Source of the DNA: Halorussus marinus
Lineage (GTDB): Archaea; Halobacteriota; Halobacteria; Halobacteriales; Haladaptataceae
DNA: 64,000 nt
Assembly (NCBI RefSeq): GCF_004765795.1
Contig: NZ_SBIV01000004.1
Span: forward strand, 1 to 64,000
Direction of reading: 5' to 3'
Shown here: positions 1-64,000 of the stretch, piece after piece
How positions within the stretch are numbered: position 1 is the stretch's first letter
Layout of the letters: each line of letters starts with the position of its first letter
The notes under the pieces: generated by a model
Database searches by the model: none
Told to the model about the DNA's origin: nothing
The model's input: only the letters and a program-made list of their open reading frames with translations
Position numbers and translations under genes: made by a program

Positions 1-175
1 GGTGTCGCTTCTCGCTCCATAAACTCTAACTCGATCGAGTCGCTAGCTCCGTTGAGGCGGTCGATTTCTGGCATGGATCACTAGCAAATCGAACCGCCTC
101 ATCCTTCATCCTTATCTGAACAGTGCCCCGCCGACCTGCCCCAACCGCTAAGTCCGCGCTCGGCGAACCGACCGT

Positions 176-466
176 ATGGGAATCCTCGAACTACACTTCC
201 ACGACGCGGAGTTCAACTGGACGTTCGACGCCGGCGAATCGGAGGGACGGTTGCTCTCGGTGGGTCGCCGAGACCCCGAGACCGTCTCGGACGGCGGCAC
301 GGCCCGACCGCCGTCGATGGGCCAGAAGCTCCGGCTCGTCGGGGCGCTCGCGGCGGTCGTCGGGCTCGGCGTCGCGTTCAACCGTCTCCAGCGCCGCCGC
401 GCGCGCAAGGCGGCAGAGGCCGAGGAATCGTCGAGCCGGCGGTTCTCGCTGTCGCGCTCGAAGTGA
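176..466 (+). CDS. small membrane-anchored hypothetical protein
   Basis: 96-aa ATG ORF with one hydrophobic segment (LVGALAAVVGLGVAF) and a basic tail; its stop abuts the stop of the convergent gene. Confidence 0.7.
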   Translation: MGILELHFHDAEFNWTFDAGESEGRLLSVGRRDPETVSDGGTARPPSMGQKLRLVGALAAVVGLGVAFNRLQRRRARKAAEAEESSSRRFSLSRSK

Positions 467-1132
467 TCAGGCCGTCTCGGTCCCCCACGGACAGGTGACG
501 AGCGCCGCGCCGCCGGCCGGTGTCGGCGGCCTCGCGGTCGCGTCGCTTCTCGTCGTCGCGCCTGCCGTCCCGGTCGCGTCCGTCCCCGGTGTCGGCGACG
601 AAGCAGTTCCGGTAGCGTCGCCCACGATACAGTCGGCGAGATCGCGTCGCTCCGGGCCCTGACGGATCGCCTGCGTCGCGCCGGTTCGGACGTTCACGAC
701 CATCGCCTGCCCGCCGTAGCCGTGGGTCTGGTCGCGGCCCCGGACGACCGCGAGCGTCTCGTCGTCGGGGATTTCGACGGTCGTCGAGCGCGTGAACGGC
801 TCGGTGCCGTGGGCGTGCGACAGCTCGCGCGCGCCGAGTTCGGTGCCGTTCAGCGTTTCGACCACCCACCGGTCGGCGTAGCCGTCCTCGCCGTCGTCGT
901 CGTGGTACAGCGTGACGGCGAAGTCGTACGCGCCCGACTCGCGCTCTTTCTCTTCGAGGGTCACGTTCACGACGTTGGCCTCCCCGAGGTCGAGCGACTC
1001 GCCCGGAGTGGTGGGTTGGCCGCGCGCGCCGGCGTCTCGACTCGCCGTCGGGTTCTGGACGAGCCCGGCGGCCGCGACGCCCGCGACGGCGACGAGCGCG
1101 ACCAGCGCCAGCGCCTCGGTCCGGCGATCCAT
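467..1132 (-). CDS. secreted or membrane-anchored hypothetical protein
   Basis: N-terminal hydrophobic signal; acidic globular part (YHDDDGEDGYADRW, HAHGTEPFTRS); T/P-rich tail. Confidence 0.8.
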   Translation of the reverse strand: MDRRTEALALVALVAVAGVAAAGLVQNPTASRDAGARGQPTTPGESLDLGEANVVNVTLEEKERESGAYDFAVTLYHDDDGEDGYADRWVVETLNGTELGARELSHAHGTEPFTRSTTVEIPDDETLAVVRGRDQTHGYGGQAMVVNVRTGATQAIRQGPERRDLADCIVGDATGTASSPTPGTDATGTAGATTRSDATARPPTPAGGAALVTCPWGTETA

Positions 1133-1223
1133 AGCTTGAGTCCGGTACGCCGGCGACTCGGATATAGATTGCCCGACCGACGCCGCCGGTAGGCTTTTCG
1201 CCCGGTGGGTCGACGGACCGCCT

Positions 1224-1538
1224 ATGCGCTACTCGGTGTATCTCGTCGAGCACCCCGGCTCGCAGGGCGGCGAGCGCCAGGTCACCTCGCCGGTCGACGG
1301 GACCGGCCTCGACTTCTACGAGTCCGGGGTGTGGCTGACCCGCGAGAGCGGCCGGAACTTCTTCCCGTACGAGCAGATCCGGACCATCCGCGAGCACCGC
1401 GACGACGGATCCGAGAGCGGGGACGCCGCGAGCGAGAGCGACGATGAGGCGGACGGCGACGACGAGCGGACCGACGGCCGCGGCGAGGACGACGAGTCCG
1501 TCCGCGACGACGGCGCGGAGGAAGAACTGGTCGAGTGA
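1224..1538 (+). CDS. hypothetical protein with acidic tail
   Basis: 104-aa ATG ORF with haloarchaeal composition; TATA-like CTTTT upstream. Confidence 0.75.
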   Translation: MRYSVYLVEHPGSQGGERQVTSPVDGTGLDFYESGVWLTRESGRNFFPYEQIRTIREHRDDGSESGDAASESDDEADGDDERTDGRGEDDESVRDDGAEEELVE

Positions 1539-3269
1539 CTACGGCGCGAGTCCGACGACCTCGCGGTTCAGCACGTCGGCGTAGCCCGAGAACGAGAGTT
1601 TGAGCGCCGGGACGCCGGGGAACGTGAGCGTCTGGAGCGCGAGCATCGGCCGCTCGGGCGTCGCGCCGAGCCCCCGGACCGCGCTCTCGACCGCGTTGTA
1701 GAGCTTCGCGGTCTCCTCGACTTCGAGGTCCGAACAGACGCCGCCGACTCGGGTCGGGAGTTCCGCGACGACCTCGCCGTCGGCCACCACCGCCCAGCCG
1801 CCGCCCATCTCGGCGACGTGTTCGACCGCCGTCCGCATCGCGTCGTCGTGGGCCCCGACCGCGACCACGCCGGTCGTCTCCCAGGTGACGCTGGTGGCGA
1901 CCGCGCCGCGGTCGAGCCCGAAGCCGGTCAGAAAGCCCGTGAACGCCCGGCCGGGGGCGGCGTCGGGGTGGCGGTCGAACAGCGTCGCCTTCAGCACGTC
2001 GGCCGACGGATCCGCGAGGAGGCGGTCGCCATCGACCGGCGGGGAGACGGTGGTCTCGCTCGACAGCAACCCCCGCTCGTACTCGATAGCCCGGACCGCC
2101 CCGGCGTCGGCGACCTCGGCGGGCACCCGGAACTGCTCGGGGTCGGCCGAGACGTCGACGGCGTCGTAGAAGCGGTCGGGGTACTCGTGGGTCCGGGGCG
2201 CGACCTGCGACTCGCCTTTGTTGTAGACGATCTCGCCCCCGCTGAGGACCGTCGAGACGGTGACGGCTTCGAGGTCGTCGATGAGCACCACGTCCGCGAC
2301 GCTCCCCGGCGACAGCGACCCGACGCCGTCGAGCCCGAAGTGGCGCGCGGGGTTGAGCGTCGCCATCCGGAGCGCGTCGGCCGGTTCGACGCCCTCCTCG
2401 ATGGCGCGTCGGACCACCGCGTCCATGTATCCCTCGTCGATGAGGTCGCTGGGCCACATGCCGTCCGAGGACAGCGACAGCTCCGAGACGTCGACGTCGG
2501 AGGACGCCTCGCCGATCGCGCCGATGTCGTCGCGGATCGAGCCGTACCGCCCGATGGCGTGGACGCCGTTCTCGACGCGCTCGACGACGCCTTCGCCCGA
2601 GATCGCCTCGTGGTCGTCGTCGATGATCGAGGCGAACGCCGCGAGCTTCTCGTCCGAACAGCCTGCGGCGTGGCCAGAGACCGTCTTGCCCGCCTCGCGG
2701 GCGCGCTCGTAGAGCAGTTCGGCGGGCGTGTCCCGACCCACCGCGTGGATCCAGTCGGTCTCGCCGACCCCGACCACCCGATCGTCGTCGAGCAGGTCCG
2801 CCAGCGCCGCCGCGTCGGCGTCGTCGGCGCGCCGCGGCTCGAAGGTGTCGAGCAGGGGCTGGGGCGGGACGGTCACCCGGACCCGGACCGGGAGGTAGGC
2901 GGTAGCCGCGAGGAGCTGTTCGACCCCCTCGGCGCCGAACGCGGGCCCGTAGCCGGTGACCTCCGAGACCACCGTGGTCGTGCCGTGTTCGATCGCGTAG
3001 TGGTACGCGCTCTCGAACGTCTGGTGGAGGTCGAGGTGGGTGTGGGCGTCGACGAACCCGGGCGCGACCACGCGGCCGCTGGCGTTGATGCGGCGGGTCT
3101 CCTCGCCGACGACAGGGGCCGCGTCCTCGGGGAGGGCGGCGATCTTGTCGTCGACGATCGCCACGTCGCGGGCCTGGAACTCCCCGATCTCGGGCATGAA
3201 CACCCGACCGCCCGTGATGACCACGTCGGCGGTCCCGTCGCCGAGCGCGACCGGCTGGAGGTCGTTCAC
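1539..3269 (-). CDS. adenine deaminase-like amidohydrolase (divergent)
   Basis: PGFVDAHTH, DDHEA, MATLNPA and G.L.PG..AD motifs plus an Ade-type C-terminal domain; GTG start at 3269 overlaps the upstream TGA (GTGA). Confidence 0.85.
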   Translation of the reverse strand: MNDLQPVALGDGTADVVITGGRVFMPEIGEFQARDVAIVDDKIAALPEDAAPVVGEETRRINASGRVVAPGFVDAHTHLDLHQTFESAYHYAIEHGTTTVVSEVTGYGPAFGAEGVEQLLAATAYLPVRVRVTVPPQPLLDTFEPRRADDADAAALADLLDDDRVVGVGETDWIHAVGRDTPAELLYERAREAGKTVSGHAAGCSDEKLAAFASIIDDDHEAISGEGVVERVENGVHAIGRYGSIRDDIGAIGEASSDVDVSELSLSSDGMWPSDLIDEGYMDAVVRRAIEEGVEPADALRMATLNPARHFGLDGVGSLSPGSVADVVLIDDLEAVTVSTVLSGGEIVYNKGESQVAPRTHEYPDRFYDAVDVSADPEQFRVPAEVADAGAVRAIEYERGLLSSETTVSPPVDGDRLLADPSADVLKATLFDRHPDAAPGRAFTGFLTGFGLDRGAVATSVTWETTGVVAVGAHDDAMRTAVEHVAEMGGGWAVVADGEVVAELPTRVGGVCSDLEVEETAKLYNAVESAVRGLGATPERPMLALQTLTFPGVPALKLSFSGYADVLNREVVGLAP

Positions 3270-4222
3270 GACGAGACCTCCCACACCGCGACCCCGCCCT
3301 GCTCGCGGGACGCGATCTCGTCGCGGACCTCCAGCACGTCGAGGTGGCCGACCGCCTCGCTCATCGCCGGGAAGTACTCGGTGGCGGGCAGATCGTCGAA
3401 CAGTTCGTCCATCACTTCGACCGCGGTGATCGGCCCGGCGGCCGCGACGATCTCCCGGACGTTCTCGGTCCGGTCCTCGTGGGCCGCGAGGACCTCCTCG
3501 ATCCGGTCGGTGGGGTTCGCGATCTCCTCGCGGTGGCCCGGCAGGAGCCGGTCGAACTCCCGGTCTCGGAGGCGTTCGAGCGATCGATTGAACGCCGGGA
3601 GGACCCGCGGGCGCTCGCCGCCGGGCTCGACCGGCGGCTGGAGCAGGGGGTTTGGCGTGATGTCGGGCAGGACGTGGTCGCCGACGATCGCGCGCTCGCC
3701 CGACTCGGCGTCGTAGGTGAAGATCGTCTCGCCCCGCGCGTGGCCGTCGACCAGTTCGGCGGTGATCGCGGCGTTCTCGACGGCGACGGTGTCGCCGTCC
3801 GCCAGCGTTCGGTCGGTCTCGACGTCGGGGGCCGCCGTGAGATACGACTCGGGGAGGTCGGTGACCAGTTCGGCGGTCGAGGCCGCCATCCCGTGGCGCT
3901 CGAAGAACTCGACGAAGAACGATCGCTCGTACTCGAACCGCGCCTCGAAGTCCGCGATGATCTCGGCCGTGGCGGCGCTGGCGAGGACCCGTGCGCCGCT
4001 CTCGCGCAGGCGATGGGCCAGTCCGAAGTGGTCCGGGTGCGGGTGGGTGACGACCACCCGTTCGATGTCGGTCGGGCCGAGCCCGCGGGCTTCGAGGGCG
4101 TCGAGCAGGCTCGCCCACGCCTCTTCGCTTCCCGGTCCGGGGTCGACCAGCGTCCGTCCCGCGAGGTAGGCGTTGACGGGGCCGACCTGGAACGGCGTCG
4201 GTATCGAGAGCCGCGTGAACAT
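3266..4222 (-). CDS. MBL-fold metallo-hydrolase
   Basis: THPHPDHFG, GHA, VGDH and PGH motifs. Confidence 0.92.
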   Translation of the reverse strand: MFTRLSIPTPFQVGPVNAYLAGRTLVDPGPGSEEAWASLLDALEARGLGPTDIERVVVTHPHPDHFGLAHRLRESGARVLASAATAEIIADFEARFEYERSFFVEFFERHGMAASTAELVTDLPESYLTAAPDVETDRTLADGDTVAVENAAITAELVDGHARGETIFTYDAESGERAIVGDHVLPDITPNPLLQPPVEPGGERPRVLPAFNRSLERLRDREFDRLLPGHREEIANPTDRIEEVLAAHEDRTENVREIVAAAGPITAVEVMDELFDDLPATEYFPAMSEAVGHLDVLEVRDEIASREQGGVAVWEVSS

Positions 4223-4352
4223 ACGCCCACTGTGGCCGCCTGCCGATAAACCATTTTTGACACGGCGACGATCGACCGGCTCCGCCCGAAAGTCGACGCC
4301 GGGACAAAGTCGATATCTGTCCCTTACGTAAGAACAGAATTATGTGACACCG

Positions 4353-4586
4353 ATGAACAGGCACTTCCGAGACGCGCGATACTACGGGCGACCCACCGCC
4401 GAACACCTCTATCGGGGGCTACGGGCGGAACTCCGGCCGGTCGAGCGTCGACGTCGCGGCGCCACCGGCCGCGAACCGCGGGAACCGACCCGGGCCGGGC
4501 GGTGGCGCGCGAGGCTTCGAGCGACCGAATCGACGGCCGAACGCCGGGCCCGCCGCGCGGTCCGGCGGGTCCGCGAGCGCGTGTGA
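4353..4586 (+). CDS. small Arg-rich hypothetical protein
   Basis: ATG at 4353 (MNRHFRDARYY); resembles a recurrent haloarchaeal small-protein N-terminus, recalled rather than searched. Confidence 0.55.
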   Translation: MNRHFRDARYYGRPTAEHLYRGLRAELRPVERRRRGATGREPREPTRAGRWRARLRATESTAERRARRAVRRVRERV

Positions 4587-4634
4587 GTCCACGCCGTCGC
4601 GATCGGCGCCGATATTTCCGGCCGTAAAGTAAGC

Positions 4635-4641
4635 CTTAAGT
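4635..4641 (+). promoter_or_regulatory. TATA-like box of tRNA-Val
   Basis: CTTAAGT starting 27 nt before AGTG (4662) and 34 nt before the mature tRNA. Confidence 0.7.
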
Positions 4642-4668
4642 CCGGGAAGGGGGAAAGGCTGAGTGCGC

Positions 4669-4743
4669 GGGTTGGTAGTCTAGTCCGGTTATGACAGCTC
4701 CTTCACACGGAGCAGGTCGGCGGTTCGAATCCGCCCCAACCCA
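4669..4743 (+). tRNA. tRNA-Val (anticodon CAC)
   Basis: Acceptor stem GGGTTGG/CCAACCC; anticodon arm GCTCC-TTCACAC-GGAGC; T-arm GGTTCGAATCC. Confidence 0.97.
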
Positions 4744-4786
4744 CTCCTGCTTTCTCGATTGCCGAGCGCTCCGAGCCGGCTCGAAA

Positions 4787-5380
4787 CTACAGTTGATCTG
4801 TGAGGAACGACTCCACGACCTCGTAGTGTGCGTCCGGTTCCTCCCAGTAAGGCATGTGGCTACTCTCTTCGAAGACGTGGAGCGTCGAATCCGAGAGCCG
4901 ATCGGCGATGTCGCGGGCGATCGACGGCTCGATCTCGTCGTACTCGCCCGAGAGCACGAGCGTCGGCGTCTCGATCGCGGGGAGTCGATCGCGGACGTCC
5001 CAGTCGCGGAGCCGGGCCGTGTCCAAGAGGACGTACTCGTTGGGGCCCCACATGAGGCCGTAGACGTCGAGGTTGATCCGTTCGAACGTCGAGCGGACGG
5101 GAGCGGGGTACTCGTCGGTCCGACACACATGCGCCCGGTAGGCGCCGTCGAGTGCGGCATCGTATTCCGGGGCGCCGTACGCACGCTCGGCCTCGTGTGC
5201 CTCGATGGTCTCCCGGTCGTCTTCGGGGAGGTCCTCTAACACGCTCCGCATCGACTCGTACGCGGTCCGGGTGTCGGCTAACGTGTTGGCGAGCACCAGC
5301 GCGTCGACGTGGTCGCCGTATTCGAGCACGTACTCCTGGGCGAGCATGCCGCCCCACGACTGGCCGTAGACCGAAAACGA
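4787..5380 (-). pseudogene. proline iminopeptidase family hydrolase, 5'-truncated
   Basis: Retains GQSWGG, MWGPNE, GEYDE and SSHMP; homology stops just before the nucleophile motif, with no N-terminal HGGPG region. Confidence 0.8.
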
Positions 5381-5728
5381 CCCTCCGGGGTCGTCTTCAC
5401 CGTCATCCTCGGCGGATGGGCGGGGATCGGAGCGTCGTTCGGCCCGCTTCTCATCGCGTCGCTGTACTGGGAGCGACTCAACAAGTGGGGCGCGTACGCC
5501 GGGATGATCGTCGGGATGTCGACGGTCGCCTTCTGACTGTTTTTCGACGTCGGGATCGTGTACGAACTCGTTCCCGGGTTCGTCTTCTCGGCGGTCGCCA
5601 TCGTCGTGGTGAGTTTGGCGACCGGGGAGCCCCCCGAAGAAGTCAAACAGGAGTTTCAGGACGCGACGGGCGCTTCGGGCCTCCGGGTCGACGAAACCGA
5701 GGCCGTGGGCGCGTCCGGCGACGATTGA
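5381..5728 (+). pseudogene. sodium/proline symporter (PutP-like) C-terminal fragment
   Basis: WAGIGASFGPLL..LYW....WGAYAGMIVG, then an in-frame TGA (5534-5536), then YELVPGF..VSLATG to the stop at 5728; no 5' part. Confidence 0.8.
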
Positions 5729-5826
5729 CGGCGACGCGAGCCTCGCTTCCGGGCGTCCGAAGCGCCGCCGACCCGTCTTCGAGCCTCGCGGAGCCAGAGC
5801 GCCGATGCCCCCGTCGTAGCCGGTGT

Positions 5827-6258
5827 TTACGACCGAGCGGTCGCCGATCGAGTGGTGAGCGCGCTCACTACCCAGCCCCCGAGTCGACCGCACGCGAGGC
5901 CGAAAGTCGAGGCGAGAGCGACCACGAGGCCGCCGAACGCGACGAAAGTCCCGACTCCGGACGGGGACGGTATCCCCGTGGCGCCGATGGCGGAACTGAC
6001 CGTCGCCCTGACCGGCGCGAGCACCGCGACGAGTCCGGCGAGCAAGCCGGCGCGGAGTCCGGCGCCGCCGGCGTCGTTCGAACTGAGCGCGGCCGCGGCG
6101 CCCGCGATGAACGCGCCGAGGACCATGATCCCGCCCGCGACGTTCGCCTCGGCGTCCGGGAGTCTGTCCAGAAGAACGGTGAGGGGGATCGAGGCGAGTG
6201 CGCCGACGAGCGCGAACCGCCACGCGGGTGGGACGGCCCGAAGACGAGCGAGCGACAT
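5827..6258 (-). CDS. small membrane protein (DUF5518-like)
   Basis: About four hydrophobic segments with AGLRAGL and G..GR.GGW patterns; ATG at 6258. Confidence 0.75.
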   Translation of the reverse strand: MSLARLRAVPPAWRFALVGALASIPLTVLLDRLPDAEANVAGGIMVLGAFIAGAAAALSSNDAGGAGLRAGLLAGLVAVLAPVRATVSSAIGATGIPSPSGVGTFVAFGGLVVALASTFGLACGRLGGWVVSALTTRSATARS

Positions 6259-6417
6259 GCGTCTCCGAAGAGAGCCGAGATTCGGCATAAAGGCTTCGTC
6301 GACGTGAACCGGCCGCTCGTCGACCGACGCGGGTATCGCATCCCGGGGGTAGCTCCAGGAGTCGGTCGCGCGGGTCTCGAATGCGAGCGCGTGTTCGACG
6401 TGCGGTGAGACGATGAG

Positions 6418-7392
6418 CTACGAAGTCGTACTCGTCCTGTCGGCCGCCCACTCCGCGATATCCGCTTTCACCGTGAGTTCCCCACGAGTGAGGTACAGCC
6501 AGACCACCAGACAGACGCCCCCGACGAGTACTTTGCCGGCCGTCAGTTCGTACTGACTTACCGAATACGCGACCTGACCGAGAGCCGGTGTCCCCAGTGT
6601 CGCTTCGGTCGGTTGCAGTACGACCGCCGGCCAGAGGTTGTACCCGAGGTGGAGACCGAACGGGATCGCCAGCCGACCCGTCAGGACGTAGCCACCACCC
6701 CACAGGAGCCCCAACAGCGCACTCGTGATGACGAGTTGGAGGCTTCGTCCTTCGGTGCCACCGCCCCCTTGCACGATGACGTGGCTAACTCCGAACACCA
6801 GACTGCTGAACAGGAGAGCGAGCACGGCCGACCGATCTCGGGAGACGCCCCTAGCGCTCAGCCCTTCGGCGAAGTTCTTCAGCATCACACCGCGGAAAGC
6901 GAACTCCTCGAACGCGACCTGAAAGACAAAAGCCATCACGGTCACGGCGACCGCGAGCGCGATAACGCTGGGGGCGTCGGCCGGGAACGGAACGGGGGCG
7001 GTCAACTCGGCCTCTCCCAGTTGGAGGAGTAGGGCCGTCGGAACCGCGTACGTGAGTCCGCCGATACCGAGTCCGGCAACCCAGTCGGGGAAAGTGCCGA
7101 GGCCGTACGCCGAAATCGGCCGCTCGTCGAGTCGTGTCGCGAGCAGGACCACGAGAAGTAGTCCGAGGGCCGAGGCGACTCCGAAGAGCGCGCGGTCCGT
7201 TAACGAGATGGCAACGTCGCCGAGTTCAGAGAGGTCGAGTACACTCCGAATGGCCAACAGAATCGCGGTCAACACCAGCGGTTGCACTCCGAAACCAAGA
7301 CACCAAGGGGCGACTGCCCGCCACGTCGCTCTCACACGCGTATCCTCGTCACCGATCGTCACGCGGCGTAGCGCTCGGCTTAGGGATGACAT
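6418..7392 (-). CDS. CPBP (Abi/CAAX) family intramembrane protease
   Basis: EEFAFRG, FGVSH and HLGYN motifs; multiple TM helices; more A/T-ending codons than neighbours. Confidence 0.9.
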   Translation of the reverse strand: MSSLSRALRRVTIGDEDTRVRATWRAVAPWCLGFGVQPLVLTAILLAIRSVLDLSELGDVAISLTDRALFGVASALGLLLVVLLATRLDERPISAYGLGTFPDWVAGLGIGGLTYAVPTALLLQLGEAELTAPVPFPADAPSVIALAVAVTVMAFVFQVAFEEFAFRGVMLKNFAEGLSARGVSRDRSAVLALLFSSLVFGVSHVIVQGGGGTEGRSLQLVITSALLGLLWGGGYVLTGRLAIPFGLHLGYNLWPAVVLQPTEATLGTPALGQVAYSVSQYELTAGKVLVGGVCLVVWLYLTRGELTVKADIAEWAADRTSTTS

Positions 7393-7794
7393 AGCTAGTC
7401 GTGACACTGAGATCTAATATTATTTTATATATTTTTATTCTGGTATAGACTGGGATACAAACTGCCGGACGGTCGGACGCTCGCGACTCCCGGATCCCGA
7501 CGATCGAAATCGCGCCCCACCCAGATCAAGGGGCTGGCCCGAGTCCCGGAACGCCAGTCCCGACGGTCGTCTGGGCAGATCGGTTCCGATACTCGTCGTC
7601 TGGCCGCCGGACCCAAACGGCGGTACAAACGCCCGGAGTGGGCAATCGGCCCGTGTGTTCTACGTGGAAGTTAGATCGGACCGAACGATCGGATTTCAGG
7701 AAGCCGGTATACAGACGACCGGAAGCGGCTACATTTAAACCGCCGGATGAATCCGGGAACAGGTCCTCGCCGTCGGCGCGGCTACGATCGAGCA

Positions 7795-8679
7795 ATGACA
7801 GTGTCCGAGCCGTCCCGACGCCGAGCGCCGCCGGACGAACCGCGGACCGAGACCGTGTCGCTGGGGCCCGATCGTCACCTCGCCTACGCCGAGTACGGCT
7901 CGCCGGACGGCGACCCCGTCGTCTTCCTCCACGGGACGCCCGGGTCGCGCCGACTGGGAGCGCTCTTCGAGTCGACCGCCCGGGACTGTGGGGTCCGACT
8001 GCTCGCCCCCGACCGGCCGGGATGTGGCCGCTCGTCGCCGCGACCGGACCGCTCGGTCGGCGACGCCGCCGAGTTCCTCGTGCCCGTCCTCGACGACGCC
8101 GACGTCGAGACCGCGGAGTTGATCGCGTTCTCCGGTGGCGCCCCGTGCGGGCTGGCGGCGACCGCGACCCGCCCGGACCGGATCGACGCCGTCGACGTCG
8201 TCGCGGGCGCGACACCGCCCGGGTTCGGCGACCGGCCGCCCGCGGTGACGCGACTACTCACCGGAACCGCGACGACTGCACCGACCGTCCTCCGTGGTCT
8301 GTTCCGGTGGCAGGCGTGGCTCGCCGAGCGCCTCGACCCGTCGTTCGTGGTCGGGCAGTACACGACCGACGACGCCGAGGCGATCGACGACGCGACCGCC
8401 GAGATCGTGGCGGCCGACTTCCTCGAAGCGTTCGCCCGCCATCGCACCGGCGCAGTCACCGAGTTCCGGCACGCGGCGACCGACTGGGGCGTCGACTTCG
8501 AGGCGGTCGACGCGCCGGTGAGTCTGTGGCACGGCGAGCGCGACGAGAACGTCCCGATCGACGGCGCTCGGCGCCTCGAATCCGCGCTCCCGAACGCCCG
8601 ACTCCGGGCGCTCGACGACGCCGACCACCTCCGGACGCTCCTCCACAGCGTCCCGGAAATTCTGCGCGACCGCGAGTGA
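7795..8679 (+). CDS. alpha/beta fold hydrolase
   Basis: HGTPGS, PDRPG.G.S, AFSGG nucleophile, HGERDENVP and ADH. Confidence 0.9.
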   Translation: MTVSEPSRRRAPPDEPRTETVSLGPDRHLAYAEYGSPDGDPVVFLHGTPGSRRLGALFESTARDCGVRLLAPDRPGCGRSSPRPDRSVGDAAEFLVPVLDDADVETAELIAFSGGAPCGLAATATRPDRIDAVDVVAGATPPGFGDRPPAVTRLLTGTATTAPTVLRGLFRWQAWLAERLDPSFVVGQYTTDDAEAIDDATAEIVAADFLEAFARHRTGAVTEFRHAATDWGVDFEAVDAPVSLWHGERDENVPIDGARRLESALPNARLRALDDADHLRTLLHSVPEILRDRE

Positions 8680-8812
8680 TCGACGCCGTCTCGGCCGGAC
8701 GAGTCGGCGGTCGGCGGCCGAAGGGCGGTCGGCCGTTCGGAGACGGACGCCGCGAGCCGCCCGTCGACCACGGTGGTTGATGTGTCCCCCGGACGAACGC
8801 GAGCCAACGGCG

Positions 8813-9457
8813 ATGAAACGCATTCAGGTCGCGGCCAGCTACCCCGAGGGGCTCGTCCACCCGCTCCATCGGCAGGTCGTCGACGACGACGCGATCACGC
8901 GGGCCGAACTGCTGACGTGGAGCCCGACCGCGGACGCGACGACCCTGCTGTGGTGTGACGGCGACCGCGCGGCGACCGAGCGCGCCGTCGGCCGGATCGA
9001 CTCGGTCGTCGACAGCGCCGTCGTGGCGGACGCCGACGGGACCTACGCGTTCGTCCGGCAGGACGCCTACGAGTTCCCGGCCGCGCTCCTCGACGCCATC
9101 GCCGGCGCGCGAGTGGTGTTTCTCCCGCCGGTCGCGTTCCTCGAAACGGGCGAGGTCCGGTTCGAGGCGGTCGGCGAGGCGGCGGCGCTCAGCGCGCTCC
9201 ACGCGGAGCTCGCCGAGCTCGGGGACCTCACCATCGAACGAGCCACGGAGTTCGAGCGGACACGATCGGCCTCGCGGCTCACCGACCGCCAGCGGGCGGC
9301 CCTCGACGCCGCTGTCGCGGTCGGGTACTACGAACTGCCCCGGGAGGGGACGATCGCCGACGTGGCGGCCGTCCTCGAGTGCTCGACGAGCACGGCCGGA
9401 GAGCTGGTTCGGAAAGCCGAGGCGGCCGTCCTGTGCGATTACGTCGAGCGGCGATGA
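8813..9457 (+). CDS. Bat-type HTH-10 transcriptional regulator
   Basis: C-terminal LTDRQRAAL..A...GYYELPR....DVA..L..S.STAGE.VRKAE. Confidence 0.9.
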   Translation: MKRIQVAASYPEGLVHPLHRQVVDDDAITRAELLTWSPTADATTLLWCDGDRAATERAVGRIDSVVDSAVVADADGTYAFVRQDAYEFPAALLDAIAGARVVFLPPVAFLETGEVRFEAVGEAAALSALHAELAELGDLTIERATEFERTRSASRLTDRQRAALDAAVAVGYYELPREGTIADVAAVLECSTSTAGELVRKAEAAVLCDYVERR

Positions 9458-9568
9458 CGAGAGCGACCGATCGCGGCCGGCCGCTCGGGCCCCAATCGTG
9501 TCCCGCGGGTCGGCTCGGACGCCCTGCAAACAGTTAAGGTACGTCGTGTGCTATCATACACCGAACAG

Positions 9569-10075
9569 ATGTACGACCGGATACTCGTACCCACCGACGG
9601 TTCGACCGACACCGAACGCGCGGTCGAACACGCCGCCGATCTGGCGGCCGCCCACGACGCGGAGCTACACGCGGTGTACGTCGTCAACGCCGCGACGTTC
9701 GCGGGGCTACCGATGGAGACCTCCTGGGAGGGGATCGACGACGTGCTCCGCGGAGAGGGCGAGTCCGCGCTCGACCGGGTCGAGACCATCGCCGACGAGC
9801 GCGACGTCCCGGTCTCGGCCCGACTGCTCGAGGGGTCGCCCAGCAGACGGATCGTGGAGTACGCCGAGGACGAGGGGTGTGATCTGGTCGTGATGGGGAC
9901 CCACGGCCGGGGCGGCATCGACCGCCTGCTCCTGGGAAGCGTCGCCGAGGGGGTCGTCCGGGCGTGCTCGGTCCCAGTGTTGACGGTTCAGGTCGGCGGC
10001 GCCGACGGCGAGCAGGCGGCCTCGGAGACCGAGACCGAGTCGTCGCCCGAAGCGGGCAACGCCACCGTCGAGTGA
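9569..10075 (+). CDS. universal stress protein
   Basis: MYDRILVPTDGS and DLVVMGTHGRGG...LLGSVAE. Confidence 0.95.
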   Translation: MYDRILVPTDGSTDTERAVEHAADLAAAHDAELHAVYVVNAATFAGLPMETSWEGIDDVLRGEGESALDRVETIADERDVPVSARLLEGSPSRRIVEYAEDEGCDLVVMGTHGRGGIDRLLLGSVAEGVVRACSVPVLTVQVGGADGEQAASETETESSPEAGNATVE

Positions 10076-10148
10076 TCGCGCGGCGAACGTCGCCTGCCTC
10101 CCGAATCGAATTCGCGGTCGGGGCGGGGCGCGCCCAGTCCCGACCGGT

Positions 10149-11096
10149 TCAGACGGGCCGGAGGTGCTCGCAGTCGCCGGCGTGGACGCGGACCCGGCCG
10201 TCGTCGGTGTCGATCACGAGCGCGCCGGGGAACGCCACGTCGACCGCCTCGCCGACGATCTCGTCGTCGCCGCGCTCGACGCGCACCCGCTGGCCGAGCG
10301 TGGCGGCCCGCTCGCGCCACGCCTCGACCGCGGCCTCGGGGTCGCGCCGGAGGTCGTCGAACCGCTCCAACAGTCGCTGGACGAAGGCCCGGCGGTCGAC
10401 CGGCCCGGCCTCGGCCTCGATGCTCGTCGCGCCCTCCGGGAGCGTCTCGACCGGGACGTTGGCGTTCACGCCGACCCCGACCACGACCCACGAGACGCTG
10501 TCGGCCTCGCCCTCCATCTCGGTCAGGATGCCCGCGAGCTTCCGACCGCCGCGCTCGCCGTCGCCGTCTCCGTCGCCGACCAGCACGTCGTTCGGCCACT
10601 TGATCTCGGCCGGCACGCCCGCCTCACGGGCGGCGTCGGTCGTCGCGACCGCGGCCGCCAGCGTGAGCGCGGGGGCGTGGGCCGCCGGCAGGTCGGGGCC
10701 GAGCACCAGACTCACCCAGACGCCGCCGCTCGGGGCCGACCACTCCCGGTCGAGCCGGCCGCGCCCGCCCGTCTGCTCGTCGGCCAGCACCGCCACGTCG
10801 ACCGCCCCGTCGGTGGCGAGCTCGCGGGCGCGGTCGTTCGTGCTCCCGATGGCGTCGTGGTACTCCACGGAGAAGGGCGCGTCGAGCCCGAACTCGACGG
10901 CGGGACCGCCGAACTCCGGGACGCCGTCGAGGTCGTAGCCGGCGCCCCCGCCGGTGATCTCGAAGCCCGCCTCCCGGAGCGCCTCGACGTGCTTCCAGAC
11001 CGCGTTCCGCGAGACACCGAGGTCGTCGGCGAGCGCGGGGCCCGTGACTGGGCCGCCGGCGATCCGTTCGAGGACGGCGCGACGGGTGTCGTTCAT
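10149..11096 (-). CDS. birA: biotin--protein ligase with N-terminal HTH
   Basis: LGVSRNAVWKHV HTH, STND, QTGGRGR, KWPND and KLAGIL. Confidence 0.95.
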   Translation of the reverse strand: MNDTRRAVLERIAGGPVTGPALADDLGVSRNAVWKHVEALREAGFEITGGGAGYDLDGVPEFGGPAVEFGLDAPFSVEYHDAIGSTNDRARELATDGAVDVAVLADEQTGGRGRLDREWSAPSGGVWVSLVLGPDLPAAHAPALTLAAAVATTDAAREAGVPAEIKWPNDVLVGDGDGDGERGGRKLAGILTEMEGEADSVSWVVVGVGVNANVPVETLPEGATSIEAEAGPVDRRAFVQRLLERFDDLRRDPEAAVEAWRERAATLGQRVRVERGDDEIVGEAVDVAFPGALVIDTDDGRVRVHAGDCEHLRPV

Positions 11097-11272
11097 GACG
11101 GGTCGTTCGGGCGAACCCACCATGAAGGGTTGGTTTCTCGGTCCGGCCAACCAGAATCGGTACGGCGACTCCGCTGGTCCGTCTCAGTGTCGAGTCCGAC
11201 CGAACGGAGCTGGTACGCGGAGACGCGAATCTAACAACCACCTATTTGTGGGACGGACGGTACGTCTCCGAT

Positions 11273-11377
11273 ATGAATACGGTCTTTCTCGGTATCGCCG
11301 TGGCGTTCGCTATCGGGCTACTCTACTCGCTGGTTCGCATCTCGGTGTACGATGACGTTCCGAACTGGCTCGGGTGA
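11273..11377 (+). CDS. 34-aa single-TM small protein (absent from ORF track)
   Basis: MNTVFLGIAVAFAIGLLYSLVRISVYDDVPNWLG*; TATTT at 11243-11247, about 26-30 nt upstream of the ATG. Confidence 0.6.
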   Translation: MNTVFLGIAVAFAIGLLYSLVRISVYDDVPNWLG

Positions 11378-11499
11378 AAGCGACGAGGGGGTGCCCGGCC
11401 TCGAAAGCTATAGTCGCGACTCGTGGGGCGGGACGAGAGCTGTGACTCACGAGGCGATCCTACGGACGCGGGCGCGTACGGACGGTCAGTGCAGGGCCG

Positions 11500-11784
11500 T
11501 CAGTCGATGTGGCCTTCCTGGCGGAGCTGGTCGGCGTCCTGGTCGGTGTACCGCCACTCGATGTTCGCCTTCTCGTCCTGCCAGTCCCACGGCTCGACGA
11601 CGACGACGTCGCCCTCGCTGATCCAGGTCCGGTACTTCATTCGGCCGGGGATGCGCCCCATCCGGTTCTCGCCGTCCTCGCATCTGACGCGGACGTGGTT
11701 GCCGCCGTTGTGTTCGGTAACCACCGCGAACAGCTCGTCCGAGGAGGGCATACGCAGATTTCGACGTCCAGATTCGTTGCTCAC
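11500..11784 (-). CDS. eif1a: translation initiation factor aIF-1A
   Basis: [41 protein letters not shown]. Confidence 0.96.
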
Positions 11785-12001
11785 ACTTCCACTAAGAACG
11801 GCGCACGGTTAAGTCGTTGGCGTCTCTCGGTAGCTCGTGACACGATCCCGAACTGTGGGCCGTCTGAGAGCCGCGGCCGAGCGCGAACGCCGCTTCTCGC
11901 GGGGGGTTCTACACACCTTAACGCCGATCGCGGACGGGGACTCGCCTCCCGACAGACGGTAGCAGCCGGGTAACAATACGGGCGGCGTCCGTCCGTCCGG
12001 C

Positions 12002-12646
12002 ATGGCTACGCACGAACACCGCCGCCCGAACACCGTCCGCGGGATCGCCGCGGCGCTCGGTCGCATCGTCCTCGTCGTCGCGTTCACCGCGGTCCAGGCC
12101 GCCGCGCTCGCGGTCTGGCTCGGGACGGTCCGGGACGCCCCGGTCGGCTCGGGCTCGCTGGTCGTCGGAATCGCGATCCTGCTCGGGGGACTGGTGGTCG
12201 AACACGCCCTGACCGATCTCGCGGTCAACGGCCGGGCGGCGACCCTCCCCGACGCCGCGTCGGTCGCGGTCGGCGCGGCCGAGGGCGCACTCTGGGCGCT
12301 CTGGCTCGCGGTCGCCGGGCGGGTCGGCGGCGTCGAGGGCGTCCTGTTCGCCGGCGTCGCGCTGGGGGCGACGCTCGTCGTCCACCACACCGTCGAGATC
12401 AACGACCTCCGGGGACGGACCCCCTTCGCGGGCGTGCTCAACCTCGGGACGATCGGCATCAGCGCGGTCGAAGCCGCCGGCGCCACCGCCTGGCTACTCG
12501 TCGTCACGCGACGCGAGGCGGTGGGTCGACTCCTCGAAGCGGTCGGAATCGGGGGCGTCGAGCCCGCGACCGTCGGAGTCGGACTGCTCGCGGTCGCGCT
12601 GTTCGTCGAGCACACCGCCGGCGTCGCGCTCGCGCGCCGGGCGTAG
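12002..12646 (+). CDS. membrane hypothetical protein
   Basis: About six hydrophobic segments with repeated (V)EH helix ends. Confidence 0.75.
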   Translation: MATHEHRRPNTVRGIAAALGRIVLVVAFTAVQAAALAVWLGTVRDAPVGSGSLVVGIAILLGGLVVEHALTDLAVNGRAATLPDAASVAVGAAEGALWALWLAVAGRVGGVEGVLFAGVALGATLVVHHTVEINDLRGRTPFAGVLNLGTIGISAVEAAGATAWLLVVTRREAVGRLLEAVGIGGVEPATVGVGLLAVALFVEHTAGVALARRA

Positions 12647-12658
12647 CCCCGACGCGAG

Positions 12659-14488
12659 CTACTCGATGACGACCAGCACGTCGCCCATGTCGACGCTGTC
12701 GCCCTCGCCGACCGCGACCTGCGTGACGGTGCCGCCCCGCGAGGCCACCACGTCGTTCTCCATCTTCATCGCCTCCAGCACGCAGACCACGTCGCCAGAC
12801 GCGACCTCGTCGCCCTCGGCAACGGTCACGTCGAGGATCGTGCCCTGCATCTCGGCGGTGACGCTCTCGCCCTCGGCGTCGGCGGCCGCGCCGCCGCTCG
12901 CTTCGTCGTCGCCGCCGGCGGGCTCGGGCTTCTGGCCGCCGCCGGCGTCGGCGGTGGGGATCGCCGCGGCGCCGCGCTCTTCGAGGTCGACCTCGAAGCG
13001 CTTGCCGTTGACCTCGACCGTGAACTCGCGCTCGAGGACCTCCTCGTCGTCGGCCGTCGACTCGGTGTCGGTGCCCCACCGCTCCTGGGCGGCCGCGATC
13101 CGGTCCTGATCGAGGTGGTGGTCGAGGTACTTGGTGGTGTGGGTGCCAGCGACGAACGCCTCGTCGTCGAGCATCAGCCGGTGGAACGGGATGATCGTCG
13201 GGATCCCCTCGACCTCGTACTCCGCGAGCGCGCGCTCCGAGCGGGCCAGACACTCCTCGCGGTCCGCGCCGTGGACGATTAGCTTGGCGACCATCGAGTC
13301 GTAGTCGGTCACCAAGTCGTCGCCCTGCCGGAGCGCGTCGTCGAGGCGCACGCCGATGCCGCCCGGGGGGTCGTAGGTCTCCAGCCGGCCGCCGGTGGCG
13401 GGCGCGAAGTCGTCGGCGGCGTGCTCGGCGTTGATACGGAACTCCATCGCGTGGCCCTCCAGTTCGACCTCGTCCTGAGAGAACTGAAGCTCCTCGCCGG
13501 CCGCGACCCGGAGCTGGGCCTTCACGATGTCGATCCCGGTCAGCTCCTCGGTCACGGTGTGTTCGACCTGAATCCGGGTGTTGACTTCGAGGAAGTAGAA
13601 GTCGGTGTCGGCGCCCAGCAGTTCGCCCGCCTCCCGGTCGGGGTCCTCCTCGACGAGGAACTCGAAGGTGCCGGCGTTGTAGTAGCCCGCGGCGTCGGCG
13701 CCCCGCCGGGCCGCCTCGGCGATCCGCTCGCGGAGTTCGTCGGTCAGCGCGGGCGAGGGCCCCTCCTCGATCACCTTCTGGTGGCGCCGCTGGAGCGAGC
13801 AGTCCCGCTCGCCGAGATGCCGGACGTTGCCGTGTTTGTCGGCGACGATCTGAACCTCGATGTGGCGGGGGTTCTCGAGGTAGCGTTCGAGATAGACGTT
13901 GTCGTTGTCGAAGTACGCCTCGCCCTCGCGCTCGGCCGATTCGAGTTGCTCGTCGGCCTCCTCGGGGCCTCGGACGACCTTCATCCCGCGTCCGCCCCCG
14001 CCGCCCTCGGCCTTGATCGCGATGGGGTAGCCGTGCTCGTCGCCGAACTCGGTGACCTCCGCCGGGTCCTCGACGGGGTCGGTGGTGCCGGGCACGATGG
14101 GGACGTCGGCGTCCCGCATCGTCTTGCGAGCGTGGGTCTTCTCGCCGAGTTGCTCCATCGAGTCGGCCGAGGGGCCGACCCACGTCACGCCCTCGGTCGC
14201 CTCGACTTTCGCGGCGAACTCGGCGTTCTCCGCGAGGAAGCCGTAGCCGGGGTGGACGGCGTCGGCGCCCGCTTTCTCTGCGGCCTCGACGACCGCGTCG
14301 TGGTCGAGATACGAGTCGGCCGCCCGGGCGGGACCCACGTTGTACGCCTCGTCGGCGTACCGGACGTGACCGGCGTCCTTGTCGGCCTCGCTGTAGACGG
14401 CGACCGTCTCGACTCCCAACTCCTCGCACGCTCGCATCACGCGGACGGCGATTTCGCCGCGATTGGCGACGAGCACCTTGTCGAACAT
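12659..14488 (-). CDS. pccA: acetyl/propionyl-CoA carboxylase, biotin carboxylase fused to biotin carrier
   Basis: [33 protein letters not shown] and EAMKM biotinylation site. Confidence 0.96.
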
Positions 14489-14626
14489 TGTTGCCGGCAA
14501 ATATTCGGGAGGGATACCTCATTCTGTCGGTTCCCGACGGCGCCGACGCGATCGCTCGCCCGATTGGTCGCCGATCTCACACCACGCGAACGCTTATCTG
14601 TCGCTCGCCAGTCAGTCCCGGTGAGG

Positions 14627-15454
14627 ATGACCGACGAGGATCTGGACCCCGAACGGTACTACGACGAGTTCGCCGAGAGCGAGTGGGATCGTCTCGACCG
14701 GGACCCCGTGACCCGGATGGAGTTCGACAACACCACCGACTACCTCGCCGACCGGCTCCCCGAGTCGGGACGGGTCCTCGACGCCGGCGGCGGCCCCGGC
14801 CGGTACGCCTGCTGGCTGGCCGAGCGAGGCTACGAGGTCGAACACTGCGATCTGAGCCACGAACAGGTCGCCATCGCCCGCGAGAAGCTCGCCGACCGCG
14901 GCCTCGGGGACGCGGTGACCTGCCGGCAGGCCGACCTCCGCACGCTCCCGTTCGAAACCGATTCGTTCGACGCCGTCTGCTGTCTCGGCGGCCCGCTGAG
15001 CCACGTCGTCGACGGCGACGAGCGCGCCCGAGCGACCAGAGAACTCCGTCGGGTCGCCCGCCCGGACGCCCCCGCCTTCGTCTCGGTGATCGGCCGGCTG
15101 GCGATGCTCCGAGACATTTTGACCTTCTCGGTCGAGGAGGCCCACGGCCTGCTCGCGCCCGTCGCGGCCGACGGCGACTACACCGCCGAACGGGTCCGGG
15201 AGTTCGCCGACGGCGAGGGGTGGGCCGAGTGCCACGGCTTCCGCGTCGACGAGTTCGAGGCGGAACTGGTCGACGCCGACTTCGAGGTCGAGACGCTGGT
15301 CGGACTCGAGAACGTCGCCGCCCGGACCAAACGCGAGCTGTCGGCGGCCGACGACGAGGCGGTCGCGGACGTCCGGGCCGTCGTCCGACGGCTCCGGGAA
15401 GACCGGACCGCGGTCGACGTCTCCGAGCACATGCTCGCGGTCTGTCGGGCGTGA
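14627..15454 (+). CDS. class I SAM-dependent methyltransferase
   Basis: VLDAGGGPGRY and SFDAV; true ATG at 14627. Confidence 0.9.
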   Translation: MTDEDLDPERYYDEFAESEWDRLDRDPVTRMEFDNTTDYLADRLPESGRVLDAGGGPGRYACWLAERGYEVEHCDLSHEQVAIAREKLADRGLGDAVTCRQADLRTLPFETDSFDAVCCLGGPLSHVVDGDERARATRELRRVARPDAPAFVSVIGRLAMLRDILTFSVEEAHGLLAPVAADGDYTAERVREFADGEGWAECHGFRVDEFEAELVDADFEVETLVGLENVAARTKRELSAADDEAVADVRAVVRRLREDRTAVDVSEHMLAVCRA

Positions 15455-15521
15455 CCGGCGCCTCGCCGGGACCTGCCCAGCGAGCCGAACGTATTAGTCG
15501 GTGGCTCCGAGTAGACCGGAC

Positions 15522-15680
15522 ATGGTCTCGCGCGAGAACAAGATCATCGCGGCGTGCGTCCTGCTCACGATTCCGCTCTACTTCGGGGTCGCCGCCGTCG
15601 AGGCGCTGCCAGACTGGAGCGGGTACGCCGTGCTGTTCGTCTTCGGCGTCCTCCTGCCGACCGTACTGACCAATCGGTAG
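15522..15680 (+). CDS. 52-aa two-TM small protein (absent from ORF track)
   Basis: MVSRENKIIAACVLLTIPLYFGVAAVEALPDWSGYAVLFVFGVLLPTVLTNR*; TATTA about 25-30 nt upstream. Confidence 0.7.
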   Translation: MVSRENKIIAACVLLTIPLYFGVAAVEALPDWSGYAVLFVFGVLLPTVLTNR

Positions 15681-15695
15681 CCTCGGCCGAGGCGG

Positions 15696-16772
15696 TCACG
15701 CGCCCTCGCGGTCCGGACGGGACCCGAGTTCGAGGTCGACGGTGCGCTCGCGCCCGTCCCGGAGGACGGCGAGTTCGACGGTCTCGCCCGGCGACGCCCG
15801 GAGCGCGAGGTAGCTCCCGAGGTCCTCGGCGGTCGAGAGGTCGGCGTCGCCGATCGCGAGCATCACGTCGCCGCCGACCGGGACCCGGACGCCGTCGATC
15901 GTCTCCAGGTCGCTCTCTCGGAGCGTGCCGTCGCTGGGGCCGTCCTCGAGGACGTCGACCGCGATCAGCCCCTCGGAGTCCTCGAGGTCGTTCGCCCGGG
16001 CGACCGACGGGGTGACCGGGCTGAACGACACCCCCATGTAGGCGTGGTCGTACTCGCCGCGCTCGATCAGTTCGGGGACGACCCGCTGGGTCAGCGCCGC
16101 CGAGATACCGAACGCGATGTTGTCCCCGCCCCCGGAGTTGATCACGCCGACGACCCGGCCGTCGAGCGACACCAGCGGCCCGCCGCTGTTGCCCGGGTTG
16201 ACCGCCGCGTCGGTCTGGACCGCGTCGGGGATGCGGTAGCCGGTCGGGGCCGGGATCGAGCGATCGGTCCCGCTGACGACTCCCGTCGTGAGCGACCCGT
16301 TCAGGTTGTACGGGTTGCCGATGGCGACGACCTCCTGACCGATGGTGGGTTCGCCCTCGATAAAGGGGAGCGGCGAGGCGCTCTCGGGCGTCTCCGCGAC
16401 CGCGACGGCGGCCAGATCGCTGTGTCGGTCCCGACCGACGACCTCGCCCCGACTCCACTCGTCGCTGGCGAACCGGACCTCCGCGGTCGACGCGCGGCCG
16501 ACGACGTGGGCGTTCGTGACGACGTGCGAGTCGTCGAACACGAACCCGGTCCCCTGTCCCCCGCCGGTCCTGACGAGAACGACCGAGTCGACGACCTCCC
16601 GGTACACCCGGGTGTAGGGGCTCTCGGACGACGCCGAATCGGTCGTCGGGTCGGGACTCGACTGGGTCGCCTCCTGGCCCGGTGCGGAGGCGTTACACCC
16701 TGCGAGTCCGGTCCCCAGCGCGGTGGCGCCGAGCGCGAGGAATCGGCGGCGGCTGAACGTCGGATCAGGCAT
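15696..16772 (-). CDS. HtrA/DegP-like serine protease, Tat lipoprotein
   Basis: SRRRFL and LAGC lipobox; TNAHV, SDLA and GNSGGPL; C-terminal PDZ-like region. Confidence 0.93.
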   Translation of the reverse strand: MPDPTFSRRRFLALGATALGTGLAGCNASAPGQEATQSSPDPTTDSASSESPYTRVYREVVDSVVLVRTGGGQGTGFVFDDSHVVTNAHVVGRASTAEVRFASDEWSRGEVVGRDRHSDLAAVAVAETPESASPLPFIEGEPTIGQEVVAIGNPYNLNGSLTTGVVSGTDRSIPAPTGYRIPDAVQTDAAVNPGNSGGPLVSLDGRVVGVINSGGGDNIAFGISAALTQRVVPELIERGEYDHAYMGVSFSPVTPSVARANDLEDSEGLIAVDVLEDGPSDGTLRESDLETIDGVRVPVGGDVMLAIGDADLSTAEDLGSYLALRASPGETVELAVLRDGRERTVDLELGSRPDREGA

Positions 16773-16827
16773 TTCCGTCCGGCCGTTAGGGCTCGCGACT
16801 CGTATACTTTGTCGGACGCGCGGAGAG

Positions 16828-17157
16828 TCAGAACCGATCGGACCGCCCCGAGGCGGTCCACGCGTCGGTCGGCGCGCTCCGGGGGACGCGCCCGTCTCGG
16901 CCCGTCAGACTCCGGAGTCGGCCCGCGAACGACCACCGCTTGCCCTCCCACGACTCCTCGTCGGCGTCGGCGGCCGCGGCGGCCGCCTCCCGGGCTCGGA
17001 GGTGGGCGCCGATGGCGGCCGCGATGGCCGCGGCCTCCTCGTCGGTCGCGTCGTCGGGGACGGTCAGGGCGCCGTCGAGCGCCGCGGCCTCGTCGGTCGG
17101 CGCCCGCCCGTCGTCGCCGGACTCCTCGGCGGGGTCCTCAGAGCGGGATGTTGCCAT
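16828..17157 (-). CDS. small acyl-CoA carboxylase accessory subunit (PccX-like)
   Basis: Overlaps the pccB stop; [12 protein letters not shown]...W...RW.FAGR...W..SGR pattern. Confidence 0.8.
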
Positions 17158-18688
17158 GTTTCTTGTCGGGCTGGGCGTCGCGCTTGCTCGCGAGCAGTTC
17201 GAGGTCCTCGATCAGCCGCGGGCGGGTCTCGGTCGGTTCGAGCACGTCGTCGACGAACCCGCGGTCGGCCGCGGTGTAGGGGTTGGCGAACTCCTCGCGA
17301 TACTCCTCGATGAGCTCCTCGCGGCGGGCCTCGGTGTCGTCGGCCGCGTCGAGTTCGTCGCTGTAGAGGACGTTGACCGCGCCCTTCGGCCCCATCACCG
17401 CGATCTCGGCGGTCGGCCACGCGTAGTTGACGTCCGCCCCGATGTGCTTGGAAGCCATCACGTCGTAGGCGCCGCCGTAGGCCTTCCGGGTGATGACCGT
17501 CAACAGCGGCACGGTGGCCTCCGAGTAGGCGTACAGGAGCTTCGCGCCGTGGCGGATGATGCCGCCGTGCTCCTGATCGGTGCCGGGCATGAAGCCGGGC
17601 ACGTCGACGAAGGTGACGATCGGGATGTTGAACGAGTCGCAAAACCGCACGAACCGGGCGGCCTTCTCGCTGGCCTCGATGTCGAGGGTGCCGGCGTTGA
17701 CGCGGGGCTGGTTCGCCACGACGCCGACCGACCGGCCGTCGAGCCGCGAGAATCCGATCACCATGTTCTTGGCGTACCCCTCCTGGACCTCGAAAAAGGA
17801 GTCCTCGTCGACGACGCCCTCGATCACCCGCTTCATGTCGTAGGGCTTCTTGGGCTGGTCGGGGACCACGCTGGTGAGCGCCTCGTCGCGGCGCTCGGGG
17901 TCGTCCCACGGCTCGACCCGCGGCGGGTCCTCGACGTTGTTCTGAGGGACGTACGACAGCAGACGGCGGATGTCATCGAGCGCCTGCTTCTCGTCGGCTT
18001 CCGAGAAGTGCGAGACCCCGCTGGTCGACTCGTGGGTCTTCGCGCCCCCGAGTTCCTCGAAGGAGACCTGCTCGCCCGTCACCGTCTCGATGACGTCCGG
18101 GCCGGTGATGAACATGTGGCTGGTGTCCTCGACCATGAAGATGAAGTCGGTGATGGCGGGCGAGTAGACCGCGCCGCCGGCACACGGCCCCATGATCGCC
18201 GAGATCTGGGGGATGACGCCCGACGCCTCGGTGTTGCGCCGGAAGATCTCGGCGTAGCCCGCGAGCGAGGCGACCCCCTCCTGAATCCGGGCGCCGGCCG
18301 AGTCGTTGAGCCCGATGACGGGCGCGCCCACCTCCATCGCCTTGTCCATCACCTTACAGACCTTCTCGGCGAACACCTCGCCGAGCGAGCCTCCGAAGAC
18401 GGTGAAGTCGTGGGCGAACACGAACGTCTTTCGCCCGTTGACCTCGCCGTAGCCGGTGATCACGCCGTCGCCTTTGATCTGTTTTTCCTCCATCCCGAAG
18501 TTGTGGCTCCGGTGGGTCCGGAGCTGGTCGAACTCGTTGAACGTGCCGTCGTCGAGGAAGTAGTCGATGCGCTCGCGCGCGGTCATCTTACCCTTCTCGT
18601 GTTGGGACTCGATGCGGTCTTCCCCGCCGCCGAGAAGCGCCTCCTCGCGGAGCTGTCGCAGCTCGTCGAGCTTGTCCTCCATCGTCAC
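17138..18688 (-). CDS. pccB: acyl-CoA carboxylase carboxyltransferase beta subunit
   Basis: [37 protein letters not shown] and KKHGNIPL; start is GTG 18688 or ATG 18682. Confidence 0.96.
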
Positions 18689-18805
18689 GGTCGATCCCTC
18701 CGATGGCTACTCATCGGCCGAGTGGAGGACCACGGCGCGGAAAAGCGTTGCTAAAAGGAGGTTCGACGCGGACGGCCGACGGTCTCGCCCGCGCGTTCGG
18801 CCCGA

Positions 18806-19192
18806 TCAGGCCGACGTTTCCGTCTCGGCGAGCACGCTCCGGAGCGCCGAGCCAAGCTCCTTGAACAGGTCCATCTCCATCTCGTCGGTGGTCACGAACG
18901 CGCCGTGGTCGCCGACGATGACGCGGGTGAGAAACCCCCGGTCGAACACGCGCATCGTGAACTGGTAGTCGCCGAGCTCGGTGTCCTGATACAGCGACTG
19001 GGAGTGAAACCCCAGCCGCTCGTTGTCGGCGAACCCCACGAGGTCGGCGTCGGACTCGAGGTCGCTCCGGAGGTAGAGCTGTTGCTCGGCGTCTTCGGTG
19101 AAGTACGTCACGCTCCTGAGCTCGTCGCCGACGGCCGTCCGGCACGCGCTCACGAGCTGGTCTTCGAGGTCGGCAGGTGGTGTGTCCGCCAT
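18806..19192 (-). CDS. conserved haloarchaeal hypothetical protein
   Basis: CRTAVGDELRSVTYF....LYLRSDL; ATG at 19192. Confidence 0.8.
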   Translation of the reverse strand: MADTPPADLEDQLVSACRTAVGDELRSVTYFTEDAEQQLYLRSDLESDADLVGFADNERLGFHSQSLYQDTELGDYQFTMRVFDRGFLTRVIVGDHGAFVTTDEMEMDLFKELGSALRSVLAETETSA

Positions 19193-19289
19193 GTTTGTAC
19201 GTTTCTCCCACAGTCTCAAAAGTGCTTGTGGCGTCGCCGACACGTAGGAATCGGCGCCGGGAGTTTTGATTCGGCCGGGCCGACCGCGT

Positions 19290-20258
19290 TCAGGTCCAGT
19301 GGGCCTCGCCGGGCTGGTCGCGGAACACCGCCCGCTGGAGCAGGGCGACCGCCTTTTCGAGCCCCTCGTTCGAGCTGGTCAGCGAATCCTCGTGTTCGAT
19401 CGAGAGCGCGCCGTCGTAGCCGATCATCCGCAGGGTGCTCACCACGTCCTTCCAGTGGTCCTCGCCGTGGCCGTAGCCGACCGACCGGAACAGCCACGAC
19501 CGGTCGGCCTCCTCGTCGTACGGCGCGGTGTCGAGCACGCCCTTGTACCGCGAATTGGCCTCGTAGATCTTCGTGTCCTTGGCGTGGACGTGGTGGACGG
19601 CGTCGTGTTCGCCGAGGACGCGGATCGCGTCGGTCACGTCGATCCCCTGCCAGTAGAGGTGGCTCGGATCGAAGTTCGCGCCGACCCGGTCGTTGGTCGC
19701 CGCCCGCAATCTGAGCAGGCCGGTCGGCTCGTACACCAGCATGTTGGGGTGCATCTCGATCGCGAGGTCGACGCCCCTGTCGGCGGCGTATTCGGCGACC
19801 TCCGACCAGTAGGGGATCGCGACCTCCTCCCACTGGTACTCGTGGGCGTCGGCGTGCTCGGGGGGCCACGGCGCAGTGATCCAGTTGGGCACCTCGTCGT
19901 TCGGGCCGCCGGCGGGCAGTCCCGAGAAGCAGGTGACGGTTCCGACGTCGAGCTGGTCGGCGAGCCCGATCGCCTCCCGGAGCTCGGTGTCGGCCGCCGC
20001 GGCGGTCTCCTCGTCGGGGTGGAGCGGGTTGTTGTGGGTCGCGAGCGCGGAGATCCGCATCTCGTACTCGTCGAGGCGGTCGGCCAGCTCCCGCTGGGCC
20101 GCCTCGTCGTCGAGGTACTCCTCGCGGGGGAGGTGGTCGTCGCCCGGGTGGCCGCCGACGCCGGGCTCGACGGCGTCGACGCCGATGCCGTGGAGGTACG
20201 CCAGCGCGTCGTCGAGCGACTCGCCGTACAGCGGTGGTGTGTGAACGCCGATGTCCAT
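19290..20258 (-). CDS. sugar phosphate isomerase/epimerase (IolE/AP-endo-2 TIM barrel)
   Basis: AIEMHP, NFDPSH, HVHAKD and SIEHED metal ligands. Confidence 0.92.
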   Translation of the reverse strand: MDIGVHTPPLYGESLDDALAYLHGIGVDAVEPGVGGHPGDDHLPREEYLDDEAAQRELADRLDEYEMRISALATHNNPLHPDEETAAAADTELREAIGLADQLDVGTVTCFSGLPAGGPNDEVPNWITAPWPPEHADAHEYQWEEVAIPYWSEVAEYAADRGVDLAIEMHPNMLVYEPTGLLRLRAATNDRVGANFDPSHLYWQGIDVTDAIRVLGEHDAVHHVHAKDTKIYEANSRYKGVLDTAPYDEEADRSWLFRSVGYGHGEDHWKDVVSTLRMIGYDGALSIEHEDSLTSSNEGLEKAVALLQRAVFRDQPGEAHWT

Positions 20259-20301
20259 ACGCCCACTCCACCACGGACGGCGTGAATAAGATTACGGGGC
20301 G

Positions 20302-20802
20302 TCAGGTCTCCTCGACCAGCGTCACGTCGAGGCGCTGTTCGAGCGCCCGCACGACCGATCCGCCGACGTTCGCCTGATTCGCCCGCCCCTGCTCGACAGC
20401 GAGCAGGTCGTTTTCCGCGAGGTCGAGTTCCTCGGCTAACTCCTCGCGCTGGAGGCCCTCGTCCTGTCGGGCGCTCTCGACTGCCTCGCCGTAGTCGGCG
20501 ACCAGATACGGGAGCGGGTCGTCGTCGTAGTTGGTGCCTTTCTCCTCCCAGTGAGTCGAATCGTCGTTGTAGACGCCGCTTGCCTTCGCGGTGTTCCGAG
20601 CCGCCCGGCGCTTGCGGTCGCCGTCGGTCTCGCGGCCGGTCGTCTTCGCGTTGTCGTTGTGCGAGTCCGCACACTCCGAGCAGACCCGGAGCTGGGCGCC
20701 CGCCACGTTGGCCTCGGTCAGCGAGTCGCTCGACGTGCCACAGAGTTCGCACGCGCCGCTGTCGCCACCGCCGGACGATCCGCCCGTGGAGTACTTCGCC
20801 AT
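20302..20802 (-). CDS. MBF1-like Zn-ribbon/HTH protein
   Basis: CELCG...VCSEC ribbon and C-terminal Cro/C1-type HTH; ATG at 20802. Confidence 0.88.
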   Translation of the reverse strand: MAKYSTGGSSGGGDSGACELCGTSSDSLTEANVAGAQLRVCSECADSHNDNAKTTGRETDGDRKRRAARNTAKASGVYNDDSTHWEEKGTNYDDDPLPYLVADYGEAVESARQDEGLQREELAEELDLAENDLLAVEQGRANQANVGGSVVRALEQRLDVTLVEET

Positions 20803-20907
20803 GAGGGCTATTACGCAGACGACGCATTTGAATACCGGGATTGTGATCGGGTCCCCGCCGCCGGAGTAAGATTCATACCGGTCCCGTTCGTAGTTAGATC
20901 GATACGC

Positions 20908-21327
20908 ATGGAACCGGAGGGTTCGACCGACGCCGACGAAGCGGCGAACGAACCGGCGGTGAGCGTCGACGCCGGGTTCGACGCCATCGCGGACGCCAGA
21001 CGCCGCTACGCGCTCTACTACCTCAGAGAGCGCGAGTCGGCGACGCTCGACGAGCTCGCGACCGTGGTGACCGGCTGGCTCGCCGCGCGGAACGACCCCG
21101 ACGGTGCCGGGAGTCGGGCCGACCGCGACCGGACGCGGATCGACCTCCACCACGTCCAGTTGCCGACCCTCGCGTCGGCGGGCGTGATCAGCTACGACGA
21201 CCAGACCGGCGGGGTCGAACTCGAATCCCTGCCGGCGTTCCTCGACGGCGTGCTCGACCAGTCGCTGGCCGACGAGCGGGCCGCCGCAGAGCGCGAACGA
21301 CGCGAATCGACCGACGAACGGGGGTAA
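20908..21327 (+). CDS. winged-helix (ArsR-like) haloarchaeal protein
   Basis: FDAIADARRR..L.YL...LDELA and LHHVQLP.LA..G.I.YD. Confidence 0.85.
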   Translation: MEPEGSTDADEAANEPAVSVDAGFDAIADARRRYALYYLRERESATLDELATVVTGWLAARNDPDGAGSRADRDRTRIDLHHVQLPTLASAGVISYDDQTGGVELESLPAFLDGVLDQSLADERAAAERERRESTDERG

Positions 21328-21339
21328 GCCACCGAGACC

Positions 21340-22071
21340 ATGACACTGGAGGCGTTTCTCGACGACATCGCGGCGCGCGAGAAGACGATCACCGTGTACG
21401 CGCCCGAGCCCTACGAGCCCCTCGAAGCCCAGTTCGAGACGCGGAACGTCGCGATCGAACACGAACCGCTCCCCGACGACGGCTCGGGCGGGTTCGTCGT
21501 GGTGACCGAGGGGGGCGAGTTCGCCGGCTCGGTCGGGATCAACGCGGTCCGGGACCTGTTCGAAGTGCCGAACGGCAACGCGATCGTGGCGACCGACGCC
21601 ACGCGGGCGCTGATGGATCTGCTCGCGGAGACGACGTTCGTGTCGTTCGACAAGCGCCGGATGCTGGGGGCCACCCGAGAGATCGAAGACCGGGCGTACC
21701 GGACCGGGACGGGGACGCTCCGGACGGGGTTTCAACGGTTCGACGCCCTCGCCGCCCAGCGGGAGGTCTACGAGTCGCTGGCCGCCAACTCCAGTCTCGA
21801 CGTCCACGTCTACGCCCTCCGCGACTGGAGCGCCGAGGTCCCCGTGGCCGAGGGACTCACGATCCACACGCCCCACGCGGCCGAGGTCGGCGCGTTCTGG
21901 TTCGTGGTGTTCGACGGGGGCGACGACCCCGAGCAGGCGTGTGCGCTCCTCGCGGCCGAGCGCGACGACGACCCCGGACGATTCCGGGGGTTCTGGACCT
22001 ACGACTCCGAAGCGGTCGCGGACCTCGACGCCTACCTGTCGGCGGCGTACGGGAGCCCCCGAAAGCGATAG
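21340..22071 (+). CDS. DICT sensory domain protein
   Basis: REIEDRA.R.G.G.L..GFQ, WFVVFDGG and GFWTYD. Confidence 0.85.
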   Translation: MTLEAFLDDIAAREKTITVYAPEPYEPLEAQFETRNVAIEHEPLPDDGSGGFVVVTEGGEFAGSVGINAVRDLFEVPNGNAIVATDATRALMDLLAETTFVSFDKRRMLGATREIEDRAYRTGTGTLRTGFQRFDALAAQREVYESLAANSSLDVHVYALRDWSAEVPVAEGLTIHTPHAAEVGAFWFVVFDGGDDPEQACALLAAERDDDPGRFRGFWTYDSEAVADLDAYLSAAYGSPRKR

Positions 22072-22103
22072 ACCGAACTATCGGCGGCGACGAGTGGCGA
22101 GCG

Positions 22104-22505
22104 ATGACCGACTACTCGTTCGAGACGCAGATCGACGTCCGGTTCAGAGACCTCGACGCGATGGGACACGTCAACAACGCCGTGTACGCGACCTACATGG
22201 AGGAGGCCCGCACCGCCTACTTCGCGGCGGTGGTCGACAGGAATCTCTCGGAGACCCCTTCGGTGCTGGCGAACCTCGAACTCCAGTTTCGCCAGTCGGT
22301 CACGCTCGGCGACGACCTCACCGTCGCGGTCCGGGTGCCCGAACTCGGCGAGTCGTCGATCCCGATGGAGTACGAGATGCGGGTCGACGGCGAGGTGGCG
22401 GCGACCGGCGAGGCCGTCCAAGTGGTGATCGACCCCGACACGGAGTCGTCGCGACCGATCCCCGAGGAGTGGCGCGAGAAGATCGAAGCCTACGAGGGGC
22501 TGTAG
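22104..22505 (+). CDS. acyl-CoA thioesterase (hot-dog fold)
   Basis: VRFRDLDAMGHVNNAVY. Confidence 0.93.
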   Translation: MTDYSFETQIDVRFRDLDAMGHVNNAVYATYMEEARTAYFAAVVDRNLSETPSVLANLELQFRQSVTLGDDLTVAVRVPELGESSIPMEYEMRVDGEVAATGEAVQVVIDPDTESSRPIPEEWREKIEAYEGL

Positions 22506-22668
22506 CTCGCGGTCGCCGGCCTCGACAGCGGCCGCTCGGCGTTCTGGGCCCTCGACCGAACGTAGCGCTATCGCTCGATACGTAACGTCCGAAGGAATTG
22601 TGCGTGGGTGCAGTCCCAAGGGACTCCACCTGCATCGTCCTCGGCGGCGACGCCGCCTCAGTATGCGA

Positions 22669-22753
<85 letters not shown>

Positions 22754-22893
22754 TCGCTGTGTCTTACTGCACTCAATCGTAGACGCTACCCGAATAAAAG
22801 GCCTTTCGTTTCAACTCCGGGACGGCACGGCTACACACGCCGGCGCGAGCCGACACGGCAAGGCGTATTTGGAACCGGTTCCAACGCCCGACT

Positions 22894-23448
22894 ATGCAAC
22901 GATTCGTCGAGCGCAACGTCCCCGCCGTCGCCGGGGTGCTGTCGGTGGTCTCGCTCGCGCTGGTGTTCGCCGCCGCGCTTCAGGTCGTCCCCGCGGGCGT
23001 GTTGCCGCGGGCGCCCGAGTCCGTGCTCGCGGCCATCCCGCACGTCAACGCCGCGATCAACGCCGTCGCGTTCGTCGTCGTCGCGGCGGCGTGGCGCGCG
23101 ATCCGACGCGGGAACGTCGAGCGCCACCGGAAGGGGATGGCCGCGGGCGTCGCGCTGTTCGCGGCGTTCCTCGCGCTGTACCTCTACCGGGTCGCGCTTC
23201 TCGGACCGACGTCGTTCGAGGGACCGGCGATGATCGAGCAGTTCGTCTACTACCCGATCCTGGCGATTCACGTCGTGCTGGCGGTCGTCTGCGTCCCGCT
23301 TTTGTACTACGTCCTGCTACTTGCACTGACTCGCTCGACCGCCGAACTGTCGACGACGAACCACCCGCGCGTCGGCCGGGTCGCGGCGTCGCTGTGGCTG
23401 ATCTCGTTCGGCCTCGGGGTCGTGGTCTACCTGCTGCTCTACCTCTAG
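22894..23448 (+). CDS. DUF420 family membrane protein
   Basis: PHVNAAIN, H...M, FL.LYL, HVVLA and HPRVGR. Confidence 0.88.
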   Translation: MQRFVERNVPAVAGVLSVVSLALVFAAALQVVPAGVLPRAPESVLAAIPHVNAAINAVAFVVVAAAWRAIRRGNVERHRKGMAAGVALFAAFLALYLYRVALLGPTSFEGPAMIEQFVYYPILAIHVVLAVVCVPLLYYVLLLALTRSTAELSTTNHPRVGRVAASLWLISFGLGVVVYLLLYL

Positions 23449-23465
23449 GGGTCGTCTCCGTAGGT

Positions 23466-23489
23466 CACCACCACCACCACCACCACCAC
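23466..23489. repeat. (CAC)8 microsatellite
   Basis: Eight perfect CAC units between two convergent genes. Confidence 0.9.
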
Positions 23490-23585
23490 CTCCCGCGCGT
23501 CAGCCCCCTCGCGGAAGTGTCGGCCCAACGACGAGGCCCGCGGTAACGATTGGGGCCGGTAGTCCGGGCGGGATTCGGGACGGAA

Positions 23586-25058
23586 CTAATCGTCGGCGCC
23601 CGCGACGCCCCCGATCTCGGGCCGGGTGACCTCGCGGTCGGTCTCCTCGCCCTCGACGTCGTAGGGGTACTCGCCGGTGACACAGCCCAGACAGAGATCC
23701 GCCTGCGAGCGCCCGAGCGCCTCGGCGACCGCCTCCGTCGAGAGGTACGAGAGGCTGTCGGCCGCGATCGCCTCCCGGATCTCCTCGACCGACTTGTCGG
23801 CGGCGATGAGCTCCTCGCGGGTCGCCATGTCGATGCCCATGTAGCAGGGCGCGACGATCGGCGGCGCGCCGATCCGCATGTGGACCTCCTCGGCGCCGCA
23901 GTCCTTGAGCAGATCGACGAGCTGTGTCGAGGTCGTCCCGCGGACGATCGAGTCGTCGATCAGCGTGACCGTCTTGCCCTCGACGGTCGACTTGATGGGA
24001 TTGAGCTTGAGCCGGACCGCCCGCTCGCGCTCGTCCTGCGTCGGCATGATGAACGTGCGACCGACGTAGCGGTTTTTCATCAGCCCCTCGGCGAACTCGA
24101 CGCCCGACCCCTCTTCCTGTGCGGCCTCGGCGTAGCCGCTCGCGAACGCACGACCCGAGTCGGGGACCGGCATCACCACGTCGGTCTCGATGCCGCCCTC
24201 CTCCCAGAGCTGGCGGCCGAGCTCCCGGCGGACCTCGTAGACCAGCTCGTCGTCGATGACGCTGTCGGGCCGGGCGAAGTAGACGTGCTCGAAAAAGCAG
24301 TGTGCGGTGTTCTCACGCTCGAACAGCTGATAGGAGTCGAACCCCTCGCCGCCGGGGTGGAGGACGACGAGTTCGCCGGGTCTCACGTCCCGGACGAGTT
24401 CGCCGTCGAGGGTGTCGATGGCGGCCGACTCGCTGGCGAGGACGTAGCCGTCTTCGAGTTCGCCGATACAGAGCGGTCGGTTGCCCTCGGGGTCCCGGAC
24501 GCCGAGGACGGTGTCGTCGTGGGTGATCGTCAGCGAGTACGAGCCGTGGATGCGACCCATGGTCCGCTTGACCGCGCGGACGAGGTCGGATTCGAGGAGG
24601 TTGCGCGCGAGGTCGTGGGCGATGACTTCGGTGTCGCCGTCGCTGGTGAACGCGTGGCCCTGCGCGGCGAGTTCCTCGCGGACCTCGTCGGCGTTGACGA
24701 GGTTGCCGTTGTGACTCAGGCCGAGCGCGCCGCTCTTGAACGAGACGGTGAACGGCTGGGCGCAGGACTTGTTGACGCTCCCGGCGGTCGGATACCGGAC
24801 GTGACCGATGCCGGCGCTCCCCCGGAGGTCCGCGATGTCGTCCTCGCCGAAGGCGTCGCCGACCAGCCCCATCTCGACGTGGCTGTGCTGTTGGAACCCG
24901 TCGTGGGTGACGATGCCCGCCGACTCCTGCCCGCGGTGCTGGAGGGCGTACAGCGAGTAGTAGAGCGGGCGTGCGGCGTCGCGCTCTTCGAGCGAGACCC
25001 CGACGACGCCGCATTTCTCGGTCGGACCCGAATGGGTCGCGTCCCGGCCGTTTGGCAT
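23586..25058 (-). CDS. purF: amidophosphoribosyltransferase
   Basis: Propeptide then EKCGVVG; LQHRGQESAG, GHVRY, HNGNLVN, VPDSG and DDSIVRGTT. Confidence 0.97.
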   Translation of the reverse strand: MPNGRDATHSGPTEKCGVVGVSLEERDAARPLYYSLYALQHRGQESAGIVTHDGFQQHSHVEMGLVGDAFGEDDIADLRGSAGIGHVRYPTAGSVNKSCAQPFTVSFKSGALGLSHNGNLVNADEVREELAAQGHAFTSDGDTEVIAHDLARNLLESDLVRAVKRTMGRIHGSYSLTITHDDTVLGVRDPEGNRPLCIGELEDGYVLASESAAIDTLDGELVRDVRPGELVVLHPGGEGFDSYQLFERENTAHCFFEHVYFARPDSVIDDELVYEVRRELGRQLWEEGGIETDVVMPVPDSGRAFASGYAEAAQEEGSGVEFAEGLMKNRYVGRTFIMPTQDERERAVRLKLNPIKSTVEGKTVTLIDDSIVRGTTSTQLVDLLKDCGAEEVHMRIGAPPIVAPCYMGIDMATREELIAADKSVEEIREAIAADSLSYLSTEAVAEALGRSQADLCLGCVTGEYPYDVEGEETDREVTRPEIGGVAGADD

Positions 25059-25248
25059 GGACGATTGTAAGGGAGTCCGGTAGTAAAAACCCTCGCTATC
25101 GTGTCGAAATCGCTCCTTCTCGGCCGGAATGTGCCCACGTTCGTGGATAGTCCGCCGCGGCGACCGCGTCCCCGAGACCGCGCCCCGGACGACGGAGCCG
25201 CGGCTGGCCGATCGATTCACCGAGAAGATGCGCCCGATCCGGCGGCGT

Positions 25249-25422
25249 CTACTCGCCAGCCTTGCTCTGCCACTCGTAGTCGCGGCGCTTGCTCGACTTG
25301 CCGAAGCCGCACGACGAGCACTCTTTCTTCTTGACGTGATACGACTTTTCGCCACAGCGACGACACTTGACGTGGGTCGTCGTGTTCTTCTTCCCCTGGC
25401 TCGGGGTGCCTGCACCAGTCAT
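25249..25422 (-). CDS. rpl37e: 50S ribosomal protein L37e (absent from ORF track)
   Basis: [45 protein letters not shown] overlap with lsm. Confidence 0.96.
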
Positions 25423-25610
25423 GGGTTAATCGACACGAGGTTGTCGCCGCGTATAATCGTTGTGTCTTCCTCCGCGGTGTCTTCCAGCACGAGATTCATG
25501 TGCTGGTCGTAGCCGGTCAGCGTCCCCACGAACTCCTCGCCGCCTTTCAGGCGCACCGTGACCTCCTCGTCGAGGGAGGCCTCCAGTACGTCGAGCGGTC
25601 GTCCACTCAT
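25419..25610 (-). CDS. lsm: Sm/Lsm RNA-binding protein
   Basis: MSGRPLDVL...[10 protein letters not shown]...IIRGDN. Confidence 0.95.
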
Positions 25611-25763
25611 ACCATTAGCGGCACCCGTCGAACTCTTAAACGTACCGGTAGATGGCTCCCTAAAGTAAGTTTCAGTGGTCAGATTTTTGATGTAATCGGG
25701 CGTCGGACGGCTCACCCCGAGGGGACCGTCGGGGTTTTTTACCGGCGGGCATTACGAACGGTC

Positions 25764-28523
25764 GTGAACGTACGCGGGACGGTCGTAGAGGCCGGCGAGG
25801 TCCGGAGCGTCAGCACGCAGTACGGCGAGCGCGACCTCGCGGAGGTGACCGTGCGGACCGACGAGGGACCGGAGTCGGTGACGCTGTGGGGCAAGTGGAC
25901 CGAGTCGGCCGAGTTGCTCGACGCCGGGATGGAACTGCTCGTCACGGATGTCGAGGAAAGCGAGTACCGGGGCGAGACCACCTACGCGACCGGCTCGGAG
26001 TCGTACGTCGTCGTCGAGCCCGCCTTCCTCGTCGACGTGACCGACGTGCGCTCGTGGGTCCAGTGTCCCCGGATGTACTACCTCAACAAGCTCTCGGGGA
26101 TCCCGCTGGCGTACCCGGTGGTCAAGGGGACCATCGTCCACGAGGTGTTCGGCGACCTGCTTCGGGGCCGGGACCTCGACGAGAGCATCGACGAGCGGGT
26201 CGCGGACGCGGGGCTCGAACTCGGCCTGCTGGGTCGGGACCGCGAGGCGGTCGTCGATGAGGTCCGCCAGAACGCCGCCGCGATCGAGGGGTGGCTCGCG
26301 CAGGGCGCGCTGACCGAGAGCGACGACTGGCGGAGCGAACAACTGCTGGTCAGCGAGCGGTTCGGTATCAAGGGTCGGGCCGACGCGCTCCGGCGCGGGA
26401 TGCCCGTCGAGCTCAAGACCGGCAAGAACCTCAAACGCGACCCGCGGTTTCAGGACAAGATTCAGGCCGCCTGTTACGCGCTCTTGCTCCGCGAAAAGGG
26501 CGTGCCGGTCGACACCGGGACGCTACTCTACACCAAAAACTCCGCGCTCGACCGGGGCGAGGAGTCGGGGGATCTCTCGCCCGCCAAGGAGTTCTCGGTC
26601 GGCGACGGCCTGCTCGACTTCGTGGTCCGGACCCGCAACGAGATCGCGGCGATGGAACACGACTTCGGGGTCCCGACCGGGTACGAAGCCGACGCTGTCT
26701 GTGAGTACTGCTTCGAACAGGACACCTGCATGGTGGTATCCGGACGGCTCGATCAGGAGTCGAAGGCGGGACGGATCGGCGACCCGATCCCGGAGGACGA
26801 ACGCGAGTACTTCGACCGGATGTACCGGCTCATCGAGGCCGAGCGCCGGGCGACCCACGCCGAGTACGCCAAGCTCTGGGAGCAGACCGCGGCCGAGCGC
26901 GCCGACGACGACCGGGCGCTCGTCGACCTCGACCCCGCCGGTCGCCGCCAGCTCGAGGGCGGTCGGTGGGAACTGCGCGCGAGCCGAACCGACGGCGCGG
27001 TGTCGAAGATCCGGGAGGGCGACGTGGTGCTCGCCAGCGACGGCGACCCCGTCGACGGCCACGCCGAGCTCGGTCGCGTGGAGCGGTTGGACGAGGAGAT
27101 CGTGGTCACCGCCGACGAGCCGGTCGAGCTCCGGCGCCTCGACGTCTACCCCTCGGAGCTGTCGGCCGACCGGATGCTCACGGCGCTCCACGACTTCCTG
27201 CTGAAGGGCGACCCTCGCCGGAAGGACGTGCTGTTCGGGCGGGCCGACCCGGAGTTCGCGGACGGCGAGGCGCGACGCGCCTCGGGGCAGTCGAGCGGGC
27301 AACGCCCGCGAGACAACCGGTCCGAGACCTACATCGACAACAACGACGCCCAGAACGACGCGGTCGCCCTCGCGGTCGGCGCCGAGGACTTCGCGCTGGT
27401 CCACGGGCCGCCCGGCACGGGCAAGACCTACACCATCGCGCGGACGATTCGCGCGCTGGTCGAGGACGGCGAGCGGGTGCTCCTCTCGGCGTTTACCAAC
27501 CGCGCGGTCGACAACGCGCTCGAAGCGCTCCGCGATCAGGGCTTCGAGGACATCGTGCGAGTCGGCACCGAGAGCGGCGTCCGCGCGGACATGCAGGACG
27601 TGCGCTTAGAGCAGGCCGGCGACCCGGGCGAGCGCGTCGCCGAGCTCCGGGACGCGAGCGTGGTCGCCGCGACGACCGCGACCTGCGGCTCGCGGGTCAT
27701 GCGCGAACAGCAGTTCGACGTGGCGCTGGTCGACGAGGCCTCCCAGCTCACCGAGCCCAACACGCTCGCGGCGACGAACCTCGCCGATCGGTTCGTGCTG
27801 GTCGGCGACCACGAGCAGTTGCCGCCGGTCGTCCGAACCGAGGACGAACCGCCGGACGGTTCGGACCGTCCGAGCGAGGAGGTGCCCAGCGACGCCCCGG
27901 GAGCGTCCGGGCTCTCGCGGTCGCTGTTCGAGCGACTCATCGAGCGCTACCCCGAGGCGGGCGTGATGCTCGACCGCCAGTACCGGATGGCCCAGCGGAT
28001 CCAGGCGTTCTCCTCCCGGGAGTTCTACGACGGCGACCTCCGGCCGGCCTCCGGCGAGGTCGCGGCCCAGACGCTCGCAGACCTGCCGGGCGTCGACGAA
28101 ACCGCCCTCCCGTCCGAACTCCGGGGCGTCTCGTTCGTCGATCCGGACGGTCGGGCCGACGGCAACACCAACCCCGTCGAGGCCGACCGCATCGCGGAGG
28201 CGGTCGAGACGTACCTCGCGGCGGGGGTCGACCCCGACCAGATCGGGGTCATCGCGCCGTTCCGGGCGCAGGTCGCCGAGATCGGCCGGCGCGTGCCCGA
28301 GTCGGTGACCGTCGACACCGTCGATCGGTTTCAGGGGTCGAGCAAGGAGGTCGTCGTGGTCTCGTTCGTGGCGACCGGCGATCTCGGGAGTCCGATCTTC
28401 GAGGACCACCGCCGGGTGAACGTGGCGCTCTCGCGGGCGAAGAAGGCCCTGGTGCTTGTGGGCGACGAGTCGGCGCTCCGGAGCACGGACCTCTACGCCC
28501 GGATGGTCGAGTGGGCCTCCTGA
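25764..28523 (+). CDS. Dna2-like nuclease-helicase (OB fold, Cas4/PD-(D/E)XK Fe-S nuclease, SF1 helicase)
   Basis: CPR...ADAL..PVELKTG..QAACY..CEYCFEQDTC; GPPGTGKT, DEASQ, GDHEQLPP, QYRM, DRFQG and NVALSRAK; GTG start at 25764 after a T-rich box. Confidence 0.9.
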   Translation: MNVRGTVVEAGEVRSVSTQYGERDLAEVTVRTDEGPESVTLWGKWTESAELLDAGMELLVTDVEESEYRGETTYATGSESYVVVEPAFLVDVTDVRSWVQCPRMYYLNKLSGIPLAYPVVKGTIVHEVFGDLLRGRDLDESIDERVADAGLELGLLGRDREAVVDEVRQNAAAIEGWLAQGALTESDDWRSEQLLVSERFGIKGRADALRRGMPVELKTGKNLKRDPRFQDKIQAACYALLLREKGVPVDTGTLLYTKNSALDRGEESGDLSPAKEFSVGDGLLDFVVRTRNEIAAMEHDFGVPTGYEADAVCEYCFEQDTCMVVSGRLDQESKAGRIGDPIPEDEREYFDRMYRLIEAERRATHAEYAKLWEQTAAERADDDRALVDLDPAGRRQLEGGRWELRASRTDGAVSKIREGDVVLASDGDPVDGHAELGRVERLDEEIVVTADEPVELRRLDVYPSELSADRMLTALHDFLLKGDPRRKDVLFGRADPEFADGEARRASGQSSGQRPRDNRSETYIDNNDAQNDAVALAVGAEDFALVHGPPGTGKTYTIARTIRALVEDGERVLLSAFTNRAVDNALEALRDQGFEDIVRVGTESGVRADMQDVRLEQAGDPGERVAELRDASVVAATTATCGSRVMREQQFDVALVDEASQLTEPNTLAATNLADRFVLVGDHEQLPPVVRTEDEPPDGSDRPSEEVPSDAPGASGLSRSLFERLIERYPEAGVMLDRQYRMAQRIQAFSSREFYDGDLRPASGEVAAQTLADLPGVDETALPSELRGVSFVDPDGRADGNTNPVEADRIAEAVETYLAAGVDPDQIGVIAPFRAQVAEIGRRVPESVTVDTVDRFQGSSKEVVVVSFVATGDLGSPIFEDHRRVNVALSRAKKALVLVGDESALRSTDLYARMVEWAS
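27264..27315. repeat. two-hairpin REP-like insertion within the CDS
   Basis: CGAGGCGCG-A-CGCGCCTCG and GA-GCGGGC-AAC-GCCCGC-GA; translates as GEARRASGQSSGQRPRD. Confidence 0.65.
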
Positions 28524-28627
28524 CCGGAGCGTCGGCCGACGTACCGACGGGCCCGTTCACGAGGCCGGCGGCCCACGAGGTCCGAGACTCCACCGAACTC
28601 ATTACCCGCGACCTCCTACGACCGGCC

Positions 28628-28774
28628 ATGAGAGACGAAGACGAGATCCGCGAGCAGTACGAGTTCCTGCAAGAACACCTCGACGACGAGGACATGCGCC
28701 ACGAGGGAGTCCGAGAAATGTTCACGTACTACAAGCGGGCGCTCGGCTGGGTGCTCGAAGAAGAGCACATTTAG
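28628..28774 (+). CDS. 48-aa acidic small protein
   Basis: MRDEDEIREQYEFL...YYKRALGWVLEEEHI* with typical codon usage. Confidence 0.8.
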   Translation: MRDEDEIREQYEFLQEHLDDEDMRHEGVREMFTYYKRALGWVLEEEHI

Positions 28775-28881
28775 GGAACCGAAATCTCCGCCGGAGATGC
28801 CTCGAAAACGTAGGTCAGCCGCGGAACCGGTACGGTTGACCGTGGTCGGTAGTCTTAAGTGGTTACGGGGTTTTGTTGCAA

Positions 28882-28980
28882 GTGACGCTTCGCTTGGAGG
28901 GCCGAAGCGTCAGCGGGGACCAATTCAGGGCGGCAAGCGGTTCGCGGGGCTTTTTCACCCCCGCGCTATCCGCTTTCCTT
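28882..28980 (+). ncRNA. candidate small stable ncRNA
   Basis: tRNA-like promoter CTTAAGT(28854)...AGTG(28881); perfect 10-bp 5' stem; second GC stem followed by a T-rich tract. Confidence 0.55.
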
Positions 28981-29142
28981 TCCGTATTCGATTTTCGAGA
29001 GCGGACGCGCCGTCGTGATCGCCGCCGACCGTCGTCCGAAGGCTTCGATCGTCAGTCGTAACTGAGTCGGCCGATGCGCCGGGCCGCGATCGCGGGGGCC
29101 GTCACCTACTTTTCGCTCGCAGACCTACCTCGGACGTTACCG

Positions 29143-29430
29143 ATGCACGACCTGACGGGATTCCAACGAGACCTGCTGTACGTCATCGCCGGGCGCGACG
29201 AACCGCACGGACTCGCGATCAAAGACGAACTCGAATCGTACTACGAGAAAGAAATTCACCACGGCCGGCTCTACCCCAACCTCGACACGCTGGTCGACAA
29301 AGGGCTGGTCGAGAAGGGCCAGCGCGACCGTCGCACCAACTACTACACGCTCACCCGTCGGGGAACGCGGGAGATCGAGGCCCGCCGCGAGTGGGAAGCC
29401 CAGTACGTCGAGCCGAACGTCGAAGCCTGA
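29143..29430 (+). CDS. PadR-family transcriptional regulator
   Basis: MHDLTGFQRDLLY..PHGLAIK..HGRLYPNLD.LV.KG..DRRTN.Y. Confidence 0.92.
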   Translation: MHDLTGFQRDLLYVIAGRDEPHGLAIKDELESYYEKEIHHGRLYPNLDTLVDKGLVEKGQRDRRTNYYTLTRRGTREIEARREWEAQYVEPNVEA

Positions 29431-29472
29431 GGGCGGGCGCCGCATCTGGCGCGTTCGGCGAGCGAGTCCCGA

Positions 29473-30741
29473 TCACCGATCGTCGGTCGCGTCCGAGGGG
29501 GTTTCGGCGTCGCCGTCGCCGGCCTCGGCTCCGTCGTCGCCCTCGTCGGCGGAGGCCGCGTCGGGCGCGTCGGCGGTCGAGACGACGTCGGCGCCCCCGG
29601 CCGTCGCCGTCGGATCGGCGGGCTCGAAGAGGTACGTCGGGTCGACCGCCCACGGCCGGATCGGCTCGCCCGCGATGAGTTCGGGCAACACGATCCGGAC
29701 GAAGTGGATGACAAGCACCAAGATCAGCGGGCCGAGGAAGATGCCGTACCACCCGAACAATAGCGGGCCGAGGATGTACGCCAGCATGACCAGACCGACG
29801 TGGAGGTCTCGGCCCGAGACGTACGGTCGGAGCACGAGGTCAGGGATCGAGTCGACGACGACGAACGAGACCGCGAAAAACAGCGCCGGGAACCAGAGGA
29901 ACTCGGGGGCGCCGACCCCGGTCTCGACGCCGAGGTACCCCGCGACCGGGAAGTAGACGAGTTTCATCCCGACGACCGGAATCAGGCTGGCCGCGCCCGT
30001 CAGGAGTCCGATCAGCGTGGGGTACGGCACGCCGAGCCCCGCCGGCGCGAACAGGTTCAGGACGTTGTACGCCGCCGCCCCGATGGTGCCCGTGAACAGC
30101 GCGTTCAGGATGTTGCCGAAGAAGATGCTGTTGAAATCGCGGTCGACCGCGGTGGCGTACGCGGCGAACACGCCGCCGTCGTCGGCGAACTGCCGTCGGA
30201 CGTACCGCGAGAGCCTGTGGTCGTCTCGGAGCAGGTAGAACGCGATGGCGATCATCACGAACAGGTGGAGCAGTCCGATGCCGACGACGCCGACGTACTG
30301 GAGCGCCGACAGCCCCACGTCCCGAATGAGTTCGGTGTTCGGGTCCGCGAGGATGTCCTCGGGACGTAGCGCCACCGTCGAGGCGTTGACGTACGGCTGG
30401 ACCTGCGTCCAGACCCCCGAGATGTCGGCCGGGACCGCCTCGATTTCCCGGAGGCGATCGTACGCGCGAGCGAACTCCTGAAGCCCGATCGCGACGGTGT
30501 AGACCACCAACAGCAACACCGGGAGCGCGAGCGCGAACAGCGAGATGGCGGTCGCGACGCTCGGCGGGCCGATCCGCCGGCGGATCCGCCGGTACACCGG
30601 CCGGGTGGCGTAGTAGATGAAGATGCCGAACACGAAGGTGCCGACGAACGAGTAGACCACGTAGAAGACCGCCGCCAAGAGCGCGAGGCCGACGATCCAC
30701 CACGCGGTCCGGGCCCGGTCGATGTCGAGATCGACGTCCAT
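29473..30741 (-). CDS. AI-2E family transporter
   Basis: Polytopic; FYLLRD, SLIPVVG, LRPYVSG and G.F.GPL; ATG at 30741. Confidence 0.9.
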   Translation of the reverse strand: MDVDLDIDRARTAWWIVGLALLAAVFYVVYSFVGTFVFGIFIYYATRPVYRRIRRRIGPPSVATAISLFALALPVLLLVVYTVAIGLQEFARAYDRLREIEAVPADISGVWTQVQPYVNASTVALRPEDILADPNTELIRDVGLSALQYVGVVGIGLLHLFVMIAIAFYLLRDDHRLSRYVRRQFADDGGVFAAYATAVDRDFNSIFFGNILNALFTGTIGAAAYNVLNLFAPAGLGVPYPTLIGLLTGAASLIPVVGMKLVYFPVAGYLGVETGVGAPEFLWFPALFFAVSFVVVDSIPDLVLRPYVSGRDLHVGLVMLAYILGPLLFGWYGIFLGPLILVLVIHFVRIVLPELIAGEPIRPWAVDPTYLFEPADPTATAGGADVVSTADAPDAASADEGDDGAEAGDGDAETPSDATDDR

Positions 30742-30837
30742 ACCACCCAGAGGGTGTCGCCGGGACAAAAATGTTCGCCGAGAGTGAACTATCGCCGGCA
30801 GTGAGTTTTTAACCGACCGCGTACTTAGCTTTCCGAA

Positions 30838-32097
30838 GTGCAGGGTGTCGCAGAAACCGTCGCGTCGGCTCCGCTCGACGACGAAGTCGTGCGTATCGCG
30901 ATCGCGGGAGCGCTGGGGCTGTTTCTGGGACTGGAGCGAGAGTGGTCCCACAAGCCCGCCGGAATCCGGACGTTCACGCTCATCACCCTGCTCGGGGCGG
31001 TGTTCACGCTGCTCGACCGGGACGTGTTGCTCTTGCTCGGGGGCCTGCTGGTCATCGTTCAGGGCGTCCTGCTCGCGGTCAAGGGCCTGACCGGCGAGGA
31101 AGAGGAGGGGCTGGCGCTGACGACCTCCGTGTCGATGCTGGTGGGGTTCGGCGTCGGTGCGCTCGTGATGGACGGATACATCATCGTCGGCGTCACGGTG
31201 GCCGTGCTGTCGTCGCTGCTGCTCGTGCTCAAGCGCGAACTCCACAGCCTCGCGTGGGGGCTCTCGCGCGAGGAACTCCGGTCGGCGGTCGAGTTCGCGA
31301 TCCTCGCGTTCGTCATCTACCCGCTGTTGCCCGACCGGGAGTTCGCCTTTGGGGTCCAGCCCCGGGTCGTGTGGCTGATGGTGGTGACAGTCGCGGCCAT
31401 CGGCATCGTCAACTACGCGGTAGTCGAGACCTACGGCGGCCGGGGCATCGCGGTCACCGGCTTCTTCGGCGGGCTCGCGTCCTCGACCGCGGTGGTCGGG
31501 ACGATGCTCGATCACGTCAGCCAGCGCCCCGAGGCCGCCTCCTACGGGGTGGCGGCCATCCTGCTGGCCGACGCCGCGATGGCGGTCCGGAACCTCGCGA
31601 TCGCGCTCGCGTTCACCGTCGGTCGGGACGCTCCGGTGCTGTACGGTGCGGTGTTGCCCCTCGGGGCGGTGATTCTGGGGAGCGTCGCCATCGCGGCCTA
31701 CACCGCCGAGTGGTCCGAGCAGGTCGACATCGACCTCGAGAGCCCGTTCTCGCTCCGGAACTCCCTGAGCTTCGGCGCCATCTTCCTGCTGGTCATCGTC
31801 GCCGGCGCGGTGGCCCAACAGCAGTTTGGCTCCGCCGGGTTCTACGTCACCGCGCTGCTGTCGGGGCTGGTCTCCAGCGCGGGTGTGACCTCCTCGGCGG
31901 TGTTGCTCTACATCGGCGGGAACCTCGACTCCCAGACCGCGGTGCTCGGCATCCTGCTGGCGACCGCCTCCTCGATCACGGTCAAGGCCGCGCTCACCCT
32001 GACGGCGCCCAATCGGTCGTTCGCCTACCGGGTCACGGCGTGGAGCGGGGTGTTGCTCGCGGGGTCGGCCGTGGCCGCGGTGTTGGCCGTGATGTGA
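30838..32097 (+). CDS. MgtC/SapB family protein with DUF4010-type extension
   Basis: GLERE..K.AGIRTF and GGLASSTA; many TM helices. Confidence 0.88.
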   Translation: MQGVAETVASAPLDDEVVRIAIAGALGLFLGLEREWSHKPAGIRTFTLITLLGAVFTLLDRDVLLLLGGLLVIVQGVLLAVKGLTGEEEEGLALTTSVSMLVGFGVGALVMDGYIIVGVTVAVLSSLLLVLKRELHSLAWGLSREELRSAVEFAILAFVIYPLLPDREFAFGVQPRVVWLMVVTVAAIGIVNYAVVETYGGRGIAVTGFFGGLASSTAVVGTMLDHVSQRPEAASYGVAAILLADAAMAVRNLAIALAFTVGRDAPVLYGAVLPLGAVILGSVAIAAYTAEWSEQVDIDLESPFSLRNSLSFGAIFLLVIVAGAVAQQQFGSAGFYVTALLSGLVSSAGVTSSAVLLYIGGNLDSQTAVLGILLATASSITVKAALTLTAPNRSFAYRVTAWSGVLLAGSAVAAVLAVM

Positions 32098-32187
32098 AGT
32101 TCGCATCGTCGCTCGGATCTGTTGCAAGTATCACCGGTATCGCAACGAACCAATTCAATTAAAAGGCACCTCTGCAAAGACCACGTC

Positions 32188-33519
32188 ATGGATAGGCACA
32201 CCGCCGAACCCACGGTCGAGCAGATGCCCGGAGAACGAGCCAAAGCGTGGTCCGAGCACCACCACCAGTTCTCCGCGCCGAGCACGTACGTCTACGACTT
32301 CGTCTGGGACATGACAGCGGACGCAGAGGGGCCGTTCTGCACCGACGTAGACGGCAACGTCCTGTTGGACTTCACGAGCCACGTCGCGGCCGCGCCGCTG
32401 GGGTACAACAACCCCAAGATCATGGACGAAATCCGCGAGTTCGGCGCGCTCGATCCGCTCAAGATCGCGGGACAGGACTTCTACGCCGCCGGCGGCTGGC
32501 CGCCCGAGGACCCCGAGTTCCCCGGTCCGACCCAGCTGATGGACCGGCTGACCGACCTGACGAGCCACTACGACATGGACACCGTCTTCCTGTCGAACTC
32601 CGGCGCGGAGGCGGTCGAGAACGCGATCAAGATCTGTTACGCGCAGGGGGGCCACCGCGCGTTCAACTTCGACGGCGCGTTCCACGGCCGCACCCTCGGT
32701 GCGCTCTCGCTGAACCGGTCCAAGCGCGCCCACCGGAAGGGCTACCCCGAGATCGGCGGCGTCGTCTCGGTACCGTACCCCTCGACCGACGAGGAGTACG
32801 AGCGCAAGTGGCTGACCGACGGCCCGGGCGGCAACGTGGTCGCGGACAAACTCGAACCCTCGCAGGGCGTCATCGACCCCGAGGAGGTCGCCTACCTCAT
32901 CATGGAGCCGGTTCAGGGCGAGGGCGGCTACCGGGTTCCCCACGATGGCTTCGTCGAGGACCTCGCCGAGATCCGGGCGGAGTACGACGTGAACGTCATC
33001 GCCGACGAGATTCAGGCGGGGCTCGGACGGACCGGCGAGATGTGGGGGGTCGACCACCTCGACCTCGAACCCGACGTCATCACGTCCGCGAAGGGCCTGC
33101 GCGTGGGCGCGACCGTCGCGAACAAGGACATGTTCCCCGAAGAGACGGGTCGGATCTCCTCGACCTGGGGCGCGGGCGACGTGATGAGCGCGCTTCAGGG
33201 CGTGCTCACTCTCGACGCCATCGAGGAGTACGACCTGCTCGACAACGTGGTCACTCGGGGCGCGCAGTTCCGCGAACTGCTCGAAGACGCCGACATGCCC
33301 AACGTGGTCGACGTGCGCGGCCGCGGGCTGATGCTGGCGGTGGAGTTCGACACCAAGGATCGGCGTGAGGCGGTCGTCGAAGCCGCGCTCAAGCGCGGTC
33401 TGCTCACACTCGGCTGTGGCTACAAGACGCTGCGACTGCTTCCGCCGCTCGACGTGACCGAGCGCGAGATCGAACTCGGCTTCGATCTGTTCGAGTCGGC
33501 GGTCCACGACGCCGCGTAG
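32188..33519 (+). CDS. class III PLP aminotransferase (GabT-like)
   Basis: NSGAEAVENAIK, FHGRT, EPVQGEGG, ADEIQAGLGRTG and SAKGL. Confidence 0.93.
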   Translation: MDRHTAEPTVEQMPGERAKAWSEHHHQFSAPSTYVYDFVWDMTADAEGPFCTDVDGNVLLDFTSHVAAAPLGYNNPKIMDEIREFGALDPLKIAGQDFYAAGGWPPEDPEFPGPTQLMDRLTDLTSHYDMDTVFLSNSGAEAVENAIKICYAQGGHRAFNFDGAFHGRTLGALSLNRSKRAHRKGYPEIGGVVSVPYPSTDEEYERKWLTDGPGGNVVADKLEPSQGVIDPEEVAYLIMEPVQGEGGYRVPHDGFVEDLAEIRAEYDVNVIADEIQAGLGRTGEMWGVDHLDLEPDVITSAKGLRVGATVANKDMFPEETGRISSTWGAGDVMSALQGVLTLDAIEEYDLLDNVVTRGAQFRELLEDADMPNVVDVRGRGLMLAVEFDTKDRREAVVEAALKRGLLTLGCGYKTLRLLPPLDVTEREIELGFDLFESAVHDAA

Positions 33520-33536
33520 TCGCTGAAACTCGGCCC

Positions 33537-33629
33537 GTAGTCCGCACCGTTCGCCCGCGGACTGTGGTCCGTGCCGTTCGTTCGCGGACTGTGGTCCACA
33601 CCGTTCGCTCGCGGACTGTAGTCCGCGCC
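33537..33629. repeat. 27-bp tandem repeat, about 3.4 copies, internally palindromic
   Basis: GT(A/G)GTCC...CCGTTCG..CGCGGACT units starting at 33537, 33564, 33591 and 33618. Confidence 0.85.
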
Positions 33630-33755
33630 CTCCGTCGCGGTTGAGATAGGGTCTATCGGCAGTTAACGGACCGCCTCGTCGCTCGTTGGTATAGCGGCCG
33701 CATATCTCGAAAGTGGTAGAAATATTGATACGGCCCGAAATTGTCACTCGTTCGC

Positions 33756-35486
33756 ATGCCGGGAAGAGAAATAAACGAGAATCGACGCGATTTCCTGATG
33801 AAAGCCGGCGCCGCGACCGGGATCGTGGGACTGACCTCGTTCGCGACCGCGGGCGGGGCGGGGGCACAGGAGACGACGACTCAGGACGGCGACGCCGAGA
33901 CGACACAGGCGGCCGAACCGGGCGAGCCGCTCCCGACGTACACGTATCTGAACAACGCACAGAGCTACAATCCGCCGCGACACGACGCGATCAACCTCAC
34001 CGCCAACCAGCTCAACGAGCTCGGACTCGACGTCGAGGTCGAGGTGCTCGAATGGGGGACGCTGTTCAACAGGGTCGACCAGGAGTACGACTACAGCCTC
34101 TCGACGTGGCACACGTTCTTCACGGTCGATCCGGTGCTGGAGCTGAGCTCGACCATGGACTCGTCGAACACCGACCCCGGGGAGGGGAATTTCGCCGGCT
34201 ACACCAACGAGGAGGTCGACGAGCTGATGGACAGCTACCTCGCCGAGCCCGACCCCGACACCCGGGTCGATCTGGTCCACGACCTCCAACAGATACTGAT
34301 GGACGAGGTGCCCCAGATGCCGATCACCCAGATGCCGGCGGCGGCCATCTGGAACAACAACCAGGTCGACAACTGGCAGCGCAACCTCTCGCTCGGGTTC
34401 AACTCCTACTGGACGATGGTCAACCTCGAGATGCAGGACGGGGCGACCGAGCTCAAGGGGTACTGGCCCGAGACGCTCTCGACGATGAACGTGCTGGGTC
34501 ACAACGACGAGAACAAGCACGTCTACCAGTTCACGGTGATGTACGACACGTTGTTGCGCCTCGACAACAACGGCGAGCTGAACTCCGACGTGAGCCTCGC
34601 GACCGACTGGAACCGGGTCGACGAGACCACCATGGAGTACACCGTCCGGACCGGCCACTCGTGGCACGACGGCGAGGACCTCACCGCCGAGGACATCGCG
34701 TTCAGCTACAACTACATCACCGAAAACGAGGTGCCGATCTACTCGGTCCAGTCGAACTACATCGACAACGCCGAGGTCGTCGACGAGGAGACGGTTCGGG
34801 TCAACATGAGCCAGCCCCTCGGACCGTTCAACACGCTCGTGGCGACCCAGCTCCCGATCATCCCCGAACACAAGTGGGCCGACCGGGACAACCCGAGCCA
34901 GCAGAACATCCAGGAGCCGGTCGGTAGCGGCCCGCTCCAGTTCGATTACTGGGAGCAGGGCAGTGAGTTCGGCATGGCGCGGTTCGACGACCACTTCGCG
35001 CCCGTCGACTTCGAGCGGCGGTTCTGGCGGATCATCCCGGAGGCCTCGACCGTCTGGGAGAACCTCATCAACGGCGACCTCAACTACGAGCCGTTCGGCC
35101 GGATCGACCGCAGTCTCAACGAGAACCAGGAGAACGAGAACATCAGCACGAAGTTCGAAGTGGCGACCTCGTTCTGGCACTTCACGCCGAACGAGCGCGA
35201 GCCCGGGTTCGACGACGTCGCCCTCCGGAAGGCGATGGTGAACACGATTCCGCGAACGCCGATCGTCGACCAGATCCTGTTCGGTTTCCCCGAGCCCGGT
35301 TCGAACGTCGTCTCGGGGGCGTTCGGCCCGCTCCACACCGACGACGTGACCTCCTACGAGGAGAGTCGCGAGCGAGCGCGGGCCCGGCTCGAAGAGGCCG
35401 GCTACACCTGGAACGACGACGACCGACTCCAGTTCCCCGAGGACGGCGGGGACGGGGGCGGCGGAACCACGACCGAGTCGGGCTGA
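33756..35486 (+). CDS. family 5 (peptide/nickel) ABC solute-binding protein, circularly permuted, Tat-exported
   Basis: NRRDFLMK Tat motif; WHDGEDLTAEDIAFSY, PVGSGP and RARLEEAGY; the canonical C-terminal lobe sits at the N-terminus. Confidence 0.88.
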   Translation: MPGREINENRRDFLMKAGAATGIVGLTSFATAGGAGAQETTTQDGDAETTQAAEPGEPLPTYTYLNNAQSYNPPRHDAINLTANQLNELGLDVEVEVLEWGTLFNRVDQEYDYSLSTWHTFFTVDPVLELSSTMDSSNTDPGEGNFAGYTNEEVDELMDSYLAEPDPDTRVDLVHDLQQILMDEVPQMPITQMPAAAIWNNNQVDNWQRNLSLGFNSYWTMVNLEMQDGATELKGYWPETLSTMNVLGHNDENKHVYQFTVMYDTLLRLDNNGELNSDVSLATDWNRVDETTMEYTVRTGHSWHDGEDLTAEDIAFSYNYITENEVPIYSVQSNYIDNAEVVDEETVRVNMSQPLGPFNTLVATQLPIIPEHKWADRDNPSQQNIQEPVGSGPLQFDYWEQGSEFGMARFDDHFAPVDFERRFWRIIPEASTVWENLINGDLNYEPFGRIDRSLNENQENENISTKFEVATSFWHFTPNEREPGFDDVALRKAMVNTIPRTPIVDQILFGFPEPGSNVVSGAFGPLHTDDVTSYEESRERARARLEEAGYTWNDDDRLQFPEDGGDGGGGTTTESG

Positions 35487-35518
35487 TCGAGGACCGCACT
35501 GACGGCGCGCGATCTCAT

Positions 35519-35576
35519 TTTTCGGAATCGCGATTCGAGAGACGCTGTTTTCGGCATCGCGATTCGAGAGACGCTG
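35519..35576. repeat. 29-bp tandem duplication
   Basis: TTTTCGG(A/C)ATCGCGATTCGAGAGACGCTG twice. Confidence 0.85.
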
Positions 35577-35651
35577 GATTCGCCCGAGCGGCCGGACGCC
35601 AGCCGGCCGGTCCGAAGAAGATTGATAACGCCGAGCGTGCACGGTTCGGGC

Positions 35652-36104
35652 ATGCACCACCGGTCAGACACGTCGCTTCGCGCGAGCGCCTCGGGATGGG
35701 CCCGTCTGCTCGGTCTGCTCCGGACCCGGACCGCGGGCGCGCTCGGGATCGTCGTCGTGATCGCGGTCGTCGCGCTCCCGCACCCGCTTCCCGAGTACCC
35801 GGCGAGCGCGTACGCGCTCGTCGGGACCGCACAGGGCGTCGGGCTCGCGGTCGCGGCCGAGAACCTGCTCCGGCGACCCGCGCGGGGGTTCGACCGGACG
35901 CGGGCGAGCCGGAGGGTCGCGAGCGTGGCCGGCGCGGCCGCGCTGTTCGTCGTCGCCATGGCCGCGCTCGGCGTCGACCTCTCGGCGCGCGACCGCACCC
36001 TGCTTGCGGCGTTCTGTCTCTCGGGACCGGCGGCCATCGCGGCCCTCGACTACCTGAAAGCCCGCGTTCGGACCGATCTGCGCCGGGAGGGCGCGTCGGG
36101 GTGA
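35652..36104 (+). CDS. membrane hypothetical protein
   Basis: Four hydrophobic segments; ATG at 35652. Confidence 0.65.
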   Translation: MHHRSDTSLRASASGWARLLGLLRTRTAGALGIVVVIAVVALPHPLPEYPASAYALVGTAQGVGLAVAAENLLRRPARGFDRTRASRRVASVAGAAALFVVAMAALGVDLSARDRTLLAAFCLSGPAAIAALDYLKARVRTDLRREGASG

Positions 36105-36191
36105 CCGGCCCGGGTGGGTCCGCGAGACGCGAGCGCACGCTGACTGTTCCAACAGTGACGTTTTAGTCGCGCCCGCACCTTCGGCCACGGT

Positions 36192-37445
36192 ATGAGCCAA
36201 CTCGCGGCACGGGAACCGTACACGACGAGCTTCGAGGCGACGGTCGTCGACCGCGACGGCCGGGCGGTCGTCCTCGACGAGACGTACTTCTACGCCGAGA
36301 GCGGCGGCCAGCCGGCGGACCGCGGGACGCTCGCCGGCGCGCCGGTCGCGCACGTCCGGACGCGCGAGGACGGCGACATCGTCCACCGATTGGCCGAGGA
36401 CACCGACCTCGACGCCGTCCCCGAAGTCGGCCAGCCCGTCCGCGGACAGGTCGACGAGTCGTTTCGCACCTACTGCATGCGAGCCCACACCGCAAGCCAC
36501 GCCATCTACGGGGCGGGCCGGGAACTGCTCGCGGACCTCGGCTACGGCGGCTTCGACATCGGCGAGCGCAAGGTCCGGGTCGATTTCACCACCGCGACCG
36601 ACATCGACGACGAGGTACTGGCGGACCTAGAACGGCTCACCAACCGGGCGGTGTGGGATTCACGACCCGTGACGTGGGCAGAGGTTCCCGAGGCGGAGGC
36701 CCGGAGTCGCGAGGAGATCGCGTTCAACACCAAGACCGAGGAGGGCGTGATGAGCGAGGCCGACACCGTCCGCGTGGTCGAGATCGAGGGGTTCGACTGG
36801 GCGGCCTGCGGCGGGACCCACGTCGAGAACACCCGCGAGATCGGCCCGGTCACCGTGCTCGACCGGTCGAACCCCGGCGAGGGACTCACTCGCGTGGAGT
36901 TCGCGGTCGGACCGACCGCCATCCGACGGCGGGCCGAGGACGTGCGGGCGGCGCGGGCGGCCGCCCGCGAACTCGACGTGAGCGTCCCCGATCTGCCGGA
37001 CGCCGCACGGCAGGCCGGCGAGGAGATCGAGCGACTGACGGCCGAGCTGAACGACGCCAGAGACGAACTGCTGGCGGCGCGGCTCGCGGATCTCGGGGAC
37101 GAGCCGGTCGAGCGCGACGGTGGCGAGTGGCTGGTCGGCACCGTCTCGCGGTTCGGTCCGAACGAGGTGGCCGACCGCGCGAAGGCGCTGGCGGGCGACG
37201 GTGGAGACGCCGGCGGACCCGACGCGTCGGGGGATGCCGAGACGGGCTACGACGCGGTCGTCCTGGCCGGCGAGGACGGCTCGACGTTCGTCGTCGCCGC
37301 GACCGCGGGCGATCCCGCGGCCGGCGACGTCGTCGGGGAGGTGACCGACGCCTTCGGCGGCGGCGGGGGCGGACGCCCGACGTTCGCGCAGGGCGGCGGC
37401 CTCGACGCGACGCCCGAGGAAGTCGTGGCGTTCCTCCGGGAGTAG
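36192..37445 (+). CDS. alanyl-tRNA editing protein (long AlaX with DHHA1/C-Ala domain)
   Basis: FYAESGGQPAD.G, HTASH, CGGTHV and GGGGG..FAQGG. Confidence 0.92.
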   Translation: MSQLAAREPYTTSFEATVVDRDGRAVVLDETYFYAESGGQPADRGTLAGAPVAHVRTREDGDIVHRLAEDTDLDAVPEVGQPVRGQVDESFRTYCMRAHTASHAIYGAGRELLADLGYGGFDIGERKVRVDFTTATDIDDEVLADLERLTNRAVWDSRPVTWAEVPEAEARSREEIAFNTKTEEGVMSEADTVRVVEIEGFDWAACGGTHVENTREIGPVTVLDRSNPGEGLTRVEFAVGPTAIRRRAEDVRAARAAARELDVSVPDLPDAARQAGEEIERLTAELNDARDELLAARLADLGDEPVERDGGEWLVGTVSRFGPNEVADRAKALAGDGGDAGGPDASGDAETGYDAVVLAGEDGSTFVVAATAGDPAAGDVVGEVTDAFGGGGGGRPTFAQGGGLDATPEEVVAFLRE

Positions 37446-37521
37446 CCGGGCGTCCGCGAGCCGGTCGGATCGCGTGATTTCGATGGGCTCACCGCTCGGG
37501 CGGTCCGCGAGCGCGCCGGGC

Positions 37522-38751
37522 TCAGATCCCGAGGTCGGCGATGCGGTCGTCGCGGTGGAGCACCTTCTTGACGATGTCGGGGTCTTCGAGCAGGCGGTGC
37601 ATCGTGTGGACGCCCCGGCCCCGACCCCGGCCCTTGGTTTCGGAGTCGATCACGTTGAGGAAGTCCTGCTCCTGGAGTATCTCCTGAACCCGGCGCTCCG
37701 AGAGGGCGTCGACGTCGAGTTCCGAGGCGATCGACTGGTACTGGCGGTAGATCTGCTGGGTCGGGAACTGCTCTTGGTGGCGGTTCTCGGTCAGGACGGT
37801 GAGCGCGAGCAGGATGGCCTTCGCCTGCGTGGGCGCGCCGTCGATCAGCTCCGCGAACCGGTCGGCCTCGGTCTTCTCCTTGGCGGCGTAGACGTGGCTC
37901 TCTGTGACCTCGGGGTCGTCTTGCTTGGTCGCGATCCGGCCGGCATTCCGGAGGATGTCGATGGCCTTCCGGGCGTCGCCGTGTTCTTGGGCGGCCAGCG
38001 CCGCGGTGAGCGGGATGGCGTCGTCGCTGAGCACGTCGTCCCGGAACGCGTCGGCGCGGTTCTGGAGGATGTCGATGAGCTGGTGGGCGTCGTACGGCGG
38101 GAAGACGAGTTCGTCGTGAGCGAAACTCGATTTGACGCGCTCGTTGAGTTCGTCGGGGAAGTCGATCTTGTTCGAGATGCCGATGATGCCGACCGTCGAG
38201 TCGGTGATCCGACGGTTCTCGCCCGCCCGCGAGAGTTTCCTGAGCACCTCGTCGTCCTCCAGCATGTCGATCTCGTCGAGGATGACCAGCGTCACGTCGC
38301 TGACGGTGTCGATGATGCGCCACAGCCGGTCGTAGTAGTCGCCGGTGCCGAGCCCGCGCTGTGGGACGGTGATGCCAGTCTCGGCCGGATCGTTGAGTTC
38401 GCGCCCGATGGTCTTGATGACCGACGCCTCGGTTGTCTGCTCGCCGCAGTCGATGAACGCGGTCTCGACCCCCACGCTCTCGTTGCTGGCCTCGTTTTCG
38501 ACGCGCTTGGAGACGCTCCGGGAGATGAGCGACTTTCCCGTCCCTGTCTTCCCGAAGATGAAGAGGTGGGTCGGCTCCTGACCGAAGATAGCTGGATTGA
38601 GCGCCTCGGCGACCTTCTGCATGTGCTCGTCGCGGCCCACGATCCGGTTCGGGCCGGGGAGGTGAGAGATTCGAAGCAGGTCCTCGTCGGCGAATATCGG
38701 TTCGTCGTAGCGAAAGAGGGGATCGCGTTCGGCCGTCTCGTCGGGAACCAT
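37522..38751 (-). CDS. Orc1/Cdc6 family replication initiator
   Basis: GKTGTGKS, LDEID, IGISN, FPPY..QL.DIL..R, GDARKAIDILR and a C-terminal wHTH. Confidence 0.95.
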   Translation of the reverse strand: MVPDETAERDPLFRYDEPIFADEDLLRISHLPGPNRIVGRDEHMQKVAEALNPAIFGQEPTHLFIFGKTGTGKSLISRSVSKRVENEASNESVGVETAFIDCGEQTTEASVIKTIGRELNDPAETGITVPQRGLGTGDYYDRLWRIIDTVSDVTLVILDEIDMLEDDEVLRKLSRAGENRRITDSTVGIIGISNKIDFPDELNERVKSSFAHDELVFPPYDAHQLIDILQNRADAFRDDVLSDDAIPLTAALAAQEHGDARKAIDILRNAGRIATKQDDPEVTESHVYAAKEKTEADRFAELIDGAPTQAKAILLALTVLTENRHQEQFPTQQIYRQYQSIASELDVDALSERRVQEILQEQDFLNVIDSETKGRGRGRGVHTMHRLLEDPDIVKKVLHRDDRIADLGI

Positions 38752-38799
38752 CTGTCGGGGCGTTCCTTCGCACCCCGCGACATAAAGGTGGGGGGTAAC

Positions 38800-39579
38800 G
38801 TCGCGGATGTATTTCCGGGAGAGAGCCCGGTCTGTCGCCGTCGCGCCAGATATGCCGGCCGGACGCCGACGGCGACTACCCTCGCGGATGTTCTCGTCGG
38901 GTCACATTACGGGGCTGTGTCGGCTCCGGCCCGGAACGAGCCCCACAGACTCGGGGTGTCGCGATTCTATTTGTGGGGGTCGACTCTGACTCACGAGGTC
39001 GCGATCCCAGTCCGATTCTACGTCCGGTTTCGGAATCGGTGTCGTGGCGGACCGACCGGCCCAGACCGATGGGACGGGTCGGGCGGACACCAGCATCGCG
39101 GATGTAAGCCGCGGGGAGCGGGGGACTGAAACCGAGGACGACCACCGAACGGATTCGGCTCGGGGTCCGTCTCGGGCCGAACGGTCGGGGCGACCGGACG
39201 CCCACCTCGGTCGCGTTTGTAACCGTCGGACGGTTGGACCGCGAGCCTCTGACGGAAGGTAGCCGGAGACGAAACGTGAGTGTGTCACTCTCTTGCATGC
39301 CCCACACACACCACCATCTCGTTTGTAAGAGGATACGACGAGACTAGAGAGAGAACACACACCAGTGTCGCGGATGTAAATATGGCGTGATAGCAAATTT
39401 TAGAGCATCTACTCCGAGTATCCGATTCAGAACGGATTCGTCTCGAATTGCCTACAGTTACATCCGCGAGCGAGGTGTCCCCCGAAAGAGCGACCGCACG
39501 CTCGATCGGGCGTCGCTTTCCCGCGTCGAGGGACGACCCCCTCGGGCCGAACCGCTTACAAACGCGACACTGGTGTGTG
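38800..39579. promoter_or_regulatory. putative replication origin with ORB-like repeats
   Basis: About 8 copies of TTACA(TC/AA)CGCGA...GGTG; orientation flips across an AT-enriched segment at 39380-39457. Confidence 0.7.
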
Positions 39580-39629
39580 CGTTCGCCCCGTCGGAAACAT
39601 TTTGACCGCAGAGACCCAACAGTACCGTC

Positions 39630-40583
39630 GTGAGTCTCTATCGCTCCGTCCGGGCCATCGCCGAGTCGACCGGCGAGGGACCGATCGACTGGGACGCCGT
39701 CGCCGAAGCCGCCAAGGCCTCGACCGATCCCGGTTCCATCGAGCTGACCGCGGACGAGCGCGCCGGCTACGCCGCCGACGTTCGCGACGCCCGCGCCCGC
39801 GTCCGAGAGGTATCGACCATGGCGTTCGACGTGCCGGACGTAGTCGAAGTCCAGAACCGCCACCATTGGATCGACGCCAACATCGAGACGTTCCGGCGCG
39901 TGATGACGCCGATCGAAGAGCACGGCCCCGTGCTGTTCCCCGGCGTCACCCGGACGATCAACACGGGCACGATGTCGGTACTCCTGTCGGTGCTCGCGCG
40001 CAACGTGTTGGGGCAGTTCGACCCCCTGTTACTTGCGGAGGGCGACGACCACGCCCTCTACTTCGTCCGGCCGAACATCCGGCAAATCGCCGGGCAACTC
40101 GACGTCGAGTACGACCGATTCCGACGCTGGATCGCGTTCCACGAGGTGACACACGCCGCCGAGTTCGGCGCGACTCCGTGGCTCTCGGGGCATCTCGAAT
40201 CCCGGATGGAGTCGGGCATCGAGGCGCTGGCCAGCGGCGACCTCGACCGGGAGGCGTTTCGGGACCTCGACGCCGCCATGACCGCGGTCGAGGGGTACGC
40301 CGAACTCCTGATGGACGAGGCGTTCGACGACGAGTACGCCGACCTCCGCGAGAAGATCGAGGCCCGCCGGCGGGGTCGAGATCCCGTCTCGAAACTGCTC
40401 CGCCAACTGCTCGGACTCGGGCTCAAGCGCCGCCAGTACGAGCGCGGAAAGCGATTCTTCGAATCGGTCGCGGCCCAGCGCGGCATCGCGGGCGCGAGCG
40501 CGGTGTGGGACCGCCCGGAGAACCTGCCGACCGACGCCGAACTCGACGACCCCGCGAGGTGGCTCGCGCGAGTCGACGCCTAA
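39630..40583 (+). CDS. zincin-like metalloprotease (DUF2342-type)
   Basis: LGQFDP, HEVTH and MTAVEGYAE. Confidence 0.88.
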   Translation: MSLYRSVRAIAESTGEGPIDWDAVAEAAKASTDPGSIELTADERAGYAADVRDARARVREVSTMAFDVPDVVEVQNRHHWIDANIETFRRVMTPIEEHGPVLFPGVTRTINTGTMSVLLSVLARNVLGQFDPLLLAEGDDHALYFVRPNIRQIAGQLDVEYDRFRRWIAFHEVTHAAEFGATPWLSGHLESRMESGIEALASGDLDREAFRDLDAAMTAVEGYAELLMDEAFDDEYADLREKIEARRRGRDPVSKLLRQLLGLGLKRRQYERGKRFFESVAAQRGIAGASAVWDRPENLPTDAELDDPARWLARVDA

Positions 40584-40783
40584 ACCGAGATCCGGACCAG
40601 ATACGCCAACAGCGCCGCCCCGACCGCGAGCCCGCCCGCGATCGCGGTCGCGATCTCGACGATCGAACCGCCCCCGGAGAGCGTGACCAGCCCCGCCGAC
40701 ACGCCAACCAGCAACACGATCCCGGCCTTCAGTTTGGTCCGCCCGGCTCGGTTCGGATCCTCGTTTCGCGATGGTCCGACCAT
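40580..40783 (-). CDS. small membrane protein
   Basis: MVGPSR...LKAGIVLLVGVSAGLV; two TM helices; follows the NTF2 gene by 2 nt. Confidence 0.7.
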   Translation of the reverse strand: MVGPSRNEDPNRAGRTKLKAGIVLLVGVSAGLVTLSGGGSIVEIATAIAGGLAVGAALLAYLVRISV

Positions 40784-40785
40784 GC

Positions 40786-41157
40786 TCAGAGGTCGTGGGC
40801 CGCGCTTACGTGCATCTGCGCGAACCGCCACTCGTCGGCGCCGCGTTCGAGCACCCCGCTCCACCGCGTGTCGAAAGACAGGCGCTCGCCGTCGGTCGGC
40901 GTCCACGACAGTCCCACCTCGTCGGTGAACCACGCCACCGACTCCCGGTCGGTCGTCCGGAGCCGCCGGCTCTCGACGCGCCACTCGCCGGTCGTCCGAG
41001 TCTGCTCGCGCAGTCCGGCCGCGATCGACTCGTAGCCCGCCAGCCGCTCCGAGACGCCGAACTTCACGACGTCCTCGCGCTCGGCGAAGTACGGTTCGAG
41101 CGGGTCGCCACGCCTGAGCGCCCGGTAGTACGCCCTCACGGTTTCGGTCGGCGTCAT
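40786..41157 (-). CDS. SnoaL/NTF2-like protein
   Basis: TVRAYY...RWSGVL....WRF.QMHVS. Confidence 0.85.
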   Translation of the reverse strand: MTPTETVRAYYRALRRGDPLEPYFAEREDVVKFGVSERLAGYESIAAGLREQTRTTGEWRVESRRLRTTDRESVAWFTDEVGLSWTPTDGERLSFDTRWSGVLERGADEWRFAQMHVSAAHDL

Positions 41158-41232
41158 GGAAAGTCGGTTACCGCGGATCCGCTTAAGCCTACTCTTCGCC
41201 CCCGGCGGGTCGCCCGGCGTGGTCGGCGCGGG

Positions 41233-41784
41233 CTACTGGAATCCGCGCCCGACCGAATCGTCGTCGATGAGGTCGTCGAGTTCGGCGTTCAACAGCTCTT
41301 CGGCCTCCTCGAAGCGCTCGGAGAGCTCCTCGGCCGAGTCCGGTCGACCGTACTGGTCGTACTCCATCGGTCCGAACGCCGGGCTCTCGAGGGCCTCCAT
41401 CACGTCGTCGAAGAAGTCGTTGGGCGTGGTCGGCGCGTCGGCGTGGGCCTTGACGACCTCTTCGAGGTGGCGGGCCTTCGACTCGGCGTCGTCCTCGTCT
41501 TCGGGGGCGCGCTGGACCGCAAAGCGGCCGCCCGACTCGTGTTCGGGGAGGTACGAGCCGATCTCTTCGTCGAGCTTTCGCGCGACCTTCGCGCCCACGC
41601 CCTTGACCTCGTAGGGGTTTTTCGCGTAGGTCTTGAGGTGATAGACGCCCGCACGCGGGTGGCCCAGATACAGATCCTCGCCCACGCCCCCGGCTCTGGT
41701 GCCGCCGACCGCGCGCCAGTCGTCGGGGTCGGTGTCGTTTTTCACCACGTCCTCGACGATGTCCTGCCACTCGCGTATCCGCAT
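41233..41784 (-). CDS. conserved haloarchaeal hypothetical protein
   Basis: MRIREWQD...GEDLYLGHP..LKTYAKNP; acidic. Confidence 0.85.
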   Translation of the reverse strand: MRIREWQDIVEDVVKNDTDPDDWRAVGGTRAGGVGEDLYLGHPRAGVYHLKTYAKNPYEVKGVGAKVARKLDEEIGSYLPEHESGGRFAVQRAPEDEDDAESKARHLEEVVKAHADAPTTPNDFFDDVMEALESPAFGPMEYDQYGRPDSAEELSERFEEAEELLNAELDDLIDDDSVGRGFQ

Positions 41785-41873
41785 GCTTGGGCGTGACAAG
41801 CCACCGAACGGGGATTAACGTATCGGTCCGAACGGCCGGTCTCGGCTCCCGACGCCCGGACGCCGGCTCGGAG

Positions 41874-42407
41874 TCAGTACGTCGGCGACTCTTCGGGGAC
41901 GCCCTCGCGCTGATTGACCGCGCGCGCGAACACGAACAGCGCGTCCGAGAGCCGATTGAGGAACGTCACCGCGGTGGCGTTGACGTCCTCGGCGCTCTCC
42001 AGTGCGACGGCCCGGCGCTCGGCGCGCCGGCAGACGGTCCGGGCGTGGTGGAGGTCGGCGCCCGGCTTGCTTCCGGTCGGGAGGATGAACGATTCGAGGG
42101 GTTCGAGCTCCTCGTCGAAAGAATCGATCCACTCCTCGACGGTCGAGACGTGTTCGTCCCGAACCGCCGGATCGCCCTCGTCGGGGTCGGGGTTCGCGAA
42201 GTCCGCCTGCACGACGTGGAGGACGTTCTGGACCTCCCGGAGGTACTCGTCGACGTCGCCGTGACCGCACGGTCGGATCCGACCGACGAGGGCGTTGAGC
42301 TCGTCGACCGTTCCGTACGCCTCGATCCGGGGGCTGGCCTTCGAGACACGGGACATGTCCCGGAGGTCGGTCTGGCCCTCGTCGCCGCGACCCGTGTAGA
42401 TCTTCAT
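41874..42407 (-). CDS. pduO: PduO-type ATP:cob(I)alamin adenosyltransferase
   Basis: MKIYTGRGD.G.T, AYGTVDELN, ARTVCRRAER and LNRLSD.LF. Confidence 0.95.
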   Translation of the reverse strand: MKIYTGRGDEGQTDLRDMSRVSKASPRIEAYGTVDELNALVGRIRPCGHGDVDEYLREVQNVLHVVQADFANPDPDEGDPAVRDEHVSTVEEWIDSFDEELEPLESFILPTGSKPGADLHHARTVCRRAERRAVALESAEDVNATAVTFLNRLSDALFVFARAVNQREGVPEESPTY

Positions 42408-42465
42408 GAGGGGACCTACCGGCCGGCCGCACTTAATTCCGCCCCCGAACGAGCGGCTCTCCGAG

Positions 42466-42708
42466 TCACTCCGCGAGCGTCGTCTCGACGTACTCCAGAA
42501 TGCGGTCGCTCTCGCCCATGGTCACGCCGTGCTCCTCGTCGACGAGCACCGGGACGCTCCGTTGGTTGCTGACGCGCTTTACCTCGTCGCGTTCGGAGTG
42601 GAGGCCCTCGACCCACTCGGTCTCGTAGTCGACGCCGTTCTCGTCGAGCGCGTCGTGGACCTTCTCGCAGTACGGACAGCCGTCGAGCGAGTACAGTGTG
42701 ACGGACAT
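42466..42708 (-). CDS. glutaredoxin
   Basis: CPYC, SVPVL and ESDRI. Confidence 0.92.
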   Translation of the reverse strand: MSVTLYSLDGCPYCEKVHDALDENGVDYETEWVEGLHSERDEVKRVSNQRSVPVLVDEEHGVTMGESDRILEYVETTLAE

Positions 42709-43019
42709 ACGCGTCCGTTAGGCCCCCCGAGACAAGTAGCTGGCGTCGGACCGCCGAAGACGACCGGCCTGTCGGTCGATTCGACCCCGAACGGCTCCCT
42801 TCGCGGAGCCGATCGCTCCCGACGAAATTTATATAGCGATAATAAATTTATCAGAGGAATCGCCACGTCGAGCGAGCCCGTTCACGTACCGCCCGACCCT
42901 CGACAGCGGAGCCCGAACGGATTCTAACACCACGGCCCCGGAGAGGCGACGGCCTGTCGTCGCTGACGTCGACGGTCCAAACCAGTATCCTCAAATGCCG
43001 CGCGGTTCGACGTTGACCC

Positions 43020-43187
43020 ATGAGTCAGGAACTCGAGTACGAGTGCCCCGAGTGCGGGACCGAACGGACGTTCTATCGGACCGCGAGCACCACCCTCCAC
43101 CTCGGGGAGAAGACCAAGTGGAGCTGTCCGGAGTGTGACTACCGGTTCGTCCGGATCGACGGCGACATCAACTCTGCCGAAGCCTGA
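43020..43187 (+). CDS. 55-aa CPxCG-type zinc-finger microprotein (absent from ORF track)
   Basis: MSQELEYECPECGTERTFYRTASTTLHLGEKTKWSCPECDYRFVRIDGDINSAEA*. Confidence 0.85.
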   Translation: MSQELEYECPECGTERTFYRTASTTLHLGEKTKWSCPECDYRFVRIDGDINSAEA

Positions 43188-43496
43188 ATCCGGCGTCCGC
43201 CATCACTGGATCCGAACGAACCGTGTCCGCGAGCGGCGAGCACGCCCCGACTCACGTTTCTCCTCCACGACTCTGTCTCCTGTTTTGGCTCGGCCTGCCA
43301 GCGCGTCGCGGGACCGTCGACTGCCCATCGAGGGTCCATCGACGACGATCGGGGCCCGGCACACTGGACTGGATGACGAACAAGTCCGGTCGAATCGCCG
43401 GTCGTCGAGCCAGCGTTCGACCCGAACGGCTCTGTTGAAACCTTTCAGATCTGGCTGTGGGTGACGTGCGCACTTCGTGGCGCCAACCAATCACCG

Positions 43497-43841
43497 CTAC
43501 GGCTGTTCTGGATTGTCCAAGTGATACAGGAAGTCGTAGTCCCCGACGTTGTCTCCGTTTTCGAGCACGTCCAACATCACCTGTTCGTGTTCTTCGTCGA
43601 TGGCATGCGAGGATTCCTCGTATGCTTCGTAGACTCGCTCCACGTCCTCTGCTTTCATGTAGTAGATCAGGAAGTCGCCCCCATCCGTGTGTTCGATAAA
43701 GGCCGTTTCTTCGTACATTCCCTCGTTTTTCAGCGTTTCAATCGCCTCGGCTTCGCGGTCGCGGACCTCCCGTGCCCACTCCTCGAGCCGTTGGGTCTTG
43801 CCCGCCTCTATTTTCTGCTTCGAGAGGACTACATCTACCAT
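43497..43841 (-). CDS. DUF6176-like protein
   Basis: R..EA.ETL..EG...E.AF, YYM.AED and S.H.ID..H; AT-richer codons; ATG at 43841. Confidence 0.78.
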   Translation of the reverse strand: MVDVVLSKQKIEAGKTQRLEEWAREVRDREAEAIETLKNEGMYEETAFIEHTDGGDFLIYYMKAEDVERVYEAYEESSHAIDEEHEQVMLDVLENGDNVGDYDFLYHLDNPEQP

Positions 43842-44238
43842 ACCATCTCTGTAGAATTGACACAACATAGTTCTTATCTAACCGACACGGACGCGCCCTA
43901 CATCGCGTATATTCGCCCTATAATATCAGAGGGTCGATGTTTCACCGAGGCCGTCCGAACGAATGTCCGATCACGACGCCCGGGGTTCGGGACCCGAGAC
44001 GGCGGGGACGGTGGACACGACCGACCGCGATTCGATCGCCTGATTACGGAGCAACGGGCTCGGAGCGTGGGACACTCCCAACGAATAAATTATATTTAGA
44101 TATATAGAATCCGTCGCGTCAAGTTGTTAGACGACATCGGCGTGGCGAGCCCGCGAGCCGACTCGCCTCGGAGACCGCCCCGCGTCGAAAGCTCACGCTT
44201 AGAAAGCGTTATCCGTCTGCCCGGACGGAAAAAGAAGT

Positions 44239-46167
44239 ATGAGCGAGATCACTATCTCCCTTCCCGACGGCTCCGAACTGGAGCTTTCGGAGGGGGCGAC
44301 GGTCGAGGACGCCGCGTACGAGATCGGGCCGGGACTCGGCCGGGACACCGTCGCGGGCGTCGTCGACGGCGACCTCGTGGACAAGGCCAGCGAGCTCCCC
44401 GACGGCGCGAACCTCGAAATAGTCACGCCCTCCAGCGACGAGTACGTGGACGTGCTCCGCCACTCGGCGGCCCACGTTTTCGCCCAGGCGCTCGAGCGAC
44501 TCTACCCCGACGCCAAGCTGACCATCGGCCCGTGGACCGACGACGGCTTCTACTACGACATCTACGGCGTCGACCTCGACGAGGAGGACCTCGAAGCGAT
44601 CGAGGCCGAGGCCTACGAGATCATCGAGGAGGACCTCGACATCGAACGCTTCGAGCGCTCGCGCGAGGAGGCCTTCGAGGTCTACGACGACAACCGATTC
44701 AAGCGCGAGATCCTGGAGACCGAGGCGGCCGACGAGGAGTCGATCTCGTTCTACGAACAGGGCGAGTTCGAGGACCTCTGCAAGGGGCCCCACGTCGAGT
44801 CGACCGGCGAGATCGGCGGGTTCGCCCTGCTCTCGATCTCGGGCGCGTACTGGCGCGGCGACGAGGAAAACGAGATGCTGACCCGCGTCTACGGCACCGC
44901 CTTCGAGACCGAGGACGAACTGGAGTCGTTCTTGGAGCGCAGACAGGAAGCCGAGGAGCGCGACCACCGCAAGATCGGCCGCGAGATGGACCTGTTTTCG
45001 ATCCCCGACCACTCGCCGGGTGCGCCCCACTACCACCCCAACGGGATGACCATCCGGCGTGAACTGGAAGACTACATCCGATCCAAGAACGACGAACTGG
45101 GCTACGACGAGGTCTGGACGCCCGAACTCAACAAGGCCGAACTCTGGAAGCCGACGGGCCACTACGACACGTTCAAGGAAGCGGGCGAGATGTTCGCGTG
45201 GGAGCAAGACGACACCGAGTACGGTCTGAAACCGATGAACTGCGCGAACCACGCCCACATCTACGACGACCAGCAGTACTCGTATCGGGACCTGCCGGTC
45301 CGGTTCTCGGAGTTCGGCACCTGCTACCGTAACGAGCAGTCCGGTGAACTCTCCGGACTGCTCCGAGTTCGAGGGTTCACGCAGGACGACGGCCACGCGT
45401 TCATCCGGAAAGACCAGATTCGCGGCGAGATCCTTTCGGTCCTCGACGTCATCGACGACATCTACGGTCACTTCGACCTCGACGTCCAGTACAAACTGGA
45501 GACGAAAGGCGACGACGCGGTCGGGAGCGACGAAATCTGGGAGCAGGCGACCGACGCGCTCAAAGACGCCCTCTCCTCGGAGGGCCTCGACTACGACGTC
45601 GAGTCGGGCGAGGCGGCGTTCTACGGGCCGAAAATCGGCATCAACGCCGTGGACGCGATCGGGCGAGAGTGGACCATCGGCACGGTCCAACTCGACTTCA
45701 ACATCCCCGAACGTCTCGACCTATCCTACACCGGAAAGGACAACGAGGAACACCGGCCGGTGATGGTCCACCGCGCGCTCCTCGGGACGTTCGAGCGCTT
45801 CATGGGGATCATCATCGAACACTTCAAGGGCAACTTCCCGACGTGGCTCGCGCCCGAACAGGTCCGCATCCTGCCGGTGAGCGACGACAACCTCGGGTAC
45901 GCCAAACAGCTTCAGAACCGGTATCTCGGCGACTTCCGAGTCGAGATCGAGGACCGGTCGTGGACGGTCGGCAAGAAGATCCAGCAGGCACACGACGACA
46001 ACGTCCCCTACATGCTGATCGTCGGCGACAACGAGGAGGAAGCCGGGACGATCTCGGTCCGCGACCGACAGGAGCGCGAACGCGACGACGTGGACGTGGA
46101 GGCGTTCGGCGACCACCTCGCCGAGGAGATCGACGGAAAGGCGACGGACCCGACCTTCCTCGAGTAG
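44239..46167 (+). CDS. thrS: threonine--tRNA ligase (bacterial-type architecture)
   Basis: TGS domain, [39 protein letters not shown] and HRALLG. Confidence 0.97.
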
Positions 46168-46221
46168 CGCGCCCGAACGGGAAATACTTATATTTCGATA
46201 GATGAGCGGTTAGGACGACAG

Positions 46222-46578
46222 ATGGCACCGGATCTACTGATCGTCGACGACAGCGACTTTCAGCGCACGATGGTCCAGAAGGCGCTCGAATCCGACTTCG
46301 ACGTGGTGGGCGAAGCCGCGAACGGTCGCGAGGCGGTCGAGCAGTACGACCGCCATCGACCCGCGGCGGTCACGATGGACATCATGATGCCCGAGATGGA
46401 CGGCGTCGCGGCCACCGCCGAGATCAAGTCCCGAGACGATCCGCCCGCGGTCGTGATGGTGACCAGCGTCGATCAGCAGAGCAAGATGAAACAGGCCGTC
46501 GAGGCCGGCGCGGACGGCTACGTCACCAAGCCCTTCGAGCCCGAAGACGTCCAGTCGGAGCTGGCGTCGGTCCTCTGA
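46222..46578 (+). CDS. CheY-like single-domain response regulator
   Basis: IVDDS, TMDIMMP.MDG, VTS and KPF. Confidence 0.92.
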   Translation: MAPDLLIVDDSDFQRTMVQKALESDFDVVGEAANGREAVEQYDRHRPAAVTMDIMMPEMDGVAATAEIKSRDDPPAVVMVTSVDQQSKMKQAVEAGADGYVTKPFEPEDVQSELASVL

Positions 46579-46590
46579 ACCAATCGCGAC

Positions 46591-48045
46591 TCACTCCTCG
46601 TCGATCGCCTGCCACGACAGCCGGAGGTTCCGGGCCGCGTCGGTCTGGTCGATGCGGCGGGCGGTGGTGCGTTCGGGAGCCGCTTCGAGGGTCTCGTCGT
46701 CCTCGCCGGCGACCGCGTCGAAGGCGTCGGCGAGCTGATCGAGCGTCTCTTTACTCTCGATCTCGGTCGGCTCGGTCATCAGCGCCTCCGAGACGATCTC
46801 GGGCCACTTCGTGGTCGGCGGGTGGACGCCGTAGTCGAGCATCCGTTTCGCCACGTCGGCGGCGTCCTGATCGCCGGCGCTCGCGACGAACTCGTGGTGG
46901 AACGGCTCGAACGGGACGTCGTAGTCGATCTGGGAGGCGAGGTAGTTGGCGTTCAACACCGCCTTCGCGGAGGCGTCGTCGAGGCCCTCGTCGCCGAGCC
47001 GGGCGATGTAGGCGTAGGTCTTCACGAGCACGAGCCAGTTGCCCTCGAAGCCGTGGACCTTCCCGATCGTGTGTTCGGGCTCGAACCGCTCGTAACGGGC
47101 GTCGTCGCCGCTGGCCTCGCGCTCGCGCACCCGGGGCGCGGGCAGGAATTCGGCGAGCTCGTCGGTCACGCCCACCGGTCCCGCGCCGGGGCCGCCCCCG
47201 CCGTGGGGCGTCGCGAACGTCTTGTGGACGTTGTAGTGCATGATGTCGAACCCCATGTCGCCCGGTCGGGCGCGCCCGAGCAACGCGTTGAGGTTCGCGC
47301 CGTCGTAGTAGAGCAGTCCGCCCGCGTCGTGGACGATGTCGGCGATCTCCTCGATGTCGCGCTCGAAGAGTCCGAGCGTGTTGGGGTTGGTGAGCATGAA
47401 CAGCGCGGTCCGGTCGCCGGCGGCGGCTTCGAGCGCCTCCAGGTCGACCCGACCGTCCTCGCCCGACGGGAGTTCGACCACGTCGTAGCCCGCCAGCGCG
47501 GCGCTCGCGAAGTTGGTGCCGTGGGCCGAGTCCGGGACGATGATCTCGTCGCGCTGCTCGCCCTCGCCGTTCTGCTCGTGGAACGCCTTCGCGACCAGAA
47601 TGCCGGTGAACTCACCGGCCGCGCCGGCCGGCGGCTGGAGGCTGACCGCGTCCATCCCGCCGATGCGCGCAAGGTAGTCCTGGAGCCCGGCCATCAACCC
47701 GAGCGTCCCCTGGAGGCTCTCGTCCGAGCGGTCGTGGTGGACCGCGGCGTCGCCCAGCGCCGCCACGTCCTCGGTGAACTTGGGGTTGTACTTCATCGTA
47801 CAGCTCCCCAGCGGGTACGGCCCGGAGTCGACGCCGTAGTTCATCTGGGAGAGCCGAGTGTAGTGGCGCGCGAGTTGGGGCTCCGAGAGGGCGGGGAGCT
47901 CGAGGTCCTCGCGGGTGAGGTCGTCGGGAAGCGGCGAGTCGACCGCGACTTCCTCGGTGTTCTTCTCGGCGAGGAGCGGCTCGTAGCGGTCGTCGTCCGA
48001 TTCGGCGTCCGCGTCGTGGGTCCAGCGGGCCTGATCGTATCTCAT
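46591..48045 (-). CDS. gcvPB: glycine dehydrogenase subunit 2
   Basis: YPLGSCTMKYNP, AHGTN, DGANLNA and HKTFATPHGGGGPG; SD GAGGTG before the ATG at 48045. Confidence 0.95.
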   Translation of the reverse strand: MRYDQARWTHDADAESDDDRYEPLLAEKNTEEVAVDSPLPDDLTREDLELPALSEPQLARHYTRLSQMNYGVDSGPYPLGSCTMKYNPKFTEDVAALGDAAVHHDRSDESLQGTLGLMAGLQDYLARIGGMDAVSLQPPAGAAGEFTGILVAKAFHEQNGEGEQRDEIIVPDSAHGTNFASAALAGYDVVELPSGEDGRVDLEALEAAAGDRTALFMLTNPNTLGLFERDIEEIADIVHDAGGLLYYDGANLNALLGRARPGDMGFDIMHYNVHKTFATPHGGGGPGAGPVGVTDELAEFLPAPRVREREASGDDARYERFEPEHTIGKVHGFEGNWLVLVKTYAYIARLGDEGLDDASAKAVLNANYLASQIDYDVPFEPFHHEFVASAGDQDAADVAKRMLDYGVHPPTTKWPEIVSEALMTEPTEIESKETLDQLADAFDAVAGEDDETLEAAPERTTARRIDQTDAARNLRLSWQAIDEE

Positions 48046-48074
48046 TTGAGACACCTCGTGTCGAAAATGAGGCT

Positions 48075-48153
48075 CGAAAGGCGAGCGGAGCGAGCCTTTC
48101 GGTGGTTCGGCGAGCGGAGCGAGCCGAAGTTCGACGAGCAACGCGAGTCGAAC
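48075..48153. repeat. triple hairpin REP-like cluster
   Basis: Three stems, each closing an 11-nt GAGC(GGA/AAC)GCGA segment. Confidence 0.85.
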
Positions 48154-48159
48154 CGCATG

Positions 48160-49494
48160 TCAGGCGACCTCCTCGAACGCCGCGACCAGTCGGTCGGCGG
48201 CGTGCTCGTTCGCGTCGGTGATACACACCTGCACCCGGTGGTCGTCCACCGCGTGGACCCCGAAGCCCTCGGCTTCGAGGTCGTCGGCGACGGCGGCGGC
48301 GGGTCGGTCGGTCCGCGCGACGAACTCCCGGAAGTGGTGGCGGTCGTGGACCGGCGCGCGGACGCCCTCGACCTCGTCGAGGCGGCCCGCGAGGTCGGCG
48401 GCGAGCCGGACGCAGTCGTTGGCGAGGTCGACCAGCCCGCCGGGACCCAGAGACGCCGCGTGGATCGCGGTCCGGAGCGCGACCCACGCCTGATTGGTGC
48501 AGATGTTGCTCGTCGCGCGCTCGCGGCGGATGTGCTGTTCGCGGGTCTGGAGCGTCAGCGTGTAGCTCCGTCGCCCGGACTCGTCTTCGCTCGCGCCGAC
48601 GAGTCGGCCGGGGACCTGCCGGACGAACTCCTCGCGACAGGCAAAGAGCCCCAGCCCCATCCCGTAGGCGGTCGGGAGCCCGAGCGCGGCGGCGTCGCCG
48701 ACCACCACGTCGGCGCCGACCGAGGCGGGCTCCTCGAGGACCGACAGCGCCACGGGGTCCGAGCCGAGACAGAACATCGCGTCGTGGTCGGCCGCGAGGT
48801 CGCCGACCGCGTCGAGGCGCTCTTCGACGGTGCCCAACGCGGTCGGGTTCTCGGCGTACACCATCACCGCGTCGCTGTCGATCGCGTCGGCGAGCGCGTC
48901 GACGTCGACGTTGCCGTCGTCGGTGTCGAACGTCTCGACCGAGAGGCCGGCGCCGTCGGTGTAGCTTTCGAGGACGTCGCGGCGCGATTCGAGGAGGTAG
49001 TCGGGCACCAGCACCCGGTCGCCGTCGGTCGACCGGACGCGCGCCGCGAGTAGCGCCGCCTCGGCCAGCGCGGTCGCGTGGTCGTACATCGAGGCGTTGA
49101 CGATTTCGAGCCCGGTGAGTTCGACCAGCATCGACTGGTACTCGAACAGCGCCTGGAGGAACCCCTGCGTGACCTCGGGCTGGTACTGGGTGTAGGAGGT
49201 CAGAAACTCCGAGCGCTGGGAGATGTGATCGACCAGCGAGGGCACGTAGTGCTCGTAGTGGCCCCGGCCGAGGAACTCGGTCAGATCGTCGTTGCGCGCG
49301 AGCAGTCCCCGAACGTGGCGTTCGGCCTCGCGTTCGCTTCTGGACTCGATACCGAACTCGCCGTCGAACGCGACCGACGCGGGAATGTCGAAGAGGTCGT
49401 CGACGCCCTCTACCCCGACCGCCGAGAGCATCGCCTCGGTCTCGGCGTCGGTGTGTGAGGCGTACGGCGTTCCCCTCTCGTTTCGTCCGCTCAT
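48160..49494 (-). CDS. gcvPA: glycine dehydrogenase subunit 1
   Basis: [27 protein letters not shown] and [20 protein letters not shown]. Confidence 0.96.
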
Positions 49495-49621
49495 GTACTC
49501 GGGTGTTAGGAGCGTACCGTTTTAAGAGGGTGGTATTCGGTTACGTTCTCCGGTGTTGGCGCCCCAGCGGGCGACGCGAGCGACTCTCGGGGACGGCGAG
49601 GACCCCCCGCGAGCCCGGGCG

Positions 49622-49999
49622 TTATTCGATCTGGTCGCGGTACTCGTCGGCGCTCAGCAGGTCGTCGCTCTCCTCGTCGACCTCGACTTCGAGCATCCAG
49701 CCCTCGCCGAACGGGTCCTCGTTGACCAGTTCGGGCTGGTCGTGGAGCGCGTCGTTGATCCCGACGACGGTGCCGCTCACCGGCGAGTAGAGGTCCGAGA
49801 CCGCCTTGATCGACTCGACGACGCCGAACTCCTCGCCGGCGGTCACGTCGTCGCCCTCGTCGGGGAGTTCGACGAACACCACGTCGCCGAGTTCGTCCTG
49901 CGCGAAGTCGGTGATGCCGACCGTCGCGGTTGCGTCTCCGTGGTCGACCCACTCGTGCGATTCGAGGTAGTTCCGGTCGTCGGGTACGTCGAAGCTCAT
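49622..49999 (-). CDS. gcvH: glycine cleavage system H protein
   Basis: [16 protein letters not shown] and ESIKAVSD lipoyl-Lys. Confidence 0.96.
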
Positions 50000-51093
50000 C
50001 GGTTCTCACCCAAGAATGGGACCGTGGCTATCTTTGCCTTTTTGGAGTCGCCCCGAACCACCACGCGGACGTTCGTGTCGGGGTCTGCGTGCTCGGTCGC
50101 GACGTATCCGAGCGCGATGGGCTCGTTCAGCGTGGGGCTCATCGTGCCGCTCGTCACCTCGCCGATCGACTCGCCGTCGGCGTCGGTGATCTCGTAGCCG
50201 TGGCGCGCGACCCCGCGGTCGACGAGCCGAACGCCGACGAACGTCTCGTCGACGCCCTCCGCGTCGACGCGTTCGAGGGCGTCTCGGCCCACGAACTCCG
50301 TGTCGAGTTTCACCGTCCAGCCGACGCCGGCCTCGTAGGGGGTGTGCGGGTTCTCCTCTGGGTCGAAATCCTGGCCCGAGAGCAGAAAGCCCATCTCCAT
50401 CCGGAGGGTGTCTCTGGCGCCGAGCCCGCAGGGCTGACACTCCAGCGCCGACCAGACCGTCTCGGACGCCTCGGCCGGGACGATCAGCTCGAACCCGTCC
50501 TCGCCGGTGTAGCCCGTCCGGGCGACCCAGCACCGCGCGCCCGCGACCGTCGCGTACCGCCCCTCGAACTTCGAGAGGTCGGTGACCGACTCGTCGGCGA
50601 GGTCGGCCACGAGCCCCGGGGCGTCGGGGCCCTGCACCGCGAACATGCCGTAGTCGTCGGTGACGTTCTCGACGTCGGCGTCGAGGTCCCACTCGTCGCG
50701 GTGGGCGGTCCACCGCTCTTCCATCTGCTCGTCGTGGCCCGCGTTCGGGACGAAGAGGAACTCGGCGGACTCGCCCTCGGGGAGGCGGTAGACGACGGTG
50801 TCGTCCAGAATCGTCCCCTCGTCGTCGGTGATCATCGAGTACTGGGAGTCGCCCCGGTCGAGCGCGGTCACGTCGTTGGTGGTGAGCCGCTGGAGCAACT
50901 CGGCGGCGTCGGGCCCCGAGACCTCGATCTCGCCCATGTGGGAGACGTCGAAGACGCCGGCCTCCTCGCGGACCGCGCGGTGTTCGTCCTGTATCGAGTC
51001 GAACTCGACGGGCATCTCCCACCCGCCGAACTCCGTGAACGACGCCCCGCGCTCGGCGTGTACCTCGCGCAACGGCGGCTTTCGAAGGCTCAT
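49996..51093 (-). CDS. gcvT: glycine cleavage system aminomethyltransferase T
   Basis: [25 protein letters not shown] and [11 protein letters not shown]. Confidence 0.96.
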
Positions 51094-51156
51094 GCTCCAG
51101 CGTTCGGACGCCCGTCACGTAATGGTTTGTCTTCCGGGCGTTCGTCGCCGATCCGG

Positions 51157-51333
51157 TCAGGCGGGCTCGACGACGATCTGGCCGTCCCGGAGCTTGTAGA
51201 CGAGCCTATCGCCCTCCTCGACTGTCTCGCCCGCGGCCTCGAACTCCTCGCGGACCGCCTTGATGAGGCTGATTCGCCACCGCTGGGTGACTGTCGTCGT
51301 CCCGAGTATCTTCTCGTCTGGGTCGTCGCTCAT
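51157..51333 (-). CDS. 58-aa AbrB/MazE/SpoVT-like small DNA-binding protein (absent from ORF track)
   Basis: MSDDPDEKILGTTTVTQRWRISLIKAVREE...EEGDRLVYKLRDGQIVVEPA*. Confidence 0.75.
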   Translation of the reverse strand: MSDDPDEKILGTTTVTQRWRISLIKAVREEFEAAGETVEEGDRLVYKLRDGQIVVEPA

Positions 51334-51497
51334 CTACTCGCGTCTTACCGGACGGTGCGGTTATGGATTTTTAGCTATTTCGACTATAACGACTACTCGC
51401 GTCCCGGACCGAACAGTTCGCCCCTCTGATGCAGGCGAGTCCCGCGAAGGGGCCGAGCACGTCGGTCCGGGGGACGACATCCGGAAGTCGACGACGC

Positions 51498-51734
51498 TTA
51501 CGGCGAGGCGGGGGTCGCGTGGCGCACGAGCAGGTCGGCGGCGGTTCCGTCGACGTCGGTGCTCGCACAGTCAGGACACTGCACCGCCACCGACCAGTCG
51601 CCGCGGGTCGAGAACGCGGGCCCCTCGGCGTCGCGGTCGGCGACGCCCCCGGTCGAGTCACCGAGAACCGCGAGCGCGAACTGAGCGAGCAGAACGAACG
51701 TGCCGTCGTGGCCGCAGTTGTGACAGGTCGGCAT
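51498..51734 (-). CDS. small Zn-ribbon protein (CxxC...CPxC)
   Basis: MPTCHNCG...VQCPDCASTDV; ATG at 51734. Confidence 0.7.
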   Translation of the reverse strand: MPTCHNCGHDGTFVLLAQFALAVLGDSTGGVADRDAEGPAFSTRGDWSVAVQCPDCASTDVDGTAADLLVRHATPASP

Positions 51735-51856
51735 GGTCAGACCCGGCGGCCGAGTTCGGGGCGCCGGGGCTCGGAGGTGGTCGCGCGCTCGTACTTGAAC
51801 GTTCGGCGCGACATCGCACCGTCTCGGGGTCGCCGACGGCGCGTGCGCGTCGAGCG

Positions 51857-53446
51857 TTACTGGAACTCGGTGATCGTCAGGGTGTACTCGCCCGCCCCGG
51901 TGTAGGAGTCGACGTCGATCTGCATCTCCGTCGAGTCGTCGGGGGCGTCGATGGTGATCGACTCCTGACTGTCGGTGCTGGTCGAGGCGTAGTCGTAGTC
52001 GCCCGACGAGGCGTTCTCGGTCGTCCCGGTGTTGACGTAGAGGTCGAAGTCGGCGTTCGACGGCCCGTCGAGGACGACCTCCACCGTGGTCGGGTCGCTG
52101 TACTCCCACGCGTAGCTGTAGTCGTCGTCGTCCCAGAAGCCGCTGAGGCTCGCGTCGACCGACTCGGTCGTCGAGTCGCCGCTCTCACCGCCGTCACCGC
52201 CGTCGCCACCGCCAGCATTTGCAGGGTCGGTCGTGACCGCGGCGTAGGCGTCGACCTGTCCGCTACCTTGCTGGTCGGCCGAGAGGCCGACGTCGGCGGC
52301 CGTGTTCTTGAGGTGGGTGCGGAGTTCGGTGGGCGTCAGGTCCCACTTCGCGAGGGTCAGCCCCGCGACCCCGGAGGTGACCGGCGTCGCCATCGAGGTG
52401 CCCGAGAGCGTCTCGTAGGACCCCCGGGTCTCGGTGGTCGTCGAGAGCACGTCCACGCCGGGGGCACAGAGCTCGACGCTGTCGCCGTACTGGGAGAACG
52501 ACGCGAGGTTCTCCTCGGAGTCGACCGCCGACACCGCGACGCACCCGCTGTAGGCGGCGGGGTAGCTCACGCCGCGCGAGCCGTCGTTGCCCGCGGCCGC
52601 GACGACGAGGCTACCGTTGGAAGTCGCGTACGACACCGCGTTTTTCATCGTGTCGGTGTAGCCGCCCCCGCCCAGCGAGAGGTTGATCACGTCGGCGCCC
52701 TGGTCGGCCGCCCACTCGACGGCGTCGGCGATGTCGGCGGTCGACCCCGAGCCGTTCTCGTCAAGCGCGCGGCCGTTGATGAGCGCGGAGTTACCCTGAC
52801 CGGCGACGCCGGTGTCGTTGTCGACGGTCGCCGCGGCACAGCCCGAGACGTGGGTCCCGTGGTACTCGTCTCCGGGCGCGTCGGGGTACGGATCCGAGTC
52901 GGCGTCGACGAAGTCCGAACCCGGGTCCGAGGCGTAGTTGTCCGCCAGATCGGGGTGGTCGTACTGCGCGCCGGTGTCGACCACCGCGATGGTGACGTTC
53001 GAGTCCCCGAACGTGGTGTCCCACGCCTCGTCCGACCGGACCTGCTGGGGCGCGTACTGGTCGCCGAACTGCGGGTCGCTGGGCGCGGCGAGCGCCTCGT
53101 GGGTCGCGTTCGGTTCGGCGTACTTGATCCCGTCTTTCTTGGTGATGGCCTCGATGAAGTTCTCGCGGGCCACGTCCGCGGCGTTGCTCGGGAACTTCAC
53201 CGCGACGTACCGGAGCGTCTCGTTCTTGTGGACGACCTCCGCGTTGCCCGGGACGTAGGAGGTGACTTTCTGCTCTATGTCGCCGGCGCCGGCCGAGACG
53301 CCCACGAGGATCTCCTCTTTTTTCGGGCCGGGATCGCGGCCGGGGGTCGCGGCCGTGACGCCGCCGAGCGCGGCGGTCGCGCCGGCTACGCCGGCCGCCT
53401 TCACGAACGAACGCCGATCGAGTCGAGGTGTGCTGTCGTCTGTCAT
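51857..53446 (-). CDS. halolysin-type S8 subtilase with Tat signal and C-terminal PPC-like domain
   Basis: DRRSFVK; VDTG, HGTHV and GTSMATP triad; C-terminal beta domain (DFDLYV, ESITI). Confidence 0.95.
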   Translation of the reverse strand: MTDDSTPRLDRRSFVKAAGVAGATAALGGVTAATPGRDPGPKKEEILVGVSAGAGDIEQKVTSYVPGNAEVVHKNETLRYVAVKFPSNAADVARENFIEAITKKDGIKYAEPNATHEALAAPSDPQFGDQYAPQQVRSDEAWDTTFGDSNVTIAVVDTGAQYDHPDLADNYASDPGSDFVDADSDPYPDAPGDEYHGTHVSGCAAATVDNDTGVAGQGNSALINGRALDENGSGSTADIADAVEWAADQGADVINLSLGGGGYTDTMKNAVSYATSNGSLVVAAAGNDGSRGVSYPAAYSGCVAVSAVDSEENLASFSQYGDSVELCAPGVDVLSTTTETRGSYETLSGTSMATPVTSGVAGLTLAKWDLTPTELRTHLKNTAADVGLSADQQGSGQVDAYAAVTTDPANAGGGDGGDGGESGDSTTESVDASLSGFWDDDDYSYAWEYSDPTTVEVVLDGPSNADFDLYVNTGTTENASSGDYDYASTSTDSQESITIDAPDDSTEMQIDVDSYTGAGEYTLTITEFQ

Positions 53447-53489
53447 GCTACAAAATTCACGACACAGAGATATTATTTAAATTTTATTG

Positions 53490-53506
53490 TATAGAAATTT
53501 TCTATA
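53490..53506. promoter_or_regulatory. palindromic operator candidate upstream of the halolysin gene
   Basis: TATAGAAA-T-TTTCTATA perfect inverted repeat next to the AT-rich TATA region. Confidence 0.5.
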
Positions 53507-53610
53507 ATTTTTTCTAGATAAGGTGTGAGTGTATGTCTCGGGCGCTTCCGTAGCGCGCCCGTCGGCGCCGGACCGCCACCGCTATGGCGGGAGGCGAGCT
53601 ATCGGGGGGT

Positions 53611-54054
53611 ATGCAACCGTTGCGTTCGCTCCTCTCGGGGGAGGCCTCCGTCGCGCTGTTCGTGGACGGGCCCAACGTCCTCCGCGACGAGTTCGACGTG
53701 GATCTGGACGACGTGCGTGCGGCCGCCGAGGAACTCGGCCAGCTTGCGGTCGCGCGGCTCTACCTCGACGAGCACGCTACCCCGGGGCTGATTCAGGCGG
53801 CCGAAGCCCGCGGCTTCGAGGTGACGATTACCAGCGGCGACGTCGACGTGAAACTCGCGGTCGACGCGACGGAGTTCGCGCTGACCGAGGGGCTCGACGC
53901 GCTCGCCATCGCTTCGCGGGACACCGATTTCAAGCCCGTCTTAGAGAAGGCCGCCCGCAACGGGGTCCGCACCGTCGCGATCGCGCCGGGCGAGCACGGC
54001 CGATCCGACGCCCTCCGGAACGCCGCCCACGAGGCTCACGTCATCGAGGAGTAG
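53611..54054 (+). CDS. NYN domain (PIN-like) protein
   Basis: FVDGPNV, GDVDVKLAVDA, SRDTDFKP and SDAL..AA. Confidence 0.9.
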   Translation: MQPLRSLLSGEASVALFVDGPNVLRDEFDVDLDDVRAAAEELGQLAVARLYLDEHATPGLIQAAEARGFEVTITSGDVDVKLAVDATEFALTEGLDALAIASRDTDFKPVLEKAARNGVRTVAIAPGEHGRSDALRNAAHEAHVIEE

Positions 54055-54483
54055 CTATCCCAGCGGTTTGACCGCGACCGCGTGCGTCCCGTCGTCGACC
54101 CGGAGTTCGACCGACTCGACCACCGCGTCCGCGACCGTCGCGCGCCACGCCTCGACCGCCTCGACGTGGCGCTCGCGGTGGCGCTCGACCGAGAACTCGG
54201 CGTCGGGGTCGGTCCGGAGCTCGTCTTCGGTGTCGTCGGGCGTGGGGTAGTCGGGAATCCGTTCTTCCTCGATCAGTCGGGCGGGATCGATGTGGAACGC
54301 GTCGGCCCCGCCGTCGGGCTCGGGGGCGTCGGCGACGTGGAGTCGCGCGCGCATCCGGCCCGAAAACGGCGGGGTCACCCGGAGGACGGTCGGGCGGTCG
54401 CTCCGCCGTCGGGCCTCGTAGGCCGACACCACGTCGTCGATCGTGACCGCGAGCGAGCGGACGTTCCGCGGGTCGGTGCTCAT
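54055..54483 (-). CDS. conserved haloarchaeal hypothetical protein
   Basis: VLRVTPPFSGRMRARLH and YPTPDDTED. Confidence 0.8.
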   Translation of the reverse strand: MSTDPRNVRSLAVTIDDVVSAYEARRRSDRPTVLRVTPPFSGRMRARLHVADAPEPDGGADAFHIDPARLIEEERIPDYPTPDDTEDELRTDPDAEFSVERHRERHVEAVEAWRATVADAVVESVELRVDDGTHAVAVKPLG

Positions 54484-54584
54484 GTGGGCCCGTGAGTGTT
54501 GCTTGCCCTTGAGTGTCGCGCCGGTCGTCGACCGGGCGCCCCGAACCGTCGGCGTTTTTCCCGCTCGGTCCCGGAGACGACACC

Positions 54585-55436
54585 ATGGACGAGGACCTCG
54601 GCACGCCGGTGGTCGACAACCACCTCCACCTCGACCCCGAACACGGCCGCGGGCTGGAGGCGGTCCGGGAGTTCGCGCGCAGCGGCGGCACCCACCTGCT
54701 GGTGGTGAACAAGCCCTCGTGGCTCCTCGGCGTCGAGCCCGACGCCGGCGAGGACTTTCGACCGGTGTTCGAGACCACGCTCGACGCGGTCGCGAGCGCG
54801 AGCGAGATACTCGACGGCCGGGCGTGGCCCGTGCTCGGCGTCCACCCCGGGCTCGTCTCGAAGCTGGTCGAAGACCGGGGGTTCGCGCCGGCCGAAGCCC
54901 GCGACCTGATGCGGGCGGGTCTGGAGTGTGCGGCAGAGTACGTCGCCGACGGTTCGGCGCTGGCGCTCAAGACCGGCCGCCCGCACTACGACACCACCGA
55001 GGCGGTGTGGGAGGCCTCGAACGCCGTGCTCCGTCGCGGACTCGAACTCGGGGCGGCCAACGACTGCGCGGTCCAGCTCCACACCGAGGCCAGCGAGGAC
55101 CTGACCGAGATCGCGGCGTGGGCCGAGGAGGCGGGGCTCGCGCCCGAGCGCGTCGTCAAGCACTACGCCGCCGGCCGGCTCGCCGGGCCGACGCCGAGCG
55201 TGATGAGCGAGAAAGACCGGCTCGAACGCGCGGCCGACCGCGGCGAGCCGTTCCTGATGGAGACCGACTTCGTCGACGACCCCGACCGGCCCGGCGCGGT
55301 GCTGGGGCCAAAGACGGTGCCCCGGCGGGTCCGGTGGCTCCTCGACGCGGGCGAGGGCGAGGCGGTCCGAAACGCCCACGTCGAGACGCCTCGACGGGTG
55401 TACGGCGTCGACACCGAGGCGACCCTCGATCGGTAG
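54585..55436 (+). CDS. TatD-family metal-dependent hydrolase
   Basis: DNHLHLD, GVHP, GRPHY, QLHTE, VKHY and METD. Confidence 0.9.
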   Translation: MDEDLGTPVVDNHLHLDPEHGRGLEAVREFARSGGTHLLVVNKPSWLLGVEPDAGEDFRPVFETTLDAVASASEILDGRAWPVLGVHPGLVSKLVEDRGFAPAEARDLMRAGLECAAEYVADGSALALKTGRPHYDTTEAVWEASNAVLRRGLELGAANDCAVQLHTEASEDLTEIAAWAEEAGLAPERVVKHYAAGRLAGPTPSVMSEKDRLERAADRGEPFLMETDFVDDPDRPGAVLGPKTVPRRVRWLLDAGEGEAVRNAHVETPRRVYGVDTEATLDR

Positions 55437-55485
55437 GGCGAGCCGAGCAGAAAGGCATATGGGTCGGGCAGCACTCGGAGTTGAT

Positions 55486-56070
55486 ATGAGCGCGCCTCCG
55501 GAGGAGTTTTACTCCGACGAACGCTGGCAGAACTGGCTCGACCGCATCCGGGACGAGGAGATCGATCCCGAGAACGAGGACTCGGCCCGGCTCCTGTTGA
55601 ACCTCCAGGACGACGTGGCCATCGCGGTCGCCAAGATCGTGACCGCGTACGACGACGACGCGGTCGGCGAGGAGGAGGCCCTCGAGGAGCTGACCGACAT
55701 CCGCGAGATCGTCCTCGCCGAAGTCGACTTCGAGGACGACGAGAAGGCGATGCTGATCGACGGCGTCCAGACGAGTCTGGTCTGTGTCTTCTATGCCGCC
55801 GAGGAGTACGTCGCACAGGGGCCGGCCGACGAAGCCGGCGTCGAGGAGTACGTCCTCGAAGCCGGCCGGGCCGAGGAAGCCGAGGACATCGACTCGGCGC
55901 TCGGGCTGGTGGCGGCCGCCGGGACGCGCATCATCGACGGCGACGAACTCGACATGTCGGTGACCGAGGACCTCGAGTACGGGCTGGTGACCGAGTGGGT
56001 CAACGGACTCGACAGCCTCCAGAGCGCGATGAGCGACCCGGAAGTCGTCGAAGAAGAAGACGACGACTGA
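55486..56070 (+). CDS. DUF2150-like acidic protein
   Basis: FYSDERWQNW...LQDDVAIAVAKI; SD-like GGAG upstream of the ATG at 55486. Confidence 0.8.
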   Translation: MSAPPEEFYSDERWQNWLDRIRDEEIDPENEDSARLLLNLQDDVAIAVAKIVTAYDDDAVGEEEALEELTDIREIVLAEVDFEDDEKAMLIDGVQTSLVCVFYAAEEYVAQGPADEAGVEEYVLEAGRAEEAEDIDSALGLVAAAGTRIIDGDELDMSVTEDLEYGLVTEWVNGLDSLQSAMSDPEVVEEEDDD

Positions 56071-56106
56071 CGGCCAGCGTTTTCGCCGCGCGATCCGATC
56101 GGACGG

Positions 56107-56814
56107 TCACGCTTTCTCCAGCCGCACCACCCACTGGACCGGCCGGTCCGATCGGGGGTATCGCACCTCCGCGACCGTCCACGGCGTTCCGACCGCGGCC
56201 GCACGGAGCCGGTCCGGGCTGAACAGCCTGAACAGCAACGTCTCGCCGACCTCGTCCTCGTAGACGCAGTGGTAGACGCGGTAGGCCAGCCCCGGTGCGG
56301 GGTCCTCGCGGTAGCCGAACGTGTCTGCGGTCGCGTCGCGTTCGGGCGCGTAGCCGTCGATCACTGCGGTCGCGTCGGGCGCGGTCACGACCGCCAGATC
56401 GCTCAGGAACCGCTCGACCCCCGCCATCGACCCCGCGAGTTGCACCTGGGTCCCCCTGGCGTACGCCGACCGGAACCGGTCGCGCTCGAACTGCTCGGGG
56501 AGCGAGAACATGTCGGCCCGCCGGGCGTCGACGACCCCGCGGTCGCGCATCGTCGCCACGAGGCGGTCGCTGACCTCGATGGCCACCGTCTCGAACCGGT
56601 CTTGGAAGTACAGCGCGTCGCGGCCCGCGCCGGCGCCCATGTCGATCAGCGGCCCGTCGAGGTGCGATTCGAGCCACTCGTCGCCCTCGAACTCGCCGAA
56701 GTACCACCGCTCGATCGGGTGCTCGCGGGTTCGTTCGCCGTCGCGGTCGACCAGCGGTGCCTCGCGCTCGCCGCGGTAGTGGTCTCGAATCGCGCGACCG
56801 AAGGGATCGGACAT
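56107..56814 (-). CDS. class I SAM-dependent methyltransferase
   Basis: MSDPFGRAIRD and LIDMGAGAGR. Confidence 0.88.
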   Translation of the reverse strand: MSDPFGRAIRDHYRGEREAPLVDRDGERTREHPIERWYFGEFEGDEWLESHLDGPLIDMGAGAGRDALYFQDRFETVAIEVSDRLVATMRDRGVVDARRADMFSLPEQFERDRFRSAYARGTQVQLAGSMAGVERFLSDLAVVTAPDATAVIDGYAPERDATADTFGYREDPAPGLAYRVYHCVYEDEVGETLLFRLFSPDRLRAAAVGTPWTVAEVRYPRSDRPVQWVVRLEKA

Positions 56815-56946
56815 GCGATCGTGGTATCGGATCGCAATTGTAATAAGATTGTAACGAGTGTGCGTATCATTCGCGTCCGACGCCCGCGAACCGTCGCGGC
56901 CGTCGCAGACGCTATTTTTAACTACCTCGCCTGAAAGGGGCCGGTA

Positions 56947-59703
56947 GTGCGATTCCGAGCCGACGACCGCGGGGTGACGGTTCAGATCGGGGCGGTGTTG
57001 CTGTTCGCCATCCTGATCGTGCTCGTCTCGACCTATCAGGCCACGGTCGTGCCCCAGCAGAACGAACAGGTGGAGTACAACCACAACCAGCGGGTCCACG
57101 GCGAGCTTCAGGAGCTTCGCGACGAGGTCTACCGGGCCGCCGCGACCGGAACCGGCGGCTCGGCGACGGTCTCGCTGGGGACGCGGTACCCCGAGCGCGC
57201 GCTGTTCGTCAACCCCGAGCCGCCGTCGGGGCGGCTCGCGACGAGCGCCGACGCGAGCCTCCGGATTCGAAACGCGGCCGCGACCGGCGAGGTCGGCGAC
57301 TACTGGGACGGGACGGCCCGGCCGTACCCGACGCGGGGACTGACGTACGAACCCCGGTACAGCGTCTATCAGGACCCGCCGACGACGGTGTACCGCAACG
57401 GCGTCCTCTACAATCGGTTCGCGGACGCGACCGTCACGCTCGCGGGCCAGCGGCTCGTGCAGGGCGACCGCATCTCGGTCGTGACCCTCGACGGGACCGT
57501 CTCCGAGTCCACCAACGGCGTCGCGAGCGTGAACGTCCGGCCGGTCAGCGCCACGACGCGGACGGTATCGGTCCAGAACAGCGCCCCGGACGAGGACCTC
57601 ACGATCGTCGTCCCGACGCAACTCGACACCGGCGAGTGGGAGGGGCTCTTGGAGGGCGAACTCGACGAGGACGGGACCGACCCGGACAAACACGTCTCGG
57701 CGGTCGAACCGGTCGCGGGCGAGGACGCGGTCCGCGTCGTCCTCGAACCGGGGACCTACGATCTCCAGATGGCCGAGGTCGGCGTCGGCTCGGACGCGTC
57801 CGAGACGTCCCCGACGTACGCCGTCGACGTGGACGGGGACGGCGCCGTGGTACGCGAAGACGGGACCCGACGCGTCGTGGTGGAAGTCCGCGACGAGTAC
57901 AACAACCACGTCAGCGGCGTCGACGTGACGGTGACGACCGATCCCTCGAAAGGGAGACTCTACGACGCCGAGACCGGCGACGAGTCCGACCAGACGGTCC
58001 GGACCGACAGCGACGGCCGGGCGACGTTCGTCTACGAGCCGACGGCGGCAGTCACCGGGACCGAGACCGACTCGTTCGCGCTCGGCTTCGACGGCCCGGA
58101 CGACGACGACGTCGCCGGGTCGAAAGACACCGAAGAAGCGACCTACGAGGTCGAGGTGTCCGGCTCAGGCGGCGGTGGCGGTGGAGGCGGCGGACTGTCG
58201 GGGCGACTCACGTACAACGAGGACGCGGTGGCCGACGACGGGCCCGACGACGGAACTACGCCCGGCGGGATCAACTTCAGCGTCACGAACGAGTACAATC
58301 AGTCGGTCGCGATAACCGACATCAGAATCGAACCCGCCGACGCCGACATCGACGTGCTCGCCGACCGAACCACGGGCGAGGGCAAGTTGATAAGCGAGGT
58401 GTTCGTCGACGGGACCGAACGCGACGGCTACGTCGACTTCAGCAGTCTGGGGTTCCCCGGCGGGCAGGACGGCACCGCAGTTCCGGACGCCATCGACCTC
58501 GACCTCGACGGGCGCGCGAACGACGGCAATCCCGTCGTGTCGTCCGACGATGAGGCGTCGATATATCTCTACGAGTTCTTCACGGATTCGAACGACGCGT
58601 CCAACGTCGACATGAACGGCGAGGCGGTCTCGATCACGATCCGCTACCGACTCGAAGACCGAGCCCCCGGCGACAGTCAGGCGGTCGGGGAGACCGAGTT
58701 CACCGTCACGCCCGGCAGTGACGGCGGCGACGGCGGCGACGGCGGTAGCGGGAACCTCACGTACGCCGGCACGTATCGAACGGTAGAAGGCACCGAGGCG
58801 GGCGTCAGCTCGGTCCTACAGGTCGACATCCGGAACGAGCTCGCTGACGCGGTCGACGTGACCGCGGTGAAGGTGAACGACACGACGGGCCCCGCCCAGC
58901 AGATCTGGGAGAGACGAGCAGGCCTTGCCGAAGTTGAGATAGACACGAACGGTGATGGCTCTCCCGAAGGCTCCGCGGACAGCGCCGAAGGCTACGCAAT
59001 TGGCGATCGGATCGATCTCACCACATCGGCATCGATGGATGGCGGCAGTGTCGCGGAGGTGAAGTTTGATGAATTCCAAAAAGACAATTCCCCCTCGATA
59101 TTCGGAGGCGACCCGGTGGACATGACCAACAGGGAAATCACGATGACGGTCTACTACGAGACGGCGGGCGGCGAGACGAGGACGACGACCTTCACGGTCG
59201 CACGCGACGGCGGCGGAGGGGGAACGTCGGATAGTGACCAACTCTCCGCAGTCTCCAGTTCGACACCGACCGGAGAAAGCGATACCCTCCAGTTCGACAT
59301 CGAGAACACCGGTGAATCAGATGTGACCGTTAGCGCGTTCAGCATTAATATCCCCGCCCGCCAGAACAGCAACGTCGAACAGGTCGACAATATCGATCGC
59401 TCTCCTGGAAACAACGAGGTCGAAATAACGGGTGGTGGTACGGACGGTCAAGCGAACCCGGATGATCCACCGAACCAAGCCGGATTCGCTACAGACGGGA
59501 CGACGTACAGTCTCGATACTGATGCAGTGCTTAACGGTGGAAACACGGCGAAGGTTGAGATGGGCGCGTTCAACGACGGCAATGTACAACTCACGTACGA
59601 GATCACAGATAATTCGGACAACGCAGACATCACAGCTTCGTTCGTTCTCTCGGACGGGTCCACGAAGCGCGTTCATTTCCGGGTTACCAACGTGAACTCG
59701 TGA
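56947..59703 (+). CDS. large pilin-like surface protein with class III signal peptide and Ig-like modules
   Basis: DDRG|VTVQIGAVLLFAILIV prepilin-type N-terminus; VEVRDEYNN.VSGV Ig-like segment; Gly-rich linkers. Confidence 0.85.
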   Translation: MRFRADDRGVTVQIGAVLLFAILIVLVSTYQATVVPQQNEQVEYNHNQRVHGELQELRDEVYRAAATGTGGSATVSLGTRYPERALFVNPEPPSGRLATSADASLRIRNAAATGEVGDYWDGTARPYPTRGLTYEPRYSVYQDPPTTVYRNGVLYNRFADATVTLAGQRLVQGDRISVVTLDGTVSESTNGVASVNVRPVSATTRTVSVQNSAPDEDLTIVVPTQLDTGEWEGLLEGELDEDGTDPDKHVSAVEPVAGEDAVRVVLEPGTYDLQMAEVGVGSDASETSPTYAVDVDGDGAVVREDGTRRVVVEVRDEYNNHVSGVDVTVTTDPSKGRLYDAETGDESDQTVRTDSDGRATFVYEPTAAVTGTETDSFALGFDGPDDDDVAGSKDTEEATYEVEVSGSGGGGGGGGGLSGRLTYNEDAVADDGPDDGTTPGGINFSVTNEYNQSVAITDIRIEPADADIDVLADRTTGEGKLISEVFVDGTERDGYVDFSSLGFPGGQDGTAVPDAIDLDLDGRANDGNPVVSSDDEASIYLYEFFTDSNDASNVDMNGEAVSITIRYRLEDRAPGDSQAVGETEFTVTPGSDGGDGGDGGSGNLTYAGTYRTVEGTEAGVSSVLQVDIRNELADAVDVTAVKVNDTTGPAQQIWERRAGLAEVEIDTNGDGSPEGSADSAEGYAIGDRIDLTTSASMDGGSVAEVKFDEFQKDNSPSIFGGDPVDMTNREITMTVYYETAGGETRTTTFTVARDGGGGGTSDSDQLSAVSSSTPTGESDTLQFDIENTGESDVTVSAFSINIPARQNSNVEQVDNIDRSPGNNEVEITGGGTDGQANPDDPPNQAGFATDGTTYSLDTDAVLNGGNTAKVEMGAFNDGNVQLTYEITDNSDNADITASFVLSDGSTKRVHFRVTNVNS

Positions 59704-59765
59704 ATTCGACGACCGTCGAACACGCTATCGACAAAATCTTATAGCGCCTTCCCGCAGAGACGTGT

Positions 59766-61103
59766 ATGACAGCCGTCGGTATCGACGCACTCGAAATCTG
59801 GACCGGGAAGCTCAAGCTCGACTTGCCGGGGACGTTCGCGCCCCAGAAGGGCGAGGACCCCGAGAAGTACACGAAGGGACTGGGGCTCAACGCGAGTTCG
59901 TTCCCCGACGCCCACGAGGACATCGTCACGATGGGTGCGAACGCCGCAAAGCGCCTGATGGAGCGCAAGGGGCTGGCCCCCGACGACATCGGTCGCATCG
60001 ACGTGGCGACCGAATCGGCGTTCGACAACTCCAAGCCCGTCTCGACGTACATCGCGGGCTGTCTCGAGCAGGTGTACGACGGCGACTTCCACCACGCCAA
60101 CAAGGGCGAGCGCAAGTTCGCCTGCATCGCGGGCACCCAGAGCCTCGACGACGCGTACAACTGGATCAAGGCCGGCCGGAACCGGGACCGCGCGGCGCTC
60201 GTGATCGCGACCGACACTGCCCTCTACGCCCGGGGCGACCCCGGCGAGGCCACGCAGGGCGCGGGCGCGGTCGCGATGCTCGTCGACGAGGACCCGGACC
60301 TCGTGGAGCTCTCGACCGAGCAGGGGTACGGGAGCGCCGACGAGACCGACTTCCTCAAGCCGAACCAGCAGTTCCCGAGCGTCGACGGCAAGCGCTCGAT
60401 GCAGGTGTACCTCGCGCGGATGCGCGAGGCGGTCGAGGACTTCGAGTCGATCTCGGACCCGACCCACCCCGAGGACTTCGCGTACATCCCGTTCCACACG
60501 CCGTTCCCCGGCATGGTCCGGAAGGCCGGACTGCTCGGCTACCGCCACATGATCCGGAACACGCCGATCGAGGAGTCTCTCGCCGAGGAGATCGGGCTCC
60601 AGCCCCGCGAGGACGACTACGCCGACCGCGAGGCCTACGAGGAGGCCATCCGCGAGCACATGGACGAGCTCAAATCCACCGACGAGTACCGCGAGTGGTA
60701 CGGCGAGGTCATCGAACCCACCCTCGCCATCTCCCGGGAGGTCGGCAACTGGTACACCGGCTCGGTCCACATCGCCCGGGCGGCCGCGCTCAAGAGCGCC
60801 GCCGAGTCGGGGCGGGACCTCGCGGGCGAGCGCCTGCTCGTCGGCTCGTACGGGAGCGGCGCGCAGGCCGAGATCCACGCCGAGACGGTCGCCGACGACT
60901 GGGCCGAGGAGATCGACGAGCTGAACGTCGACGAGCAGATCGACGAGCGATACGACCTCTCGTTCGCTGAGTACGAGAAGGTCCACGATCGGCACAACCA
61001 CGACAAGACGATCGACATCGAGGACTTCACGGTCCCCGAGGAGGAGTTCGTGTTCACCGGCTGGGGCCGGATGAACGAGCGGACCTACGAGTACGTCGAG
61101 TAA
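59766..61103 (+). CDS. hydroxymethylglutaryl-CoA synthase
   Basis: VATESAFDNSKP, KFACIAG, EATQGAGAVA, FHTPF, GNWYTGS and SYGSG. Confidence 0.95.
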   Translation: MTAVGIDALEIWTGKLKLDLPGTFAPQKGEDPEKYTKGLGLNASSFPDAHEDIVTMGANAAKRLMERKGLAPDDIGRIDVATESAFDNSKPVSTYIAGCLEQVYDGDFHHANKGERKFACIAGTQSLDDAYNWIKAGRNRDRAALVIATDTALYARGDPGEATQGAGAVAMLVDEDPDLVELSTEQGYGSADETDFLKPNQQFPSVDGKRSMQVYLARMREAVEDFESISDPTHPEDFAYIPFHTPFPGMVRKAGLLGYRHMIRNTPIEESLAEEIGLQPREDDYADREAYEEAIREHMDELKSTDEYREWYGEVIEPTLAISREVGNWYTGSVHIARAAALKSAAESGRDLAGERLLVGSYGSGAQAEIHAETVADDWAEEIDELNVDEQIDERYDLSFAEYEKVHDRHNHDKTIDIEDFTVPEEEFVFTGWGRMNERTYEYVE

Positions 61104-61146
61104 AGCGTCCGAACCGCTATTTTCCCATCAGTGGGTCGTCGACGGA

Positions 61147-61860
61147 TCAGGGGATCTCGCGGAGCGCGTTTAGCACGTCGTCGATCGGCTCGTCGGTGAC
61201 CGCCAGCGCGAAGCCGTCGAGTCGAGCCATCTTCGGGGCGTGCTCCCAGAGGTCCTCGCGGTCGAGGCCGTGGAGCACCACGGCGTGGGGCGTGGGGTTG
61301 ACCACGCGCATCGCGACCAGCGGCGACTCCCCGCGGGTGACGTTGGTGAACACGAGCGCTCGGCTCGTGCTCTGGCCGTAGAGCCGGTAGAACTCCTCGC
61401 TGGAGAGGCGCGTGATCGCCTCGATGCTGTCGATGACGGTGTGGCCGGTGACGTGGTCGTGATCGCCGTCGGTGAGCGGGGTCGCGCCCACCGCGTCGTA
61501 GAACCGATCCAGCGAGACCGCGGTGGGGTACTCCCGGAGGTCGCTCACGATGTCGCTCTCGAAGCCCGCCGAGAGCACCCGGGCGTGCTGGCGGATGCGG
61601 TCGCCGCCCCGGCGCTCGTCGATGTCGAGCAGGCCGGAGACGATCCGGGCGACCACGCCGATGCCGGGGCTCTCGCGGCGACCGCTCTCGTAGTCGCTGA
61701 CGACCGACGACGAGACGTCGAGGTGGTCGGCGAGGTCGGTCTGGGAGACCCCGAAGTCGGTCCGCCACTTCCGGAGGGTCGCGCCGGGGTCGTCGCTGAG
61801 GGTTATCTCGCCCGCGATGCGCTCGGCGAGCTGTCCGCGGGGGTCGTCGGGATCCGACAT
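61147..61860 (-). CDS. Xre-type HTH transcriptional regulator (archaeal COG1709-like)
   Basis: IAGEITLS..PG.TLRKWR..F.VSQ..SDYESGRR.SPG and VTRGESP.VAMRV. Confidence 0.88.
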   Translation of the reverse strand: MSDPDDPRGQLAERIAGEITLSDDPGATLRKWRTDFGVSQTDLADHLDVSSSVVSDYESGRRESPGIGVVARIVSGLLDIDERRGGDRIRQHARVLSAGFESDIVSDLREYPTAVSLDRFYDAVGATPLTDGDHDHVTGHTVIDSIEAITRLSSEEFYRLYGQSTSRALVFTNVTRGESPLVAMRVVNPTPHAVVLHGLDREDLWEHAPKMARLDGFALAVTDEPIDDVLNALREIP

Positions 61861-61966
61861 GCTCCCGACTCCGGGGGTGAGCCGCAAAAGCGTATCGAAA
61901 CCGGGGTTCGACGTTCGCCGAACACGCCGGGAAACTGATATTGGGCCTCGGGGACAACCGACACGC

Positions 61967-62626
61967 ATGCCATCGACGCTGGTGCACGTCGCGCTGGCGG
62001 GGCTGGTCGGCACCGCCCTGCTCGCCGAGGAGTTCGACGCCCGCGCGATCGCAGTCGTGATGGCGGCCACCGCGTTCGTCGACCTCGACGTGTTCGTCGG
62101 CCTCGTCGTGGCGGGCACCCATCGGGCGGCGTTTCACACCCTGCTGGTGCCGCTCGCGCTCGGCGCGGTGCTGTACTACGACGTCCGACTCCGCGAGCGC
62201 TCGCGGCTCGCGGCCCGGTGGGAGACCCGGGGCGTCCGCGTCGCGTGGGTGAGCGTCTTCGCGGTGGCGGTCGCCGGCATCGGGCCGGACCTGTTTCTCA
62301 ACGGCGTGAACCTCTTTTACCCGGTCCACGACCAGTTCTACGAGCTCACCGGGCGGGTGATCTACTCCGACCAGCGCGGGGTGGTCCAGACGTTCGTGGA
62401 CCTCGACTTCGACTTCCTGACCGAACCCGCGGCCCGGGCGACCGACCAGACGGTGCGGACGACCGACAACACCCACTACCGGACCGGGGTCGATCCGTCC
62501 CGGGGCGAGACCACCGAGGACGTCGAGCGCATCTTCTACATCGTCACCTCCGGCGAGCGACTCCTGCTCGCGCTGACGGGCTACGCGGTGGTCGGCCTGC
62601 GCCTGCGCGAGGAGCGGCGGAACTAA
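61967..62626 (+). CDS. membrane-bound metal-dependent hydrolase (YdjM-like)
   Basis: MPSTLVH, DLD and HRAAFHTL. Confidence 0.85.
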   Translation: MPSTLVHVALAGLVGTALLAEEFDARAIAVVMAATAFVDLDVFVGLVVAGTHRAAFHTLLVPLALGAVLYYDVRLRERSRLAARWETRGVRVAWVSVFAVAVAGIGPDLFLNGVNLFYPVHDQFYELTGRVIYSDQRGVVQTFVDLDFDFLTEPAARATDQTVRTTDNTHYRTGVDPSRGETTEDVERIFYIVTSGERLLLALTGYAVVGLRLREERRN

Positions 62627-62651
62627 CACCGAGCGCCGTCAACCCCGGAGC

Positions 62652-63191
62652 ATGGCCGACACAGACGTGACCGTCCGACCGTACGATCCCGACCGCGACG
62701 CCCGCGACCTGTGGGACCTCAAGCGCGGGTTCGAACTCGGGCTCGGGTCGGGAACCGGCGGCGACGACAAGCGCGCGAAGTACGAAGGGAAGCTCACCGA
62801 CGAGTACGGCGAGCGGTACCTCGACTGGGCGTTCTGGTGCGTGAAACACGAGCCCCGGTGCGTGACGGTGGCCGACGCGGGCGACGCCGGAGGGGGCGAC
62901 GCGGACGCCGACGCCGACGCGCTCGCGGGCTACGTCTTCGTCCTGCCCCAACAGCTCGCGATGATCTGGGACGCCGCGGTGCTCAACGAGATCTACGTCC
63001 GGCCCGAGTTCCGCGGGACCGGCGTCGCGGACGACCTGATGGACGCCGCCGTGGGGCTGGCCCGCGATCAGGACCTCCCGCTGGAGAGGCTCGTGCTCGA
63101 CGTCGACCGGGAGAACGACCGCGCGAAGGCGTTCTACGATCGCCACGGCTTCGACCACTGGGGCGAGATGGTCGCGAAGGACCTGTCGTAG
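62652..63191 (+). CDS. GNAT family acetyltransferase
   Basis: EIYVRPEFRGTGVA and N.RA.AFY.RHGF. Confidence 0.92.
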   Translation: MADTDVTVRPYDPDRDARDLWDLKRGFELGLGSGTGGDDKRAKYEGKLTDEYGERYLDWAFWCVKHEPRCVTVADAGDAGGGDADADADALAGYVFVLPQQLAMIWDAAVLNEIYVRPEFRGTGVADDLMDAAVGLARDQDLPLERLVLDVDRENDRAKAFYDRHGFDHWGEMVAKDLS

Positions 63192-63365
63192 CCGGTCGCC
63201 GAGCCGCCCCGAGAACGGCTACGAACCGCTCTGAGAGCTACGCGCCGTTCCGTAGCACTATTTATATTCGGAAAGAAACCTTGAAGTCACGCTTGTGCCA
63301 ACCTCCGGACGAGGGTGGCGACGACGCCGGGTCGGCGACGGCTCGGGCGTCGCACCGATCACACA

Positions 63366-64000
63366 ATGTCTGGCACGACCGGCACGACGGACCGACGAGC
63401 ACCGAACCGACCGACTCCCGACCTCATCGCCCACCGCGGCTTCGCCGGCGTCTGCCCCGAGAACACGGTGGCGGCCGCCGAGCGCGCCGCGACCGGCCTC
63501 GGCCGCGGCGAGCCGCCCGCGATGGTCGAGATCGACGTGATGGCGAGCGCCGACGGCGAGCTCGTGGTGTTTCACGACGAGCGCCTCGGCCGGGTGACCG
63601 ACGCTCCCGACCGGCTCGCGGGCCAGTACGTCTGGGAGACTCCCTACGAGACGCTCGCCGAGCTCGAGGTGCTGGGAACCGGCGAGCCCGTCCCCCAGCT
63701 CGACGCGGTCCTCGACGCGATCCCCCCGGAGGTCGGCGTGAACGTCGAGTTCAAGAACCCCGGGACGGCCGCGATCCGCCCCCGCGAGAACCTCCCGCCG
63801 GGCGACCGCGAGGCCGAGACCGACCGCTGGCGCGCGTTCGCCGAGCGAGTGGTCTCGACGCTCGACGACCACGACAACGACGCGTTGATCTCGTCGTTCT
63901 CGGAGGGCGCGCTCGCGGCGACCCGGGCGGCCGACCCCTCGGTGGCGATCGCCGCGGTGTTCGCCGAATCGGTCGCCGACGGAATGGAGGTCGCCCGCCG
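63366..64000 (+). CDS. glycerophosphodiester phosphodiesterase (partial, runs off the window)
   Basis: ATG at 63366; IAHRGF...PENT, VEIDV, VVFHD, NVEFK and ISSF. Confidence 0.9.
   Translation, partial: MSGTTGTTDRRAPNRPTPDLIAHRGFAGVCPENTVAAAERAATGLGRGEPPAMVEIDVMASADGELVVFHDERLGRVTDAPDRLAGQYVWETPYETLAELEVLGTGEPVPQLDAVLDAIPPEVGVNVEFKNPGTAAIRPRENLPPGDREAETDRWRAFAERVVSTLDDHDNDALISSFSEGALAATRAADPSVAIAAVFAESVADGMEVAR

Follow-up and report, generated by a model that had tools for sequence, protein, structure and literature searches.

A gene for a non-coding RNA of about 100 nt lies on the forward strand of the Halorussus marinus genome and is preserved nearly unchanged across almost all haloarchaea. 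The gene was found in a stretch of 64,000 nucleotides, the window, to which all positions refer unless another contig is named. It has its own promoter, encodes a two-hairpin fold and is nearly universal in its class. The RNA is the orthologue of HVO_2868s (Hts30) of Haloferax volcanii, where it is a primary transcript. Its role is tentatively read as that of a stationary-phase decoy whose 5' module would serve as the binding site of a conserved protein or machine, an explanation to which we give a little under half of the weight.

The RNA locus is intergenic, located between a 48-aa open reading frame (28628-28774) and a gene for a PadR-family regulator (29143-29430), downstream of a gene for a Dna2-like helicase-nuclease. 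A preliminary description of the window proposed an independently transcribed ncRNA of about 100 nt at this site, and the proposal is backed by the promoter, by conservation and covariation, and by the published primary starts of the H. volcanii orthologue. The elements on which it was built are all in place, namely CTTAAGT at 28854, AGTG at 28881, a stem at 28883-28912, a linker, an inner stem at 28943-28965 and a U-rich tail. The promoter geometry reported as common to the RNA and two tRNA genes exceeds chance, as its relaxed form occurs four times in the genome, three of them at the sites originally described, and the exact 7-mer followed by 20 nt and AGTG occurs only twice in 3.76 Mb, at the RNA locus and at tRNA-Val. 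The AGTG word itself is not conserved, with A as its first letter in 34% of 158 distinct upstream regions. Conservation upstream of the core is confined to the TATA box at -30 (28854-28860, forward strand) and a BRE-like element with the consensus CGNTA, at -37 to -33 from the start (28847-28851, forward strand). Relative to the core, a TATA-like word occupies -30 in 160 of 170 copies and -31 in 8 and is missing from 2, and the assignment is supported by TATA data from H. volcanii. The BRE-like element is defined by position-specific conservation (C 94%, G 92% and A 96% in the 158 regions). Since these two words are fixed while the bases between them vary freely, the pattern is the signature of a promoter.

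Transcription is inferred to start at 28884 on the forward strand, within one base, by homology to the dRNA-seq starts of HVO_2868s and HVO_2213s, and not at 28882 as first suggested. Babski et al. 2016 (PMC4983044) list primary starts for both RNAs in Table S1 (coverage 387 and 611, code e111), each 28 nt upstream of the start published in 2012 and with the TATA box at -28. The printed upstream sequence ends on the first G of the first hairpin, P1; this G is counted 27 nt from the 2012 start whereas 28 are listed, hence the tolerance of one base. Assembled RNA-seq contigs from other organisms, covering 4 of 24 listed runs, contain the core, although such contigs are uninformative on start, strand and level; the contigs of three runs start at 28893-28895, inside the P1 loop.

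The 5' module consists of P1 and the linker that follows it. P1 (28884-28911, forward strand) is a hairpin of near-invariant sequence in which pairing is kept and rare compensatory changes occur. The stem first reported exists, but it has 9 bp (28884-28892 with 28903-28911) and not 10, because the outermost U-A pair fails to form in 15 of 88 sequences and sits 5' of the published start. Across 88 distinct copies, 99.7% of P1 cells are paired, with a compensatory change in two of the nine pairs (U-A to C-G in 3 copies, C-G to U-A in 1) and a G-U change in two (A-U to G-U in 6, G-C to G-U in 1); these pair-keeping changes stem from a few lineages of extra copies, and further cases lie beyond the 88. 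The 10-nt loop (28893-28902) begins with 2-4 variable pyrimidines and continues with 8 invariant nucleotides, identical in 88 of 88 copies. RNAalifold closes it with a pyrimidine-G pair (62 U-G, 26 C-G) and a U-G pair, so that the predicted loop is probably reduced to a GGAG tetraloop. The G-rich single-stranded linker (28912-28921, forward strand) carries a second GGA, and each of its columns is identical in 87-88 of the 88 copies.

The second hairpin, P2 (28927-28983, forward strand), is long and irregular, with a pyrimidine-rich 3' end and a free sequence held together by covariation. The second stem of the preliminary description (28943-28965) is real, yet it forms only the inner part of this hairpin. 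All 16 P2 pairs show changes on both sides, and the apical loop (28950-28958) is U-rich, U making up 50% or more of it in 124 of 141 distinct sequences. P2 is likely a terminator or stability module. For the structure as a whole, 92.2% of cells pair in the 88 copies compared with 74.0% in shuffles, and both partners change in 18 of 26 pairs, a result reached by 0 of 500 shuffles (slid controls, 37-48%); the alignment was fitted to the covariance model and is hence biased toward the structure under test. Single-sequence folding is modest (z-score -2.4, with 3 of 200 shuffles equally good), and the case for the RNA therefore rests on comparison. The core is complete in 171 of 173 fetched loci, with only 8 variants, a set picked by matching and including duplicates that overstates invariance; the genome count by the 27-nt core is fairer.

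By that count, the 27-nt core (up to 3 mismatches) is present in 377 of 401 Halobacteriales genomes and in 291 of the 295 near-complete ones, with 0 for the reversed control; these genomes are kin, and their counts are not independent events. Other searches agree. The RNA was found by blastn in 57 of 61 related genomes, an exact 22-mer occurs at no fewer than 117 loci, all titled Halobacteria or Halobacteriota, and a covariance model built from 66 copies has a match in 149 of 151 genomes of the class. The BLASTN comparison across Halobacteria that had been proposed as a check thus shows conservation in nearly all the related genomes searched. Among the 150 matches listed, out of 465 in total, 140 are exact, 7 are true variants and 3 are chance matches in which the hairpin is absent. 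Most genomes have one copy, and most of family f6 has two; the two-copy genomes named among the 22-mer matches are Halegenticoccus, Halobellus and Haloplanus. A few genomes carry extra copies on plasmids or low-GC islands. A weak second match in the H. marinus genome itself (E 0.01) was rejected, as it lacks a TATA box and its P1 is broken.

The 24 genomes of the 401 that lack the 27-nt core comprise families f11 (0 of 9) and f12 (0 of 2), genus g156 (0 of 8) and five genomes that are 61-77% complete. The g156 genomes without the RNA are 0.8-1.2 Mb in size and 58-78% complete. Blastn, pattern and model searches found no copy in f11 and f12; the best candidate there was rejected because it runs antisense within a long protein-coding gene, and in two f11 genomes the stretch that follows the 48-aa gene holds no copy. 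These three groups are useful for the profiling of partners. Beyond the order, a blastn search of 254 further genomes of the phylum yielded only 6 short matches (E 0.003-0.04), and none of the three that were fetched scored; the covariance model covered the class only. No match was found in 50,697 phage records, and the 62 IMG/VR stretches with a 16-nt pattern contain nothing that the model scores as a full copy (best E 0.01).

Both flanking genes are neighbours and not part of the RNA. The 48-aa conserved hypothetical gene (28628-28774, forward strand), orthologue of HVO_2868, adjoins the RNA in 101 of 158 loci. Its acidic product belongs to no Pfam family, is encoded, with 73-96% identity and mostly just upstream of the RNA, by 154 of 201 Halobacteriales genomes, and is modeled as a plain helical hairpin (pLDDT 71). 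It was rejected as an obligate partner, being absent from several RNA-bearing genomes that are 98-99% complete and present in 8 of 9 f11 genomes without the RNA. The PadR-family gene (29143-29430, forward strand; Pfam PF03551, E 3.5e-17) adjoins the RNA in 110 of 158 loci. In the H. marinus genome it has four close paralogues with 77-93% identity (contigs C5, C7 and C15), and across 106 loci the region upstream of it shows conservation of an AT-rich signal between -41 and -31. An lsm gene was placed about 3 kb away in the preliminary description and is indeed present at 3.3 kb (25422-25601, minus strand, Pfam LSM). The link suggested with it is not supported, since the intervening Dna2 gene is beside only 3 of the 158 loci with at least 1 kb of flank. 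The lsm gene is followed by rpl37e and purF (25252-25601, minus strand) and is divergent from the 1007-aa Dna2-like nuclease-helicase, an ordinary haloarchaeal order.

Six divergent copies of the RNA are found on low-GC islands or plasmids. The island copies are divergently placed, 105-140 nt from a gene for a 325-aa hypothetical protein that occurs in 47 of 101 genomes. This protein was rejected as a partner, as the covariance model detects no RNA beside 25 of 25 other loci; across all 30 fetched upstream regions of the gene, the RNA is present only in the two already known. The 25 loci without RNA indicate that the pairing is probably one capture event. The single-sequence model of the 325-aa protein is unusable (pLDDT 41). 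Elsewhere in the H. marinus assembly, contigs C7 (29732-35885) and C11 (67665-74869) each carry an array of some 14-16 tRNA genes, the two being similar in order; both contigs have a low GC content (58% compared with 68%), and the arrays are likely carried by plasmids or proviruses. On contig C24, a short stretch in the 23S-5S rRNA spacer (after 3121) resembles a tRNA T-arm and 3' end and is uncalled by ARAGORN.

Although the RNA had been taken as undescribed, it was catalogued in 2012 in H. volcanii as Hts30 (HVO_2868s). The published sequence of HVO_2868s is identical to the window at 30 of its 32 bases (28910-28941), and both the promoter spacing and the gene order (48-aa gene, RNA, PadR-numbered gene) are kept; HVO_2868 is given as 48 aa and directly upstream of HVO_2868s in Babski et al. 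2016 (PMC4983044). The P2 sequence of Hts30 differs from that of the H. marinus RNA. In the portions available of Heyer et al. 2012 (PMC3495736), Hts30 is a table entry given no structure, family, knockout or function, and the supplement provides 32-nt sequences for HVO_2213s and HVO_2868s with the same core bases at the start. By sequence, HVO_2213s (Hts10) is a paralogue of Hts30 with an identical core and represents a second, lineage-limited copy in the context TrkA-Lrp-DUF5813-RNA-MCP. This second copy has a DUF5813 gene on one side and an MCP transducer on the other, with Lrp and TrkA genes nearby, and it is identified as Hts10 because the context matches the described place of Hts10 (HVO_2213 / Htr36). 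An earlier candidate for the published match, H225.2R (HVO_1727s2), was dropped once the flanks fitted Hts10. Jaschinski et al. 2014 (PMC3956466) used an hts10 deletion primer that includes the 5' arm of P1, part of the invariant core, and reported hts10 homologues in 18 other haloarchaeal genomes by BLAST; the text and supplement, as far as available, make no mention of HVO_2868s as a second copy.

Hts10 is about 110 nt long on a published Northern blot. Its reads in exponential and stationary phase number 414 and 1,959 under standard conditions, 418 and 246 at high temperature, and 207 and 330 at low salt; those of Hts30 are none (below threshold) and 479, 136 and none, and 101 and 450, respectively (Heyer et al. 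2012, PMC3495736). In both copies, reads begin at one shared base within the 3' arm of P1 (PMC3495736). Together with the contig starts in the loop, this shared start is a hint of defined processing and may also reflect library bias. An RNA antisense to Htr36 has been published at 10,000 TPM or more, and this abundant RNA would be Hts10. Single deletion of hts10 is reported to be mild, with 87% yield on acetate, 89% at 4 M NaCl and 113% at low salt. In the mutant, about 30 genomic regions rise, most strongly HVO_0255-0271, by up to 55-fold. The HVO_0255-0271 cluster includes an integrase and phage-type repressors, so the rise may be provirus induction, whether direct or incidental. The mild phenotype could be due to the identical core left at HVO_2868s, and the single knockout is thus uninformative.

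The conserved features of the RNA are most simply explained by a binding site on a stable carrier, given a fixed helix sequence, loop and single-stranded flank joined to a hairpin of free sequence. P1 tolerates only pair-keeping changes, and the loop and linker are fixed even in the divergent island copies. Joint constraint on unpaired bases and on the sequence of a helix suits recognition of a three-dimensional surface better than a seed. Copies that each have a TATA box are present in gene contexts unrelated to one another, which argues that the RNA acts in trans. Under the explanation we favor, the RNA would be a stand-alone, abundant housekeeping RNA, enriched in stationary phase, that serves as a protein-binding decoy or scaffold. 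The 38-nt 5' module, which comprises the P1 helix, the GGAG-capped loop and a G-rich 3' strand with the second GGA, would be read by both shape and sequence, and one conserved protein or machine would be titrated by it when growth slows. For P2, a helix with a U-rich loop and tail may suffice, serving termination, stability or the loading of an Sm protein. The published stationary-phase rise in reads under standard conditions is counted in favor of a decoy, and the fall of Hts10 reads from 418 to 246 in stationary phase under high temperature counts against it. The tests for partners found no CsrA, and neither neighbour gene tracks the RNA. Invariance alone fits protein binding, ligand binding and pairing to an invariant RNA alike. 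A bolder version, which we regard as unlikely, holds that this is a class-wide housekeeping RNA with a new type of function, under a constraint equal to that of rRNA cores. It would dock on a central machine, either the 30S subunit (16S tail and neck) or the transcription apparatus, and in stationary phase switch that machine off or keep it in store. If true, archaea would have in this RNA their missing equivalent of 6S RNA or of ribosome hibernation factors, and its two copies in the model organism would explain how a class-wide RNA was overlooked.

The remaining explanations differ in what the invariant bases would contact. In a trans-acting, base-pairing sRNA, the G-rich loop and linker, two unpaired stretches on offer, would be seeds for C-rich mRNA sites, for example in the provirus-like cluster, and would lower mRNA levels. 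The regions that rise on deletion of hts10 fit this idea, and the linker is used in the IntaRNA predictions of its authors (PMC3956466), but those predictions come from a 32-nt fragment without P1, with no control apparent in the available text, and the identical paralogue was still present in the mutant. Moreover, holding 38 nt invariant would need mRNA sites fixed across the class, and the exact complement of the 10-nt linker can be found at just 6 further positions of this genome, none of them evidently a gene start; we consider the explanation improbable. Invariant rRNA targets would account for the invariance, and the RNA could be a ribosome-binding decoy. Its loop GGAGG would then pair with the anti-Shine-Dalgarno tail of 16S rRNA and its linker with positions 1326-1334 of the same rRNA, which we take to be in the neck region, either to park the 30S subunit in stationary phase, as the rise in reads would suggest, or to chaperone folding. 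For the 9-nt linker, 16S offers a perfect Watson-Crick/G-U site at 1326 and another at 398, and any such site is found for only 3.4% of 2,000 permuted linkers and in 7% of 2,000 shuffled 16S sequences. This evidence is post hoc and near chance, however: 3 of 40 shuffled linkers pair equally well with 16S, the loop performs worse than 36 of 40 shuffles, and 23S has no linker site. The preliminary description saw the loop GGAGG as a Shine-Dalgarno-like element, a role left without support by a pairing of only 5 bp to the 16S tail that leaves 3 invariant loop bases unexplained. The three ribosome-associated RNAs in the accessible part of Wyss 2018 are different RNAs, and ribosome binding of this kind appears quite improbable.

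Aptamer and catalytic cores typically show near-total invariance. As the 5' module does so too, it could be a compact tertiary fold, a loop-linker pseudoknot or a K+-dependent G-quartet core, that acts as a metabolite or ion aptamer or as a ribozyme. The loop GG is able to pair with the linker CC, and among 9 additional or aligned copies changed at the CC, 7 are C to U, which keeps a G-U pair, and 2 are C to A. The reads of both H. volcanii copies from one base in the P1 3' arm, and the contig starts at 28893-28895, would also fit. Against a pseudoknot, there is no compensatory change, C to U is the commonest mutation anyway, and a third pair is broken in 6 of 87 copies; RNAfold predicts no G-quadruplex, and no Rfam riboswitch or ribozyme scores. 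Small ribozymes leave a 5'-OH, and this argues against a ribozyme, as the published library is described as ligating 5'-phosphate ends. A tertiary fold of this type is as improbable as ribosome binding. A cis element, either a leader or riboswitch acting on PadR or a palindromic DNA site for a regulator, is largely refuted and retains very little probability. The PadR gene is next in 110 of 158 loci and one RNA-seq contig covers both, which is not proof of a single transcript; yet the median distance to PadR is about 540 nt, PadR carries an upstream signal of its own, the genes on either side of the Hts10 copy are on the opposite strand, that copy is reported as a discrete band of about 110 nt, and the G-U-keeping changes in P1 point to pairing in RNA and not in DNA. 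A padR leader is excluded in practice, and so is a coding role. An open frame of 45 codons does begin at GTG 28882, but the published start falls on the third base of that GTG, so the frame is not contained in the transcript, in line with the non-coding view of the preliminary description. The triplet is not ATG, GTG or TTG in 15 of 171 copies, a one-base loop insertion occurs in 51 of 171, and there is neither synonymous variation nor a Pfam match, which makes a small peptide exceedingly improbable.

The transcript is already catalogued, and the RNA itself is not new. As far as the literature searches reach, its near-universal presence, its covarying structure, the lineages without it and the paralogy of Hts10 and Hts30 are new. 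A search of full texts by sequence words returned no relevant paper, the available supplements of Gelsinger 2020 and Paya 2018 contain no match to the RNA, and a search for a description of the structured motif found none. HVO_2868s, HVO_2868 and HVO_2869 appear in no main text searched, the combination of Haloferax and hts10 only in the two papers cited, and the accessible text of a 2026 genomic-language-model atlas preprint has no passage containing 'halo'. Haloarchaeal sRNAs are reported to be mostly species-specific, with 22 of 27 confined to H. volcanii. Near letter-for-letter retention over 38 nt in an RNA without an Rfam family contrasts with this picture and points to a basic, unrecognised process; the depth of conservation is the surprise for specialists. 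A second copy may have masked the importance of the RNA in knockout tests. The role is directly testable because the transcript is catalogued in a genetic model, and a double deletion of HVO_2868s and HVO_2213s with a pull-down is unpublished as far as the searches reach.

Comparison with known classes agrees with the preliminary view that the RNA belongs to no known Rfam family: a check of the whole window against Rfam 15 returned tRNA only, and at E up to 10 the region 28700-29150 gave one chance match, IMES-5 (E 7.3), on the opposite strand. Riboswitch and T-box leaders always stand 5' of identical or functionally related genes, and they differ from this RNA in that its paralogues precede unrelated or opposite-strand genes; a resemblance of the P2 base to the T-box motif was dropped because that part varies among copies. 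The archaeal C/D and H/ACA guide RNAs, such as sR-h45 and sR-tMet, are small, conserved and independently transcribed, and the present RNA is likewise a small, conserved, two-hairpin haloarchaeal RNA with its own transcription. Inspection by eye identified no C/D box, ACA box, K-turn or K-loop among the conserved columns. Guide RNAs use complementarity of 10-12 nt, or a bipartite one, to rRNA or tRNA; here the best single-stretch complementarities are matches of 9-10 nt at chance level. Pairing to tRNA was rejected, as no tRNA end fits the loop and the best linker duplexes, with two tRNA-Leu and scored without a control, fall in paired stems. 6S RNA and Ms1 RNA are abundant, clade-wide RNAs of stationary phase, and 6S RNA, which binds RNA polymerase, is a long duplex with a central bubble that mimics an open promoter. 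This RNA is similarly the product of an abundant, clade-wide, stationary-phase RNA gene; unlike 6S RNA, it has two separate hairpins with no long duplex or central bubble, about half the length and no Rfam match. The sponge RNAs CsrB, RsmY and RsmZ display GGA repeats in hairpin loops, are encoded by stand-alone genes and rise in stationary phase. The haloarchaeal RNA shares with them a GGA in a hairpin loop, a second single-stranded GGA, a stand-alone gene and the rise in stationary phase, and differs in having only two GGA sites and a fixed sequence in place of repeats, in a genome without CsrA (PF02599 in 0 of 1 genome, this one; control found in 3 of 14). As a decoy, it would follow the logic of CsrB and RsmZ or of 6S RNA while belonging to neither family.
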